From Candidatus Sulfomarinibacteraceae bacterium (GTDB lineage: Bacteria; Acidobacteriota; Thermoanaerobaculia; Thermoanaerobaculales; Sulfomarinibacteraceae), in assembly GCA_963796455.1 (NCBI GenBank), contig CAWCLO010000004.1, forward strand, positions 288,001-352,000: DNA of 64,000 nucleotides, written 5' to 3'. The notes beneath the pieces are model-generated. The model was given only the letters and a program-made list of their open reading frames with translations, was not told the DNA's origin and made no database searches. Position 1 is the first letter of the stretch; each line of letters opens with the position of its first letter. The position numbers and the translations under genes were made by a program. Below are positions 1-64,000 of the stretch, piece by piece.

Positions 1-1503
1 AAGGCCACGAGTTGGCTCGAACCCTTCGACGGTTTCGGACCGAGCAACTTTCTCGTAGGTCGGCCCGACTTCGATTTCCAGGTCTACAGGCCGTGGATCG
101 ACGAGCATTTTGAACCGCGGCGGTTCTCGACTCTCGATTCAAAAATGGGCAACACCGTCAAGTACGCTATCGGCGCCTTTATCCAGGCCCTCGGCCAGAA
201 TCCCGGCATCGACGGATTGTTGCGGGAACTCGGTGGGAGGGCGCATATTTATGTGGGCACCGCCCTCGGCGATTTTCCTCTCCAGTACGAACACGTCGTG
301 TCCTACTACCACGCCCAACGGAGGTGGAACAGATTCTGGTGTTCAGACGACCAGCACTCAGAGCTCGCCGACTATCGTCGGTCGTCAATGGATCGACAAG
401 AGGAGCTTCGCGCTCAACTGGGAGCACCGGAAGACCCCGGTGAGCTCGACACTCGGAACGAGTGTTTTGACGAAGTGAGTGAGGCCTGGGATGCCTTCTG
501 GATCGATCGTTCGGATGGTTTGCAGACATATCTCGAGAGACTCCGTGAAATCGAGGGCGAAGGCATCATCGGCGATATCGAAAACGGCAAAGGGCGGGTG
601 ATTCGCCACAAGATGGCGACCCGCCGCAAACTCAACGCCGAGTTCGGTTGTCCCACCGAACCGTGGAACGCCGTCGACCCGAATCTTCTGTGGAACATCC
701 CGAATATTCCGGCGTCCCAGATCTCGATGTTGGCTCACATCACTGGTCCGGCGATCGCACCTGTTGCTGCCTGCTCCGGTTTTATCGTTTCGCTCAAGCT
801 GGCAATCGACGCGATTCGGTCCGGCCAGGCGACCGCAGCGGTGATCGGCATGACCGATCCCGAGCCCCACGCCCTCTCGGTCGGCGCATTTTTTGGTGCA
901 AGAGTTCTTTCCCACGACGGTCGGGTGTCGAAACCCTTCACCGGGATGCGGGGCACTCATGTTTCAGGAGGCGCCTGCGTCTGGATCGTCGGTGATGCCG
1001 ATGAATTGATGGCGCGTGGCTACACACCTGTAGGCCTCGAAATTCTCGGTGTCGGATTGTCGTCGGATGCCGATCACATCATTACCCCCTCGCAAGAGGG
1101 TCCACGGATCGCGATCCGCGAGGCGATCGCCGACGCCGGGATCGCGACCGAGGATGTGGCGACATGGGATATGCACGCTACGGCCACTCCCGGAGACTGG
1201 AGCGAACTCCAGAACACCCTTGCGGTCCTGCCGGGATCCATGGCGATGACCGCGCGGAAAGGCTCATTCGGCCACGGTATGTCGGTGAGCGGCGGCTGGG
1301 AACTGACCGCTCAGCACCTCGGTTTTTCGAAAGGCGAACTGCATCCGGTGAACCTGGTGGGCGATGAGGTCCACGATCAGATCCGTCCGTACTACCATCG
1401 TCTCGTACAGGATGAAGCCCAATCGACGACGGGTGATGTTGCGGGCAAGATCAACATGGGTGTCGGCGGGATCAATGCGTGCGCCATTTGCAGGCGCTGG
1501 TAA
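1..1503 (+). CDS. Beta-ketoacyl-ACP synthase (FabF/FabB-like), 5'-partial, with a large internal insertion
   Basis: Frame is open from base 1 (KATSWLEPFDGFGPSNFLVG...). Cys-His-His triad motifs AACSG, DMHATATPGD and KGSFGHG; C-terminal NMGVGGINA. Confidence 0.85.
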   Translation, partial: KATSWLEPFDGFGPSNFLVGRPDFDFQVYRPWIDEHFEPRRFSTLDSKMGNTVKYAIGAFIQALGQNPGIDGLLRELGGRAHIYVGTALGDFPLQYEHVVSYYHAQRRWNRFWCSDDQHSELADYRRSSMDRQEELRAQLGAPEDPGELDTRNECFDEVSEAWDAFWIDRSDGLQTYLERLREIEGEGIIGDIENGKGRVIRHKMATRRKLNAEFGCPTEPWNAVDPNLLWNIPNIPASQISMLAHITGPAIAPVAACSGFIVSLKLAIDAIRSGQATAAVIGMTDPEPHALSVGAFFGARVLSHDGRVSKPFTGMRGTHVSGGACVWIVGDADELMARGYTPVGLEILGVGLSSDADHIITPSQEGPRIAIREAIADAGIATEDVATWDMHATATPGDWSELQNTLAVLPGSMAMTARKGSFGHGMSVSGGWELTAQHLGFSKGELHPVNLVGDEVHDQIRPYYHRLVQDEAQSTTGDVAGKINMGVGGINACAICRRW

Positions 1504-1571
1504 TCGATCCCCCTGCTGCCGGAAACATGTAGGCCGCTCGCGCGTTAGTTGATTTGAAAAGGTGGCCAACA

Positions 1572-2426
1572 ATGTCACAAGAATTCAACCGGTTTTCGGG
1601 CACCGAGAGCTACATCACATCGCCGGAGTTGCGGCATGCGGTCAATGTGGCTGCCGCGATTTCACGGCCGCTGTTGGTCCGGGGCGAACCCGGTACCGGC
1701 AAGACCCTGCTCGCCACTGCCGTCGCTGAGGACCTCGGGCTCGAGCTACTGACCTGGAACGTCAAGTCGACGTCGAAGGCAGCCGATGGGCTTTACGTCT
1801 ACGACACCGTCAAACGGCTGCAGGACAGCCGCTTTGGTGACCGCGATGTGTCCGACATCCGGCAGTACATCGATTTCGGCCCGCTCGGGAGGGCGCTGAC
1901 GAGCGCAGAGCAGGTGGTGCTGTTGATCGATGAAATCGACAAGGCCGACCTCGAATTTCCAAACGATCTGCTGCACGAGTTGGATGTGATGGAGTTCACC
2001 GTCACCGAGACCGGAGACAGCCACCGGGCGATACAACGCCCCATCGTGATCATCACCTCCAACGCAGAAAAAGAACTTCCCGATCCGTTCTTGAGACGCT
2101 GCGTGTTTCATTTCATCGAGTTTCCGGGTGAGGAATTGATGGCTGAAATCGTCCGCGTCCACCACCCGAAGATCGTCGAGTCGCTGCTCGAACAAAGCCT
2201 GGCGAAGTTTTTTTGGTTGCGTCAGGTCAAGGGCCTGCGAAAAAGGCCGTCGACCTCGGAACTCATCGACTGGATCGGAGCCTTGATCGCAGCCGGTGTG
2301 CAGCCGGGGCACATCGCCAAAGAGATTCCCTTTCTCGGGGCCTTGATCAAAAAGGAAGAAGACGTCGAGGCCACGGTCAAGGCCCATGCCGGCGCTTCCG
2401 GTCGCTGGCCCACCGGCGATGCCTGA
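1572..2426 (+). CDS. MoxR-family AAA+ ATPase (CoxD-like)
   Basis: Walker A GEPGTGKT, Walker B LLIDEIDKAD, and LPDPFLRRC. Confidence 0.92.
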   Translation: MSQEFNRFSGTESYITSPELRHAVNVAAAISRPLLVRGEPGTGKTLLATAVAEDLGLELLTWNVKSTSKAADGLYVYDTVKRLQDSRFGDRDVSDIRQYIDFGPLGRALTSAEQVVLLIDEIDKADLEFPNDLLHELDVMEFTVTETGDSHRAIQRPIVIITSNAEKELPDPFLRRCVFHFIEFPGEELMAEIVRVHHPKIVESLLEQSLAKFFWLRQVKGLRKRPSTSELIDWIGALIAAGVQPGHIAKEIPFLGALIKKEEDVEATVKAHAGASGRWPTGDA

Positions 2427-3663
2427 GCCGATCCCTGCCGCCGACCACGACCCAGCGGGGATCTTCCTGTCCTTCTTCTACCGGTTGCGGGCGCACGGGC
2501 TTCGAGTAACTCCTCACCAATGGCTGACCCTGGTCGAGGGTCTCGTCAAAGGTCTCCACGCATCGTCGCTGATGGGTTTCTATTCGCTGGCGCGCGCCAT
2601 TCTGGTCAAGGACGAGTCCGAACTCGATGACTTCGATCAGTGTTTTGCGGCTCATTTCGAAGGCGCAACCATCGAAATCCAGAAAATCGAAGACGAGGTG
2701 TGGCGGTGGCTTGATTCTCCGGTGCCTCCGATGGCGGCGGATTCCGATTGGAACAAGGTCTTCGATGTTGTCGATGTCGATGCCTTGCGAGCTGAACTGG
2801 AACGGAGGCTGGCGGAGCAGACCGAGCGCCATGAGGGTGGAAGCTATTGGGTAGGTACCGGCGGCACCTCCGCCTTCGGCCACTCCGGTGATCACCCGGG
2901 CGGAATCCGTGTCGGGGGCGACCACGGGGCCGGCACGGCGGTGCAGGTCGCCGCTGAACGACGCTTTGCCGAGCATCGGAAGGATCTGGTGCTCGATACG
3001 CGCCAGCTCAGTGTCGCGCTCAAAAAGCTGCGTGCACTGGAGCGAACCGGACCTGCCGACGAGCTCGATCTCGAGGACACGATCGACCGGACGGCGCGCG
3101 AAGGCGGCCTGCTCGAGTTGGTCTTCAAACCGCCCCGTGAAAACAAGCTGTCGGTGCTGTTGGCGATGGATATCGGCGGTTCGATGTGGCCGTTCAAACA
3201 CCTGGTCGACACCCTCTTTTCGGCCGCCCACCAGGCGCGGCACTTCAAGACCTTCGACCACGTCTATTTTCACAACTGCATCTACGAGCGGGTTTACGGC
3301 AACGCCAGGTTCAGCGAAAAGATCCGGCTCCGCGACCTCTTTCGGAAGTACGACCGCGAAACCCGGTTGGTGCTGGTCGGCGATGCCTATATGTACCCGG
3401 GGGAGTTGACCAGTCGTTTCGGCGCGGTGGATTGGACCGAGCGCAATGAACGGCCCGGCGTCGAGTATCTCGGTCTCATTCGCGACCACTTCAAACATTG
3501 TGCGTGGCTCAACCCGATGCAGATGGAGTCGTGGTCTGCACCATCCATACGGTTGATTCGCGAGATTTTTCCGATGTACCCGCTCACCGTCCATGGTGTG
3601 GAGGAGCTGGCAAAAGACCTTGCCGTCGGCGCCTCTGCAACAAAACCTCGATCTCTCGTTTGA
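2419..3663 (+). CDS. VWA-domain protein (CoxE-like MoxR partner)
   Basis: WVGTGGTSAFGHSG, MIDAS-like MDIGGSM, YFHNCIYE, VGDAYM and WLNP motifs; overlaps the MoxR stop. Confidence 0.88.
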   Translation: MPEPIPAADHDPAGIFLSFFYRLRAHGLRVTPHQWLTLVEGLVKGLHASSLMGFYSLARAILVKDESELDDFDQCFAAHFEGATIEIQKIEDEVWRWLDSPVPPMAADSDWNKVFDVVDVDALRAELERRLAEQTERHEGGSYWVGTGGTSAFGHSGDHPGGIRVGGDHGAGTAVQVAAERRFAEHRKDLVLDTRQLSVALKKLRALERTGPADELDLEDTIDRTAREGGLLELVFKPPRENKLSVLLAMDIGGSMWPFKHLVDTLFSAAHQARHFKTFDHVYFHNCIYERVYGNARFSEKIRLRDLFRKYDRETRLVLVGDAYMYPGELTSRFGAVDWTERNERPGVEYLGLIRDHFKHCAWLNPMQMESWSAPSIRLIREIFPMYPLTVHGVEELAKDLAVGASATKPRSLV

Positions 3664-3711
3664 TCAACCGGTCCATTCCCGCTATCATCACGGGGACCTT
3701 CAGCGATCATC

Positions 3712-4428
3712 ATGCGAGTTATGCTTCTGCAGTCTCGTTTTCTTTCGGACCCGATGCTCTTCCACGAGCGCCGGTGTTTTGCGCTTTCCACCGGGCTCGC
3801 GAACGGCGAACTGGTGGCGAGGAACGTCTTTGCCAAGGTTCCGAGAATTGAAGAGGTGGCCTGTCAGGATGCCTTTATCATTGGCGGTTCCGGGGACTTT
3901 TCGGTTGTGGAACGCGACCAGCCGTTTTTTGATCCGTTGATCGATTTGTTACGCGAGGTGGTGGACCGGGGCATCCCGACCTTCGGGTGTTGCTTTGGTT
4001 TCCAGCTTCTGGTGGATGCTCTGGGTGGGACTGTTATTCGCGATCCGGAGAATGCTGAAATCGGCTCGTACGAGGTTGAACTCACCGCAGACGGCCGGCG
4101 GGACGAAATATTCGGGCAACTCCCGGGATCTTTCATCGCCCAGGAAGGCCATTTCGATCGAGCCACCGAGCTTCCGCGGGGAGTGCGAAACCTCGTGACA
4201 AGCGAGCGCTGTCGCCTGCAGGCATTCCATCTCGAGAACAAACCGATCTGGGCCACCCAGTTCCACCCCGAGCTCGACGACCGGGGCAACCGGGACCGGT
4301 GTCTGGCCTATATCAAGGATTTCGGACAGATCGAGAGCTACCAGGCGTTGCCGAGCCCGCACGCGCTTTCGATCCTGCCCCGTTTTGTCGAGTTCGTCAG
4401 AGAACGTGCTTGGATCGCTATCGGATGA
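3712..4428 (+). CDS. Type 1 glutamine amidotransferase (GMP-synthase-like)
   Basis: IIGGSG, nucleophile GCCFGFQ and QFHPE. Confidence 0.88.
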   Translation: MRVMLLQSRFLSDPMLFHERRCFALSTGLANGELVARNVFAKVPRIEEVACQDAFIIGGSGDFSVVERDQPFFDPLIDLLREVVDRGIPTFGCCFGFQLLVDALGGTVIRDPENAEIGSYEVELTADGRRDEIFGQLPGSFIAQEGHFDRATELPRGVRNLVTSERCRLQAFHLENKPIWATQFHPELDDRGNRDRCLAYIKDFGQIESYQALPSPHALSILPRFVEFVRERAWIAIG

Positions 4429-5251
4429 AGGGGTCCGGCGCGAAAGATGAATTCGCGAAGCCTGTCGCCCTTTCGCGTCGGTCGAGCGCGTCCCGTTCCT
4501 CGGGGTTCGGCAGCACGCCGAGGTGGACGAGTTGTTCCCGGTACTCGTAACGCAATCTGAAATGCGCGGCAGATTGTTCTTCGAGATCCAGGCGGACCCT
4601 GCGGACTCGATGGTCGATCTCGCGGCCGATTCCCGTTGCAGCGAGGTCGTCGGCCCGCGATTTGTCGGCTGACTGTGGCGCCGCCTCGGCCGAGGGACGG
4701 GCTCGGCGACCCGCTCTCCCCGGCGGAGCCGGCGCCTTTCCGGATTCCGATTCGAGGATCAGCTCGGGTAAACGTTCACGAAACACCACGGCCTCGATGA
4801 CACCCAGGTTCGCGGTCTGACCGAGCCACTCGCCATAGGATTTCTCCTCGGTGGTGAAGAAAAAACGGCGGGCGGTTCCTGCACTTGTCTGCCAGCCGCT
4901 GATTGTTGTCGATTCGAAAGGACCCAGAACCCATTTGCTCGCCTGCAGAGGGTCAGTGTGTTTTGCATCGATCGAGTTCAGCCCGTCGATAGCGAGTGCG
5001 ACCGCGATCCTCCGGCCGGTCCGGTTGGTCAATCTGACTTCGTATTCACGTCCTTCGTGAGCCTCGATGTAGGCGGTGCCCTTGGCGACATATTCGGTGA
5101 GGGGCTGCCCACCGACGAGGACTTCCATCTGGCAGACCGGGGAGGGCGCCGGGGAGAATTCGTGAGCGGGCACCGAAGAGATTGCTGCGCCCGCGACGAG
5201 CGCGAGAACCGCCACGGTGTAGATATGGAGCAAAGAGTTTTTGGATTTCAT
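4418..5251 (-). CDS. Secreted hypothetical protein
   Basis: Signal peptide after MKSKN; conserved-looking core (IDGLNSID, WVLGP, ISGWQ, RRFFFT, LGVIEAVVFRE). Confidence 0.7.
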   Translation of the reverse strand: MKSKNSLLHIYTVAVLALVAGAAISSVPAHEFSPAPSPVCQMEVLVGGQPLTEYVAKGTAYIEAHEGREYEVRLTNRTGRRIAVALAIDGLNSIDAKHTDPLQASKWVLGPFESTTISGWQTSAGTARRFFFTTEEKSYGEWLGQTANLGVIEAVVFRERLPELILESESGKAPAPPGRAGRRARPSAEAAPQSADKSRADDLAATGIGREIDHRVRRVRLDLEEQSAAHFRLRYEYREQLVHLGVLPNPEERDALDRRERATGFANSSFAPDPFIR

Positions 5252-5414
5252 CGGCTTCTCCTTTGTTGTCGCCCTCGTCAAAAGGGTGAGAGCAGCAATC
5301 GCTCTTCGAGTTCCAGGCAACATGTCAAAGCATTACTTTTTGATTCTTGTTCTCAAAATTATGATAGGGTCTTGAATGTCCAATTCATGAAATCCAGAGT
5401 GGTGGGAGTAGGCC

Positions 5415-6406
5415 ATGCAGCGAGTTCGAGGCAGCTTTTTTTGTCTTCTGAGCCTCATCATCCTTTCGATCGCGGTGCCTGGAATTGCTGAGGAGCCGGA
5501 CGGCGAAGGGGTGGCCAAAGGCGATGACAATCGCGTCCTCATCGATTTCAGGCCCGGGAACTCACACAACACCATCAATCTGAGAAGGCGTGGTGCGGTT
5601 CCGGTTGCGATCTTGTCGACCGATGATTTCGACGCGCTGAGTGTTCAAGAAGATTCGGTGAGGTTTGGAAAGACCGGTTCGGAAGCCCCCTCGATCTGGA
5701 GTATGCAACGCGACGTCAATTGGGATGGTCTTGCTGATCGGGTGCTCTTCTTCAGAATCCGAGCCACGGGCATCAAGTGTTGGGATTCGGTGGTCTATCT
5801 CACAGGGTTGACCGAGGGAGGGGAGTGGGTGATCGGAAGCGATTTCATTTACACAGTTGGGTGCCGACACAAGCCGACTCCACGCCCCACGCGCCACCAC
5901 CCGACTCCAACCTGCACACCACTGCACCCGACTCCAACTCCCACGTGTTCACCGGATCACCCGACACCTACTCCGACCCCGATTCCTCCGACTCCAACTC
6001 CCACGTGTTCACCGGATCACTCGACGCCAACTCCGACCCCGATTCCTCCGACGCCGACAGCTACCGCCACCCCGACTCCGACTCCCATTGGACCGACACC
6101 GACTGCGACGCCGACGGACACTCCGACTCCGATTCCGCCGACGCCGACAGCGACGAACAGACGCCGATTCCACCAACGCCGACTCCGACTGCGACGGATA
6201 CCCCGACGCCGATTCCACCAACGCCGACTCCGACTGCGACGGATACCCCGACTCCGATACCTCCGACGCCGACCCCAACGGACACTCCGACGCCGATACC
6301 GCCGACCCCTACGCCGACGAACACTGAGACTCCGGGTGCGCCGACCCCTACTGCGACCTCAACTCCTTTGCCGACTCTGACACCGACGTCGACTCCGTTT
6401 CAGTGA
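5415..6406 (+). CDS. Secreted protein with an 'IDxxPG..INL...PVAILS...DVNxDG' domain and a long Pro/Thr repeat tail; frameshifted near 6158
   Basis: PT repeats run in the 5415 frame up to about 6157, then continue in the frame that ends at 6406. Confidence 0.7.
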
Positions 6407-6492
6407 GGTGATCAACAGAAACGCGGCCGGTTGTCCGGCCGCGTCATGATTCGAGTAGCAAGGCTCGCGGAGTGTTTTCCGCGCTCCGGGTA

Positions 6493-6810
6493 TCAGCGGG
6501 CGAACAGAAGCAATGCGCCGATCAGCGCGGTCCCCGCGATCGCCAGCGTTCCGATGGCCACGATGGCGGCCACGGTGATGAGGCGGTTGGCGATCTGGCG
6601 TTTTGCCTCGGAGAAGGCTGCTGTCTGTGCCTCGGGGTTGACCGGTGGTGGTGGAGGGGCGGGCAGCCGCTGTTGCCACTTTTTTGCGAGGTCTGCCATC
6701 TCGATATCTTTTTCAAGATGGCTCTCGACAAGAGCTTTCGTATCGGGACTCGCCTCGCCGGCAAGATAAAGGGGCAAAAGATCGAGAATCACGTCACGGG
6801 TTGTTTCCAT
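6493..6810 (-). CDS. Membrane anti-sigma factor
   Basis: METTRDVILDLLPLYLAGEAS...VESHL (zf-HC2-like without the Cys), C-terminal TM helix, directly downstream of an ECF sigma. Confidence 0.8.
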   Translation of the reverse strand: METTRDVILDLLPLYLAGEASPDTKALVESHLEKDIEMADLAKKWQQRLPAPPPPPVNPEAQTAAFSEAKRQIANRLITVAAIVAIGTLAIAGTALIGALLLFAR

Positions 6811-7297
6811 TGGGTACCTCCTGGGTAAGTAGGACCTCGTTGAGGAGCCTCCGGCGGGCGCGGTGGACGATGACCCTGGCCGATCCTTCCGAGATTTCGA
6901 GAACGCGCGCGATCTCGGCATAGGACAGCTCGTGCTCGGATCGTAAGATCACCGCGACCCGATCGCGTTCGGGCATTCGTTTCAATGCCGCACCGACGCG
7001 GTCGAGTTCTTCGCGCCCATTGGCCTGGCGGTGTGAATCGGGTGCCCGATCGGTCAGGTGGTCGCCGAGCTCCTCGTGCTTGTTGGTCCGTTTGTGTTGG
7101 TTGCGGTGGATGTTCCGGGCGATGGCGAAGAGATATGCCTTCAAGGTCTCGGTGCGTAGTCGATCGCGCCGGGCCCAGGCGCGAACGAATGTTTCAGATG
7201 TGATGTCTTCGGCCTGGCTGCGATCCCGGGTCAGCCACACGGTGAAGCGGAAGACATCCGCGAAATAGCTTTGGTACAGGTCCTTGAAGGTCATCAT
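6794..7297 (-). CDS. ECF RNA polymerase sigma-70 factor
   Basis: Region 2 AEDITSETFVRAW...YLFAIARN; region 4 LSYAEIARVLEISEGSARVIVHRAR. Confidence 0.93.
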   Translation of the reverse strand: MMTFKDLYQSYFADVFRFTVWLTRDRSQAEDITSETFVRAWARRDRLRTETLKAYLFAIARNIHRNQHKRTNKHEELGDHLTDRAPDSHRQANGREELDRVGAALKRMPERDRVAVILRSEHELSYAEIARVLEISEGSARVIVHRARRRLLNEVLLTQEVPNGNNP

Positions 7298-7344
7298 CGT
7301 AAAGACTATCGCCGTCGGTCGGATTCGTTACAGACAGTAAATCC

Positions 7345-8403
7345 TCAGGGAAGGGTCCACCTCGAAAAATTTCCCAATTCAAACCCGTCGAGGAGGATCG
7401 GTTGCGACCGTGCACAATCGTAGGTGAGGGTGATCGATTGACCGGTGTCGATGATTTCGAAATCGGTGACATCGAGTGCCTGCAGCGAAAAGCTGTCGAT
7501 CCCCAGGTCCGACCATCTAGCGGTCGTGAAGCGGTCGCTCTGGGCGGTCAGGGCGATGGTCCCACCATCCGAGAGGACGATACCGTAGGTCTGCATCGCC
7601 TTGGCGATGGTGCGTGCCGCTTCGTTGGGCAGGGTTGCGAGCGGATAGTCGGCCCGCAGGCGAAGGCGTGCGCCATAGGGCACGGCGGTTGCCGGTCCGG
7701 AGGGCCCTCCCGCATGGCTGGCTGGACGAACGTAGACACCCGAGCGCATGCGCGTATTCGGCAGGATGAATCGCAGCGCGTGGTTGATCTCGCCGGCCGC
7801 GACCTCGTCCGGCGAGATCAGCAACGGGGCGATCGGGAATCCGGCAGCGTCGGCCGATGTGCACTGTTCACCTCTTCCTTCCGGCGGGTACAACAGATCG
7901 AGGTTCCACACCGCCAGGCAACCGCCCTGGAAATCATTACCGACGATGTCGGCCCGCCACATTTCGTAGAGAGTGGACGTCGGATCGTGAACCACCAGCA
8001 GGTGGCAGTCGCCATCGGATTCGCACTCGTAGCCGGACTCACCCTCCAGGGCCCCTCCGGCAGGAACCGGGACGGGTACCTGGTCGCAGTCGGGTGAGAA
8101 AAAGTCTCCGGTCGGCGTGAAGGCAAGAAACGGAGTCTGTGCGTCGGCACGCAACACCTCGATCGAAAAGTCGATGCGCATTGTGCCGCCGCCCCAGCCG
8201 CCGGCATTGTCGAGCCAGGCGATGACCGTCGCGGAATCGGCGGCGATCGGTGCCGAAGAGATTTCCTGTCGCCACACGGAATCTGCCGGCGTGGATGGGA
8301 TAGGCGATTGCGCGGCCGCCTGCATTGAGGTGGCCATTGCCAGCCCGCACGCGGTCGCGTGAAGTACTTTGCGATGAGATTTCATTGTCGCCCAAGTGTA
8401 CAA
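7345..8403 (-). CDS. Secreted Cys-containing hypothetical protein ending in a DGFELG..SRW tag
   Basis: Signal peptide; GDCHLLV, LYEMW, DAAGFPI, INHALRF and PYGARLRL motifs; ends ILLDGFELGNFSRWTLP. The start may be the second Met (MKSHRK). Confidence 0.75.
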   Translation of the reverse strand: MYTWATMKSHRKVLHATACGLAMATSMQAAAQSPIPSTPADSVWRQEISSAPIAADSATVIAWLDNAGGWGGGTMRIDFSIEVLRADAQTPFLAFTPTGDFFSPDCDQVPVPVPAGGALEGESGYECESDGDCHLLVVHDPTSTLYEMWRADIVGNDFQGGCLAVWNLDLLYPPEGRGEQCTSADAAGFPIAPLLISPDEVAAGEINHALRFILPNTRMRSGVYVRPASHAGGPSGPATAVPYGARLRLRADYPLATLPNEAARTIAKAMQTYGIVLSDGGTIALTAQSDRFTTARWSDLGIDSFSLQALDVTDFEIIDTGQSITLTYDCARSQPILLDGFELGNFSRWTLP

Positions 8404-8444
8404 GAAACAACGGTTTGCGGTGGCGATCGGTGTTCTCTGCGGTT

Positions 8445-10019
8445 TCAGGTCACGGCATTGCGGTCGCGGTTCAGGTCTTTGAGGGCGTCGATCGGACGGC
8501 GATCGGGCGCCATCGGTTTGATCGCTCTCTTGAGAAAGCTTTCGGCCTCATTGAACTTGCCGACATACCTGAGGATCTCACCGCTGAAGTACAGGGCGAG
8601 CCCGTTTTTTGGATCGATGCGCAGCACCTCGCGAAGCTCTTCGAGGGCCGACTGGGTGTGAGCCGATTGGTTCGTGACAAAACGGCAAAACGCACGTTCG
8701 GATGAGTACCGCAGATTCTGTGGATCGAGGTCGGCCGCAAAATCCAGTTGTTCGAGAGCCTTTTCGTGTTTTCCGGCCGCCACCAATTCCATTCCCTTTT
8801 CGAATTGCACGACGGGGTCCAGAAGATCGGACTGGATTTTGAAATCATTCGCTGCCTTCGATGCCTGTTCTCGCGCTTCGCGTTCGCGTCGGTGGTCCAG
8901 GAGAAGGGCGCGGCTCTTGGGATCCCAGATTTCGGCGAAGGCGCGGGCGCCGGCAAGAAAAATGTCGCGCGCTTTGTCCGAAAGCGATTCGGAAAATTTC
9001 CACGGGGCGAACATCTCCGCAAAACGGAGATAGCTGTCGCGAAAATGGTCGAGCGATCCATCGGGATCGGCACCGAGAAGCTCGAACGGATCTTTGCGGC
9101 GGTGGTTGAGGGCAAGCTCCATCAGATCGCGGCGAGATTCGTCGCTCAACGGTCGTGCAGACTCTCGCTGGGGCGGCGGTGCGGGCTCTGCCATGCGCCG
9201 GATCGGAACCGTTGCGGCCTTCGGAGCCTGGTTCTCGACCTGATCAGCGGGCACCACGACCTCGATCACGGTCAGGGCGTAGAGCGTACGGGTCAGATCT
9301 TCGTAACGAATTCCCTCGATGGCGGCAAGCTCATCGATTCGAACCGGTCCGGACCTCAGGTATTCGATAATGGGTTTGAGTTTCTTCGGAACTTTGAGTT
9401 CGTCGATCGGGCAGACCGGTTCGGGGTTGTAGGTCAATTGTGTGCCGATGAGAGGTCCGATGGAACCGTCGATCTGATCCTGGGTGGCAAACTTGCTGAC
9501 CCCGATAAAAACGAGTTGGGGCACGTTGACCCTGAGTGGGGAATCGGCCACATGGATCCGCGGGTCGATGCGCCAGGTCCCGGTGTGCCACGAAAAGACG
9601 TCGAGCAGTTTGCTGGCCAGATTCTGCTGCAGGATTTTGAGAAGCTCTTCAGGGTCGATCAGATCTTTCTCGATCAGCACGTCGCCGAAGCGGAGAGATC
9701 GGGTGACCGACTCGCGATAACAGGCGTCGGCGGTGGATGCGTCCAGTCGTCCGGTCGAAACGATGAAGCGGCTGAGAGTTTCGTGGACGAGATTTGAGCG
9801 GCAATCCACCGGGTGTCCGTCCTCGAAGAGAATCTCTTTCTGCAGCGAACCACGTTGCAATTCGAGCAACGCACTGCGCCGGGCTTTGGCAAGCCCGAAG
9901 AGGACGACACCAAAGGGAGCCTCCTCGAGATCTCCCTCATTGAGGCGTCCCACACGATCGAGTTCATCTCGGATCAACGTCATTGGACCCCGGTTGTGTT
10001 TTCGAGTGCCGTTCGGCAC
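8445..10019 (-). CDS. DUF4388-like / J-domain-like / TPR protein
   Basis: N-terminal GDLEE.PF...L.L....K.I.FEDG.P, 'RFGDVLIE' and 'FSW..G.W'; J-like DPFELLG; C-terminal TPRs. Start uncertain. Confidence 0.75.
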   Translation of the reverse strand: MPNGTRKHNRGPMTLIRDELDRVGRLNEGDLEEAPFGVVLFGLAKARRSALLELQRGSLQKEILFEDGHPVDCRSNLVHETLSRFIVSTGRLDASTADACYRESVTRSLRFGDVLIEKDLIDPEELLKILQQNLASKLLDVFSWHTGTWRIDPRIHVADSPLRVNVPQLVFIGVSKFATQDQIDGSIGPLIGTQLTYNPEPVCPIDELKVPKKLKPIIEYLRSGPVRIDELAAIEGIRYEDLTRTLYALTVIEVVVPADQVENQAPKAATVPIRRMAEPAPPPQRESARPLSDESRRDLMELALNHRRKDPFELLGADPDGSLDHFRDSYLRFAEMFAPWKFSESLSDKARDIFLAGARAFAEIWDPKSRALLLDHRREREAREQASKAANDFKIQSDLLDPVVQFEKGMELVAAGKHEKALEQLDFAADLDPQNLRYSSERAFCRFVTNQSAHTQSALEELREVLRIDPKNGLALYFSGEILRYVGKFNEAESFLKRAIKPMAPDRRPIDALKDLNRDRNAVT

Positions 10020-10150
10020 CCACCTTTATATTTTACGGCAATTGTCCAGTCGAAATTGAGATTGACGCCGTTCGAGCACTGCGAGACTGAGTGCGGTTAC
10101 AATGTCGGCGGCCTCAATACTGAAAATTTTGACATGCATGGAGGGAAGAG

Positions 10151-11212
10151 ATGAATAAGAAGAAGACTCGTTTCCCAATAATAATGGTGGCAGCGGTTTG
10201 CCTCGGAGCTGCCATTTGGGCCTGTTCTCCCACTGATCAGGCGCCCGAGGTTACTGCTCCGATCGAAGCTTCGCCCTCTGATTCGGCCGTGGTCGACGAC
10301 GCCGGAATGCGGATGATTCCGATTGAAACTCCGAAAGGGACCTTCAATGTCTGGACAAAGAAAATAGGCGACAGCCCCAGGATGAAGGTGCTGCTGCTTC
10401 ACGGTGGGCCGGGAGCGACCCATGAGTACCTCGAGGTCTTTGCCGATTTTCTCCCTCAAGAGGGGATTGAGATCTATCTCTACGACCAACTGGGGTCATT
10501 TTTCTCGGACCAACCGAGTGACGACGATCTGTGGACGATCTCGCGCTTCGTCGACGAGGTCGAGCAGGTCCGCCTGGCGCTTGGGCTCGGTCCGGACAAT
10601 TTCTATCTTTATGGGCAGTCGTGGGGGGGCGCCCTAGCCATCGAATATGCACTCGCGCACCCTGGCGCTCTCAAGGGGCTGATCATCTCGAACATGATGG
10701 CTTCGATCCCCCTCTACAACACCTACGCAGCAGAGGTTTTGATGCCGCAGATCGACCCCGAAATTCTGGCTGAGATCAAGGCCTTCGAGGCCGCAGAGGA
10801 CTATGCCAACCCGCGCTACATGGAGCTCCTGATGGAGCATCACTACGTCAACCACGTCCTGCGCAGACCGGCCGAGGAATGGCCGGCGGAGGTGCTCAGC
10901 ACCTTCGAACACATCAATCCCGAGATCTACGTCCTCATGCAGGGCCCGAGCGAACTCGGCGCCAGCGGTCGCTTGCTCGAGTGGGATCGGACCGACGATC
11001 TGTCACAGATCGAAGTCCCGACTCTGGTGATCGGCGCCGAATACGACACCATGGATCCCTCCCACATGGAGTGGATGGCCGGCGAGTTCCCGACGGGCGA
11101 ATATCTCTATTGCCCCGATGGGAGCCATCTCGCACACTACGACGACCAGACGGTCTATATGGAGGGTCTGATTCGTTTCATCCACTCGGTGGACGGACGC
11201 GAGCCCTCCTGA
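10151..11212 (+). CDS. Proline iminopeptidase-family alpha/beta hydrolase (probable lipoprotein)
   Basis: LLHGGPG, YDQLG, GQSWGG and GSHL motifs; WAC lipobox-like signal. Confidence 0.9.
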   Translation: MNKKKTRFPIIMVAAVCLGAAIWACSPTDQAPEVTAPIEASPSDSAVVDDAGMRMIPIETPKGTFNVWTKKIGDSPRMKVLLLHGGPGATHEYLEVFADFLPQEGIEIYLYDQLGSFFSDQPSDDDLWTISRFVDEVEQVRLALGLGPDNFYLYGQSWGGALAIEYALAHPGALKGLIISNMMASIPLYNTYAAEVLMPQIDPEILAEIKAFEAAEDYANPRYMELLMEHHYVNHVLRRPAEEWPAEVLSTFEHINPEIYVLMQGPSELGASGRLLEWDRTDDLSQIEVPTLVIGAEYDTMDPSHMEWMAGEFPTGEYLYCPDGSHLAHYDDQTVYMEGLIRFIHSVDGREPS

Positions 11213-11319
11213 AAATCACCGGGTTGAGCCCCCGCCCACTCACCCACGGAGAAACCGCAGATAACGCAGATGGACGCAGATAATCAAACGCTCTCGGGAT
11301 CACGATCGACCTGAGGGCG

Positions 11320-11460
11320 ACTCACACGGCGACCGCACAATTGCCATTCAACATCTTCGGGGCTCCGACCTTGGTGGTGCGGCCGTCTCGGCCGCACGGT
11401 GTGCAGGCGAGACGCCTGCACCACAACGGTTTTACCTTCCGTTCAACGACCCGGAATTGA
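11320..11460 (-). repeat. Degenerate copy of the four-helix-bundle element core with a REP-like hairpin doublet
   Basis: Closely resembles 41310-41425 (CCTTGG.GGTGCGGCCGTCTCGGCCGCACGGTG.GCAGGCGAGACGCC..CACCACAACGG...AACGACCCGGA). Confidence 0.65.
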
Positions 11461-11547
11461 CGACTCAGTCTCGGACCACTGTCCCTGATTGTTGTCCCCG
11501 CCTCCGTATTTCGGACCGCCGTGGGGACTCCGGATTTCTGCGGGGAA

Positions 11548-12249
11548 TCAGTCGTCCTTGCCGCCGGCAATGAACTTGTAGCTGATGGCGCCGAGGATGC
11601 CGCCGATGATCGGCGCCAACCAGAACAACCACAGCTGGGAAATCGCCCAGCCACCGACCATCAACGCCGGTCCGGTGCTGCGCGCCGGGTTGACCGAGGT
11701 GTTGGTCACGGGAATGCTGATCAAATGAATCAGGGTCAGACCGAGTCCGATGGCGATTGGGGCAAATCCGGCGGGTGCGCGTTTGTCGGTGGCACCCATG
11801 ATGATCAGGAGAAACATCATGGTCATCACCACCTCGCAGATAAACGCGGCTCCGAGTGAGTATCCGCCTGGCGAGTGTTCGGCGAAGCCGTTGCTGGCGA
11901 AACCGCCGGCGAGATCGAAACCGGCGGCGCCGCTGGCTATGAGGTAGAGCACGAAGGCGCCGGCGATGCCGCCGAGCACCTGGGCCGCAATGTATGGGGC
12001 GAGCTCCGAGGCGGGGAAGCGCCCACCGGCCCAGAGACCGATGGAAACCGCGGGGTTGAGGTGGCAGCCCGAGATATGCCCGATGGCGTAGGCCATGGTC
12101 AGGACCGTCAAACCGAAGGCAAAGGCGACACCCAGGAGCCCGATCCCAACCTCTGGAAATGCTGCCGCGAGAACGGCGCTGCCGCATCCCCCAAGAACAA
12201 GCCAGAACGTACCGATGAATTCTGCACCAAATCGTTTTGAAAGCGGCAT
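11548..12249 (-). CDS. aqpZ: Aquaporin Z
   Basis: [28 protein letters not shown] and [10 protein letters not shown] (two NPA motifs). Confidence 0.97.
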
Positions 12250-12338
12250 CACGTCCTCCTCTCGGACCTCGAGATCTGAATTTATGCTTCGATCGATGTC
12301 CGCCAGATTACAAGATCCCGATCTGGTGCGCGAGAATT

Positions 12339-12851
12339 TTAATGCGAGGGCGTAATGGCCACCAGCGCTTTGCTGTCCGTCTGGGCGACGTGACACGAGG
12401 TGCAGACCCAACGGGAACCGGCCACTTCGCTGCCTGTGGTCCCGGGGGACCGCCGGAGATCAACCCGGTGGCTGGACGGCACCGCCACCGCACCCATGTC
12501 TTCAGCGACTGATTGATGGTGACACTCGAGGCAGGAGTTTTCACTGAGGGTGATGGTCTCGAGGTCGTCGATCGAGTGAGGGATCGCTGGCGGGAACTCC
12601 GCGTTGGGCCGGGCTCGCAGTTCGCTTTCGCCGGCTTCGACTTCATTGAACGCGATGGGCGCCTGCGGCGGTTGTTCTCGCGCGGTGCCCGGCGCCAGAC
12701 CGATCTCGGACTCCGAAATCGTGACGGGTGGCGCCGCCGTCGCCGTCGTGGTGTTGTTGTCGGCCTGCGGACCGCCGGTGGTGCAGCTGACGACGAAGCC
12801 GAGGGCGAGGAGCGGCAACAAAGTGGTTTTCATCTTCATCCTCCCGTTCAT
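12339..12851 (-). CDS. napB: Periplasmic nitrate reductase diheme cytochrome c subunit (lipoprotein-like)
   Basis: PPAIPH, CLECH, SH and CTSCHV; ATGA overlap with napA. Confidence 0.9.
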
Positions 12852-15595
12852 GCCTTCTTGATCCGGACCGCACATTTTTTGAAATCGGTTTCCTTCGAAA
12901 TCGGACAGGTGGCATCGAGGGTCACCTTGTTGATGGGTACCCCCTCGTCAAACCACGGCACATAGACCGTGCCCTTCGGCATCCGGTTGCGCCCGCCGAT
13001 CTCCACAACCGCTTCAACTTTGCCCCGGCGCGATTCGATGACAGCCACATCGTTGCGTGCGAGACCGTGGGCGGCGGCGTCCGCCGGGTGCATGACGACC
13101 TGGGCACGCGGCTGGGCGAAGTGGAGCTCGGGAATCCTTCGGGTCATCGAGCCCGAATGCCAATGCTCGAGCACCCGGCCGGTGCAGAGCCACATCGGAT
13201 AATCCTTGGAAGGGCTCTCCGCAGGTGCTGCGTAGGGACGGAAGAAGATCTTCGCCTTGCCGGCGAGGGAAACCGCTTCTCCGCTTCCCGCCACTTTGAG
13301 CGTGCCCTGTTTGAGTGATTTGAGTGCAGGCCCGTAGAAGTCGAAATCGGCGCCATCCGCGACGTAGCTGTCGTGTTTCCCGTTGAAACGCCAACGGGTC
13401 TCCTTGCCATCGATCACCGGCCATCGCAGCCCGCGGACGTCTTCGCGGTAGTAGGTGTCAAATGGGGCGAGATCGTGGGCGTGGTCGAGTCCGAAAAGGC
13501 GGTACTCTTCGAAAAGTGCTTTCTCTGGAAACCAGTTGAGTCCGCCCGCATCCGCGGTGCAGCAATCGTGTCCCGCCCCCACCGGATCGGGCCACTCGAA
13601 GGCGCGCGCATCCTCGGTTGCGAAGAGCACGTCGTAGAGTGTCTGATCCCGGCGATAGCCCATTTTCTCGGCCTCGGCCAGCACATCCGGCAGCGCGCCG
13701 TCGGCGAATCCTCCGGCCTTGAGCCCCGGCACCTTCTGGGCGCCCCACAATTCGCCCAGGGTGAACCTCTTCGAGAATTCCAGCATCTGCCAGACATCCG
13801 AACGTGCCTCACCGGGCGGATTTGTCACCTGCCGCCAGGCCTGGGTCCGGCGCTCGGAGTTTCCGTAGAGCCCCCACTTTTCGAAGTGGCCGGCACAGGG
13901 CAGGATGAGATCGGCGACCTTGCAGGAATAGGTCGGATAGATATCCGAGACCACGATGAAGTTGTCCATTTCGCGTGCGGCGGTCAACCAATGATTTGCA
14001 TTCGCCGTCGATTGGAACGGGTTGGTGACCTGTACCCACAACCACCGCATTTTTCCGGACTGGAGGTCGCGCATCATCTGTGTGATGTGGCTCCCGACCT
14101 TGGGATTGAGGGTGTTGTCGGGGAGTTTCCACAACTTCTCCGATCGTGCCCGGTGGCCGGCATTGGCGACCACCATATCGGCGGGCAAGCGATGGGCAAA
14201 GGTGCCGACTTCACGAGCGGTCCCGCATGCCGACGGTTGGCCGGTCAGGGAAAAAGCCCCCGATCCGGGCGTGGCCTGTTTTCCGGTCAGAAGGTGGACC
14301 ATGTAGGCCTGCTCGTTGACCCAGGTCCCGCGCGTGTGTTGATTGAAGCCCATGGTCCAGAACGAGACGACCTTGCGCTTTGGATCCGCATAGAGATCGG
14401 CCAGGGTCTGGAGTTTCTTTTTGAAGTCCTCCATGTCCTCGTCGGGGTCGCCTTTGGCGAGGGAGGCGACAAAATCGAGGGTGTAGGGTTCGAGGCCCTT
14501 TTTGAATTCGTCAAAGGAAATCAACCAATGGGCCCCGGCTCCGGCGGCGGCTTTTTGTTCGATGACGTGCTTCTTGGATGGATCGAGGCCCTGGGCGATC
14601 GCCTCGTCACGGGTCAGCGTCGTGACCCTTTGTCGGGCGAGGGTGTCGCTTTCGGCCGGGAATCGGAGGGCATCCGTCGCCGGCAACCCGTAGCCGATGT
14701 CGGTCGGACCGGTTGCAAAGACACAATGTTTTTCGACAAAGGCTTTGTCGACCGCCCCGCGTTTGACGATTTCACGGGCGATGAAGTTCCAGATTGCCAG
14801 ATCGGTCTGGGGTGTGATGATCAATTCGTGGTCGGCGCACTCGGAGGTCCGGTTGGAGTAGGTGCTGAGGTTGAAGACCGTGACACCCTTGTCACGAAGA
14901 CGGTGGTCCACAACCCGCGCCCACAGCATCGGGTGCATTTCGGCCATGTTGGCGCCCCAGGTCACCACGGTATCGGTGAGCTCGATATCGTCGTAACAAC
15001 CGGATGGCTCGTCGATGCCGTAGACCTGGATGAATGCGGCAACCGCTGAGGCCATGCAATGGCGGGCGTTGGGGTCGATGTTGTTCGATCGCCAACCCGC
15101 CTTGGCCAGTTTGACCGCGGCGTAGCCTTCCGGGATGGTGTATTGACCGGAGCCCATGATGCCGACACCGGTTGGCCCAAGCTCACCGTGCACGCGCTTG
15201 AACTGGCGCTCCATTTCGTCAAAAGCCCGCTCCCACGAGACCTCGGTGAAATCACCCTCCTTGTCGAAGCGGCCGTCCTTCATCCTGAGAAGTGGTTGAG
15301 TGAGCCGGTCGGCGCCGTAGAGGATATTGGCGTTGGCGTAACCTTTGGCGCACAAGAGGCCCCGGTTCACTGGGTTCTCCGGGTCGCCCTTGACGGCGGC
15401 GACATGACCGTTTCTGGTGCCGACCATGAGCCCGCAGCCGACGCCACAGAATCGGCAGACGCTTTTTTCCCACGTCACGCCGCGGTCGATCGGAGCCGTG
15501 TCGGCGGCACTGTCGAATGGCACGCCAACGGTGGCCGCAGTGGCGGCCGCCACACCCGTTTTGACGAAATCCCTTCGCGAGAGATCGTGCTTCAT
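12848..15595 (-). CDS. napA: Periplasmic nitrate reductase catalytic subunit
   Basis: Tat signal [16 protein letters not shown] Fe-S motif; [37 protein letters not shown]. Confidence 0.97.
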
Positions 15596-15879
15596 GCTCT
15601 TCCTCCTGATGTTTCCGGCTCGGTTGATTCGTCGGAGTCCTGATAGTGCATCACCAATTCGGCGGTGAGTACCCGCGGCAGTGCCTGGAGATCGCGCAGT
15701 CCTTGTCTGTGCTCAGCGATCGAGGCTCGTTCCTGTACGACGATCAATCGCCCGGTCGTCGATTCGGTGGCGTGGACCTCGATACCCGGGAGATGGCTCA
15801 GCGTTGCTGCAAGTTTTTCGATGTCTTCGGGTCGTGTCGTAACGCACAATCCCGAAACGCTCCAGTCGGGTTCAGACAT
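15592..15879 (-). CDS. napD: NapD chaperone
   Basis: VSGLCV..GRLIVV..L..LP.VL.AELV.H; immediately upstream of napA. Confidence 0.88.
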
Positions 15880-15962
15880 GCGGACTCCTCATCGTGTGAC
15901 CTGGTTTCTCCATCATCTCATTTCTGACGGGTACAAAGATATTGCGGCCCAGCCTGGTTTCC

Positions 15963-15976
15963 TTGACCGGGGTCAA
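15963..15976. promoter_or_regulatory. FNR/CRP-family-like binding site
   Basis: Perfect TTGAC-CGGG-GTCAA dyad (FNR consensus TTGAT-N4-ATCAA) between two divergent anaerobic respiration operons. Confidence 0.7.
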
Positions 15977-16062
15977 TGTCCTTTTCTCGAAATGCGTGCG
16001 AGACTGAATCAGAAGTCGCATGAACGAACTTGATGGTGTCGAGCGAAGAGGAGGTTTGAACC

Positions 16063-16746
16063 GTGGGTCAACCTGACCGGACGCTGCTGCCCAGGTCGTC
16101 GTCTCTCGCCGTATTGCTGATCGTGTTCTTCGTTTTGTCAGCTCTGATTCTGTATTCCATCATGAGTGGCGCAGGAGGCGGGATCGCCGATGACGCAGGA
16201 GGCACCGCCGCCTTTGGACCGGCAGATTTTCCGGAGATCGATTTCGATCGCGAACTCCTGCCGGAGGTCGAAGAAGCAGGCGCCTCGGATCCGGACGGGG
16301 TCTTTCGGGTTCGGCAGCCTCTGGCCTACGAAGACTACTACCCCTGCACCGACTGCCATGGCGATATGGAAGTCAATCTGGAGCAGCGCCAACTCGAGGA
16401 GATGCACGATGACATCTCGCTTGATCACGGCCCCAAAGACCGCTGGTGCTTTGATTGCCACAACCCCGACGACCGGGATTCTCTACGCCTCGCGAACGGG
16501 ACCTTGATTGGCTTTGACGAGTCGTACAGATTGTGCGGCCAGTGTCACGGGACCATCTTTCGCGATTGGCGTGAGGGCGTACACGGTCGGAGAGATGGGT
16601 ACTGGAATGGTGCCAAGAGCTATCTCCTGTGCGCCCATTGTCACAATCCCCATGCCCCCCGTTTCGAGGCCATCGCGCCGTTGCCACCGCCGGTGCGGCC
16701 GCAGTATCTGAGTTCATCTTCGGAAGGGAGCGATGACGGTGAGTGA
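16063..16746 (+). CDS. Membrane-anchored tetraheme cytochrome c
   Basis: N-terminal TM helix; four CxxCH motifs (CTDCH, CFDCH, CGQCH, CAHCH). Confidence 0.9.
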   Translation: MGQPDRTLLPRSSSLAVLLIVFFVLSALILYSIMSGAGGGIADDAGGTAAFGPADFPEIDFDRELLPEVEEAGASDPDGVFRVRQPLAYEDYYPCTDCHGDMEVNLEQRQLEEMHDDISLDHGPKDRWCFDCHNPDDRDSLRLANGTLIGFDESYRLCGQCHGTIFRDWREGVHGRRDGYWNGAKSYLLCAHCHNPHAPRFEAIAPLPPPVRPQYLSSSSEGSDDGE

Positions 16747-17677
16747 CAAACGAAGAGACCCGGAGGTGGCTGTGGAAGCGCTCGATACGCCGGTCGATCG
16801 AAGGTCTGTTCTGATCAGCGCCGGCCTCACGACCATGGCCGCGGTCTCGGCCGCGGCGGCAGGTTCCTCTGCAGGTTTTGTGGAGCGCTTGCTGGGAACC
16901 CGATTCGTCGAGTTGAGCAGTCAACGAAAAGCGGAGATTCTCGAAGATCTCGAGCGGGACTACAGCCAGCGCTATGGAAGGGAGATCACCGTCTCAGACA
17001 CACCGCCGATGGATGGCGTCGAGTTTGCATACGGCCTCGATATTTCTCGTTGTGTCGGCTGCCGCCGCTGTGTCTACGGTTGTGTGCATGAAAACAACCA
17101 GAGTCGGGAACCGCAGATTCACTGGATCAGAGTGCTGCGGATGGAAAACGAAGGTGGGATCGACCTCACCGAATCCAACGCCTACTATGAACCGGAGCTG
17201 GTGCCTGAGCCCGATGCCTTCTATCTGCCGGTAGCCTGCCAGCAGTGCCGCAATCCTCCCTGTGTCAAAGTCTGTCCGGTCAAGGCGACCTGGCAGGAAC
17301 CCGACGGTATCGTCGTCATCGACTCGGATTGGTGCATCGGTTGCCGCTGCTGTATGTCGGCATGTCCCTATGGAGCACGCCGATTCAACTGGAGTGAACC
17401 AACCCTCCCGTCTGCCGAAGTCAATCCAGATACCCATTTTTTCGGCAACCGGCCCCGTCCCAAGGGAGTGGTCGAGAAATGCACATTCTGCATCCACCGG
17501 ACGCGAAAGGGGAGGTACCCGGCCTGCGTCGAGATCTGTCCGGTGGGCGCTCGCAAATTCGGCAACATGCTTGATGAAGAGTCGGAGATTCGTTATCTGA
17601 TGCGGGAAAAACGGGTGTTCGTGCTCAAGGAAGAACTCAATACACGGCCGCGATTCTTCTACTTCTACGCGACCTGA
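16733..17677 (+). CDS. 4Fe-4S ferredoxin subunit (NrfC/DsrO-like) with a Tat-like leader
   Basis: DRRSVL; CVGCRRC..C, CQQCRNPPCVKVCP, CIGCRCCMSACP and KCTFC..CVEICP. Confidence 0.9.
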   Translation: MTVSDKRRDPEVAVEALDTPVDRRSVLISAGLTTMAAVSAAAAGSSAGFVERLLGTRFVELSSQRKAEILEDLERDYSQRYGREITVSDTPPMDGVEFAYGLDISRCVGCRRCVYGCVHENNQSREPQIHWIRVLRMENEGGIDLTESNAYYEPELVPEPDAFYLPVACQQCRNPPCVKVCPVKATWQEPDGIVVIDSDWCIGCRCCMSACPYGARRFNWSEPTLPSAEVNPDTHFFGNRPRPKGVVEKCTFCIHRTRKGRYPACVEICPVGARKFGNMLDEESEIRYLMREKRVFVLKEELNTRPRFFYFYAT

Positions 17678-17684
17678 GGCTGTC

Positions 17685-18893
17685 ATGAAAAATCTCTTTC
17701 GTTTTGTTTCCGATTCGGCGCGCCTGACCCTCCAGGGCAATCGTTGGTATTTCGCGTGGATCGGGGCGCTCCTGCTCCTGGTGATCTGGGGTGTGAGCGC
17801 CTGGTGGCAACAGGTCCAACAGGGCCTGATCGTCACCAACATGCGCGACCAGGTCTCGTGGGCCTTCTACATCGGCAACTTCACCTTTCTGGTCGGAGTC
17901 GCGGCGGCAGCTGTGATGTTGGTCATTCCGGCCTACGTCTACAACTGGAAACCGATCAAGGAGATCGCGATCTTCGGCGAGCTCCTGGCCGTCTCGGCAA
18001 TCATCATGAGCATGCTCTTCGTCCTGGTCGACGTCGGCCGGCCGGACCGCGTGTGGCACCTCATCCCCTTTGTCGGCAGCCTCAACCTCCCGAGTTCCTT
18101 ATTGGGCTGGGACGTTCTGGTTCTGAATCTCTATCTGGTGCTCAATCTGGTGATCGTTGTCTATCTTCTCTACACCGCGTACCGAAAACGGCCGTACAAT
18201 CATCGCTTCGTCGTGCCACTGCTCCTCATTTCGATCCCCGCTGCGGTCGGGATCCATACGGTCACCGCATTCGTCTATGCCGGGACGGCGGCCAGACCCT
18301 TCTGGAACTCGGCCATCCTCGCGCCCCGCTTCCTCGCGTCGGCATTCTGCTCGGGTCCTGCAATCCTCCTGATCCTGTTTCAGATTCTTCGCAAGACCAC
18401 GAAGATCGAGATCAAGGACGAGGCAATCTGGAAAATCGCCGAACTCATGGCTTACGCCATGTTTCTCAACCTTTTCCTGTTCGGCGCCGAGATCTTCCGC
18501 GAGTACTATTCGGACACCCACCACCTGATCCACACTCAGTACCTTTACAGCGGTGTCCACGGGCACAATGCCCTGGTGCCCTTCGCGTGGTTGTCGTTGT
18601 TCTGCAGCGTTCTGGCCTTCCTCCTTTTCCTGGTGCCGGCGACACGGAAGAACCTGGTGACCCTGAACCTCGGTTGCCTGCTGATCTATGCGGGTGTTTA
18701 CATCGAAAAGGGGATGGCCCTGGTGATTCCAGGGATGACCCCGGACACCCTGGGTGAAATCTACGAGTATGTGCCGACCCTGAGCGAGGTGAGAGTTGGT
18801 GCCGGGATTTTCGCCATCGGATTCCTGGTCTTCACCCTGCTCTGCAAGATCGCGATCCCGATCCTTCAGGAACCTTCGTCGGAGCCCTCCTAG
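17685..18893 (+). CDS. NrfD/PsrC/DsrP-family membrane quinol-oxidising subunit
   Basis: About 10 TM helices; WAFYIGNFTFLVGVAAAA, VDVGRPDR, HTVTAF and APRFLASAF. Confidence 0.9.
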   Translation: MKNLFRFVSDSARLTLQGNRWYFAWIGALLLLVIWGVSAWWQQVQQGLIVTNMRDQVSWAFYIGNFTFLVGVAAAAVMLVIPAYVYNWKPIKEIAIFGELLAVSAIIMSMLFVLVDVGRPDRVWHLIPFVGSLNLPSSLLGWDVLVLNLYLVLNLVIVVYLLYTAYRKRPYNHRFVVPLLLISIPAAVGIHTVTAFVYAGTAARPFWNSAILAPRFLASAFCSGPAILLILFQILRKTTKIEIKDEAIWKIAELMAYAMFLNLFLFGAEIFREYYSDTHHLIHTQYLYSGVHGHNALVPFAWLSLFCSVLAFLLFLVPATRKNLVTLNLGCLLIYAGVYIEKGMALVIPGMTPDTLGEIYEYVPTLSEVRVGAGIFAIGFLVFTLLCKIAIPILQEPSSEPS

Positions 18894-19053
18894 GACACTT
18901 CGGGTCCCTGAGCCCCGCGCCGGTTCCGGTGGAACGAATAGTTGAGTCATAAGGGTTGTTAGGGGGATTAGGGACCATTATCATGCGCCATCCGGTCCAG
19001 GTTGGCTCTTGGTACCACCGGAGCGTTCAGATTCAAGTCTTGACGGAGGATTC

Positions 19054-20265
19054 GTGGCCGACCCCAGAGTGAGACGCTATTGCCAGGTCGCGGAGGCGCT
19101 GCGGGATGGCCAGTTCGACGTCAGTGTTCCCATCGGAACGCGAGGCGAGATTGCTGATCTCGGGCAGGCTCTTCGCGATCTGGCGCAGACCTTGAAACAA
19201 CAATCCGAAAAATCGGAAATGATCAGCAACATCACCCGGAAAATCAACGAGGGCCTAATGATCGAGGACATCCTCGATCAGGTCTATGACAATTTTTTCG
19301 CATTGATTCCTTACGACCGGATCGGTTTTGCACTCCTCGAGGACGGCAGGGCCGTGGTCCGCGCCCACTGGGCCCGATCGGAAGCCGAAGAGATCAAGTT
19401 GCCCCTCGGCTACTCGGCCGGGGTATCCGGCAGTAGCCTCGAAGAGGTCATGAAAACCCAGCAACCGCGCATTCTCAACGACCTCGAGGCCTACCTCGAC
19501 GACCACCCCAATTCAGATTCGACCCGTCGAATCGTTGATGAAGGGATGCGATCGAGTTTGACCTGTCCACTGGTCATCATGGGCCAGCCGGTCGGTTTTT
19601 TGTTCTTCTCGAGCATGCAAAAAGACACGTATCGCGACGTCCACAAAGAACTGTATCTTCAGATCGCCAGTCAGCTTGCGGTCACACTCGAAAAAAGCCG
19701 ACTCTACGAGGGTCTCCTCGAACTCACCGAGGAACTCAAAGAGGCCCGGGACTCGCTCGAACTCCTGGCCACCCGGGACAGCCTCACCGGTCTCTGGAAC
19801 CGGCGGTCCATCACCGATCTTTTGAGTCGGGATCTTTCTCGGGCCGGACGTGAAGAGCTCTCATTGGTGGCGGTCATCGTGGATGTAGACTTTTTCAAAA
19901 ACCTCAACGACACGATCGGACACCTCGCGGGTGACGAAGTTCTCAAGGAGATCACCCGTCGGATCTCCTGCACCTTGAGGACTGCGGATGTTTTCGGCAG
20001 GATCGGGGGCGAGGAGTTTCTGATCATTCTCTATCCGGCGAACGAGAAAACGGCTGTCGAGGTCATGGAGCGGGCACGTCGCGCCTGTGCCGGCACGCCG
20101 ATCAAGCTCGACGCGGGTGAGTATCAGGTGACCGTCAGTCTCGGTGCCGCGGTGGTCCAGGAATTCGAGGATATCGGTTTGGCGGACGTCCTGAAAACGG
20201 CGGATCACGCGCTGTATCGAGCCAAGAACGACGGTCGGAACAGGTCGGTAGTCGAGATGGTATAG
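19054..20265 (+). CDS. GAF-GGDEF diguanylate cyclase
   Basis: GAF region (SSLTCPL..VGFLFF), DSLTGLWNRR and RIGGEEF; GTG start after a GGAGG RBS. Confidence 0.9.
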   Translation: MADPRVRRYCQVAEALRDGQFDVSVPIGTRGEIADLGQALRDLAQTLKQQSEKSEMISNITRKINEGLMIEDILDQVYDNFFALIPYDRIGFALLEDGRAVVRAHWARSEAEEIKLPLGYSAGVSGSSLEEVMKTQQPRILNDLEAYLDDHPNSDSTRRIVDEGMRSSLTCPLVIMGQPVGFLFFSSMQKDTYRDVHKELYLQIASQLAVTLEKSRLYEGLLELTEELKEARDSLELLATRDSLTGLWNRRSITDLLSRDLSRAGREELSLVAVIVDVDFFKNLNDTIGHLAGDEVLKEITRRISCTLRTADVFGRIGGEEFLIILYPANEKTAVEVMERARRACAGTPIKLDAGEYQVTVSLGAAVVQEFEDIGLADVLKTADHALYRAKNDGRNRSVVEMV

Positions 20266-20280
20266 TTGCGCTGCGACACG

Positions 20281-20916
20281 ATGAAAAAACTCGATATCGA
20301 CTCGTGGGACCGACGCGCTCATTTCGAAAATTTCAAAGAGTTCTCGGATCCTTTTTTTAACATAACTGCAAATGTCGACGTGTCGGAAATAGTCCATCTT
20401 TCGAAGAAAGGCGGCATTTCTTTTTTTGCTCTTTCGTTCTTTGGTGTGCTGAAAATAGTCAACGAAATCGAGAGTTTCCGATATCGAATACGTGATGGTG
20501 AGGTTGTGATCCACGATGTGATCGATGGCGGATGCACCGTCTTAAACCAAGATGAAACATTCAGTTATTGTTATTTTAAATTCATGGACGATTTGCAGAG
20601 TTTTTGCATCCATGTGGAATCAGTTATTGAAAAAAACAAGACGGAAAATAGTCTGGATCCTCGACGTGACAGGGACGACCTGATTCACGGTTCGGTCCTG
20701 CCCTGGGTTTCCTTTACAGGTTTTGAGCATGCCAAACGGCATGATATTCAGGATTCAATACCGAAGGTCGTTCTTGGTCGATATTTCCGACAAGATGGCA
20801 AATTTCAGATGCCGATTTCTGTCGCAGTACACCATGCTTTGATGGATGGTATTCACGTCGGAAGATTTTTCCAAAAATATGAAGATTATGCGAACGGAAT
20901 CAATCGAGAATTTTGA
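20281..20916 (+). CDS. Type A chloramphenicol acetyltransferase-like protein
   Basis: W.RR.HFE.F, S.LPWVSFT and catalytic VHHALMDGIH motif; AT-richer than its flanks. Confidence 0.85.
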   Translation: MKKLDIDSWDRRAHFENFKEFSDPFFNITANVDVSEIVHLSKKGGISFFALSFFGVLKIVNEIESFRYRIRDGEVVIHDVIDGGCTVLNQDETFSYCYFKFMDDLQSFCIHVESVIEKNKTENSLDPRRDRDDLIHGSVLPWVSFTGFEHAKRHDIQDSIPKVVLGRYFRQDGKFQMPISVAVHHALMDGIHVGRFFQKYEDYANGINREF

Positions 20917-20920
20917 TTTC

Positions 20921-20956
20921 AAAAAAAAAGCGGGATTCCGATTCGGGAATCCCGCT
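20921..20956 (-). terminator. Intrinsic terminator
   Basis: AGCGGGATTCC/GGAATCCCGCT stem with an A9 run (T tract on the minus strand) between convergent genes. Confidence 0.8.
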
Positions 20957-20979
20957 GATTCCATTACTCGAAACAGTCT

Positions 20980-21777
20980 CTAGTTTTTATCCGCATCGCT
21001 GCCACCAAGGTGGACGATCATCAGGATCTGGTCTTTGTGCGACTTCCATTCCACGATTTCAGTGAATTTTGCCATCTGTTCATCGCTGAAACTCTTTGCG
21101 AATTCTTTGTCGATCGTATCCTTGGCTGAAAGATCGGCAATCGACGTCCAGGCGAGATGGGAGAATCCGAAATCGCCGTGAAGCGCATGGCTGAATACGC
21201 CGAAACCCTGCACGGTCCCGTTCGCCATCAGCTTTTCCATGATCGGCACGACGCTCTCTTCATACAATTTGACGAACTCGGCCCCTTTGCCGGGTTTGAC
21301 GGTCCAATAACCCACATCGAAGTAACGCGGTTGCTTCTTCGGTTCGGGATCGACCCGGTGGATATCGTGGAGAACGACCCAATCGTGGTGGGAACCAGCC
21401 TCAGTTGACTCGGCGTAGTTTTTTTGGCCTTCCATCATTTGCTCGGGGGTGCGTTTGGCGAAGAGTCCCTCGAAGCCGGCTTGGATCTTCCCGATTCCGC
21501 TCCAATCGGCAAAATTTGTCCACAAAAGGTAGTTCCATTGGTCGTCGAGATTGTGGTTGATCGGAATCGCGATTCCCCATGAGCTGATGGCTCCGGAAGC
21601 GAGGAGTTCGTCATACATCGGGCCGTCTTCTTTGATCGAGGCGGCAATCAGGTTGCGGCTCTTGCCTGATTTCGTGTTTTCGAGGGCGACCCACCCCATC
21701 GAACCGTCTTGGGCCGATGCGCATGGAACGAGGCTCAGAGCCAGGAACAGAACGAGTGAGATACCGATTTTCTTCAT
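20980..21777 (-). CDS. Secreted protein with two tandem dimeric-alpha/beta-barrel (NIPSNAP-like) repeats
   Basis: Signal peptide; duplicated 'P.(Y/M)..L.A.G.(I/V)..(W/F)G' units. Confidence 0.65.
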   Translation of the reverse strand: MKKIGISLVLFLALSLVPCASAQDGSMGWVALENTKSGKSRNLIAASIKEDGPMYDELLASGAISSWGIAIPINHNLDDQWNYLLWTNFADWSGIGKIQAGFEGLFAKRTPEQMMEGQKNYAESTEAGSHHDWVVLHDIHRVDPEPKKQPRYFDVGYWTVKPGKGAEFVKLYEESVVPIMEKLMANGTVQGFGVFSHALHGDFGFSHLAWTSIADLSAKDTIDKEFAKSFSDEQMAKFTEIVEWKSHKDQILMIVHLGGSDADKN

Positions 21778-22149
21778 GAATACTCCTCCAGAGTTTCTGC
21801 AAGGGCGAAACGGCCCTCGGGTTCGTGCTCCGGTTCCGTCGCCGTGGCGGCCGGTGCGTTCAAATTTTCAGGTTTGAGACTCAGTATCGAAACAATAGCA
21901 TTCCGCAAATCCGGATGCAAGAATTTTCCTGAGTCCATATGCCGAGATTTCGGATGTGCTGAATCTCTTGCCGGGACACACGACCCAGGAGCGGCGGCAC
22001 CGGTTGGCATGACTCCCGTTGCGCGCTCCGGGCGGTTTGACAAGCTATCCGCTCGAGTCCATATTCGGAGTCAGCCCAGATCTCGGACAACCCGCCGCTC
22101 GATGCCCTGTGTGTGCTTCCGACGATTCATGGGATGAATGGAGGGAAAC

Positions 22150-22767
22150 ATGGCGCAGCTCGAATTTCCACAATTCCTCAGGCGATACGGCATCAGGATG
22201 CTCGTGACGAGCACCCCCGACATCATTCCCGGGGCCATCATCGAGAGGCGAAGGAAGGGCTACTTCAAGTTCGGCCACCTCCGCGAGGTGATCGGTGGAA
22301 CCTCTGCAAGTTGGAGGACCACCCTCGAACCGGCCAATTTCATCTATGGTTCGGTGGAACGAAGCCTGAGCCTCGCCAACCGGGCCAGCCTCAACGAATT
22401 CGGGGTGATCATCGGCGGCGGGCTGAGTCGGGCGAAAAAGGTCACCTTTGATATCCAAAACGTGCAGGCCCGAATCTTTGTCAAACGCAGCAAATTGAGC
22501 CTGTTACCCGAGCTTTTTGCCGTACGGCAAAAGGACCGGAGGATGTGGAAGAGAACCCTCAATGACAAGTGGGTCGCCGACTACACCTATTATGCGACCG
22601 AGGTCCGATTCAGCTTCGACACTGAGGTCGGGGTGGATCTCCAAGCCGATCTCAGCGATCGGATCGTGGTTTCGGCCGACAGCGCCATCGAGTGGAAATC
22701 CAAGGGAAGTTTCGTGGTGACCAACACCATCGATGTGCCTTTCGGATTCTCCGGCTGGAAACTCTGA
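22150..22767 (+). CDS. Bacterial gasdermin-like protein, pore-forming domain only (putative)
   Basis: Motif order resembles bacterial gasdermins as recalled: FLRRYGI..V...PDIIPGAIIE, GHLREVI, AKKVTFDIQNV, WVADYTYYATEVRFSF, ending VPFGFSGWKL. GGAGG RBS; alternative start 22138. Confidence 0.6.
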   Translation: MAQLEFPQFLRRYGIRMLVTSTPDIIPGAIIERRRKGYFKFGHLREVIGGTSASWRTTLEPANFIYGSVERSLSLANRASLNEFGVIIGGGLSRAKKVTFDIQNVQARIFVKRSKLSLLPELFAVRQKDRRMWKRTLNDKWVADYTYYATEVRFSFDTEVGVDLQADLSDRIVVSADSAIEWKSKGSFVVTNTIDVPFGFSGWKL

Positions 22768-22774
22768 CCAGAAA

Positions 22775-24124
22775 CTACTTCCAGAATGGAATGACGTGCC
22801 GGGTGGGTTCAGGGTCTCCAGCATTCCCCCGCGCCATTTCGCGCGACGGAGTGAGCACCACCAGGCGGTGGCCACCGGGTTGCAGAGGCTCGGTCGGGAG
22901 GTAGGCGACGAGGCACGCCAGACCCGATTCCTTCTCGCGGGAAAAAACGAACCCGGGGTCAATCTTGGCCCCGTCGAGTTCCACGACAATCAAGGATGCA
23001 AGACACTGGAGAGTGGCACTGACCGCATCTGCTTCTGGGGGTTCGGGCCGGCCGATGGCCAGACCCGGTGGGTGTAAGGGCTGCAGGTCGGGGCAGCGCT
23101 CCTTGATGAGGGGGTTGATGCGCCGGGGAGAGTATGGGATTGACAACTTGAGAAAAGATTCTTTGACGATGTCGCTCTGGATTGACGGCATCGAGGGCTC
23201 GATGGCTCCGGGGGCGCGGAGCCTTCGGTAGTGGTTGGGATCGACGCCTTCTTCACGAAGGCTCGTCGGAAAATGAACCAGATTGTCGAAGCGGATCACG
23301 CCCTCCCGGGTCAGGCTGCTCACGACGAATCCGGAGCCGAGCGCCAACATCACTCCTGTCATCGCCGCGGTGACCCGGGTGTTCGAGGTGTTGCTCTGGA
23401 GGGTGAGTTGAATATTCCCGATCCACCGCATGGGAGAGGTCACCCAGGCGATTCTGATGAGTCCGGCAATGAATTTTGCCGCTCGGCCATCAGGAAAACG
23501 AGGTCCGAGCAAACGATCCAATGGTCCTGAGATCACCTGAATACCCAGAACCAGACCGAGGGTGGCCCAGAAGATCTCGACTGCATAGCGCCCGGCGAAA
23601 ACGGTCGCTGACAACAAAAAACTCGCGATGGCTGCGATCAAAAGCAACCCGACGGAGTAAAGAAAGACCACGACGAGCAAGAAACCAAAACCGAAAATCA
23701 AACTGCAGAGATCGTCGGTGCGCTCGATGGCCCTGGCCAGTGGCGGCAGCTTGCGTTGGGCGAGATCCTTGAAAAAGGGCCCCGCCTTGAGGTCTTTCCA
23801 CTTGACTCCGCCCGGAAAAACGCTCTCGAGACCGACCAGACCGATCCAGAACGCCCTCATCGCCAGGTGGAGCAAGAAAGTGCCGATCAGCGAATAGAGG
23901 ACGAGGTTGAAGTAGCCCTGCCCATAAACCATCACCAGCCTGTGATGGCCTTCGAGTCCGGCATCTACACGATCGAAAAACCGCGACACGACCGGGATCA
24001 GTCGGAAAAGACCGAAGACGACCGCTCCGGATATCAGGAGCTCGGCTTCATAGGTCCTCGTGTGAAGCCCGCTAAAACGGCTCTCCGCCGCTTCCGGCCC
24101 TGTGGTCTCGTCGGAATTCTTCAT
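22775..24124 (-). CDS. Multi-pass membrane hypothetical protein
   Basis: ELLISG, HL.MRAFWIGLVGLESVFP and DDLCSLIF; 5-6 TM helices plus a soluble C-terminal domain. Confidence 0.8.
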   Translation of the reverse strand: MKNSDETTGPEAAESRFSGLHTRTYEAELLISGAVVFGLFRLIPVVSRFFDRVDAGLEGHHRLVMVYGQGYFNLVLYSLIGTFLLHLAMRAFWIGLVGLESVFPGGVKWKDLKAGPFFKDLAQRKLPPLARAIERTDDLCSLIFGFGFLLVVVFLYSVGLLLIAAIASFLLSATVFAGRYAVEIFWATLGLVLGIQVISGPLDRLLGPRFPDGRAAKFIAGLIRIAWVTSPMRWIGNIQLTLQSNTSNTRVTAAMTGVMLALGSGFVVSSLTREGVIRFDNLVHFPTSLREEGVDPNHYRRLRAPGAIEPSMPSIQSDIVKESFLKLSIPYSPRRINPLIKERCPDLQPLHPPGLAIGRPEPPEADAVSATLQCLASLIVVELDGAKIDPGFVFSREKESGLACLVAYLPTEPLQPGGHRLVVLTPSREMARGNAGDPEPTRHVIPFWK

Positions 24125-24236
24125 GGTGCTCGATCGAAAGATATCACGCTCCGGGTCCCGTGATTTGGCTCACTGTTCGCCAGCGTTTGATTCGCGATAC
24201 ACTCGGGGGGAGATCTTCCCGAAGGGAACCAGCACA

Positions 24237-24488
24237 TTGAGTTCGGACGACCCGAAACCCGGCGGCCGACAGACCCTTGACGACATCATGGGTCGGGTGG
24301 GGGAGACCGAATTCTCGGTCCGTCACCGGCGGGTTCCGGCAATCCCGGAGACCGGCGCCCACGTCAGCCCGGAGGTTCTCGCCTCGGTGCCGCCGAAATC
24401 GCGATATGTCCGGCGTTGGCGGCGCCACGCCCGGCAGTGCCTTCCGTGCGCCAACGTCTTCCGCTATTTCGGGCTGTCGCTCGACTGA
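24237..24488 (+). CDS. Small HxxxCxxC (ZAS/zf-HC2-like) zinc-finger protein
   Basis: TTG start after GAAGGGA; HVSPEVLAS...RRHARQCLPC. Confidence 0.5.
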   Translation: MSSDDPKPGGRQTLDDIMGRVGETEFSVRHRRVPAIPETGAHVSPEVLASVPPKSRYVRRWRRHARQCLPCANVFRYFGLSLD

Positions 24489-26002
24489 GCTGGTGAGAGC
24501 CGCAGCTCACCGTGCTCGGCCAGGATATTCGCCGCGTTGTTGTTCTCCGAATTGAGTTCGAGTGATCGTCGATAGTTGGCCAGACCTTTTTCCCGGAGGC
24601 CCTTCATGAGCTGAGCTTCGCCGAGGCTGTCAAAGACGTTCCAGGCTTCGGGGTAGAGTTCGGCGTTGAGTTCGAAAAGAACAAGGGCCTCGTCGAGCCG
24701 GTCGCGTCCGAGCAGCCAGTAGCCGAGGTCGTTGACTACTGCTTCAGCAACAATATGATCGTTTCCATCGGCTTCGAGTTGGCGAATATATCCGACGCCG
24801 TCCGCGGCACCTCCTGAGTACACCGCTTGAGAGAAACGAAATTCCGGGCTGTCGTGCTGGGGGTAGTTGAGGAGGGAACTGTAGAGAATCGGATGACCGG
24901 GTCCCATCGATGTATCGATCAGATCGTCCAGGATGCTGAGGCCGTTATATGCGTTGGCGAAATAGACGATCGCGTTGCCTTGGGCCGGATCTGCCAGGAA
25001 AAAGGCCTTGCTGTTCCCGTTGTCCCCCCAATGAAAGGCGTTGACTCCCGTTGCCGACTCCTCGAGACCGACCCCAAGACCCCAAAACACCGACCTTCCT
25101 TCGGGAACCTCGATCTGGGGTCGGAGAAAATCAGCAGAGCTTGCCTTGGAAAGTCCGGCTCCAGTCATTAAAGCGACGACAAAGCGGGCATAGTCGTCGG
25201 CGGTGGTGAGTAGGCTTCCGGCGGCGTGAGACTTTGCGTTTTCGATTCTCCGATCGAGGTTTTCGGGTCGTGGCGCGAGTTCTCCCGCGGAGTCGTGCGG
25301 CCAGGCGTAATCCTCGAGAATTGCCGTCGATGGGCTGAAGGTCGAGCGGTTCATCAAGAGTGGCTCGAAGGTGAGCTCTCGCACGAGATCCTCGAGCGAG
25401 GACCCGGTCAGTTCTTCGACCACCATTTGCAGCAGTCCAAAGCCCTCGCCGGAATAGGAGAAGCGTTCGCCGGGATCGAACTGGATCCGCAGATCCTGGT
25501 CCCGCCGCCAGTTTGGAAAACCGGTGGTGTGGTTGAGGACGTGGCGGGCGGTTATGGTTGCGGCCCGCGGGTCATCAAATGTTGTGCCGAGGTGCTTCTC
25601 CCTGGCCGTTGCCTCGCCAACATAATCGAGGAGGGGAGTGTCGAGATCGAGCAGTCCGTGTTCCACCAGCTGCAGCACCGTGTAGGCGAAAACCGGTTTG
25701 CTGAGACTGGCAGCCTGGAAGACCGTGGTGTTTTCGACAATCGATCCGCGGTCTGCATCCTTCGTCCCAAAGGCACTGCACCACGCAATTTCATAGTTGT
25801 GGATCCAACAGACGCTGGTGCCCGGGATCTTTCCGTCGATCATCAAATCAGGAAGATCACTCTCCAGCTTGGCCGGTATCTGAATGAAATCCTGTTCTGG
25901 TTGCGATGCAACCTCGGACTGTGGCGTGCCGGGAGAGCAGGCGAAGGTCAGTGGGACGAGAAGAGCCAACCGCAATAGAATCATCTGGAGTTGTTGCCGC
26001 AT
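24464..26002 (-). CDS. Serine hydrolase (beta-lactamase class C family) with a C-terminal TPR; lipoprotein
   Basis: AASLSK (SxxK), FSYSG and HWGDN; FAC lipobox; TPR 'DSLGEA'. Confidence 0.9.
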   Translation of the reverse strand: MRQQLQMILLRLALLVPLTFACSPGTPQSEVASQPEQDFIQIPAKLESDLPDLMIDGKIPGTSVCWIHNYEIAWCSAFGTKDADRGSIVENTTVFQAASLSKPVFAYTVLQLVEHGLLDLDTPLLDYVGEATAREKHLGTTFDDPRAATITARHVLNHTTGFPNWRRDQDLRIQFDPGERFSYSGEGFGLLQMVVEELTGSSLEDLVRELTFEPLLMNRSTFSPSTAILEDYAWPHDSAGELAPRPENLDRRIENAKSHAAGSLLTTADDYARFVVALMTGAGLSKASSADFLRPQIEVPEGRSVFWGLGVGLEESATGVNAFHWGDNGNSKAFFLADPAQGNAIVYFANAYNGLSILDDLIDTSMGPGHPILYSSLLNYPQHDSPEFRFSQAVYSGGAADGVGYIRQLEADGNDHIVAEAVVNDLGYWLLGRDRLDEALVLFELNAELYPEAWNVFDSLGEAQLMKGLREKGLANYRRSLELNSENNNAANILAEHGELRLSPAQSSDSPK

Positions 26003-26090
26003 CGATCCTCCATGAGTATTTGTCCAGAGGAGATGTACGGCCTCCCGGGCTCTGAGTTTATTGGTCAACCGGGATGCATTGACCGGGTTC

Positions 26091-26343
26091 AGTGTCCAGG
26101 GACAGGGACGGGGACAGGGAACAGCGACGGGGAACAGCGACCAGGTGACTGTCGTGGCGTGGCGCTTGCTCAAGCCAAAGACATGATTCCGGATCTCCAT
26201 ACCAGTCAGGCTGGACGCCGTCGCTGCCGCTGATCGCTGTGCCTGCCGCTGAACGCCGCCCCTGAACACTGCCCGCTGCCGCTGTCCGCCGTTCCCCGTC
26301 GCTGTCCTGATTGCCGTCTGAGACGCTGTGTTGGACAAGAGTG
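26091..26343 (+). mobile_element. Internally deleted four-helix-bundle element (copy E)
   Basis: Left CAGGGACAG/CAGCGAC arm; gene 3' remnant DQVTVVAWRLLKPKT* at 26139-26186; right CTGCCGCTG arm; terminus CTGAGACGCTGTGTTGGACAAGAGTG. Confidence 0.75.
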
Positions 26344-26440
26344 GACCGGGTTTTTGCAACGGAAAACCTTCGTTCCAGCAATGACCCTCTCCAAACCGGC
26401 GCCTATAATGCCCTGGAGCGCGGGCATCAGCATGTGACTC

Positions 26441-27073
26441 TTGTGGCGAGAGACCGGTCGAAGACCCGGGGAGGAAGATCTGGATTCTGATCAGGTTATC
26501 AGCGACGAAGAATTGGTTGAATTGGCGCGAAGCGCCGGTGACGGCGATCTACGTCCCTTCGATCGATTGGTGACCCGCCACCGTGGCCGGGTCCTGGCCA
26601 ACTGCCGCTATCTCACTCGAGCCGCCGAGGACAGTGAAGATCTCGCCCAGGAGGTTTTTCTCAAGGCATTTTTCGCGCTCGAGCGATTCGAAGGTCGATC
26701 GACCTTCAAAACCTGGTTGCAACGGATCAAGATCAACCACTGTTTGAATTATCTCGACAAACAAAAAAAGCGGCGGGTCGTCGATGTCGAGGATCCGGTC
26801 GTCTCCGCCCGCGACGAGCTTCGGGTGGAGCCACGCGCCGAGAAACGGGTCGAGGCCATATCTGATCGTGAACGGATCGCCTTCGTTCTCGATTCGTTGG
26901 CGGAGACCTTGCGGGTGCCACTGGTGCTTCGTGATGCCGACGGTGATTCTTATCAGGAGATCGCCGATCGGCTCGGAATCGGACTGTCGGCCGTCAAAAT
27001 GCGGATCAAACGGGCACGCGAAGAATTTCGTTCGCGGTGGCTGCAGGCATTTGGAGAGGAGAGTGCGCCGTGA
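26441..27073 (+). CDS. ECF RNA polymerase sigma-70 factor
   Basis: SDEELV, EDLAQEVFLKAF, FKTWL.RI and SYQEIADRLGIGLSAVKMRIKRAR. Start uncertain. Confidence 0.92.
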   Translation: MWRETGRRPGEEDLDSDQVISDEELVELARSAGDGDLRPFDRLVTRHRGRVLANCRYLTRAAEDSEDLAQEVFLKAFFALERFEGRSTFKTWLQRIKINHCLNYLDKQKKRRVVDVEDPVVSARDELRVEPRAEKRVEAISDRERIAFVLDSLAETLRVPLVLRDADGDSYQEIADRLGIGLSAVKMRIKRAREEFRSRWLQAFGEESAP

Positions 27074-27086
27074 GAGAGGGCTCCAG

Positions 27087-27371
27087 ATGACCGAACAACC
27101 CACCAATGGGCGAGAACCCGATGACATCGACACCGGGGAGCCGATCGGGTTGTTGCGTGACCTCGAAGAACCGGCCAGCCGGTCCTTTATGGGCTCCCTG
27201 AATCGGCAAATCCAGCGCAGGCTTCTGGCGACCGATGTGACCAGACTGACCTGGAACGGTCCGATCGTAGTAGTGATCGAGTTTCTGAACATGATTTTTG
27301 GTCTGCTGGGTTCGCAGGATCCGGATGACCGGCATGAAAACGCGGGAGGGACCAACAATGGAAACGACTGA
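27087..27371 (+). CDS. Small anti-sigma-like protein
   Basis: Directly follows the ECF sigma; one hydrophobic segment. Confidence 0.6.
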   Translation: MTEQPTNGREPDDIDTGEPIGLLRDLEEPASRSFMGSLNRQIQRRLLATDVTRLTWNGPIVVVIEFLNMIFGLLGSQDPDDRHENAGGTNNGND

Positions 27372-28188
27372 GCTCATCAAGACGCAGCTGATCGAGACCT
27401 ATCACAATCTGGTCGGCGACCTGATCGGCGCAGCCCCGATGGTGATCTCGGGCATCATCCTGGTTTTGTTCGCCTGGCTGGTTGCCAAGGCGGTCGAGAA
27501 GCTGGTCCGCATGCTGTTGGTGCGAACCAAGTTCGACAGCCTTCTCGGCAAGGTCGGAGTCGACACCGCTGTGCAACAGCTCGGCCTTCGCAAGTCGTTG
27601 AGCGAGGTGGTGCCGCGGGTGGTCTATTTCCTCCTGCTCTTTTTGTTTGCCCGCAGTCTTGCCGACACCCTCGGGTTGGTTGCGGTGTCGGATGCCATCG
27701 GCGCTTTTCTCTCCTATGTTCCAAATATCGTCGCCGCGCTGCTGATCCTTCTGGTCGGTTCCGCCCTCGGGCGTTTTGCGGGCAGCGCCGTCACCCGATC
27801 CGCCGAAGCCAGTGGGCTCGATTTTGGGGCTTCCCTGGGCCGAGCGCTGTCGGGCGCCGTGCTCTTCATTGCGGTGATCATGGCGATCGCGCAACTTCGA
27901 ATCGATACCGAAATCGTGCGTCTGGTGATCGCATGCAGCCTTGCCGGGGCGGCCCTCGCCTTTGGGCTCTCCTTTGGTCTCGGCAGCCGCAATCTGGTCA
28001 GCAACATCCTTGCCGGTCTGTATGTCAAGCGGCTCTTCGAGCCGGGCACCGAGGTTGAGGTGCTGGGTCAACGGGGAACGGTTACAGCGGTGTCGACGAC
28101 GTCAACGGTGCTCGAGAACGAGGGTCTGGAGATCGTGCTCGCGAATCAGCTGCTGTTGTCGGAGACCGCGACGATCAAAAGAACCTGA
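27358..28188 (+). CDS. MscS-related membrane protein (CmpX/TM-helix repeat type)
   Basis: YVPNIVAALLIL and FGLGSRNLVSNILAG; truncated MscS beta domain. Confidence 0.85.
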   Translation: METTELIKTQLIETYHNLVGDLIGAAPMVISGIILVLFAWLVAKAVEKLVRMLLVRTKFDSLLGKVGVDTAVQQLGLRKSLSEVVPRVVYFLLLFLFARSLADTLGLVAVSDAIGAFLSYVPNIVAALLILLVGSALGRFAGSAVTRSAEASGLDFGASLGRALSGAVLFIAVIMAIAQLRIDTEIVRLVIACSLAGAALAFGLSFGLGSRNLVSNILAGLYVKRLFEPGTEVEVLGQRGTVTAVSTTSTVLENEGLEIVLANQLLLSETATIKRT

Positions 28189-28207
28189 ATGCAGTAGAAC
28201 TTTTTGT

Positions 28208-28987
28208 TCAGTCCTGAATCCGGCTGTTGGTCGAGCCGCCGCTGCGGCCTGAAGACTGATCTGCATCGTTTTCGTTGAAGCTGTCGGGCCGGCTTCCCTG
28301 GCGTCGGTCCGCCAACCAACCGTGGGTTGTGGATTCGGTTTCGGTGGATTCGGAGCCGTTCCAGCCCACCATCTGTTCACCACCGGCGCCACCGCCTCCG
28401 GATGCACCGCCGGCAGGCGAGCCGGAACCCGATCCCGAACCGGATCCTGAGGAGTCGTCTCCATCCTGGGTGTCGCCGCTGAAGCTTCGGTAACCGGGGT
28501 CGTTCTGCGGACCGGTCACGACGACCGGTGGACCCTGATCTTCGATGTAGATGTACTCGGCCTGGTCGCCATATTCGTCCAGGGCGAGGACAACGAACTC
28601 GACGCGGCGGCGGCCCTCGCCGCCACCGGTCGCGCCCGCGCCCTCGTGGCTGAACGAGTTGCTGCCGTGATTGATTTCATCTTTGGCGAGCAGTACGTAC
28701 TGGCTGGGCTTGTCGCCCTTGTAGTATTTCGACCAGAAAGTCTTGGCATCCGGAAATGCGTTTCCGTCGTCACTGGCCATCCACATGGCGGCCTGGATGC
28801 CACGCAGCCCATCGGTACTCCTGGAGACCCGCGCTTTGTCCAAGGCGCCGGTGAGACCACCGATGGCGATGGTGGCGAGGATGCCGACGATTTGGGCAGC
28901 CACCAGCACCTCGGTAACAGTGAATCCGGCAGACGCGGAGCGCCGGATGCTGTCTTTGGCGGTGATGGGGCGGGTTGACATCTTCAT
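28208..28987 (-). CDS. Type IV pilin/pseudopilin-like protein with a Gly/Ser-rich tail
   Basis: Prepilin cleavage motif AG|FTVTEVL followed by a hydrophobic helix. Confidence 0.75.
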   Translation of the reverse strand: MKMSTRPITAKDSIRRSASAGFTVTEVLVAAQIVGILATIAIGGLTGALDKARVSRSTDGLRGIQAAMWMASDDGNAFPDAKTFWSKYYKGDKPSQYVLLAKDEINHGSNSFSHEGAGATGGGEGRRRVEFVVLALDEYGDQAEYIYIEDQGPPVVVTGPQNDPGYRSFSGDTQDGDDSSGSGSGSGSGSPAGGASGGGGAGGEQMVGWNGSESTETESTTHGWLADRRQGSRPDSFNENDADQSSGRSGGSTNSRIQD

Positions 28988-29117
28988 ATCCTCATCTCAA
29001 TTAGAGATCCGAAACCGAATTTAGACAGTGACTTCCCTCACCAACCCCGTGTGACGAAGATCACCTCTCTCGGATGGCCGCTCCTGGTGATAGGCTGCAT
29101 TTAATGAGGGCCATGCT

Positions 29118-29861
29118 GTGAAAATACTCGATGTGAACGCGGAGAATGTCGAGAAACTCGGTTTCTTCTGTTATATGAGCAAACGGAAATCCGAGGGCTA
29201 CCGGCGCAAGCGGATGTGGCTCGAAGACCGATTTCGGGAGGGGATGAGGATCAAGCTCCTCGAGCTGCCGGACCGCGGTTTTATCGAGTACATCCCCGGT
29301 GAGTATGCCTGGCGCACCGTTGATGCAACCGGCTACCTTGTGATCCACTGTCTCTGGGTGGTGGGACGAAGCAAGGGCAGGGGTTTTGCCACGCGGCTCC
29401 TCGATGCCTGTATCGAGGACGCGAAACAGAGCGGGCACAGGGGCGTGGCGATGGTGACCAGCGAAAAAAACTGGTTGGCCGGGAGACGCCTCTTCGAATC
29501 CAGGGGTTTTGTGGCGGTCGACGAGGCGGCTCCGGCGTTTAGTCTGATGGTGAAGAACTTTGGCGATGGCGGGCTGCCTTCGTTTATCGACAACCGGGAA
29601 AAGCTCCGCAAGGACTTCGCTCAGGGGCTGACGGTATTCAGAAGCGACCAGTGCCCATACATCGAAGACGCGGTCGAGAATTCGCTGCGGGTGGCAGCCA
29701 AAGCAGGGGTCAAGTGCAAGGTCGTCGAACTCGAAAACGCCGCCGATGTGCGTCGGTTGTCACCTACACCATTCGGAACATTTGCTCTGGTGCTCGATGG
29801 CGAGTTGGTGAGCTATCACTATCTTTTGGAAAAAGACCTCTTGCCGATTCTGAATGGGTGA
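29118..29861 (+). CDS. GNAT acetyltransferase with a YoaP-like C-terminus
   Basis: GFIEYIPGEYAWR, IHCLWV, KGRGFA, QCPY and PTPFG. Confidence 0.88.
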   Translation: MKILDVNAENVEKLGFFCYMSKRKSEGYRRKRMWLEDRFREGMRIKLLELPDRGFIEYIPGEYAWRTVDATGYLVIHCLWVVGRSKGRGFATRLLDACIEDAKQSGHRGVAMVTSEKNWLAGRRLFESRGFVAVDEAAPAFSLMVKNFGDGGLPSFIDNREKLRKDFAQGLTVFRSDQCPYIEDAVENSLRVAAKAGVKCKVVELENAADVRRLSPTPFGTFALVLDGELVSYHYLLEKDLLPILNG

Positions 29862-29998
29862 GAGAGGCCGGTCGACCGCATCTCACCAAGACGCACTGTC
29901 CCCTCGGGGGTAATTCCGGAAGACCGTGTTGAGCGCCGGGTGATGATTCAACGACTCGCCCTGATCTGTCCAGATAAGGGTGGCCGCAAGAAGAAATC

Positions 29999-30032
29999 AG
30001 CCGGTTGCGACACAGGTTCGCAACCGGCTTTT
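29999..30032. terminator. Intrinsic terminator between convergent genes
   Basis: AGCCGGTTGCGA/TCGCAACCGGCT stem followed by a short T run. Confidence 0.7.
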
Positions 30033-30046
30033 CTCGTTCGATCGAG

Positions 30047-30487
30047 TCAGGCCGAAAATAGTTTTTCCAGGCGGTTGAGGCAGCTCGCCCACCCCTCGTC
30101 GTGTTTGCCGGCGATTTCGGCGTCGGGAAAAAGTTCGTGGATCATGACGACCTCAGTCACCCCGCCGCGGTCGTGAAATTCGACCGTCACCACGGTGTCG
30201 TAGTGATCGTTGCCCTCTTCTTCCCATTTCCAGGTGTAGCTCAGTCGATTCGGAGGATCGATCTCGCGATAGGTGCCGACTGCGTTGAATTCGCCGTCTT
30301 CCGCTCCGATCATTTTCAGCCGGTAGGCGCCGCCGACCCTGAGATCGACCTCGGCCTGCAACTCCATGCCTTCGGGCGCTGACCATTTGGCGAGTTGTTC
30401 CGGTTTGGTCCATGCGTCAAAAACCTTTTCGACATCGGCCTTGATCAGGCGGGTGATTCTGAGCTTCGTATCTGTGGCTGTGGTCAT
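30047..30487 (-). CDS. SRPBCC/AHSA1-like protein
   Basis: VFDAWT.PE.L.KW, DLRVGG.Y, RLSYTW.W and H.EGW..CL..L. Confidence 0.9.
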
Positions 30488-30831
30488 TCTTCGTCCCTTT
30501 CGTTTGGATCCGGTTCTTCGAGAAAACGCGCGAGCGCGTCCAACTGCGACTCCCAGTACTCGCGATAGTTCTCGACCCATTCGGCCGCGTCGCGCATCGG
30601 TGAGGCGTCGAGCCCGCAACGGCTGAGTCGTCCTTCGCTGACCCGTTGAACCAGACCGGCTCGCTCCAACACCCGGAGGTGTTTGGAGATCGCCGGCCGC
30701 GAGATTTCAAAGGGCTGGGCCAGCTCGCCGACGGTGGCGTCGCCCGTAGCGAGACGGGCGAGGATCGCACGTCGCGTCGGGTCGGCCAGAGCGGCAAAGG
30801 TCAGATCGAGGTTTTGTTCATTGGTAACCAT
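30484..30831 (-). CDS. ArsR/SmtB-family transcriptional regulator
   Basis: [13 protein letters not shown] and [13 protein letters not shown]; translationally coupled to the SRPBCC gene. Confidence 0.93.
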
Positions 30832-30839
30832 CTGGTTAC
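30824..30839. promoter_or_regulatory. Probable ArsR autoregulatory operator
   Basis: Perfect GTAACCA-TC-TGGTTAC palindrome overlapping the ArsR start codon. Confidence 0.65.
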
Positions 30840-30899
30840 GAATATAGGATAGGTGAGAATCATTGTCAAGACCCGATCACGATATTTTTCCTCGCTTTC

Positions 30900-31345
30900 G
30901 TCGCAAACACGAAGACACAAAGGCACGAAGGACATCACACCAAGAAAACCACAGAGGCACGGAGACACAGAGAGGGAACACAGAGGGCTGGCGCAAAGGC
31001 CCACAGAACACACAGAAAAACACAAAAGCCATCGCAAAGAGCGACCAGAGTGCAGCCGGGACGGCTGCACCACCATGGTGGTGCACGCGTCTCGCGTGCA
31101 CATGGTTGAACCGCAAAGAACGCAAAGAACGTAAAGTCGCAAAGTCGCAAAGACGCGAAGACGCCAAGGCGGGTTGACCGGGCTGATGCGACGTTGCCGT
31201 CAGTGTCGGCAGAACGACAGACGATCTCCGATCGCCAGCGCTCGGAGTCCACCCGCTTCCCACCGACCGGTACGCCCACGGCGCACCGGTTCTGCCTTGC
31301 CGGGAAGTCTTCTGCGTCTTCTCGACTCTGCGCCTCTGGGTTCAT
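30900..31345. repeat. Composite low-complexity short-repeat region with REP-like hairpins
   Basis: Blocks of CACRRAG/CACAGAA and CGCAAAG units; two hairpins at about 31050-31101; complementary TCTGCG block at about 31310-31340. Confidence 0.7.
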
Positions 31346-31409
31346 GACCCTTTTGGCAATATCGATCCAGCAGTTCGGCTACCGTTGCGCCTTCGCGTCG
31401 ACGAACCCG

Positions 31410-31600
31410 GGCGCTGCCGCCGATCGCTGACCGCTGTTCCCTGTCGCTGCTCACTGTCGCTGTCCCTGTTCGCTGGTGCCTGTCGCTGCCCCTGGACTCT
31501 GCCGCTGCCGCTGCAATTCGGGAGCGGGATCGGGAAGGGGTAGGTGCCAACCGTGAACCGGATATGCCAAAAACCAACCCGTAAACCACGTGTTGTCAGA
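31410..31600 (-). mobile_element. Left-arm-only copy of the four-helix-bundle element (copy F)
   Basis: GCTGCCGCTGCAATTCGGG...CAACCGTGAACCGGATATGCCAAAAACC, shared with 41505-41600 and 50666-50760. Confidence 0.7.
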
Positions 31601-31714
31601 TGGGCAGCTTCACATGACGATCTGCTTTGGACAGCAGTGATCCTGAATCCTGCATCCAGCAGCGAGCATCGGGTGGCCTGTCCGTCTCTGTGGTTTTGGA
31701 GTTGCGGGTGAGTG

Positions 31715-32248
31715 TTACTCGACCCGCACCAGCGTCATCTCGAAGAACTGGCGCCAATTCTCGCCATCGGTGGAGGCTTCGCCGACCTCGGTCCAGCGGC
31801 CGTCTTCGCCAATGGTGATCGTATAACGAATAGTGCGTCCGGGTATCTCCATTCCCCACACGAAGACACCGTCCTCGAGTCGGCCGTCGAAATCTCCACT
31901 CCGACCATTGGCCAGGTGGGTGCTGAACCGATAGGCATCCTTGGCGCCATCCCACGTCAGCGTGGCCAAGGCGTGGTGAATCGGCTCGTCGCCGGGAGCT
32001 GCATCGGCGTCTTCATGGATCCCCTCGATCACGAGCGCCAGTCCGTCGAGCCGACTCTCGACGGACTCATGGCTGCGAAATTTCTGCGCTTCGCCCGGGC
32101 CCATGGCGATCCAACCTTCACCGCTCCACTCGCCGACCAGAAATGACATCGCCCGCATGTTTTTTTGTTTCGACGCAAGATCTTCTTGCGCGGCCGCGAA
32201 CATGGGGACACAGAGCGCCACAGAGATCGCCAACATTTGCTTTCGCAT
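31715..32248 (-). CDS. Secreted DUF1579-like beta-barrel protein
   Basis: Signal peptide; FLVGEWSGEGW and WTEVGEAS.DG.NW..FFEM. Confidence 0.75.
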   Translation of the reverse strand: MRKQMLAISVALCVPMFAAAQEDLASKQKNMRAMSFLVGEWSGEGWIAMGPGEAQKFRSHESVESRLDGLALVIEGIHEDADAAPGDEPIHHALATLTWDGAKDAYRFSTHLANGRSGDFDGRLEDGVFVWGMEIPGRTIRYTITIGEDGRWTEVGEASTDGENWRQFFEMTLVRVE

Positions 32249-32533
32249 GGAATTCTCCTTTGTCAGATTGTACGCATCCGTATAGATTTGATTCCCATTA
32301 TCTTTTGACTTCTGTAACATTTTGTCGCGAAGGGCCAAATGCAAAGATGACAATCAGATTTCGCAAGGAAGTGACTGTGGCTTTACGGGTGCCTCTCCGG
32401 GGGAAGAAACCCTGGCTTCCATGTTCCGTAGGTTCATGAGAGTCTATCCGCGCGCTTCATCGTTTTCGCGACTCATCGACTTCATGTCGGGGAGCGCGTT
32501 TTTCGGGCGGTATCCGCGTTGGTTGTGAGGGAG

Positions 32534-34240
32534 ATGTTGAAAAAGTTTTTCATCGGGAGCTTCGCGCTCGCGGCCGTCTTGGCCGCTTCGATCGGCGGCG
32601 GCCAATTGGTCGCGCAGGATGAAGGCAAGAAGACCTTCGGTACCGCAGTCGATGTCACGGTGGTCAACATCGATGTGTTTGTCCGCGATTCGGAGGGCCG
32701 GCCGGTGGATGGGCTCTCGGCCGAGGATTTCAGAATCGTCCAGGGCGGTGTCGAAATTCCGGTGACCAATTTCTCGGTGCTCCAGGAAGGCACCCTTTCC
32801 TGGCAGAGCCCTGTCGGCGGTGCCGACGTCCCCGTGGCGGCGGCCCTTCCCGAAGTCGAGCCGGCATATGTGTTGCTCTATATCGACAATGAGTACATCC
32901 AGCCGATCCAACGAAAAAGGATGATGCGTCGGGTCCGGGACTTCGTTGAAGAAACGATGCCGCAAGAGGTTCGGATGGGGGTGGCGAGTGCGCGCCGGTC
33001 GTTGGATCTCCGCCAGCCCTTCACGGACGACTCTGAGGCAGTTCTCGAGGCTCTGCAGAAGGTAGGGAAAGAAACCTCTGGTTGGCATACCCGAAACCGC
33101 GAACGCCAGAGGATCCTGGCCGAAATGGACAATTACGCGGCCGACCGGGATTCGCAACGATTCGAGAACGTAGAGACCAACTATGACTTTCTCAACAAAT
33201 TCACCGTCAAAAGCATGATCTGGTCCTATGTCGAGGCGGAGTCCGACATACTGGTCGACTCATTGGCTGCCATGCACCAAGCGATAGAAATGATCGCCGG
33301 AGTCAAAGGCCGGAAGGCGATGGTCCTGATGTCCGGTGGCATGCCGATGACACCCGGCCGCGGTCTGATGGAAGAGTTTGCGGCGGTCTTCAATGATCAG
33401 ACGATCTTCAACGAGATCGGGATTGTCCACAAGGGCGAGAACTATCGATCTCTGGCGACCGCGGCCAACGGCCATCAGGTTCGGATCTACTCGCTCGATG
33501 CCACTGGCTTGAGCACCCCCGATGGCTTCAGCGCCGAGGACAATCTCGCTCCCGAGGCAAGGGCGTCGTGGGCGCGCCAAAAGGATCTCCAGGAGTCCCT
33601 CGGCTATATGGCGGATACCACCGGCGGGTTGGCGGTCTTGAACACCAACGACGTGGCGGTGGGCTTGGGTCTGATCCAGGACGATCTATTCAATTATTAC
33701 TCGCTCGGCTACACCGTTGCGGCGGTCGCTGAGGATGAGGATCACAAGATCAGCATCGAACTGCCGAACCACCCCGAATACACAATCCGTCATCGCCGGT
33801 GGATCACCGAGAAATCTCAGGCGACACAGGTTCAGGATCAGGTGCAGAGCGCCCTCTACCGCGACACCAACAACAACCCGATGGGGCTGGAATTCACCAG
33901 CGGACCTCCAGTGCGGGCTCAGGGAAAACGCTGGCAGGTCCCTTTCGATCTCGCGATACCGATTCGCAATCTGACCATGGTGCGCGAGAACGACACCTGG
34001 GTGGGCTATGTCGATATTCTCCTCAGCGTCCGCGATGAGCGGGGGAGAGAGATGGCGCCGACTCGTCGCGAACACGTGATCATCATTCCGGCGAATGGCT
34101 CCGATACACCGGGAGACGTGCTTTACCGGATCTCCCTGCAGATGTTGTTCAGGAACCAACGCCATACGGTTTCCGTGGGCGTCACAGACCGCCAATCCCA
34201 ACGGACGTCCTTCACCCGTACGGAGATCGAGATCCCCTGA
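32534..34240 (+). CDS. Acidobacterial-type VWA-domain protein
   Basis: VDVTVVNIDVFV.D..G.PV.GL...DF, GRKAMVLMSGG, ADTTGG and YYSLGY. Confidence 0.88.
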   Translation: MLKKFFIGSFALAAVLAASIGGGQLVAQDEGKKTFGTAVDVTVVNIDVFVRDSEGRPVDGLSAEDFRIVQGGVEIPVTNFSVLQEGTLSWQSPVGGADVPVAAALPEVEPAYVLLYIDNEYIQPIQRKRMMRRVRDFVEETMPQEVRMGVASARRSLDLRQPFTDDSEAVLEALQKVGKETSGWHTRNRERQRILAEMDNYAADRDSQRFENVETNYDFLNKFTVKSMIWSYVEAESDILVDSLAAMHQAIEMIAGVKGRKAMVLMSGGMPMTPGRGLMEEFAAVFNDQTIFNEIGIVHKGENYRSLATAANGHQVRIYSLDATGLSTPDGFSAEDNLAPEARASWARQKDLQESLGYMADTTGGLAVLNTNDVAVGLGLIQDDLFNYYSLGYTVAAVAEDEDHKISIELPNHPEYTIRHRRWITEKSQATQVQDQVQSALYRDTNNNPMGLEFTSGPPVRAQGKRWQVPFDLAIPIRNLTMVRENDTWVGYVDILLSVRDERGREMAPTRREHVIIIPANGSDTPGDVLYRISLQMLFRNQRHTVSVGVTDRQSQRTSFTRTEIEIP

Positions 34241-34769
34241 TCGATTGCCGGGAGCTTATTTTTCCGGTCGATCCGGCGATGTACGGATTCTGAGATGGGT
34301 GCCCGGAAAACCGGACATATCCTCCGGTCCCTTGCACCCTCAAATGGCTGTTCAGCTTGGATGACAACGCGAAATTATTGAAATCTCGCGACTTGCGCAC
34401 GTTTTGCGCCTGAGCTCTTCAGATGCGAAAATCCAGGCATGAAATTTGAATAAAACAGCCAAGTGAAGAAACGATTGCAAGCAAAATATGGAGATGCATT
34501 GGCTGCAGTTTTGAAAAACCACAGCACCTCGGGAGATCAGGCCCCGGCCGACCCGGCCATCGTTCCAGCTTTCTTTACGTCACGTCACAGTTTTTGTTTC
34601 AGAAATCTTAATCGGGGGCTCTTCTGGGGGAGAGTTCCGTTGATTGAAAGGGGGAGGAAAGGACCAGAAGCAGGAGGAGTGATTTTGTTTGTCACTCCGG
34701 CCGGCAGTCGTGTGCCGCGCCCGGTGTGATGTCGTGTATGAATAATTTTTGGATAGAGGAGGATTCGAT

Positions 34770-37700
34770 ATGCGTAGGTTTACGATCGCGGCGCTTGCCG
34801 CCGCAGTTTTGATTCTCGGCGTCTATATCGTCGAGGCACAGGAGACCACCGGTTCGATCGCCGGTACCGTCGTCAATGACGTCGGCACGCCGATCGCTGG
34901 TGCGCTTGTCAATGCTGTTGGAACATCCGGTACGGTCTCGAGTGTTTCGAGTGCCGACGGACGTTTCCGTTTCCCGAGAGTTGCTCCAGGTGGTTACAAG
35001 GTCTCGACGACCTTTGAAGGCTTCCAGCCCGCCGAAACCGACATCACCGTCGTTCTCGGTCAGGCCACCACGGTCAACTTCTCGCTGCAGCAGACCTTCT
35101 CCGAGGAGATTACGGTCTACTCGGACACGGTTTCGATCGATTTCACAGAGAGCCAGACCGAGCTCAGTGTCCGCGAGTGGGAGATCGACTATCTGCCCCG
35201 CGGCCGCGACTTCACCGATGTGGTGAGCTTTGCTGCTGGCGCGACGACCGAGGACCAGGGCGGCGGCATCATGGTTGATGGCGCCTCCGGTCTCGAGAAC
35301 CGCTTCATCATCGACGGCCTCGACACCACCGATCCTCAGATCGGAAACAGCTCGGTGCCGATCCGCGCCGAGATGATGGAAGAGGTCCAGGTCAAGTCGG
35401 CCGGTTACATGGCCGAGTATGGCGGCGCGATGGGCGGCGTGGTCAACGCCGTGACCAAGTCGGGCTCGAATGAGTTCCACGGCTCGGTCTTCGTCGACTA
35501 CGAGAACAACTCCTGGAACGGCGCCCAGCGCCCGGAGATCGAGTACGACCTCGATGATCCGACCCAGGCCGGTTACGAGACCTACAAGAAGGACGACCGC
35601 GTCCGCTACGATCCGGGTTTCTCGATCGGTGGACCGATCCTCCGTGATCGTCTGTGGTTCTTTGCGTCCTACATTCCGGGCATCCGCTCGACCGAGCGTT
35701 ATGTCGACTGGGTGAGCTTTGATCCCCAGACCTACAAGTCAGATTTCCGGGTCGACTATGCGACCGCGAACCTGACCGCCAACATCTCGAGTGCGCTGCT
35801 GTTGAAGGCCGGCCTCAACCTCTCGCCCTACGAGACCGATGGCCTGCTCCCCAACCCTGATGGTCGCGCCGACCTTCCGGGCGATGAGAACTACTCACCG
35901 CTTGGAGTCAAGGGCGAGCGTGAGACCTATTACTTGAACGCCGACTGGATCGCCAGCGACAACTTCGTCGTCAGCGGCCGCGTGGGCTACTACAAGACCA
36001 ACAGCGAAGACACGGGTATCCCGATCTTCCCGTTGATCCACAACTACTCCACCGGGAGCACCGCGGGCTTTGTCGATCGTCACCCCGAGATCCCGGCGCA
36101 GTGGCAGCAGGGCGCGGGCTGGTTGAGCGACAACCTTCAGACCGGTGTGGACATCCGCGACATCTACGAGCGGACCGCATACGCAATCGACGGCACCGCG
36201 TATTTCCGTGGCGCCGGCGACCACTCGCTGAAGTTCGGTTACCAGAACGAGAAGATCGCCAACGATGTGTCCTCGGGCTACAACGCCGACCGGATCCTCT
36301 ACTACTGGGATCGCAACTACACGACGACCTCATCCGAGAGCGTGACCGGTGACTACGGTTACTTCCGTCTGCTCAACATCTCGGCCTTCGGTAATGTCGA
36401 GACCAACAACGAGGCCATCTTCATCCAGGACGCATGGAGCGTGCTGCCCAACCTGACCCTCAACCTCGGCGTCCGTTCCGAGCATGAGGCGATCCCGAAC
36501 TTCGGCGCCACCGGCCCCGATCCGGCGATCGAGTTCAACTTTGGTGAGAAGATTGCCCCGCGTATCGGTTTTGCCTGGGACATCATGAACAACGCCAAGT
36601 GGAAGCTCTATGGTTCCATGGGCAAATACTATGATGTGACCAAGTACGAGATGCCGCGTGGATCCTTCGGCGGCAACAAATGGGTCGACTACTTCTACAC
36701 ATTCGACACAGCCGACCCGGGTCTCAACTCCGATGCCGGCTGCCGCGTCGGAACCAACACCATCAACGAGCGCCCGGTCTGTGGCGCTGGAACCTTCATC
36801 GAGGCGGTTGACCGCCGTCACAATGCCGCCGACCCGGCGGAGTGGGAAGCCATCGGCGTGCCGCTGGTCGATCCCGACATCAAACCGATGGAGAACTACG
36901 AGTACCAGATCGGTGTGGATCATCAGCTGAACTCCGACATCCAGCTCGGAGCCCGCCTGGTTCACAAGGAACTCAAGCGTTCGATCGAGGACATCGGCTT
37001 CCTCTATCCCGGCATCGGTGAGGTCTATGTCATCGGTAACCCGGGCGAAGGCATCACCGCCGGTGCGACCGACGAGGGTCTCTTCTTCCCGAAACCGCAG
37101 CGCGACTACGATGCGCTCGAGTTCACCTTCGACAAACGTTTTGCCGACAACTGGTCGCTGCGGGCGTACTACACCCTCAGCCGCCTCTACGGCAACTACT
37201 CCGGTCTCGCCAACTCGGACGAGATGAACGCCGTTTACAGCCCGCGTGCCGCAGTCGGTGCCGGCGCCCGTCGTTCGCCGAACGTCAGCCGTCTGTATGA
37301 CTCGGTCTTCGGCTACTACGATGAGAATGGCGACCATGTCTATGGCGAGCTCCCCACCAACCGTACCCACCAGATCGGGGCGCAGTTCCTGTACAGCTTC
37401 CCGATCGGTTTCAACGTGGGTGTCAACCAGTACATCGGCAGCGGAACTCCGCTCACGACCTACGGAACCGTGCCGATCGGCAACGAGTTCTATCCCTATG
37501 GCCGTGGCGATCTGGGAACGACCTCTTGGATCACCCAGACCGATCTGTCGTTGTTCTACACGCTGACCTTCGGTCGTGGAATGGGCCTCACCTTCGGGCT
37601 GACCGTGCTCAACCTCTTCGACCAGGACACCGTGACCTCGACCTGGAACAAGACTGCCGAGCAGGATGTTCCGATCACCGCCGACGACGTCATGACCGGC

Positions 37701-37820
37701 TACAGCTATGCTGCGCTGTTGGCGTCTCTCGGTCCGGAAGCCCTGGATGTGCGTTTCGGACTCGACAACGCCCGCCAGGCTCCGCGTGAACTCCGCTTGA
37801 CCGTCAAGTTTGAGTTCTAG
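34770..37820 (+). CDS. Oar-like TonB-dependent receptor with an N-terminal carboxypeptidase-regulatory-like domain
   Basis: QETTGSIAGTV, LPRGRDF, AEYGGAMGGVVNAVTKSGSNEFHG, FIQDAW and PRIGFAWD; terminal Phe. Confidence 0.93.
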   Translation: MRRFTIAALAAAVLILGVYIVEAQETTGSIAGTVVNDVGTPIAGALVNAVGTSGTVSSVSSADGRFRFPRVAPGGYKVSTTFEGFQPAETDITVVLGQATTVNFSLQQTFSEEITVYSDTVSIDFTESQTELSVREWEIDYLPRGRDFTDVVSFAAGATTEDQGGGIMVDGASGLENRFIIDGLDTTDPQIGNSSVPIRAEMMEEVQVKSAGYMAEYGGAMGGVVNAVTKSGSNEFHGSVFVDYENNSWNGAQRPEIEYDLDDPTQAGYETYKKDDRVRYDPGFSIGGPILRDRLWFFASYIPGIRSTERYVDWVSFDPQTYKSDFRVDYATANLTANISSALLLKAGLNLSPYETDGLLPNPDGRADLPGDENYSPLGVKGERETYYLNADWIASDNFVVSGRVGYYKTNSEDTGIPIFPLIHNYSTGSTAGFVDRHPEIPAQWQQGAGWLSDNLQTGVDIRDIYERTAYAIDGTAYFRGAGDHSLKFGYQNEKIANDVSSGYNADRILYYWDRNYTTTSSESVTGDYGYFRLLNISAFGNVETNNEAIFIQDAWSVLPNLTLNLGVRSEHEAIPNFGATGPDPAIEFNFGEKIAPRIGFAWDIMNNAKWKLYGSMGKYYDVTKYEMPRGSFGGNKWVDYFYTFDTADPGLNSDAGCRVGTNTINERPVCGAGTFIEAVDRRHNAADPAEWEAIGVPLVDPDIKPMENYEYQIGVDHQLNSDIQLGARLVHKELKRSIEDIGFLYPGIGEVYVIGNPGEGITAGATDEGLFFPKPQRDYDALEFTFDKRFADNWSLRAYYTLSRLYGNYSGLANSDEMNAVYSPRAAVGAGARRSPNVSRLYDSVFGYYDENGDHVYGELPTNRTHQIGAQFLYSFPIGFNVGVNQYIGSGTPLTTYGTVPIGNEFYPYGRGDLGTTSWITQTDLSLFYTLTFGRGMGLTFGLTVLNLFDQDTVTSTWNKTAEQDVPITADDVMTGYSYAALLASLGPEALDVRFGLDNARQAPRELRLTVKFEF

Positions 37821-37851
37821 GCTTTATTCAATCTGCGCAGCAATGCGCTTC

Positions 37852-37881
37852 AAGGGGCTGCCTTCGGGCAGCCCCTTTTTT
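37852..37881 (+). terminator. Intrinsic terminator
   Basis: AAGGGGCTGCC-TTCG-GGCAGCCCCTTTTTT. Confidence 0.9.
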
Positions 37882-38240
37882 ATGGCTATGAAGCTATGGT
37901 CGGCCGCTTCGCGGCCTGGCTATGAAGCGATGAGGGTCTTGCAGAATTGCGGGGATACCTGAAAAAGTTTGGAGTCCGAGGCCCCATTGCCTCACGGCCC
38001 CATAGCCCCAAGGCTCATCGTCTATGGCCGGCTGTTGCGCAGCCTGGATTTGAGGCAGTGAGGCTCTGATCGGTCGCTTTGCTCCCTGGCTATGAAGCTA
38101 TGAGGGTTCTGCAGAATCGTGGTGACACGGGAAAGAGAGTTCGGAGTCCATAGCCCCATTGCCTCACCGCCCCATGCCCCATAGCCCCATAGCCCCATAG
38201 CCCCATAGCTCCATAGCCTCACTGCCCCACTGCCCTCACC
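37882..38240. repeat. Tandem pair of units with inverted GCTATGRR / CCCATAGC octamer arms
   Basis: Units at about 37885-38015 and 38025-38230 share GGCTATGAAGC.ATGAGGGT..TGCAGAAT...GGAGTCC...GCCCCATTGCCTCAC. Confidence 0.8.
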
Positions 38241-38243
38241 TCA

Positions 38244-39005
38244 TCAAGGAACGAGGCGCCTGCCTTCTTCGGAGAATATGGGCGAAGCAACCACCTTCCA
38301 CTTGTTGAGCCGATACGAAATCGAGGTGCCGAGAACGCCGAGGCCATAGACCACGCTGCGGCCGAGATCGATAGAGGATGCTTCGGGAAAGTAGTGGGCC
38401 GGGCAGGAGACCTCGCCGATGCGGAATCCGAAGTAGGCCGCCTGGGCGAGCATCTGGTTGTCAAATACGAAGTCGTCCGAATTCTCCAAAAGCGGCAGGG
38501 TGGTCAAGACCTCGCGTGAAAATGCGCGATAGCCGGTGTGGTACTCGGAGAGCTTTTTTGCCAACAGGATATTTTCGAAAAGAGTCAATGCCCGGTTGGC
38601 GACGTATTTATACAGCGGCATCCCACCCTGCAACGCGCCTTCCGACAGAATTCGTGAACCGAGCACCAGATCGTATTGGCCGATCGCCACCAGTGAGGCC
38701 AGAGCGACGAGCAGTTTCGGGGTGTATTGGTAGTCGGGGTGAAGCATGATCACCACGTCGGTACCGCGTTCGAGGGCTTCGCGGTAGCACGTCTTTTGAT
38801 TGGCGCCATAGCCCAGATTGCGGTCGTGCACGACGGTGTGGAGGCCAAGTTCACGGGCGAACTCGGCGGTTCGGTCGAGACTGCCGTCGTCGACAAGGAT
38901 CAGATCGTCGACGAATCCTTCTGGTATTTCGTCGACGGTTTGTCGCAGGGTTGCCTCGGCGTTGAATGCCGGAAGCACCACGGTGATTTTCTTGCCATGG
39001 ATCAC
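38244..39005 (-). CDS. Glycosyltransferase family 2 (DPM1-like)
   Basis: [27 protein letters not shown] and EYHTGYRAF. Confidence 0.93.
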
Positions 39006-39127
39006 GTTGGTGTCCCTCTTCCCCGATTGGTGATCGCAGCTCCTTGAAGATCATAGCCCGGGCTTTGTCGCGCGTCGCCCCGAAAAGACGCCGAAATGGC
39101 CCGAGGTGTCTGTAGAATGCTCGGACC

Positions 39128-41146
39128 ATGGCTCGTTCACGAACCCGCAAACGACCGGCCAAGAAGCCGCAGCTCAGCCGAAAGACGGTGACCAATGCAC
39201 CGCCGGTAACGCCTGCAACGGCGCTGCCGCGCGCGGCGCGGTTGGCTCTGCTCGGGGTTGCCCTGCTCCTCGTGGTTTTCACCGATGACCGTCACGTCGG
39301 CGGGGTAGCGGACGGCCGGCAGATGATCCGAACTGCCATCGCCATCTCGGAAACCGGGGAGATCGGCCAGGCCCGGGATCTCGATTTCAGTATCCCGAGA
39401 AAGCAGGGTGATGCGGTCTCCCGATTCGGCATGGGTTTCAGCCTGCTCCAGGTCCCGGCCGCCTGGCTGGCGCCAAAGGTGGAGTCCATCAGTGGACCGT
39501 CCTCTTCGCAGTTCCTTTTTCTCCTCGTGCCGATCCTCGGTGTGTTGTTGACCGCTTGGGCCGCGGCGCATGCGGCGCTCTTGCTTGGTGCTCCTCCATC
39601 AGCCGCCGCTCCGGCGGTTTTGTTGGCCTCGATCGCGTCTCCTCTGGCGTCGTATGGGGCGATGGAGTTTTCTGAACCGGTGCAGGCGGCCGCCCTAGGT
39701 CTCGCCTTTGCCGCTGCGTTGGCCGCCGCCAAGCGTGCTGATCGGGACGGCGGCCGGCTTGCGGCTGCGGCCGGCGCCGCCGCGGCATTTGCGGTTCTCA
39801 GCAAATCGAGTCTGGTGGTGATCGCGCCGTGGACCCTGCTGCCGCTGTTGGCCGCGGGTGGTTTTCGCAGAGCGCGGCCGAAGATCATCGCCGCCGGTCT
39901 CGGTGCGGCACCGATCTTGGTGCTGTGGCTGGTCTTCGAGTTGATTCGATTCGGTCGTCTGTTCGGCGGCTATCCCGATGACCGTTTCACCAACAATTTC
40001 TTTGACGGTTTCTGGCGCCTGTTGATCGGCCCGAACCGGGGACTGTTGGTGTTCTACCCGGTTGCGATTCTGGCCGGGCTCTGGGCGTGGCGTGCCCTGC
40101 GAAGCGAGTGCCTGTCAAAAAAACTGGCGGCCGTTGCGGTGTGGGTACCAACTATCGGTATGGTTTTCATAGCCGCTCCTTACTGGGGCTGGCACGGCAT
40201 GGAGGGGTGGGGCCCGCGTTTGATCCTGCCGTCGGTCGCCCTGCTGGCTCCGCTGGCGGCATCGATGCTCGCGCAATGGCCCATCCGAGTGGCCTGGGCG
40301 GTCGTGGTGGTCTGTTCGGTGCTGAATGCGGCACCCCTCCTGCAGCATCCGACGCCGGTGGCGACCTACATCATGAACTGCCGCTGGCCGGAGATCCCGG
40401 CCGGGCGCGAAGTCTCTGATTACCCCTTCTACGCACGTTCCGAGGCCGCCGATGGGTCGGCGACCGTCGTGCCGTTCGAGGTCCTCGAGCGGGAGGCGTC
40501 GGCGTCTTCATTTGTCGTCTATCCCTGGTATCTCGGTGCATCAGCACAAACCGGGTCCGAGCTGAAAAAACGATTACAGGCGCCCCCGTGGTCTGATGCG
40601 CGGCCGGACATCGTGCCGGAAAGCGCTCTCCTGCGGCCCGAATCGATCAGGCGTCTGGCTCCGGAGCCCAGGCTCGGTTTTCTCGGCCGTTCGCTGTGGG
40701 CCGGCACCGGATCCGATGCCGGGGGCGTCTACGACGAAGGCCTGCGCGACCAGGTTATTCGGGCCCAACAACTCCGCGAAGATGAACGGGCGGTCGAACT
40801 CGCCGAAAAACTGCTTCGCCTGGTTCCGTCGGGGGAATCCGATGCCCTGCTCCTCGAGAGCTATCGCCTGGCGGGGTGGCGGACCCGGGCACAGGAATAT
40901 ATCCGGTCGGTGCCGCGATCGCGGCGGGATCACCCGAGGATCAACGTCGTGCTTGCCCTTTTCGAGCGTGATGCGGGCAACGAGTCCGGCGCGAAGGCAC
41001 TGCTTGGACCAGTGATCGGTGCTCTTGCAGGGACGCCGGCCTCGGACGCGCTCTATCGGCCGCTTTCCGAGTGGCCCGACGATCTGCACGCGATGACGAC
41101 GACCCCTCGCCGCGATGCGATGGTGGCCGGACCCGGGAACAGCTGA
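39128..41146 (+). CDS. Multi-pass membrane protein, probable GT-C glycosyltransferase with a C-terminal TPR-like region
   Basis: Many TM helices; FSEP, GLLVFYP and WGPRLILP motifs; divergent from the GT2 gene. Confidence 0.7.
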   Translation: MARSRTRKRPAKKPQLSRKTVTNAPPVTPATALPRAARLALLGVALLLVVFTDDRHVGGVADGRQMIRTAIAISETGEIGQARDLDFSIPRKQGDAVSRFGMGFSLLQVPAAWLAPKVESISGPSSSQFLFLLVPILGVLLTAWAAAHAALLLGAPPSAAAPAVLLASIASPLASYGAMEFSEPVQAAALGLAFAAALAAAKRADRDGGRLAAAAGAAAAFAVLSKSSLVVIAPWTLLPLLAAGGFRRARPKIIAAGLGAAPILVLWLVFELIRFGRLFGGYPDDRFTNNFFDGFWRLLIGPNRGLLVFYPVAILAGLWAWRALRSECLSKKLAAVAVWVPTIGMVFIAAPYWGWHGMEGWGPRLILPSVALLAPLAASMLAQWPIRVAWAVVVVCSVLNAAPLLQHPTPVATYIMNCRWPEIPAGREVSDYPFYARSEAADGSATVVPFEVLEREASASSFVVYPWYLGASAQTGSELKKRLQAPPWSDARPDIVPESALLRPESIRRLAPEPRLGFLGRSLWAGTGSDAGGVYDEGLRDQVIRAQQLREDERAVELAEKLLRLVPSGESDALLLESYRLAGWRTRAQEYIRSVPRSRRDHPRINVVLALFERDAGNESGAKALLGPVIGALAGTPASDALYRPLSEWPDDLHAMTTTPRRDAMVAGPGNS

Positions 41147-41600
41147 TCACTCGAGTCCAAGGCGGTGCCTCGGACAGCGTTCAGGGACAGCGACAGGGAA
41201 CGGCAAACAGCAAAAAAAACCGTAGCATCCAGCGATCAGCGGCAGCAAACAGTCGCCAGCGGCAGTGTTCAGTCATCAGCGTCAGCGATCAGCGGCCGGG
41301 ACAGTGAACGGCACTCATTTCTTCGGGACTCCGCCCTTGGGGGTGCGGCCGTCTCGGCCGCACGGTGGGCAGGCGAGACGCCGACACCACAACGGCTGTT
41401 CCTTTTATTGAACGACCCGGAGGTGATCACGCCGTCGCTGCTCCTGATTGCTGCCCCTGATCTCTGCCTCTGATCGCTGATCCTTGTCGCTGCCCCTGGA
41501 AACTGTCGCTGCCGCTGCAATTCGGGCACGGAAGCGGACGCGGACGCGGGCGCGGAGCAACCGCGATTCGGATATGCCAACAACCAACCGCCAATCCAAG
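41147..41600 (-). mobile_element. Four-helix-bundle element with the gene replaced by a REP-like doublet (copy C)
   Basis: Terminus TCACTCGAGTCCAAG..CTCGGACAGC; gene stop remnant CCG AAG AAA TGA GTGCCGTT (minus strand); outer-stem arm TGAACGACCCGGAGGTG; left end GCTGCCGCTGCAATTCGGG. Confidence 0.78.
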
Positions 41601-41670
41601 TGTTGTCGAGAGAGCAACTTTATCGACGAATTGGGGTTGACAGCAATGACAGCTGAGGCCACCTATATAT

Positions 41671-41702
41671 AAAAAAAACCGCCCCGGAGTGGGGCGGTTT
41701 TT
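41671..41702. terminator. Bidirectional intrinsic terminator
   Basis: A8-CCGCCCC-GGAGT-GGGGCGG-T5. Confidence 0.85.
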
Positions 41703-41719
41703 GTGCTCAAATGTATTTG

Positions 41720-42490
41720 TCAGGGTGTTTCGTGGACCACATCCCACAGATAGTCCTGATGTGACCCGCAGATTTCGTTGAACTCTTTGCCGACCGCCTC
41801 GTGCTTTTTCCCGAACTCTTCGAAGATGGCGGCGCGTGCCGCCATGAGTTGTTTCATGTCGGGCGCTGTCATGGTGGCGACGCGTCGCCATTTGCCGCCC
41901 ACATTGTGTTTCAGCCAGCCCCAGGACGAGAGGGATCCGTCTTTGACAAAACTGTTGTAAATGGGAGCCATGATTTCTTCGACGATCTCGTCGGCTCGGT
42001 CTTCTTCGCTCATTTTGCAATGCATATAAACCGAGAGCGCGGCCTCGCCCCGCTCCTGGGCGATGAGCCCGGCTCCTCGCGAGGTGGGGCCAACCTGCCA
42101 AATATAATCGTCGTGGGGACCACAGATCTCGCCGAATTCTCGTCCCGCGTTGGGATTCTCCTCGGCCACCGCAGATCTGACCGCTCCCGCGGAATCGAGC
42201 AGGGCATCCATGCCCTCAGCGGAGTAATAGAGCACGCGGCGCCATTTGCCGCCGGTATGATGGGCCAGCCAGCCCCAGGACTTGATGGTGCCGTCTTCTA
42301 CCGCGGCATCGTAAATAGGCACGTAGACAGATTCGACGATCTCATCGACCCGCCACTGTCGGCTTGTGTCGCACTCGAAATAGGTGGCGTAGACGAACGT
42401 GGTCGGGGTGTCTTCCTGTGCGCCGGCGGGCGGCGCCACACAGACAATAAAGAGAGCAATCGCAACAAAAGTCAGACTCAAACGACGCAT
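41720..42490 (-). CDS. Secreted protein with an internally duplicated domain
   Basis: Signal peptide; two repeats of Y..C....E.DEIVE...PIY...V.DG...SWGWL.H..GGKWRRV...EF.EICG.H.DY.W. Confidence 0.8.
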   Translation of the reverse strand: MRRLSLTFVAIALFIVCVAPPAGAQEDTPTTFVYATYFECDTSRQWRVDEIVESVYVPIYDAAVEDGTIKSWGWLAHHTGGKWRRVLYYSAEGMDALLDSAGAVRSAVAEENPNAGREFGEICGPHDDYIWQVGPTSRGAGLIAQERGEAALSVYMHCKMSEEDRADEIVEEIMAPIYNSFVKDGSLSSWGWLKHNVGGKWRRVATMTAPDMKQLMAARAAIFEEFGKKHEAVGKEFNEICGSHQDYLWDVVHETP

Positions 42491-42797
42491 GCACAACCTC
42501 CAGGAAGTTGGGCGACCGTTTGATGGTGCCCAACCGGCGGGCAGCGTCAACGTTCGCTGGTCAATATTTGCTCCGGGGACGACCACGAGGTGCCGGTGTC
42601 GCCCGTGCGGCACGCTTCGATACGGTTTTTTTGATCCACGAGTGTGAATCGAGGCTAGTGGGGTTGGTGATGTTTGTCAAGAGACTCAATCTCGTAAAGA
42701 GGTGACGCCAGGCGCGGGAAACCGTCGTCGAAGCTTCTCGATTCAGCTATTGCAGCTGGAGTTGACGTGCGTCAGCTCTGGGTGTATCACCGTGAGT

Positions 42798-44846
42798 ATG
42801 AGTCTGGGGCGTCTCTTCGCAGTTGTCGTTTGTGCGTGCTTGATGGCAGTGACCGCGTTTGCGGCGGATGATCGTCCAGAAATCGCCATCGCGATTCTCG
42901 AAACGACACCGGTCGTCGATGGTGAAATCGGCGATTCGGAATGGTCGCAGGCGACAGTCTCGGATGGACCGTTCATCCAGATCGAGCCGGAGGTCGGTCA
43001 ACCGTCGCCTTTTCGAACCCTTGTCCGGGTCGGGCAGAACGGGACCTCCCTCTTTGTGGCTGTGGAAATGTCCGATCCTGATCCGGACCGCATCGCGGCG
43101 GCCATCACGTCGAGGGACGGAAACCTCGACCAGGACGACGCGGTGGCCATCGCGGTCGATACCTTTCTCGACCGCCGCACGGCATACGGTTTTGCCACCA
43201 ATCTGCTGGGCACACAGCTCGACCTGCGGATCGCCGACAACGGGCGGACGGTGGACGACGAGTGGGATGCTGCCTGGCGTAGTGCGGCTCGGCGCACGGA
43301 CGATGGTTGGACCGCAGAATTCGAGATTCCATTGGACATTCTTCGTTTTCGAAGCGGTTCGGATCAATCCTGGGGATTCACCGTGATCCGTACGGTTCCC
43401 AGGCGTCTGGAAACCTCGACATGGTCCGGGCCCACCGAAGACCTCTGGCGGGTCTCGAGCTTTGGTAGCGTCACCGGTCTCGCGTTGCCGCGGGGGCAGG
43501 GAAAACGCTGGATGGCGATTCCTTACGGCCTGGCAGTGGTGGAAAAGGACGGGACCACCGATTTCGAGGTCGGCGGAGACTTCCGTTGGCGGCCGTCAAA
43601 CTCGCTCGGTGTCGATCTCACCGTCAACCCGGATTTCGCCCTGATCGAGGCGGATGTCGAGGAGATCAACCTGACCCGATTCGAACTCTTCATCCCGGAA
43701 AAACGGCCCTTTTTCCTCGAGGGCAACGAGATGTACAACCAGCGGATCAAACAGTTCTACAGTCGCCGGATCGGAGACATCCCGTGGGGCGCCAAATCCA
43801 CGGGCACATTCGGCAAGACCGATTTCTCGGTAATTGCCACGTCCGAGGACATCGAAGCGGAGGAAAGTGCGGACAGCTCGGCGGACTATGGAGTCGCGCG
43901 TTTTCAACACAGTCTACCCGGAGGGTCGACCCTTGGTCTTCTGGGCGCCAACCGGCGGCTCGATGGTGTCGATCAGGGCTCCATCGGTCTCGACACCACT
44001 CTCTTTTTCACCGAGACCCTGGGGATGACCGCCCAGTTGCTGACCGTCCACGGTCCGGCAGCCGATGGCGGATTGGCATGGTTCATACGACCCGCCTACG
44101 ACAGCACCACCACCCACTTTCACATACGATATACAAACCTCGACCAGAATATCCGCGACGATTTCAATGCTGTTGGTTTTCTCCGTGATGACGATCGCCG
44201 CGAGCTCGACACCAATTTCACCCATACCTTCTGGCTGGATCACGGTGCGGTCGAAAAGGTGAAAGCAGAAGTCAACTACAACCGATATACGAGTCAGGAA
44301 AACGTGCTTCGGAGCTGGGATCTCGATGCGGAAGTCAAGATCGTATTTCGCAACGGGTGGGAGGCAGACATCGAACACGTCGATGAGTTCCAGCTCTTCG
44401 AAAAAGAATTCCGAAACAATCTCACGGAGTTCAAGGTGGGTTGGGACGGGCGCGATGGACGATCTGTTTTTGCTTCCTACGGCACCGGTGTCAATTTTGA
44501 CAGCGACCTCACCCTTTACGGCGCCGAGGTCGAGTGGGCTCTTGGTGAAGCCTTCCGCCTCGGTTACTCACTGACGCGCCTCGTCCTCGACCCCGACCCG
44601 GAAAACGAAACAACCTGGATCCACGTCCTCGAGACCAACTACAACTTCAACCCCGATCTTTACATCAAGCTCTTTTTCCAGACCAACTCGGCCATCGACA
44701 AGGTGAACATCCAGGCGGTGTGGGTGTGGCGGTTCATTCCGCCTTTTGGTTCGCTGCAGGTTGCCTACCAGCGGGGAACCTCGGAGCTTGGCGAAGTCTC
44801 CGACCAGGGCGACACCCTTTTTACCAAGCTGTCGTGGGTTTTCTGA
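42798..44846 (+). CDS. CBM9-like / DUF5916 outer-membrane protein
   Basis: PVVDG, WTAEFEIP, TVNPDF..EAD, EKRPFFLEG and YSRRIG; terminal Phe. Confidence 0.88.
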   Translation: MSLGRLFAVVVCACLMAVTAFAADDRPEIAIAILETTPVVDGEIGDSEWSQATVSDGPFIQIEPEVGQPSPFRTLVRVGQNGTSLFVAVEMSDPDPDRIAAAITSRDGNLDQDDAVAIAVDTFLDRRTAYGFATNLLGTQLDLRIADNGRTVDDEWDAAWRSAARRTDDGWTAEFEIPLDILRFRSGSDQSWGFTVIRTVPRRLETSTWSGPTEDLWRVSSFGSVTGLALPRGQGKRWMAIPYGLAVVEKDGTTDFEVGGDFRWRPSNSLGVDLTVNPDFALIEADVEEINLTRFELFIPEKRPFFLEGNEMYNQRIKQFYSRRIGDIPWGAKSTGTFGKTDFSVIATSEDIEAEESADSSADYGVARFQHSLPGGSTLGLLGANRRLDGVDQGSIGLDTTLFFTETLGMTAQLLTVHGPAADGGLAWFIRPAYDSTTTHFHIRYTNLDQNIRDDFNAVGFLRDDDRRELDTNFTHTFWLDHGAVEKVKAEVNYNRYTSQENVLRSWDLDAEVKIVFRNGWEADIEHVDEFQLFEKEFRNNLTEFKVGWDGRDGRSVFASYGTGVNFDSDLTLYGAEVEWALGEAFRLGYSLTRLVLDPDPENETTWIHVLETNYNFNPDLYIKLFFQTNSAIDKVNIQAVWVWRFIPPFGSLQVAYQRGTSELGEVSDQGDTLFTKLSWVF

Positions 44847-44848
44847 CT

Positions 44849-46285
44849 TCAGGGCACCGTGTTCGACCAGGCGCTGGAGTCACCCGATCCAAAGCCGTCC
44901 GCAAAGACCATCCGGTTTTCGATGACGAGGGATACCGCGCGGATGCGGGTGTCGGAATCACTGCCGAGTTCGACCGCCACCTGATAGGTGGCACTCGTGT
45001 TGTCGATGACCTCGGGCGTTACCAGATCGATCCCCGGCTGGGCGGACCCGGGCGTACCGCTGGTGCTGACGGCGGCAACTTCGGAGCATGACGTTGCACC
45101 AACCGGGCAGCGCGAAAAAGAAACCCGAACATCCACGGCATCGTTGTCCCATGAAGAGAACTCGAGCCGCGAGACCGTCGTACCCGAAGCAAGTTCGACC
45201 GGGGCGATGAGAACACAGGCGAGGCCCTGGCAGTAACGATCGCCGCCGAAGGCCTCGACCGCGTCGATGTCGTTGGCGGATCGACCTTCAAATGCGAATG
45301 GATTGATCGCCAGGCGGTCAAAGCGGGGGAAAACCGAGGGGGACTCGAACTCGATTCGTGCCCCAATCAGCCGCGTCGAGTTGGTCTGGCCGAGGGTGAC
45401 CTCGGTGATGTAGGTCGCCGTCGTGTTGTTGACCGTCTCCGGAGAATTCAGATCCACGCCGATCTGGGAAGTGCCTGGAGTTCCGCTCGTGGCGAGAGAC
45501 GCGAGCGGGGCGCACGCCCCGGTGGCGATCTGGCAGCGAGAGAGACTCAACCCGACATCTGCCGAGCCCGTATCAACCGAGTCGAGTTCGATCCGGGTGA
45601 GCCGCGAACCGGAGGGGAGCTCGACTGGAGCGCTCAGTGTGCAGGTCTCGCCGCTACAGTAGCGTTGGATGCTGACGGCTGCGAGTGATGACCTGCCGGT
45701 GGCGGAACGCGCCTCGTGCGCAAAAGGGTTGAGCGCCAGGGTGTCGGTCGTGGGGCGGGATTCCGGCGCTCTGAAAAACACCCTGGCGCCGACGAGACGG
45801 GTCTGCGAGTCGTCGCCCGGAGCCACCTCGAAGAGATAGGTGTAGTCGTCGTTGTTGACCGTTTCCGGTGTCCCGAGATCAATGCCGATCTGGGTGGCGC
45901 CTGCGGCACCGCTGGTCGTAATCTCGGCGAGTGGCTCGTCACACCCCTGGGTCCCCACGGGGCAGCGATAAAAGTTTGCTTTGACGTCGTTGACGGTGCT
46001 GTCATCGACTACATCGAGCTCGATTCGGGTCACGATCGAGCCCGACGGTAGCTCGACCGGCGCTTCCAATCCGCACAGGGCCAACCCGTCGCAGTATCGC
46101 TGTACCCCCGAGACCATGAGGGCGTTCATGTCGATCGATTCGAGGCCCTCAAAGGCAAAGGGATGGATTGCCAGGACGCCGTCCACCGCAGCCAGGTTAT
46201 TGAAGTGTTTGGTGGGTCGCGGTTGCTCGGCCGATGCGGTCCCCAGCATCACCAAAGAGGCCAGTGCGAAGAATTGGAAGGCCAT
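44849..46285 (-). CDS. Secreted protein with three ~140-aa Cys-containing repeats and a C-terminal FADGFxSG..SAWS tag
   Basis: Three repeats of LA.(H/N)PFA.E...RYC....C.L.APVEL.SG...R.E....RC....C...TSG..G...G.DL..PE...N...TY...TR. Start uncertain (46285 or GTG 46336). Confidence 0.8.
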   Translation of the reverse strand: MAFQFFALASLVMLGTASAEQPRPTKHFNNLAAVDGVLAIHPFAFEGLESIDMNALMVSGVQRYCDGLALCGLEAPVELPSGSIVTRIELDVVDDSTVNDVKANFYRCPVGTQGCDEPLAEITTSGAAGATQIGIDLGTPETVNNDDYTYLFEVAPGDDSQTRLVGARVFFRAPESRPTTDTLALNPFAHEARSATGRSSLAAVSIQRYCSGETCTLSAPVELPSGSRLTRIELDSVDTGSADVGLSLSRCQIATGACAPLASLATSGTPGTSQIGVDLNSPETVNNTTATYITEVTLGQTNSTRLIGARIEFESPSVFPRFDRLAINPFAFEGRSANDIDAVEAFGGDRYCQGLACVLIAPVELASGTTVSRLEFSSWDNDAVDVRVSFSRCPVGATSCSEVAAVSTSGTPGSAQPGIDLVTPEVIDNTSATYQVAVELGSDSDTRIRAVSLVIENRMVFADGFGSGDSSAWSNTVP

Positions 46286-46463
46286 CAACCGGGCGGGCCG
46301 ACACCTTGGTACTCCGGGACGTGGATTGATGTGCACGGCACAAGAGTAGCGCGACTCTTGTTTTCCGGCGTGACGCGGATCATCCGAGGACCAAAGAAGG
46401 GAATGCCGTCGGCGGTGAATTGTTGCTCTGAGTGTCAAATACCAACCTACGAGGAGTCGACCC

Positions 46464-47240
46464 ATGAAGAGAGCCTCGATCTTGTCTGTCGCGATTGTTT
46501 TTTCAGCGTGTTGTGGGCTCGCCGGCCTGGCGATGGCCGGGGATGAAGCTTCGGCGGAGCGTCTGGCGGGGACCGTGCTGATTACGGGCGCGAACCGTGG
46601 TCTCGGGCTGGAGTTTGCCCGCCAGTTCAAGGATCAAGGTTGGAAGGTCATCGCCACCGCGCGAAACCCAGATAAGGCCGTTGATCTGAAGGCGCTCGAC
46701 GTGGAGGTGTTGCGACTCGACGTGACGGACACGAAGGGGATCGAAGATCTGGCGCAAAAGCTCGAGGGCCGAGCCATCGATCTGTTGATCAACAACGCCG
46801 GGATTTTTCCACGGGTGGACACCCTGGCGGAGACCGATTTCGACGATGTGGCCCGGACCCTGGCCGTCAATGTCATCGGTCCGATGAAGGTGACGAGGGC
46901 GCTCCTGCCGAATCTCCGTCTGAGTGAGGCCAAACAGATCGTCAGTATCACCAGCGGTCTCGGTAGCATCGCCCTCAACACGGGCGGCCGCTTTTACGGC
47001 TACCGGGAGAGCAAGGCGGCGCTCAATATGTTCACCCGTTCCCTGGCGGCTGAGTTGGCCGACGAGGGGTTTACCTGCATCGTCATGAGCCCCGGGTGGG
47101 TACAAACCGATATGGGTGGGCCGAATGCCAACCTGACGCCCGAGCAGTCCATAACCGGGATGCGCAAGGTCATCGGCAGCCTGACGGCGGAAGACAACGG
47201 AAGCTATTGGAATTACAACGGCGAAAAGCTGCCCTGGTGA
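46464..47240 (+). CDS. Short-chain dehydrogenase/reductase (CsgA/C-factor-like) with a signal peptide
   Basis: TGANRGLG, INNAG, YRESK and PGWVQTDMGG. Confidence 0.92.
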   Translation: MKRASILSVAIVFSACCGLAGLAMAGDEASAERLAGTVLITGANRGLGLEFARQFKDQGWKVIATARNPDKAVDLKALDVEVLRLDVTDTKGIEDLAQKLEGRAIDLLINNAGIFPRVDTLAETDFDDVARTLAVNVIGPMKVTRALLPNLRLSEAKQIVSITSGLGSIALNTGGRFYGYRESKAALNMFTRSLAAELADEGFTCIVMSPGWVQTDMGGPNANLTPEQSITGMRKVIGSLTAEDNGSYWNYNGEKLPW

Positions 47241-47352
47241 GTCGCGGGATACTCGATGCTGGATTCTGGATGCTGGATCGTGCCGCGTTTCGGAGAAACC
47301 GCAGATAACGCAGATGAACGCAGATCAGGCATCCAGTATCTAGCATCAAGCA

Positions 47353-48097
47353 TCACTCTTATCCAAAACAGTGTCTGGGACAGGGTCAGGGACAGCGACG
47401 GGGAACGGCAGACAGCGAACAGGAGCCAGCGGCAGCATTCAGTCATCAGCGACAGCGCCGGCAACTGCACTTACATTTTCGGGTTCAACAGACGCCAGGT
47501 CATGGCACGGACCTGATCGAAGGCCTTCATCGCATCATTTGCTCCGTTCGGGCTGATCGCCCCGGCGTGGGCGAGGAGCTGCAAGTGGCTGTCGACCTCT
47601 TTCGCCGAGGCGTAGGCGATTCTCCAGTGGTTGGATCGGTCTCTTCCGACTCGGCCGTGCCCTTCTGCCAGATTCGCAGGGACTGAACTCGCTGACCGGA
47701 CGACCTGATCGGCTATGGATTTCAGCGGAGCGGGAACTCTCATCACGAGTTTGATCGCGATTCCTGCTGCTTCGAGGGCTTTCGAGTGGACAACGAGGTT
47801 GGTGTTCGTGGCGGCGTTGGACATGGTCACCTCCGGGTCGTTCATGCGCATATCCACAAGCCGGTGTGGCGGCCGATGTCAAGGATGCCCTGCACCCTGC
47901 CTGTCCTTGACATCGGCCGCCCACCGGCTACCCCTTCTGTTGAACGACCCGGAGGTGGCCATTTCGTCGCATGAAATCCAGACTGCTGCCGCTGCTCTCC
48001 GTCGCTGAACACTGACCGCTGTCCCTGTTCGCTGTAGCCTGTCGCTGACGCTGGACCCTGTCGCTGCCGCTGCAATTCGGGATTGGGAACGGGATCG
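47353..48097 (-). mobile_element. Complete four-helix-bundle element (copy B)
   Basis: Both conserved ends, complementary arms, leader hairpin and an intact gene; homologous to 57851-58581. Confidence 0.8.
47471..47824 (-). CDS. Four helix bundle protein (23S rRNA IVP / Avd-like family)
   Basis: DQVVRSASSVPANLAEGHGR...IAYASAKEV..HL; GGAGG RBS upstream of ATG. Confidence 0.9.
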   Translation of the reverse strand: MSNAATNTNLVVHSKALEAAGIAIKLVMRVPAPLKSIADQVVRSASSVPANLAEGHGRVGRDRSNHWRIAYASAKEVDSHLQLLAHAGAISPNGANDAMKAFDQVRAMTWRLLNPKM

Positions 48098-48165
48098 AAA
48101 AAGATGGAGACGTTTCTCGTCGTTCATCTGCGCGATCTGCGGTTTCTCAGGCGCAGGATTGTCGG

Positions 48166-49605
48166 CTAGTCAGAGATCCCCACGAAGCGTAGAAGGTGTT
48201 TCCGGAACTGTGCCGCGAGACCGGCCGGTGAGATGAGGGCTCCGGTCTCGTCGCGCAGTGCTTCGCCTTCAAGACGGCGCACCGCCATCTTTTCAGCCAG
48301 CTGATCGGCGAGTTCGGTGTGGTGTTCGAGGAGATCGTGGAGGCCGGAATCGTCGACTTCGATCACTTCGAGGAATTGGTCGGAGGCCCTGACGGTGGCT
48401 GTTCTCAGACTTCCGGTCAGGAAGGCCATCTCGCCAAAGAGATCACCTTTGGTGAGGGTGGCGAGGTCTCGCCCCTCCTGCTCGACAGCGGCCGATCCGG
48501 CGGCCACCAGGTAGAGGGCGGTGGATTCTTCTCCGGTCTGCACCACCGCTTCCCCTGGCGCATAACGATGCAGGCTCGAGGCCTCCGCCAGAGCGACGAG
48601 GGCCTCCTCGGGGATTTCTGCAAACAGTTCACAGGCCGCCAGGGCTTCTCGCCGTCGGTCCTGGGAGTCTGAGCTTTCGACCCGACGCGGTCGGTGCAAC
48701 GTGCGCTGGGGGAATGGAATCTCCATGCCGGTCCTGGCCAGTGCCGCGTGCGCACGAGTGAGAAAGGCATCGGTCAGATCTTCGCGCCGCCACGGCGTTC
48801 GCGTCCACAACCGGCACTCGTAGACCACCGCACTGTCGGCAAATTCGACGGTGAGGATTCTCGGTGCGGGAGTCGCCAGCACACCGGGAATATCGATCGC
48901 GACCTGGCGGAACACCTCTTTGGCGGCATCCGGCGGCACACCGTAGGCGACACCCAGGCGGACGGCAACGGCTGCCGGGCGTTCACCTGAGCCGAGGATG
49001 GTGACCCGAGCAGAGCCCACATCCGAATTCGGAACCAGCATGCGTTCGCCGAGGCGGGTTCGCATGAGAAGTGACCGCCATCCGGTCTGTTCGATAATGC
49101 CGACCCGGCCGTCGAATTCGACCCAGGTACCGATGGAAAGACGTTGTTCCCACGCCAGGGCGAGGCCGGCGAGCAGGTTGCCGAGAGTCTGTTGCAGAGC
49201 CAACCCGACGACCACCGTAATGACCGCCGAGGTGGCAATCAGACCTGTGATTTCAACACCTAGATTTCGCAACAGAAAAAGGCCCAGCAGGAGATAGACA
49301 GCGAGGGCTACGACTTCGCGTACCAGGCGCGGTGGGGTCACTCCCATTCGACGGATGAGAACCCAGTCGAAGATGATCATCAGACTGCCCCGCGCAACCA
49401 GAAAACCGAGCGACAGCACCAACGCCACCTCGGTCCAACGGATCAGAACTTGGTCGGCGGCGAACTGCGAGGCCAGGAGATGGGCCAGGGCTGCCGCGGC
49501 CGTCAGAAACAAAGGCAAGGTCAAAGCACGGAGCCGTTTGAGCGGTTCGGCGCGCAGCACGATGGCCACGACAACGGTGACGACGATCAGGATGGCATCC
49601 AACAT
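48166..49605 (-). CDS. MscS mechanosensitive channel with a C-terminal cNMP-binding domain
   Basis: GLALQQTLGNLLAG, GMEIPFPQR and FGEMAFLTG..RTATVRA. Confidence 0.92.
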   Translation of the reverse strand: MLDAILIVVTVVVAIVLRAEPLKRLRALTLPLFLTAAAALAHLLASQFAADQVLIRWTEVALVLSLGFLVARGSLMIIFDWVLIRRMGVTPPRLVREVVALAVYLLLGLFLLRNLGVEITGLIATSAVITVVVGLALQQTLGNLLAGLALAWEQRLSIGTWVEFDGRVGIIEQTGWRSLLMRTRLGERMLVPNSDVGSARVTILGSGERPAAVAVRLGVAYGVPPDAAKEVFRQVAIDIPGVLATPAPRILTVEFADSAVVYECRLWTRTPWRREDLTDAFLTRAHAALARTGMEIPFPQRTLHRPRRVESSDSQDRRREALAACELFAEIPEEALVALAEASSLHRYAPGEAVVQTGEESTALYLVAAGSAAVEQEGRDLATLTKGDLFGEMAFLTGSLRTATVRASDQFLEVIEVDDSGLHDLLEHHTELADQLAEKMAVRRLEGEALRDETGALISPAGLAAQFRKHLLRFVGISD

Positions 49606-49713
49606 GGGGCCATAGTACCCAAACACCGATGCGGAATCACTCGTTTGGCCTTATCGCTTTCGGCCGGAAATGAGTTTGACGGCCTCGCCATTCACATTTC
49701 AGGAGGCCGGGAG

Positions 49714-49851
49714 ATGGGCATATTCAAGGTGCGGTCGGATTCGGACGAGAACCGCCTTGACACCAGCTTTGGTGGGATTTTCGAGGAGCACGAGTCGGTG
49801 AGCTACGCGGGATCGATCGCCGAAGCGGACGCGATCCTCGACAACCGGTGA
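49714..49851 (+). CDS. Small 45-aa ORF, possibly an internally deleted gene
   Basis: AGGAGG RBS; MGIFKVRSDSDENRL...GSIAEADAILDNR. Confidence 0.35.
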   Translation: MGIFKVRSDSDENRLDTSFGGIFEEHESVSYAGSIAEADAILDNR

Positions 49852-49857
49852 GCCCGC

Positions 49858-50526
49858 CTATTTTCTGTAGTTCGAGTTCTCGGTGTCGATTCGCAGCTCG
49901 AGACCCTTCCACGTGGTCACGGTGGATGACCGGGCGACATAGTTCGGGCCGTAGTCCATGCTGCCAAAAGTGACGTCGAGGGTGAGGGGCTGGCCTTCGT
50001 TGCTGGTGGCGACCGACATGCTCAGGGGCCGCTGGCTGGAGCGGACCAGGGTGACCTGGACGGTGTCACCCGCGTTGACCACATCCTTCGCGTTGAGAAG
50101 GATCTCTTCATCTTTTGCGGTTGCGGTCGCCGACGATACGGCCTTCTCCGCAAACAGCGGTCCCAGGTAGACATCGAGTTGCTCCCTGGCTTTTCTGATG
50201 AACTCGATCGCAGCTTCACGGTCTTTTTTTGAAAGCTTCTTTCCGTCGGGAAACCGCACCTTCTCCTTTGTGACTGTGCTCCCGGTCTGGAGTTTTTCGA
50301 GAAAGCCGTTGACGTTGTATCGTGACGAATAGGTGTCGGTCTGTTTCGGGACCCCGTCAACCGAATAGACGATCTTCGAATCCCATGCGTAGAGTCGAAT
50401 CTCTTCCTGGTTCTTTTTCATCTGGGCTGACATAGCTCGAAGATCGAAACCGTCCTGTGCGGGGACGTCGGTAGCAGAGATCATCAGCCCAATCGCGAAC
50501 GCGAACAACATTTTCAATCGATTCAC
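49858..50526 (-). CDS. Secreted hypothetical protein
   Basis: GTG start, signal peptide and beta-rich composition. Confidence 0.7.
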   Translation of the reverse strand: MNRLKMLFAFAIGLMISATDVPAQDGFDLRAMSAQMKKNQEEIRLYAWDSKIVYSVDGVPKQTDTYSSRYNVNGFLEKLQTGSTVTKEKVRFPDGKKLSKKDREAAIEFIRKAREQLDVYLGPLFAEKAVSSATATAKDEEILLNAKDVVNAGDTVQVTLVRSSQRPLSMSVATSNEGQPLTLDVTFGSMDYGPNYVARSSTVTTWKGLELRIDTENSNYRK

Positions 50527-50665
50527 CTTCTCACTCCCTTCGCATCCAAGGCCCCTAAGCAGGTGTTGCAGGTTACCATGGGGGGCCGGGGATTCCGGAT
50601 GTTCGGGTTCCCGCTGTACAGAACATACCGTCACGTGAATTTGCTGACTCAACAGCACCAGAATA

Positions 50666-51048
50666 GCGGTTGAGGGTTTTTGGCATATCCGGTTCGCGGT
50701 TGTCCGTGCCCGTGCCCGTGCCCGCGTCCGCGTCCGAATTGCAGCGGCAGCGACAGTGTCCAGCGTCAGCGACAGGCAACAGCGAACAGGGACAGCGGCA
50801 GTGACCAGCGACAGGGAACAGCGGTCGGCGATCAGTAGTCAGCGATCGGCGGCAGCGATCAGGTGCAGCGACGGCGTGGCTCTTCCTCCGACGAGCCTCC
50901 CAAGATTAAGGTGTCACCCATGTCCCTAGAACAAAGTGTTACCCATGTCTCCGGGTCGTACCCTTCTGTTAGCTGACCTTGTCCGCTGTCGCCGTTCCCC
51001 GTCCCCGTCCCCGGTCGCTGTCTGAGACCCTGTCCTGGACGAGAGTGA
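50666..51048 (+). mobile_element. Internally deleted four-helix-bundle element containing an IS481-like end (copy D)
   Basis: Left end GGTTTTTGGCATATCCGGTTCGCGGTTG..CCGAATTGCAGCGGCAGCGACAG; right end CTGTCTGAGACCCTGTCCTGGACGAGAGTGA. Confidence 0.75.
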
Positions 51049-51120
51049 TGTTCCATCGAAGACTGCGGTTCCGATCGACGCGAGAGGCGGGGTAGAATGC
51101 GTGTCCGACTGGAGGACGAC

Positions 51121-51747
51121 ATGCGATTGCCCCGCGAATTGGATCCGGTGGAGATCCGGGTCCTCGGCTGCCTGCTCGAAAAGGAGCAGACGACCCCCGA
51201 CGCCTACCCGCTTTCGGTCAACGCCCTGATGGCCGCCTGCAATCAGAAAAGCAACCGTGATCCGGTCATGCAGCTTTCGGAGGCAGATGTCGAGGCGACG
51301 CTGGACCGGCTGCATGGTGAAGTCATGGTGTGGCCGGTGGAAGGTGCCAGGATCCGCAAGTGGCGCCACAGCCTCGATCGAAAGTGGGAACTCGACGGCC
51401 GTGTCAAAGCCGTCATCACGGTTCTTCTTCTCCGCGGCGCCCAGACCGCCGGCGAGATCCGGACACGAACGGCGCGCATGCATGATTTTGCTTCCACCTC
51501 TGAGGTCGAGGGCGCGTTGGCTGAACTGGCGGGCGGGGAAGAACCTTTGACGGTCCACCTCGAACGACGGCCGGGTCAGAGGGACGCCAGGTGGACCCAC
51601 CTCTTAAGTGGCGCTCCGACCGAGGCGACTGCGCCCTTCCTACCATCGGCTCCCGAAGATTCAGCCGCCCCTCTCTCGGAACGCCTCGCCGAACTCGAGG
51701 CACGGGTCACCCGTCTCGAGGAAGCCATGGCCCGACGAGAAGATTAA
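51121..51747 (+). CDS. YceH/DUF480 family protein
   Basis: RVLGCLLEKEQTTPDAYPLS.NAL..ACNQKSNRDPVM and LLLRGAQT.GE. Confidence 0.93.
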   Translation: MRLPRELDPVEIRVLGCLLEKEQTTPDAYPLSVNALMAACNQKSNRDPVMQLSEADVEATLDRLHGEVMVWPVEGARIRKWRHSLDRKWELDGRVKAVITVLLLRGAQTAGEIRTRTARMHDFASTSEVEGALAELAGGEEPLTVHLERRPGQRDARWTHLLSGAPTEATAPFLPSAPEDSAAPLSERLAELEARVTRLEEAMARRED

Positions 51748-52268
51748 TCCGAAGGCGAGGGTGGCGGGAAAAACCCGAGCTGGCTCAGAAAAGCTACGTT
51801 GTCCCAGCTGACCCAGGTTTCGGCGACTTTCCCGTTCTCCAACCGCTGGATGATGATGTTGACGAGAGTGAATTCCTTGCCGGTGGCGGGCAAATCGCCC
51901 ATGGGTCCGGTCTGAACTCCCTTCATCGTCGACACATAGGCGACCATGTCGCCCTGCGCAATCATCTGGGTCAGGGTGTCTTCGTAAACCGGGACGGCGA
52001 TCAAGAAGTCCTCGATGAAGGCGAGAAATTCCGCGGTCCCTTCGAGCTCCTGGAACTCGGGCGGCATGGCCTGGCAATGACGGACGTAGTTCGGAGCCAG
52101 TGCCGTTTTGAAGGCCTCGATGTCGCCGCGGGCCAGGGCCGCGTGGGTACCCCGCACCGCCGCGATATTCGATTCTTCGATCGATTGTGTGGCAGGTTGT
52201 ACACCGCATCCGGCGAGTGCCGCCGACATCCAAAGAACGAAGCAGCCGCAGCAGATCAGACGATTCAT
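51744..52268 (-). CDS. SnoaL-like ester cyclase family lipoprotein
   Basis: LAGC lipobox; IAQGDMV, G.QTG.MG..PATGK and GKVAETW. Confidence 0.88.
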   Translation of the reverse strand: MNRLICCGCFVLWMSAALAGCGVQPATQSIEESNIAAVRGTHAALARGDIEAFKTALAPNYVRHCQAMPPEFQELEGTAEFLAFIEDFLIAVPVYEDTLTQMIAQGDMVAYVSTMKGVQTGPMGDLPATGKEFTLVNIIIQRLENGKVAETWVSWDNVAFLSQLGFFPPPSPSD

Positions 52269-52429
52269 GAAACACCTCCGGGCCTTTTCGATTTCGTTCT
52301 TGTCGTTGATTGCTCCTTTGGATCATATCCTGCCCTTTCGGCCGTGTCGGAATCGAAAATGGTAGATTTTGTTGCATCTGGTGTTATGAATGCCCGGCGT
52401 TCAAAAAATCAACCAACGGAGATAATTTC

Positions 52430-53230
52430 ATGAAAACGTTTCGGACTGTGTCTGCCATCATTTTGACCATCGTCCTGGCTGCCGGAACGGTCGCGGCCCA
52501 GGAGGAGTCCAAGAAGAACACAGGTCGCCGCAAGGGAGCGAAGGGCGGGGCCATCGTGGGTCTGACCCTCGGTGCCCTGACCGGTGACGCCAAGATCGCC
52601 GTTGCCGGTGCCGCGGCAGGCGCCGTGGCAGGGGGGGTAAGCGGAGACTTTTATGATTACGATCAGAGTCGACAGGATGATCGCACCCAGATGCTTGCCG
52701 ATGGCATCGCCGGGTCGAAGGCGGGCAGCCCCCAACCTGGCGAAACCGTAGGAGAAACGGGCAAGCGCCATTTCCAGGAGCTTTCGGGCGAGTGGAAGGT
52801 CGACATGTGGTACATGGGCAATGAGGGCAAGGGCCAGACGGCGTCGGGCACGGCCCGAGGTCTCCAGGCGGGCGACAACGCCATTCGGATCGTCTACCAG
52901 GATATCGCGGTCGAAGGCTACGAAGAAAAAGTCGGTGGATACACGCTTCTGAGCTACGAACCGGGTCAGGGTTTTTCTATCGAGAACATTTTTTCGGTCT
53001 CGGACGATGTGGTCAAAGGAGTCGGCGAATACCTGGCGGATCGTAACCTCTACAACTTTTACATGGTCGACCCGACAGCCGGTGAGATGCTCGCCGGCGG
53101 TCTGATCCGTTCAAATGTGCGCACAGAGGTCCGGATCGTCGGGTCTACCATGTGGATTGCCGAGGCCTTTACCATGATCGACGGCGAAGAGACAAAGGTC
53201 CAGACATACCGGTTTACTCGACCGCAGTAG
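52430..53230 (+). CDS. Secreted glycine-zipper protein
   Basis: Signal peptide; GAKGGAIVG..LGALTG..GAAAGAVAGG. Confidence 0.75.
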   Translation: MKTFRTVSAIILTIVLAAGTVAAQEESKKNTGRRKGAKGGAIVGLTLGALTGDAKIAVAGAAAGAVAGGVSGDFYDYDQSRQDDRTQMLADGIAGSKAGSPQPGETVGETGKRHFQELSGEWKVDMWYMGNEGKGQTASGTARGLQAGDNAIRIVYQDIAVEGYEEKVGGYTLLSYEPGQGFSIENIFSVSDDVVKGVGEYLADRNLYNFYMVDPTAGEMLAGGLIRSNVRTEVRIVGSTMWIAEAFTMIDGEETKVQTYRFTRPQ

Positions 53231-53256
53231 CGCTTTCGGTTGATCGGCAGGCGGTT

Positions 53257-54375
53257 TCAGCCTCGCAATCTCGCGATTGCTTCCCGCTCCTTTTCCCGAG
53301 AAATCCATCCGCGCGGATTCGCACGGCGCTCGTCGGTTTGCGCGCGCCACCACTCAAGGGTGCCCTCAACCGACTCGGCGAGCGAGCGGTAGTCGAGCCC
53401 GGTGCGCATGGAGGCCTCGTTCGAGAAGACGACCGGGTCGCCACCCTCGTCTCCCCGGGCATTCCAGTCGAGCATTGGTGGAGAGATCTCGAGTTCGTCC
53501 AGCAGGGCCTGTTCGGGCCACCAGAATCGAACCGGGGCGTTGGTGGTGGCCCGGATGCCCCACATCAATCCGGCGCGGGAGACCTCGGACGATGGTCCGG
53601 CCGCGTTGTAGATGCCGACGGCGTCGCGCTCGACGAGATCGATCACCCAGGGGCAGAGATCGCGAGCATCTACCCACTGGATGACGTCGTCGGGTCGGTT
53701 CGACGTCAGCACGTCGCCGCCTCGATGGATTCGGTCGGCCCAATAGGTGAAACGATCGGTACGATCGCCGGGGCCGACGATATAGCTCGGGCGAACGATG
53801 GTCGCCTTGTCGCCGAGTTCGGACTGGATGATCCGGTCGCATTCCGCCTTGAGCGGACCGTAACTCTCTCCGGTGACCTCTTCGAGGGTCGGATCGTTCA
53901 AGGGTGCGAGCGGTCCGTCCTCGGGGAAATGCGGGCCTTTACTGAAGTCGTAGACCGCCACCGTCGAAATGTAGAGATATCGACCGACCCGTCCCTTGAG
54001 CAATTCCACTGAATCGCGGACGTGACGCGGCACGTAGCCTGAGTTGTCGATCACCGCGTCCCAGGTGCGGTCACCCATGAGTGGGTCGAGCCCATCATCG
54101 ATCTTCGAATCGCGGTTGCCGACAAGTTCTTCGACGGCGCTACCAAAGAGACCGGACTTCCGCCCACGATTGAAGACCGTCACCTTGTGTCCGCGTTCGA
54201 GGGCGTAACGCACCTGGTGCGGACCGATAAAACCGGTGCCACCGAGAAACAACAGATCGAGCGAAATCCCGGCCCTCGGGACTGCGGCGGTTGCGCTCCG
54301 GAGACCGGCGGCGCCGAGGCTGACGGCACCCGCGGTGCCGGCGGCAATCTTCAAAAAATCGCGACGAGTCGTCAT
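53257..54375 (-). CDS. Tat-exported NAD-dependent epimerase/dehydratase family protein
   Basis: TRRDFLK, LGGTGFIG, YGPLK and DARDL. Confidence 0.9.
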   Translation of the reverse strand: MTTRRDFLKIAAGTAGAVSLGAAGLRSATAAVPRAGISLDLLFLGGTGFIGPHQVRYALERGHKVTVFNRGRKSGLFGSAVEELVGNRDSKIDDGLDPLMGDRTWDAVIDNSGYVPRHVRDSVELLKGRVGRYLYISTVAVYDFSKGPHFPEDGPLAPLNDPTLEEVTGESYGPLKAECDRIIQSELGDKATIVRPSYIVGPGDRTDRFTYWADRIHRGGDVLTSNRPDDVIQWVDARDLCPWVIDLVERDAVGIYNAAGPSSEVSRAGLMWGIRATTNAPVRFWWPEQALLDELEISPPMLDWNARGDEGGDPVVFSNEASMRTGLDYRSLAESVEGTLEWWRAQTDERRANPRGWISREKEREAIARLRG

Positions 54376-54584
54376 GAAATCCTCCAGCTTCAGATTGTCG
54401 AGAAGGGGAGATCTTAGCAAATTCACATGTTCGTTTGATGCGGACTGATTCTTTCGATCGGGCTCTCGATGTCAAGAAACCCGGTGCCGGATGTGATCTT
54501 TCGCACAGGTCGTGGCTGAATATCGAGAAACCGGGGTTACGCCTGATGGGATTGCTGCGTCCTTGCGCGTGGAGGGCGTGAAAA

Positions 54585-55259
54585 ATGAATTGCAGACCAA
54601 TTGCTATTGTTGTGGTGCTCTTTTCTTGTTGCATGATCGGCTCGGCTGGAGCGGGAGACGTAACCCTGACCGGCACCGCGGCCCACAACAGTTTGATGGG
54701 GGTCGAATTCTCGATCGACGGCAAAAACGACAAATCCTATATCGAGGACATACACCCCGAGGCCGAGGCCACCTACCGGGCGGGTTTCTGGTTCAACCCG
54801 AGCGGACTCGTTCTGGAAAATAAAACCGGGCACATCATCTTCGAGGGAGTCGGTCCCAAACCGGCCGGCGCAAAGGGCGACACCCGGGTCATCCATATTC
54901 AGTTGTGGCGCAACAACAGTGGTGTTCTCAAGGTCAAGGCCTATGCCCATCAAACTCCGGGTCTCGGATTGAAGAGGGTCGGCACGAAGATGATCAAGAT
55001 CGACGATCAAGGGTGGAACCACCTCACTTTGGAGTGGCGGGCGACATCGAGCAACAGCTCGCCCAACGGTTTGCTGCGCCTTTCCGTCGACGGCGGATCT
55101 CGGGCCGGTGGGACTTCCGAAATCTCAGGAGTCGCGCTGAATGAAGGGCTGGTGATCGAAAAGGCCCGGATCGGTGCCGTCCGAGGAGTCGATGCGACAA
55201 CAAGTGGGTCTTTTGCGATCGATACCTTTGAATCCTTCAGAAGCCTGACGAATCAGTGA
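54585..55259 (+). CDS. Secreted beta-sandwich (lectin-like) protein
   Basis: Signal peptide; YIED..P.AE.TYRA.FWFNP, H..LEWRA, GLLRLSVDG and ARIG..G.D..TSG.F..DTFESFR. Confidence 0.7.
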   Translation: MNCRPIAIVVVLFSCCMIGSAGAGDVTLTGTAAHNSLMGVEFSIDGKNDKSYIEDIHPEAEATYRAGFWFNPSGLVLENKTGHIIFEGVGPKPAGAKGDTRVIHIQLWRNNSGVLKVKAYAHQTPGLGLKRVGTKMIKIDDQGWNHLTLEWRATSSNSSPNGLLRLSVDGGSRAGGTSEISGVALNEGLVIEKARIGAVRGVDATTSGSFAIDTFESFRSLTNQ

Positions 55260-55366
55260 ATTCCTGTTCGGGCACCAACGCTTCATTTCCGGGCGCCTGA
55301 AATGCCGGAGATAGGCCTGGGTTAGAATGCCTCACGATGCTGTCGGCCGGCTGGAGGTATTCGACC

Positions 55367-57079
55367 ATGAACGATTTCGATCTGGGTCCCGGGTTTTGTC
55401 GGTTTCTTGTTGTCCTCGCGATTTCGGGTGGCCTCGCGGCCTGCTCGGCGCCGCAGCACTACGATGTGATCGTTCGCGGAGGCACGATCTACGACGGGAC
55501 CGGATCGAGCCCCTTTGTGGGCGATCTCGCCATCGACGGTGACGCGATCGTCGCCATCGGTTTACTCGAAAACGCCAAAGCAACGACGGAGATCGAAGCG
55601 GCGGGTCTCGCCGTGGCTCCGGGCTTCATCAATATGATGTGCTGGGCGAACGAGTCTTTGATCGAAGACGGCCGTTCTCAGAGCGACATTCGCCAGGGCG
55701 TGACTCTCGAGGTTCTCGGCGAGGGTGACTCGATGGGTCCGCTCAACGAGCGGATGCGGGCTGAGATGCTGCGCCGTCAGGGTGATATCACCTATGACGT
55801 CGAATGGACGAGCCTCGACGAATATCTCGTTTTCCTCGAACGACGGGGCGTTTCGCCCAACGTCGCATCCTTCATCGGTTCCGCCACGCCCCGCGACTAC
55901 GTGATCGGTTCCATCGATCGCCCTCCCACCCCCGAGGAACTCGACGAGATGAAGGCCCTGATCCGGACAGCGATGGAGGAGGGAGCGCTCGGAGTCGCCT
56001 CGGCCCTGATCTATCCACCGGGCAGCTTTGCCGAGACCGACGAGTTGATCGCGCTCGCCGAGGTCGCTGCCGAGTACGACGGAATGTATATATCGCATGT
56101 CCGGGACGAGGGCGCCCGCCTGATCGAAGCGATTGACGAACTCATCACCATCGCCCGCGAGGCTGGCGTTCGGGCGGAGATCTATCATCTCAAGGCATCG
56201 GGACATGCGAATTGGCCTCTCTTCGATCGGGCAGTCGAGATCGTCGAAGAGGCGCGCGCCGAGGGTCTGGCGATCACCGCGGATGTCTATACCTATCCTG
56301 CGGGTGCGACCGGACTCAACGCGAGCATGCCTCCGTGGGTACAGGAGGGTGGTTTCGATGCGTCGCTCGAACGGCTCTCGGACCCGGCCACGAGGCAACG
56401 CATCGCCCGAGAGATGCTCCAGCCATCCGATGAATGGGAGAACATGTACCTCGGCGTCGGCACGTCTGAGAATATTCTGCTTGTCGGTTTCAAGACCGAG
56501 GCGCTCAAACCCTTGACCGGCAAGACCCTGGCCGAGGTCGCGGCCATGCGCGGCACAAGCCCCGAAGAAACCGCCATGGATCTGATCGTCGAGGACGGGT
56601 CGCGGATCGGGACCATCTATTTCAGTCAATCGGAGGATGTCCTGAAACGGGCCATTGCCTTGCCGTGGGTCAGCTTCAACTCGGACGCGGCCTCGTTGTC
56701 GCCCGAAGGCGTGTTCCTCAAGAGCAACCCCCACCCGCGGGCCTACGGCAGCTTTGCGCGTCTGTTGGGCAAGTATGTGCGGGAGGAGAACCTGATTTCG
56801 CTCGAGGAGGCCGTGCGCAAACTCACCGGCCTCCCCGCTGCGAATCTCAAGCTTGACCGGCGTGGGCTTCTTGACGAGGGTTTTTACGCCGATGTGGTGG
56901 TCTTTGACCCGGCCACGATTCAGGACCACGCGACATTTGTCGAACCCCATCAATACGCGACCGGCGTGAAACATGTTCTGGTCAACGGTGTCCGGGTCCT
57001 TGCCGACGGCGAGCACACCGGAGCGAAGCCCGGACGCGTGGTGCGCGGTCCGGGATGGACCGGGCGGGCGAAGCACTGA
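55367..57079 (+). CDS. N-acyl-D-amino-acid deacylase family amidohydrolase (lipoprotein)
   Basis: LAAC lipobox; VAPGFIN, YISHVRDE, IYHLK, DVYTY and HPRAYGSF. Confidence 0.9.
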   Translation: MNDFDLGPGFCRFLVVLAISGGLAACSAPQHYDVIVRGGTIYDGTGSSPFVGDLAIDGDAIVAIGLLENAKATTEIEAAGLAVAPGFINMMCWANESLIEDGRSQSDIRQGVTLEVLGEGDSMGPLNERMRAEMLRRQGDITYDVEWTSLDEYLVFLERRGVSPNVASFIGSATPRDYVIGSIDRPPTPEELDEMKALIRTAMEEGALGVASALIYPPGSFAETDELIALAEVAAEYDGMYISHVRDEGARLIEAIDELITIAREAGVRAEIYHLKASGHANWPLFDRAVEIVEEARAEGLAITADVYTYPAGATGLNASMPPWVQEGGFDASLERLSDPATRQRIAREMLQPSDEWENMYLGVGTSENILLVGFKTEALKPLTGKTLAEVAAMRGTSPEETAMDLIVEDGSRIGTIYFSQSEDVLKRAIALPWVSFNSDAASLSPEGVFLKSNPHPRAYGSFARLLGKYVREENLISLEEAVRKLTGLPAANLKLDRRGLLDEGFYADVVVFDPATIQDHATFVEPHQYATGVKHVLVNGVRVLADGEHTGAKPGRVVRGPGWTGRAKH

Positions 57080-57100
57080 GACAGGACAAACGGAGAAAAA

Positions 57101-57805
57101 ATGGCCACACCACACATCAATGCCGAAGCGGGGGATTTTGCGTCGACGGTTCTGATGCCCGGCGATCCCTTGCGGGCGAAATACATCGCTGAGAAGTTCC
57201 TTGATGAAGCCCGCCTCGTGACGGATGTCCGAAACATGTTCGGTTTCACCGGCGAGTACAAGGGACAACCCGTATCGGTCATGGCCCATGGGATGGGGAT
57301 CCCGTCGGCGTCGATCTACTGCACTGAGTTGATTCAGGATTATGGTGTTCAACGTGTGGTCCGGGTCGGTAGTTGTGGGGCCGTACTCGATTCGGTTTCG
57401 GTTCGCGACCTCGTGATCGCGATGGCTGCTTCCACCGATTCGGGCGTCAACCGAACCCGCTTCGGCGGTCACGATCTTGCTCCGGTGGCAAGCTTCAGCC
57501 TGCTTCGCAGCGCCGTGGCCACGGCCGAAGAACGAGGTTTCAAATATCATGTGGGGAACATCTTTTCGGCCGACCTCTTCTACTCGCCCGATCCGGCGCA
57601 GTTCGAATTGATGCGGAAGTACCAGATCCTCGGTGTCGAAATGGAAACCGCAGGCATCTACACCATCGCCGCTGAACTCGGCGCGGAGGCGCTGGCGATC
57701 TGTACTGTTTCGGACCACATCATGACCGGCGAAAAGCTCTCGTCCTCGGAACGCCAAACCACCTTTGACGAGATGATCGAGGTGGCCTTGGAAGCGGTTA
57801 CCTGA
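57101..57805 (+). CDS. deoD: Purine-nucleoside phosphorylase
   Basis: [34 protein letters not shown] and TVSDH. Confidence 0.97.
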
Positions 57806-57850
57806 TTTCCCGTCCGTCTCAAACCGCAGACAAAGCAGAAAAAATTCGCT

Positions 57851-58581
57851 CCCGATCCCGAAATGCAGCGGCAGCGACAGTGTCCAGCGACAGGGACAGG
57901 GATCAGGGATCAGGGACAGCAATCAGTTTTCAGCGGCAGCGGTCAGGAGTCCATGCGGCGAAGTGGCCACCTCCGGGTCGTTCAAGAGAAAGGGGTAGCC
58001 GGTGGGTGGCCGATGTCAAGGACAGGCAGGGTGCAGGGCATCCTTGACATCGGCCACCACACCGGCTTGTGGGTATGGGCATGAACGACCCGGAGGTGAC
58101 CATGTCCTCAGCCGCCACGACCACCAACCTTGTTGCCCACTCGAAAGCCCTCGAAGCAGCAGGCATCGCGATCAAGCTCGTGATGAGGGTTCCCGCTCCG
58201 CTGAAGTCCATAGCCGATCAGGTGATCCGGTCGGCAAGTTCAGTCCCTGCGAACCTGGCAGAGGGGCACGGCCGATTCGGTAGAGACCGTTTGAACCACT
58301 GGAGAATCGCGTACGCCTCGGCCAAAGAGGTCGATAGCCACTTGAAGCTCCTCGCCCACACCAGCGCAATCAGCGCGAACGGAGCCCGTGAAGCGATGAA
58401 CGCCTTCGATCAGGTACGTGCGATGACCTGGCGGCTCTTGAACCCGAGAAAGTGAGTGCCGTTTGCTGTCGCTGATGACTGAACGCTGCCACTGAACACT
58501 GATCGCGGCTCCCTGTCGCTGAGGCTGATCGGTGTCGCCGTCCCTGATCGCTGTCTGAGGCTCTGTCTTGGACTCGAGTGA
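57851..58581 (+). mobile_element. Complete four-helix-bundle element (copy A)
   Basis: Left end CCCGAAATGCAGCGGCAGCGACAG; leader hairpin; intact gene; right end CTGTCTGAGGCTCTGTCTTGGACTCGAGTGA. Confidence 0.8.
58102..58455 (+). CDS. Four helix bundle protein (23S rRNA IVP / Avd-like family)
   Basis: Differs from 47471-47824 at 15 of 117 residues by manual comparison. Confidence 0.9.
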   Translation: MSSAATTTNLVAHSKALEAAGIAIKLVMRVPAPLKSIADQVIRSASSVPANLAEGHGRFGRDRLNHWRIAYASAKEVDSHLKLLAHTSAISANGAREAMNAFDQVRAMTWRLLNPRK

Positions 58582-58619
58582 CCCAGCATCCAGCAACCAG
58601 CATCCAGCAACTGGCATCA

Positions 58620-60219
58620 CCCGCCGCGGTCGCCCCAGACGCGTCCAGCGCTTCCTGGAGCTTGGCGATCATGGCCTGCCGTTCGGCAGGAGAGATGGAT
58701 TCTTCGAGACGGTCGGCAAGCTTGAGGATAAACACCGCATAGTCCGAGTGCCAGTCCCGTGCCAGGGCCTGGTCATCGATCCGCTCGGCCGCCCGGCCCT
58801 TGGATTCGGCGGTCCCGGCAACCAACTCGAAATGTTCATCAAAGGACGGGATGACGATTTTTTCTCTATCGAGTCCCCGCGTTATCAGGAGATCGCGCAG
58901 GGCTTTCCGGGCGTCGTCCTCGCCGTGGTTGAGAAAAAGTGCGCCTACGACCGGGGAACGTTCCATGATCCAGTCGGCCAACTCGCCCTGATCGGCGTGG
59001 GCCGAGTAGTTGCCGATACGGCGGATCGCGGCCCTGACTTTGAACTCCTTGCCGTGGATCCGAACGTCTTTTTGCCGCTCGTGATCACGTGCCCGAGGGT
59101 GCCGGGCGCCTGATAACCGACAAAAAGCACCGTCGATTCGGGTCGCCAGATATTGTTGATCAGGTGGTGTTTGATGCGGCCGGCATCACACATTCCGCTC
59201 GCCGAGATGATGATCGCGCCGCTCTTGATCCGGTTGATGGCCTTGCTCTCGTCGACCGTTTGCACGAGACGGAAATGGGGGTCCCGAAAGAGATCCTCGG
59301 CCGGAATCTCCACGTCCTCGAGCTCGCCGGCGTGGCGGATGAACACCTCGGTCGCCTTGCGCGCCAGCGGCGAATCGAGGAACACGGTGGCCGGCGGGAT
59401 CTCTCTTCTTGCAATGAGGGTGCCGATGTCGTGCAGCAGCTCCTGGCTGCGTTCGACGGCAAATGAGGGGATGACCACATTGCCGCCCCGCTCGAGACCG
59501 CGAGTCAGCTCGTCACGAAGGGTCGCCCGCCGCTCGATCAGGGTGTAATCGTCGCGATCGCGCCCACCATAGGTGCTCTCGCAGATGATGTAGTCGAATC
59601 CTTCGGGAGCATCGGGCTCGGGGTGGAAGACCTTCTCGTCCGGCCCGAGGTCGCCTGAAAACAATATGCGCAGCGGGTTGCCGGAGCTCGTCTTGTCGAG
59701 CTTGAGTTCTGCCGAGGCTGATCCGAGAATGTGGCCGGCATTCCAATAACGCACGTGAATGCCTTCGGCGGGCTCGAACCACTGCTCGTATTTGACCGGG
59801 CGAATCTGTTTGAGAGCCCGCGTTGCGTCTTCACCCGAGTAGATCGGGTGGATTATCGGCAGATTGCGGCGGCGTCTCTTGCGGTTGATCCGCTCGGCGT
59901 TGGACTCCTGAATCGAGGCGGAGTCAGGCAACATGAACTGGAGCAGATCGGCGGTCGCCTCGGTGGCGTAAATCGGTCCTTCGAATCCCGCCTTGACCAG
60001 CTTGGGCAGGAGCCCCGAGTGATCGATGTGCGCATGGGTCAGAATGACGAAGCCCAGCTCCTCGGCGTTGAAGGGAAAGGGCTGGATATTGAGTTCCTTG
60101 ACGGTCTTGTTGCCCTGATAGAGCCCGCAGTCGACCAGAAATCTCGAGCTGTCGTTCTCCACGAGTGCGCATGAGCCAGTGACCGTTCCGGCTGCGCCAC
60201 AGAAAGTCAGTTTCGCCAT
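58620..60219 (-). pseudogene. Metallo-beta-lactamase/beta-CASP ribonuclease, frameshifted near 59070 (pseudogene or sequencing error)
   Basis: THAHIDHSG, AGHILGS, FSGDLG, ESTYG and SASGMCDAGR. The second frame gives DVRIHG..NYSAHAD..NHGE and has no stop until 58370. Confidence 0.8.
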
Positions 60220-60381
60220 TTTCACCGTCCGTTGTTTTTTCTCGGCCCCTCATCATAGCGCCGCCGGCCTGCGGGCACGTGTGGCAATTGAAGAGTCGGA
60301 GCTGGCGGGCGGTCGGGTGTAGACTGCACGGCGACTCGGAGCCCGGAACCCACCGGATCGCCGCTCCGACGGGAGGTATTG

Positions 60382-61584
60382 ATGCGTCGTGTTTTTGTTG
60401 GAATCAGCCTTTGTCTCGTCTGTTTTGCGCACCCGGTATTTTCGCAGAGCAAGGATGAACAGTGCACCTCGGCAGTGATCACACCGGCGGGTTCGGCCAC
60501 CGGTGGACCGGTTTTGTGGAAGAACCGCGACACCAGCTTCCTTTCCAACAAGGTGCTCTTTGTTGACGAGGAACCCTACGACTATCTCTGTCTGTCCAAC
60601 GCCCACAGCTCTTCGGGCCGTTCCTGTTGGGTCGGTCTCAACAGCGCCGGTTTCGGCATCATGAACACGGTCGCATACAATTTGCCGAATCCGTCCGACG
60701 AGATGAAGGATCTCGAGGGCATCATCATGGCGGACGCCTTGCGGAGCTGCCGGACGATTGACGACTTCAAAGCCTATATCGAGGCCAACCTCGGTCCGGA
60801 GCTGGGAAGTCTCGCCAACTTCGGTGTCATCGATGGATCCGGGGACGCCATGCTCTTCGAGATCCACAACAACGGTTTCGAGACCGTCGACCCGGCGGCG
60901 GCAAGGAACAGTTGTCTGGTCAACACCAACTACGCCCGGACGGGCACTGAGGGTGCGGGTTCGGGTTATCTTCGCTTCGAGCGGGCGAGCGAGCTTTTCT
61001 CGACGCTCCCGGACGGGCCGGTGGACTTTCGGACCATTCTCACCCGGTTCAGCCGCGACACCGGCCACGTGCTGGTTGATCAGCCGACACCCTTCGAACT
61101 CGATCAAGTTCCCGGTGACGAGGAACTGTGGGTGAACACCCGTGACACCATCAACAAAGCATATACCTCGGCCACCGTGGTGCTGGTGGGCAGGAACCCC
61201 GATGAGCCGGAATCGGTTGCGACCATGTGGGTCATCCCCGGCGAGCCGGTGACGGCTATCGCTGTTCCATTGTGGGTGGAAGCGGGCGCGAGCCCGGAGC
61301 CGATGTGGAAGGGCGACGAGGCCCCCATGTGGGTGGAGTCTCAGCGGCTCAAGACCATGATTCGGCCCTTTGAAGAAGGCGGGAAGGAACACTATCTCTC
61401 GATGACGGTGCTCGACAACGCCGACGGAACGGGTTTTCTCCCGACTCTGCTCGGTGTTGAGGCCGAGATCATTGCCGAGACCGATGGGTTTCTCGCTCGG
61501 GGCCATAGCCCGGAGGAGTATCGAGCGTTTCAGGCCGAGATGGTCCAACGGGCCTACGACACCCTGTTCAGCATGGGCCGGTAG
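60382..61584 (+). CDS. Secreted Ntn-hydrolase (peptidase C45/C69-like)
   Basis: Signal peptide then CTSAVI nucleophile; WKNRD, GLNSAG..IMN, ANFGVID and TNY. Confidence 0.8.
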   Translation: MRRVFVGISLCLVCFAHPVFSQSKDEQCTSAVITPAGSATGGPVLWKNRDTSFLSNKVLFVDEEPYDYLCLSNAHSSSGRSCWVGLNSAGFGIMNTVAYNLPNPSDEMKDLEGIIMADALRSCRTIDDFKAYIEANLGPELGSLANFGVIDGSGDAMLFEIHNNGFETVDPAAARNSCLVNTNYARTGTEGAGSGYLRFERASELFSTLPDGPVDFRTILTRFSRDTGHVLVDQPTPFELDQVPGDEELWVNTRDTINKAYTSATVVLVGRNPDEPESVATMWVIPGEPVTAIAVPLWVEAGASPEPMWKGDEAPMWVESQRLKTMIRPFEEGGKEHYLSMTVLDNADGTGFLPTLLGVEAEIIAETDGFLARGHSPEEYRAFQAEMVQRAYDTLFSMGR

Positions 61585-61598
61585 TCCCCTTCCCCCCC

Positions 61599-62240
61599 AT
61601 GCCGTTTTTCGATCTGATCATCTTCGACCTCGACGGTACCCTGGTCGACTCGCGGGCCGATCTCGCGGCGGCCACCAATCGGGCCTTGCGCGATCTCGGG
61701 TTGCCTTCGCGGCCCGTCGAGGAAATCGTCGGGTTTGTCGGCGACGGGTTGCTGAAACTTCTGGAACGCGCCCTCGGAGGACCGGATCGGGTGGAGGAGG
61801 CACGCCCCCGTTTCGAGCACCATTACCGGGCCGGGTTGCTCGATCGCACCCTCCCGTATCCCGGCATCGACAATCTCGTTCGTGCTCTCGCTCGAGATCG
61901 GGTGCTCTCGGTGGCCAGCAACAAACCCGGTCCGATGGCGCGGGACCTGGTCGCCGGCCTCGGTTGGAGTTCCTGCATGCCACAGGTGGTCGGCGGAGGT
62001 GACGTCGCCGCACTGAAACCCGCCCCCGATATGGTGGAGCATTTGTGGGAGCGCACCGGGTGTCGAAGGGACCGGACCGTACTGGTCGGCGACATGGAGG
62101 TCGATTTCGAGTTGGCGCGAATTGTCGGCATCCCTTTTGTGGGCGTTGTCTGGGGTTTTGCCGGTGCGGAGCGCCTGCGGGGCGCCGGCGTAGATCGGAT
62201 CGCGACGACAGCCGATGATTTGGCTGACTTTCTAAAATGA
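61599..62240 (+). CDS. HAD hydrolase (phosphoglycolate phosphatase-like)
   Basis: DLDGTLVDS, SNKP, KPAP and VGD. Confidence 0.9.
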   Translation: MPFFDLIIFDLDGTLVDSRADLAAATNRALRDLGLPSRPVEEIVGFVGDGLLKLLERALGGPDRVEEARPRFEHHYRAGLLDRTLPYPGIDNLVRALARDRVLSVASNKPGPMARDLVAGLGWSSCMPQVVGGGDVAALKPAPDMVEHLWERTGCRRDRTVLVGDMEVDFELARIVGIPFVGVVWGFAGAERLRGAGVDRIATTADDLADFLK

Positions 62241-63242
62241 GATGATCATCGACAACGAAAAGGTCTTGATGACATCCGAAACATCGAAGCCGAGATCGAG
62301 CTGGAATTTCTTGAACGCGATACCGATACCTGCCGATCCGTGGACTGCACCACTCGTGGAGGAATCGAGCGTGATGGTGCGCCATCTTCCGGATTCGCCA
62401 TTGGGGTCGTACCAGATTCCGGCCCTCAGGGCGACGATGGGCGCGATCGACAAAAACGCCCATTCGCCACCGAGGTGTGGGCGAAACCTGCTGTCGTCGC
62501 CCGAAAAGTATTCGAGTTCGAAGGTCAGCATCGCATCGCCCGATCGGGATCGCCAACTGGTTCCCACGGCCGTGACATCGGGCAGCGAAACGACGACTTC
62601 GTCGTCAAATCGGAACTTTGAACCGCCCCGGTGGGAGAACCCGACCGACCACGACGGTGCAGGTTGCCAGATTCCTCCGAGGACAATTTCCGTGCTGGTG
62701 CTCGTGACCTCGGTTGGCGAGTCGAACGGCATCCCCGAAAGATCGTGTCTGAGAGCATCGTAGGCGGCGGTGACTCCAACCAGACCGGCGCCGAAACTCA
62801 GTTTGTCCGAGACCTTGTAGGCTCCGGAGAGACCGAGGTTTATGACGGCCAAACCGGTTGCAAATTCAATTTCATCCTCTGCCTGGATATTGCCGCCGAA
62901 ATCGATATTGGCCTGCGTCTGCCCATAAATCGCGAGCGCCCATTTGGTCCGCGGAAAAACAAATGACCCGAACCCGACCCCGGATGCATTGGTGACCGAA
63001 TCGTTGTTTTCAAATCCCCATCCCCTGAGCTCGAAAGAGATCTCCGGACGGGTCAGTTGAATCAGACCGGCGGGATTGGAATAGGCGGCTGTGGCATCGT
63101 CGGCGAGAGCCACAAAGGCACCACCGAGACCGAGGCTTCGCGCACCGGGATTGATGACGGGAGGCTCGATGACCTGCTGGCCGTAGACTCTGGCGCTCGC
63201 GGCGAGTCCAAGAACCACAATGAGAGTGATCGTTCGGCGAAT
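62232..63242 (-). CDS. FadL/OmpP1-like outer-membrane beta-barrel protein
   Basis: PGARSLGLGGAFVALADDATAAYSNPAGL; terminal Phe; apparent ATT start. Confidence 0.8.
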   Translation of the reverse strand: MRRTITLIVVLGLAASARVYGQQVIEPPVINPGARSLGLGGAFVALADDATAAYSNPAGLIQLTRPEISFELRGWGFENNDSVTNASGVGFGSFVFPRTKWALAIYGQTQANIDFGGNIQAEDEIEFATGLAVINLGLSGAYKVSDKLSFGAGLVGVTAAYDALRHDLSGMPFDSPTEVTSTSTEIVLGGIWQPAPSWSVGFSHRGGSKFRFDDEVVVSLPDVTAVGTSWRSRSGDAMLTFELEYFSGDDSRFRPHLGGEWAFLSIAPIVALRAGIWYDPNGESGRWRTITLDSSTSGAVHGSAGIGIAFKKFQLDLGFDVSDVIKTFSLSMIISF

Positions 63243-63443
63243 GGTTCTGCTCCTCCGAGAATAAACCGATCGGATGCACTGTCGATCCGGTTCTGAAGGT
63301 ACAGGCAGTCACGCGGGTCGACAAGGTCTCTACCGTTTCAGCGGGTGAATTGTTTCAAAGCCAGCGACGGATCGTCGCGCCGGAGCATTCTCGCTGGGTG
63401 GCGCGCCGCAATTATCCCGCCCTCATTCTGGTAGGCTTCGCAG

Positions 63444-64000
63444 ATGGAACTCAGCGTTTTCGATATCTTCAGAATCGGCATCGGGCCTTCGTCGTCTCAC
63501 ACGGTCGGCCCGATGCGGGCGGCCAAATTTCTGCTCGTCAAGCTTCGCAAACACGGTTTGTTCGAACGGGTGGCTCGAATCCGTGTCGACCTCTATGGTT
63601 CGCTCGCATCAACGGGTCGGGGGCACCACACCGACCTCGCGGTGGTCTGGGGTCTTCTCGGAGAAGAACCGGAGACGATCGAGCCGGATCAGCAAGGTCC
63701 GCTTTTCGAGGCGGTTGTTGCGTCGGGAGAGTTGCTTCTCGACGGTGAACGAGCGATTGAATACGTGCCGGATCGTGACATCGTTTTCAAACCCGACGAA
63801 CTCCTGCCATTCCATCCCAACGGAATGCTCTTCACGGTTTACGACACGGCGGGTGCCGAGATCTATGTCAAAGAGTTCTACTCCATCGGCGGCGGATTCA
63901 TCGTCGGGCACAAAACCGCTGAAGCCAACAACCTGATCAAAAACCCGATTCAGGTGGAACACCCCTTCAACTCGGGAGACGAGATTCTGGAGATCTCGGG
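63444..64000 (+). CDS. sdaA: L-serine dehydratase (Fe-S), 3'-partial
   Basis: MELSVFDIFRIGIGPSSSHTVGPMRAA, LYGSLASTGRGHHTD, HPNGM and YSIGGGF. Absent from the ORF track because it runs off the window. Confidence 0.95.
   Translation, partial: MELSVFDIFRIGIGPSSSHTVGPMRAAKFLLVKLRKHGLFERVARIRVDLYGSLASTGRGHHTDLAVVWGLLGEEPETIEPDQQGPLFEAVVASGELLLDGERAIEYVPDRDIVFKPDELLPFHPNGMLFTVYDTAGAEIYVKEFYSIGGGFIVGHKTAEANNLIKNPIQVEHPFNSGDEILEIS

Follow-up and report, generated by a model that had tools for sequence, protein, structure and literature searches.

What is the self-complementary element that recurs in both orientations in a 64,000-nt stretch of DNA (the window) from a Candidatus Sulfomarinibacteraceae genome (assembly GCA_963796455.1, contig CAWCLO010000004.1), and how can it spread with no transposase of its own? 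A preliminary description regarded it as a selfish element outside rRNA, and our analysis supports this view of a selfish, self-complementary and transposase-free element. We conclude that it is probably a cassette with IS4 ends, likely moved in trans, carrying a four-helix-bundle gene preceded by a predicted single-stranded-DNA (ssDNA) promoter leader.

Structure and distribution of the copies

All seven copies reported for the window are real, and they sit between protein genes, outside the rRNA helix. The two that had been called full, at 47353-48097 and 57851-58581, are not complete, as the left ~95 bp is missing from both; complete copies start ~95 bp to the left of the boundary drawn earlier, and a gene-bearing cassette measures ~820-900 bp. 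One of the two (57847..58580, + strand; 84% to a complete copy, positions 103-864) lacks the left IS end and retains an intact right terminal inverted repeat of IS4 type (58564..58580, + strand). It holds a two-stem fold-back leader on the - strand (57963..58104), the predicted ssDNA promoter, and on the + strand a PF05635 (IVP/S23p) four-helix-bundle gene of 117 aa (58102..58455), whose ATG follows a GGAGG at 58092-58096 within a frame open from 58069. The other (47354..48093, - strand; match of 474 nt at 90%) also misses its left IS end, has its right end at 47354-47370, and carries a second intact PF05635 gene (47471..47824, - strand). Both window ORFs score above the cut-off for PF05635/TIGR02436, as had been proposed.

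A complete gene-less copy (41148..41648, - strand) has both ends, present but worn, and is flanked by 9-bp target duplications that differ at one position (CTCAGCTGT/ATCAGCTGT). Another gene-less copy (50609..51047, + strand) has a worn left end and a right end, and its interior includes, at 50871-50966, what is left of an IS481 end (95% to the contig C3 IS481, 96 nt aligned). Only the left part of a copy is found at 31412..31639 (- strand), where the left terminal repeat (31623-31639) survives intact, together with 95 bp of subterminal sequence derived from IS4; the copy at 26103..26343 (+ strand) is internally deleted, with its right end at 26327-26343; and 11320..11470 (- strand) is an interior fragment of the gene-less subfamily, 84% identical to 41320-41436 over 117 nt. 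The end motif CCGAA(T/A)TGCAGCGGCAGCG(A/G)CAG given in the preliminary description has its five exact matches, whereas the right-end pattern found only three (allowing up to 2 mismatches) and matched five copies once relaxed. The pairing of left and right arms holds as well, the RNA fold having a z of -6.7 relative to 20 shuffles.

Across the genome of the window (G000; assembly 90.5% complete), the family amounts to ~229 loci, or 2.1% of the genome, and a self-comparison revealed no other large repeat family. We counted 97 left ends and 138 right ends, forming 63 pairs, against 0 ends in a shuffled genome. The copies are indeed intergenic, since only 12/235 ends fall within ORFs of at least 250 aa, even though such ORFs make up 70% of the genome. 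Both ends are retained in only 32 of the 59 full-gene copies. The gene-less subfamily has 76 marker matches genome-wide and thus spreads, which shows that the protein is dispensable in cis for IS4-type movement.

Terminal repeats and the missing transposase

Contrary to the earlier view that the element has neither terminal inverted repeats nor a target duplication, complete copies end in the inverted repeats CACTGCTGTCCAAAACA and TGTCTTGGACAAGAGTG, and 21 of the 63 end pairs are flanked by exact 9-bp duplications, where 1.8 would be expected from shuffled pairs. Within one mismatch, 37/63 pairs carry the duplication, and exact duplications of other lengths (4-8 and 10-13 bp) number 0. The combination of IS4-type inverted repeats and 9-bp duplications identifies the element as a mobile insertion cassette whose transposase is likely supplied in trans. 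A 7-bp duplication considered before was replaced by 9 bp once the ends were moved inward by one base, and tyrosine-recombinase integration at the 7-bp core was abandoned after the ends had matched IS4.

The target is symmetric (A-T-S-C-W-G-S-A-T) and lies mainly within GATGCTG/CAGCATC arrays; at non-array sites (n=18), the 7-bp core is kept within one mismatch in 10. A cassette end is found near 20 of 49 AGCATCC arrays, as against 0/54, 1/56 and 1/48 for other array families. These heptamer arrays are not footprints of the cassette, since a 9-bp duplication cannot generate a period-7 array, and since the other array families are almost unused by it. No empty-site joint was present among the 15 of 63 joints listed, and the contigs of four runs gave no usable joint. 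In the deoD region of 17 relatives no IVP gene lies within ~1.5 kb, but the neighbours differ, so that these regions are not syntenic.

So where does the transposase come from? In metagenomes, and also in one same-genus genome (G017), transposase genes of the IS4 family are flanked by the same ends. Both ends were found at 27 of the 125 loci scanned, 15 of these 27 exceeding 1200 bp; all ten ORFs run against Pfam gave DUF4372 plus DDE_Tnp_1, all five run against NCBIfam passed the NF033592 cut-off, and the YREK motif, Y(2)R(3)E(6)K, was present in 4/4 transposases examined, including that of G017 (L359). This same-genus IS4 agrees with the left end of the cassette at 18/18 positions of the tip and at 35/77 beyond it, compared to 19.8 in shuffles, 2/10,000 of which reach 35. 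The cognate IS4 transposase occurs in G017, and G169 has a fragment of it; among named plasmid matches, the nearest to the IS4-family DUF4372 transposases is ISAbe18 (37-38% at the amino-acid level). Metagenome elements of autonomous size show the 9-bp duplication in only 3/14, with 5-9 mismatches in 11. The CA------T ends with 8-10-bp repeats listed for IS4 in Table 1 of PMC2266710 fit the cassette, and it is from this pattern alone that the ends are assigned to an IS4 subgroup.

Neither G000, at 90.5% completeness, nor G006, the genome with the youngest copies, yielded a cognate transposase. Two candidate helpers in G000, a DDE_Tnp_1 element and an IS481, were rejected, as their ends differ from those of the cassette; the genome further contains two IS110 fragments and three integrase matches. 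Viral contigs yielded 5 and 63 motif matches and no convincing element. Movement would very probably have been of the cut-and-paste type and in trans, by a helper since lost or unassembled.

The core in related genomes

In relatives, the same core is either enclosed by ISL3 ends, with duplications of 8 bp, or has no ends around it. The GGCTCATCCGG ends of an autonomous ISL3 (L333) are identical to those of cargo copies from relatives, and the 8-bp duplication is present, within one mismatch, at 9/14 of these ISL3-ended cargo copies; an ISL3 transposase element was not found in G014, G005 and G003, all of which carry ISL3-type ends. It is quite probable that the core, meaning CAG arms, leader and gene, came first and that ISL3 and IS4 ends captured it as its wrappers.

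The gene clade is present in 58/77 family genomes. Six of these (G151, G184, G173, G091, G004 and G040) have 22-40 matches each, and most of the copies sampled there, with 4-9 inspected per genome, are without IS4 or ISL3 ends. Given these end-less multicopy cores, there may be a second route of spread, and an explanation that we regard as less probable is that the core spreads independently of any ends, by recombining into hairpins or repeats, and that IS ends arrived late and boosted copy number in some lineages. In line with this, copies tend to group by genome, with end-less rows on deeper branches, in a quick tree of 117 columns (47/93 inner branches open), and G000 copies with inverted interiors and mirrored ends show that arms have recombined. 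However, the small samples per genome and the open branches count against it, and the end-less sets tend to be older, with median ORF identities of 0.72-0.87 compared to 0.98 in G006 and 0.89 in G000, so that their ends may have eroded, an argument that is itself qualified by the ISL3-ended set of G158, which is also at 0.82.

Leader and gene

On the - strand, the leader reads TTGACA (58014-58019) followed, after 16 nt, by TACCCC (57992-57997), and its DNA fold has a z of -11.7. On the antisense arm, a TA lies 16-18 nt past the -35-like hexamer in 136 of 142 leaders, as opposed to 0/142 on the sense arm. When the template strand folds back, its non-template arm carries both -35 and -10. With these boxes, the leader looks like an Frpo-type ssDNA promoter of predicted activity. 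Two points speak against this: the -10 (TAyyyy) has its last T in 8/136 leaders and is without it in 128/136, and the leaders are kin and not independent. Rfam gave one chance snoRNA match, below threshold, and otherwise nothing of note. We lean slightly towards a joint reading in which, on the folded template strand, the -35 would be paired, the -10 unpaired and a stem would follow downstream, and in which only ssDNA, e.g. DNA entering the cell, would serve for reading the gene. ComEC is present, yet it is also found in 10/14 controls and thus a weak indicator.

The predicted protein (pLDDT 93.5) resembles 2GSC (TM 0.81) and the accessory protein Avd of diversity-generating retroelements (DGRs; 4DWL) with a TM of 0.77 and an rmsd of 1.6. 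PF05635 is a very large family (4,076 clusters at an E of up to 1e-10) in which structures have been solved and for which, to our knowledge, a function is not known. Shared alleles among 59 copies give a pN/pS of 0.14-0.17, indicating purifying selection, young G006-type copies (n=19) give 0.22-0.26, and the private changes of G000 come close to neutrality (0.62-0.74, p 0.014-0.083). The gene is thus under purifying selection even though gene-less versions also spread. Furthermore, the copies are short-patch mosaics: r2 drops from 0.15 to 0.024 beyond 50 nt, the near value being reached in 0/2000 permutations, and all four combinations occur in 3/6 block pairs.

A possible role for single-stranded DNA

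If the protein were to act on its own source DNA, by protecting or annealing it and so promoting recombination into resident copies, both the selection and the mosaicism would be explained; for now we put this forward as a tentative step. Bolder, and in our estimation unlikely, is the idea that leader, gene and arms form a new selfish module active only as ssDNA, in which an Avd-like pentamer would drive short-patch recombination into resident hairpins, spreading without ends of its own and repeatedly hijacking unrelated IS ends (ISL3, IS4) to seed new sites. If true, it would give a function to the orphan PF05635 family and to the rRNA intervening sequences that carry it.

Could the gene instead be an ordinary passenger, helping the host or being tolerated, with a leader that is an RNA hairpin hiding the ribosome-binding site and a mosaicism that is gene conversion among ~60 paralogues? 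The outer stem of the leader does pair with GGAGG and ATG, gene-less copies spread well, private changes are near neutral, and mobile insertion cassettes are known to carry passengers (PMC6199540). However, an RNA fold would not predict TTGACA conserved on both arms, nor a strand-specific TA kept at promoter spacing across 51 spacers, nor stem mismatches that read as G-T 38 times on the antisense strand and 15 times on the sense strand, and host benefit does not easily require dozens of intact copies. We consider this explanation rather doubtful.

The route first proposed, in which a trans-acting RT or HUH enzyme inserts the element via RNA or ssDNA, is already largely refuted as regards insertion and very improbable: the Avd-like fold, the long hairpin, the mosaic copies, the excess of right over left ends and six Y1 transposase matches in the G000 genome speak for it, but the duplication is fixed at 9 bp and the ends match those of IS4 elements with a cognate transposase, an outcome that the preliminary description had itself named as refuting, PF00078 (RVT_1), the only profile searched, was not found in the one genome searched (G000), private changes (A 21/82, C 43/114, G 28/102, T 17/53 sites) have no adenine bias, and left-truncated copies, inspected by eye, have no repeat of the right flank at the break. 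HUH transposases produce no target duplication. The 9-bp duplication and IS4 ends thus also set the cassette apart from the HUH (Y1)/REP type, and no DGR layout was found beside the copies read. A single-stranded phase may matter for expression of the gene, not for insertion.

Comparison with known systems

We found no paper describing this cassette in the open-access literature, yet the vehicle itself is already known as the mobile insertion cassette. Such cassettes have IS4-family ends in the case of MIC231 and range from ~700 bp to 3 kb, which includes ours, according to PMC6199540. MIC231 of Bacillus cereus (IS231 subgroup of IS4) likewise consists of two IS inverted repeats around one passenger gene, with no transposase; its ends are those of IS231, whereas ours fit the IS4Sa type, and its transposition in trans has been demonstrated, while that of our cassette is likely. 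Unlike MIC231 as described there, the cassette keeps its gene intact in ~60 mosaic and selected copies per genome, and it has a cargo that is also found in ISL3 ends or without ends and has its own hairpin arms and promoter-like fold. With IS4 insertion sequences encoding a DUF4372 transposase (NF033592) it shares the CA------T ends, the 9-bp duplication and the symmetric target (PMC2266710); it keeps ~95 bp of the IS4 end and, unlike these elements, has no transposase and strongly prefers one heptamer array family.

Avd shares the four-helix fold at 9% identity, and unlike in DGRs, no RVT_1 was found in the cassette genome and the changes have no adenine bias; passages of PMC5524665 and PMC10053308 at most confirm the Avd likeness and are otherwise irrelevant. 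ORF-bearing 23S rRNA intervening sequences (S23p; Coxiella, Leptospira) also hold a PF05635 gene within complementary arms capable of forming a long stem, but the cassette lies outside rRNA, is intergenic, has DNA-transposon ends, and its gene is conserved rather than decaying (PMC4990558). If ssDNA reading and protein action were true, they would bear on the spread of such gene-bearing intervening sequences. Like the Frpo/ssi promoters of plasmid leading regions, as PMC9849209 and PMC13478746 present them, the predicted cassette leader has a long fold-back with -35-like and -10-like boxes positioned for reading from ssDNA; it differs in being chromosomal and multicopy, with a -10 mostly without the last T. 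Were its activity real, single-stranded promoters would extend from plasmids to a chromosomal selfish element. The value of the cassette lies in the handle that it provides on PF05635, with dozens of selected, recombining copies per genome, and its two interchangeable IS wrappers and conserved promoter-like fold make this family cheaply and directly testable.

Ends and target duplications

Complete copies of the cassette start with CACTGCTGTCCAAAACA and finish with TGTCTTGGACAAGAGTG. In the source genome (G000) we counted 97 left and 138 right ends, against none in a shuffled genome, and these ends make up 63 pairs that span 343-897 bp. While the preliminary description had reported neither terminal inverted repeats nor a target duplication, these paired ends carry a 9-bp duplication that is exact in 21 cases (1.8 for shuffled pairs) and within one mismatch in 37; at the remaining lengths between 4 and 13 bp, none of the 63 pairs has an exact duplication. 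A 7-bp duplication was superseded when the ends were shifted one base inward, giving 9 bp. The target consensus, A-T-S-C-W-G-S-A-T (45 copies), is provided by GATGCTG/CAGCATC arrays. Adjacent array units match exactly in 9/63 and 12/63 sites, and at 18 sites outside arrays the core is retained, with at most one mismatch, in 10, so that the duplication does not merely result from landing in tandem arrays.

All seven copies claimed for the window were found at about the positions reported, and both of its genes are PF05635/TIGR02436 members. The gene-less copy at 41148-41648 (minus strand) has both ends and the duplication. The two gene-bearing copies (47354-48093, minus; 57847-58580, plus), previously regarded as full, both lack the left 95 bp. 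Throughout the 5.02 Mb and 10 contigs of the source genome, a complete copy as query recovers 229 loci (105 kb, 2.1%), and in a genome self-comparison the cassette is the sole large repeat family, with 270 segments against 13 for the next. Among 59 full-length single-hit gene copies the frame is open in 58, and about six further copies, read by eye, are frameshifted. The same ends occur in named genomes labelled Ca. Sulfomarinibacteraceae or Holophagae, which makes an acidobacterium of this group the probable host.

Some copies are rearranged or interrupted. The interior is inverted relative to the IS ends at C7:133819-134344 and C1:390882-391607 of the source genome, and several other copies there have the left end replaced by a mirror of the right end. 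An intact IS481 lies within the left arm of one copy (L090:600-1925), and an IS481 end remnant within a window copy (50871-50966). A separate hairpin family, GAGAAACCGCAGAT..., which is presumably linked to GxxExxY genes, brackets the 47354 copy (47293-47320 and 48121-48148), recurs at 11249-11283 and has 95 arm matches genome-wide. Another hairpin unit, duplicated and accompanied by (GCCCCATA)n arrays, is located at 37879-38213.

A probable IS4 helper

It is very probable that the cassette would be inserted by IS4 cut-and-paste in trans. The left 18-mer recovered 120 of an estimated ~520 metagenome loci, and both ends were present in 27 of 125 scanned loci, five of the 125 being viral; 15 of the 27 exceed 1200 bp. 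All ten of their long ORFs tested against Pfam combine DUF4372 with DDE_Tnp_1, and all five tested pass the NCBIfam IS4 model NF033592. Such an IS4, likewise flanked by heptamer arrays, is carried by G017, a genome of the same genus. Its end is colinear with the cassette left end over 95 bp (53 matches), and the GGTT(T/G)TTGGCATATCCG motif of the preliminary description is therefore IS subterminal DNA. Furthermore, the cassette ends match the IS4Sa pattern as listed in Table 1 of PMC2266710. It counts against this reading that, of the 14 metagenome elements of autonomous size, no more than 3 have the 9-bp duplication, perhaps due to multi-copy IS being mis-joined in assemblies; on complete plasmids, a pair of related IS4 elements have duplications of 9 and 7 bp. 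A search for the cognate helper in G000 and G006 found none. At L095, L096, L175 and L183 of related genomes, the same IS4 ends surround REP-like hairpins or ~250 bp without a gene.

A cargo probably older than its wrapper

The cargo of arms, leader and gene probably predates the IS4 wrapper. Its gene clade is found in 58 of 77 family genomes, and the same arms, leader and gene occur within GGYTCATCCGG ends in AACGTT arrays in G008, G014, G016, G005, G020 and others, with an 8-bp duplication (9/14 loci within one mismatch). An autonomous ISL3 of G017 bears these ends. The IS4-ended copies of G000 and G006 cluster with ISL3-ended copies of another genus (SH-aLRT 98), their proteins being 88% identical, from which it follows that ends were exchanged.

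Six genomes (G151, G184, G173, G091, G040 and most of G004) hold 22-40 matches each, and most copies inspected there (4-9 per genome) have neither IS4 nor ISL3 end. Either their IS ends eroded, or they spread by an end-independent route; these sets tend to be older, which fits both. At L445 and L460 (G151) and L451 and L456 (G184), the left arms have grown into long perfect 12-13-base tandem arrays. Four unrelated PF05635 genes of the source genome (L023-L026) are each flanked by their own inverted 6-8-base repeat arms, and the cassette sometimes inserts into similar arrays.

Leader and protein

The leader was initially read as an RNA hairpin masking the ribosome-binding site. When 148 leaders were oriented according to the gene that follows, 142 had the outer stem. 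Stem mismatches are G-T on the antisense strand in 38 cases versus 15 on the sense strand. The antisense arm carries a TTGACA-like hexamer followed after 16-18 nt by TA in 136/142 leaders (sense arm: 0), with 51 distinct spacers, although these leaders are kin and the predicted -10 mostly lacks its last T. Judged by sequence, the folded template strand would pair the -35 and leave the -10 open, pointing into the gene. We lean slightly towards the gene being transcribed, via this predicted promoter, solely while its DNA is single-stranded.

Gene copies of the source genome diverge by 10-11%, chiefly at third codon positions, with pN/pS of 0.14-0.17 for shared and 0.62-0.74 for private alleles; for 19 young G006-type copies, picked from top hits and end matches among at least 47, it is 0.22-0.26. 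Linkage falls to near background past 50 nt, and all four combinations of multi-site blocks occur in 3 of 6 block pairs, which indicates that gene copies recombine, with recurrent mutation adding noise. Contigs of four public runs contain many variant letters within the gene. The subfamily that lacks the gene has nevertheless spread, with 76 marker hits, as has a recurrent deletion, with 9; the protein is thus not required in cis for IS4 movement, and another factor must maintain the intact gene. As a tentative guess, the protein might act on single-stranded element DNA and help it recombine into resident copies, which, if true, would tie selection to mosaicism and to the exchange of ends. ARAGORN calls a tRNA-Asp(atc), probably falsely, within the gene and antisense to it (58277-58366).

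Comparison with known systems

Spread by reverse transcription, as proposed in the preliminary description, is very unlikely: the cassette is not a retroelement, and a search of the source genome found no PF00078 reverse transcriptase. That genome has three related Y1 transposases of ~330 aa (C4:1142500-1148800 and C8:150867-151193), with IS110 fragments nearby on C8. Our searches, mostly of open-access literature, turned up no description of PF05635 genes enclosed by IS ends or preceded by such a leader. The predicted protein structure (pLDDT 93.5) matches 2GSC (TM 0.81) and 2RLD, and the suggested likeness to the DGR protein Avd holds for the fold (TM 0.77, 9% identity). The cassette, already placed outside rRNA in the preliminary description, is not an rRNA intervening sequence of the kind described in PMC4990558. 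The predicted fold-back of the leader has the -35/-10 placement of Frpo, for which PMC9849209 and PMC13478746 give a paired -35 and an open -10 oriented into the gene. The vehicle, finally, is a mobile insertion cassette as defined in PMC6199540.
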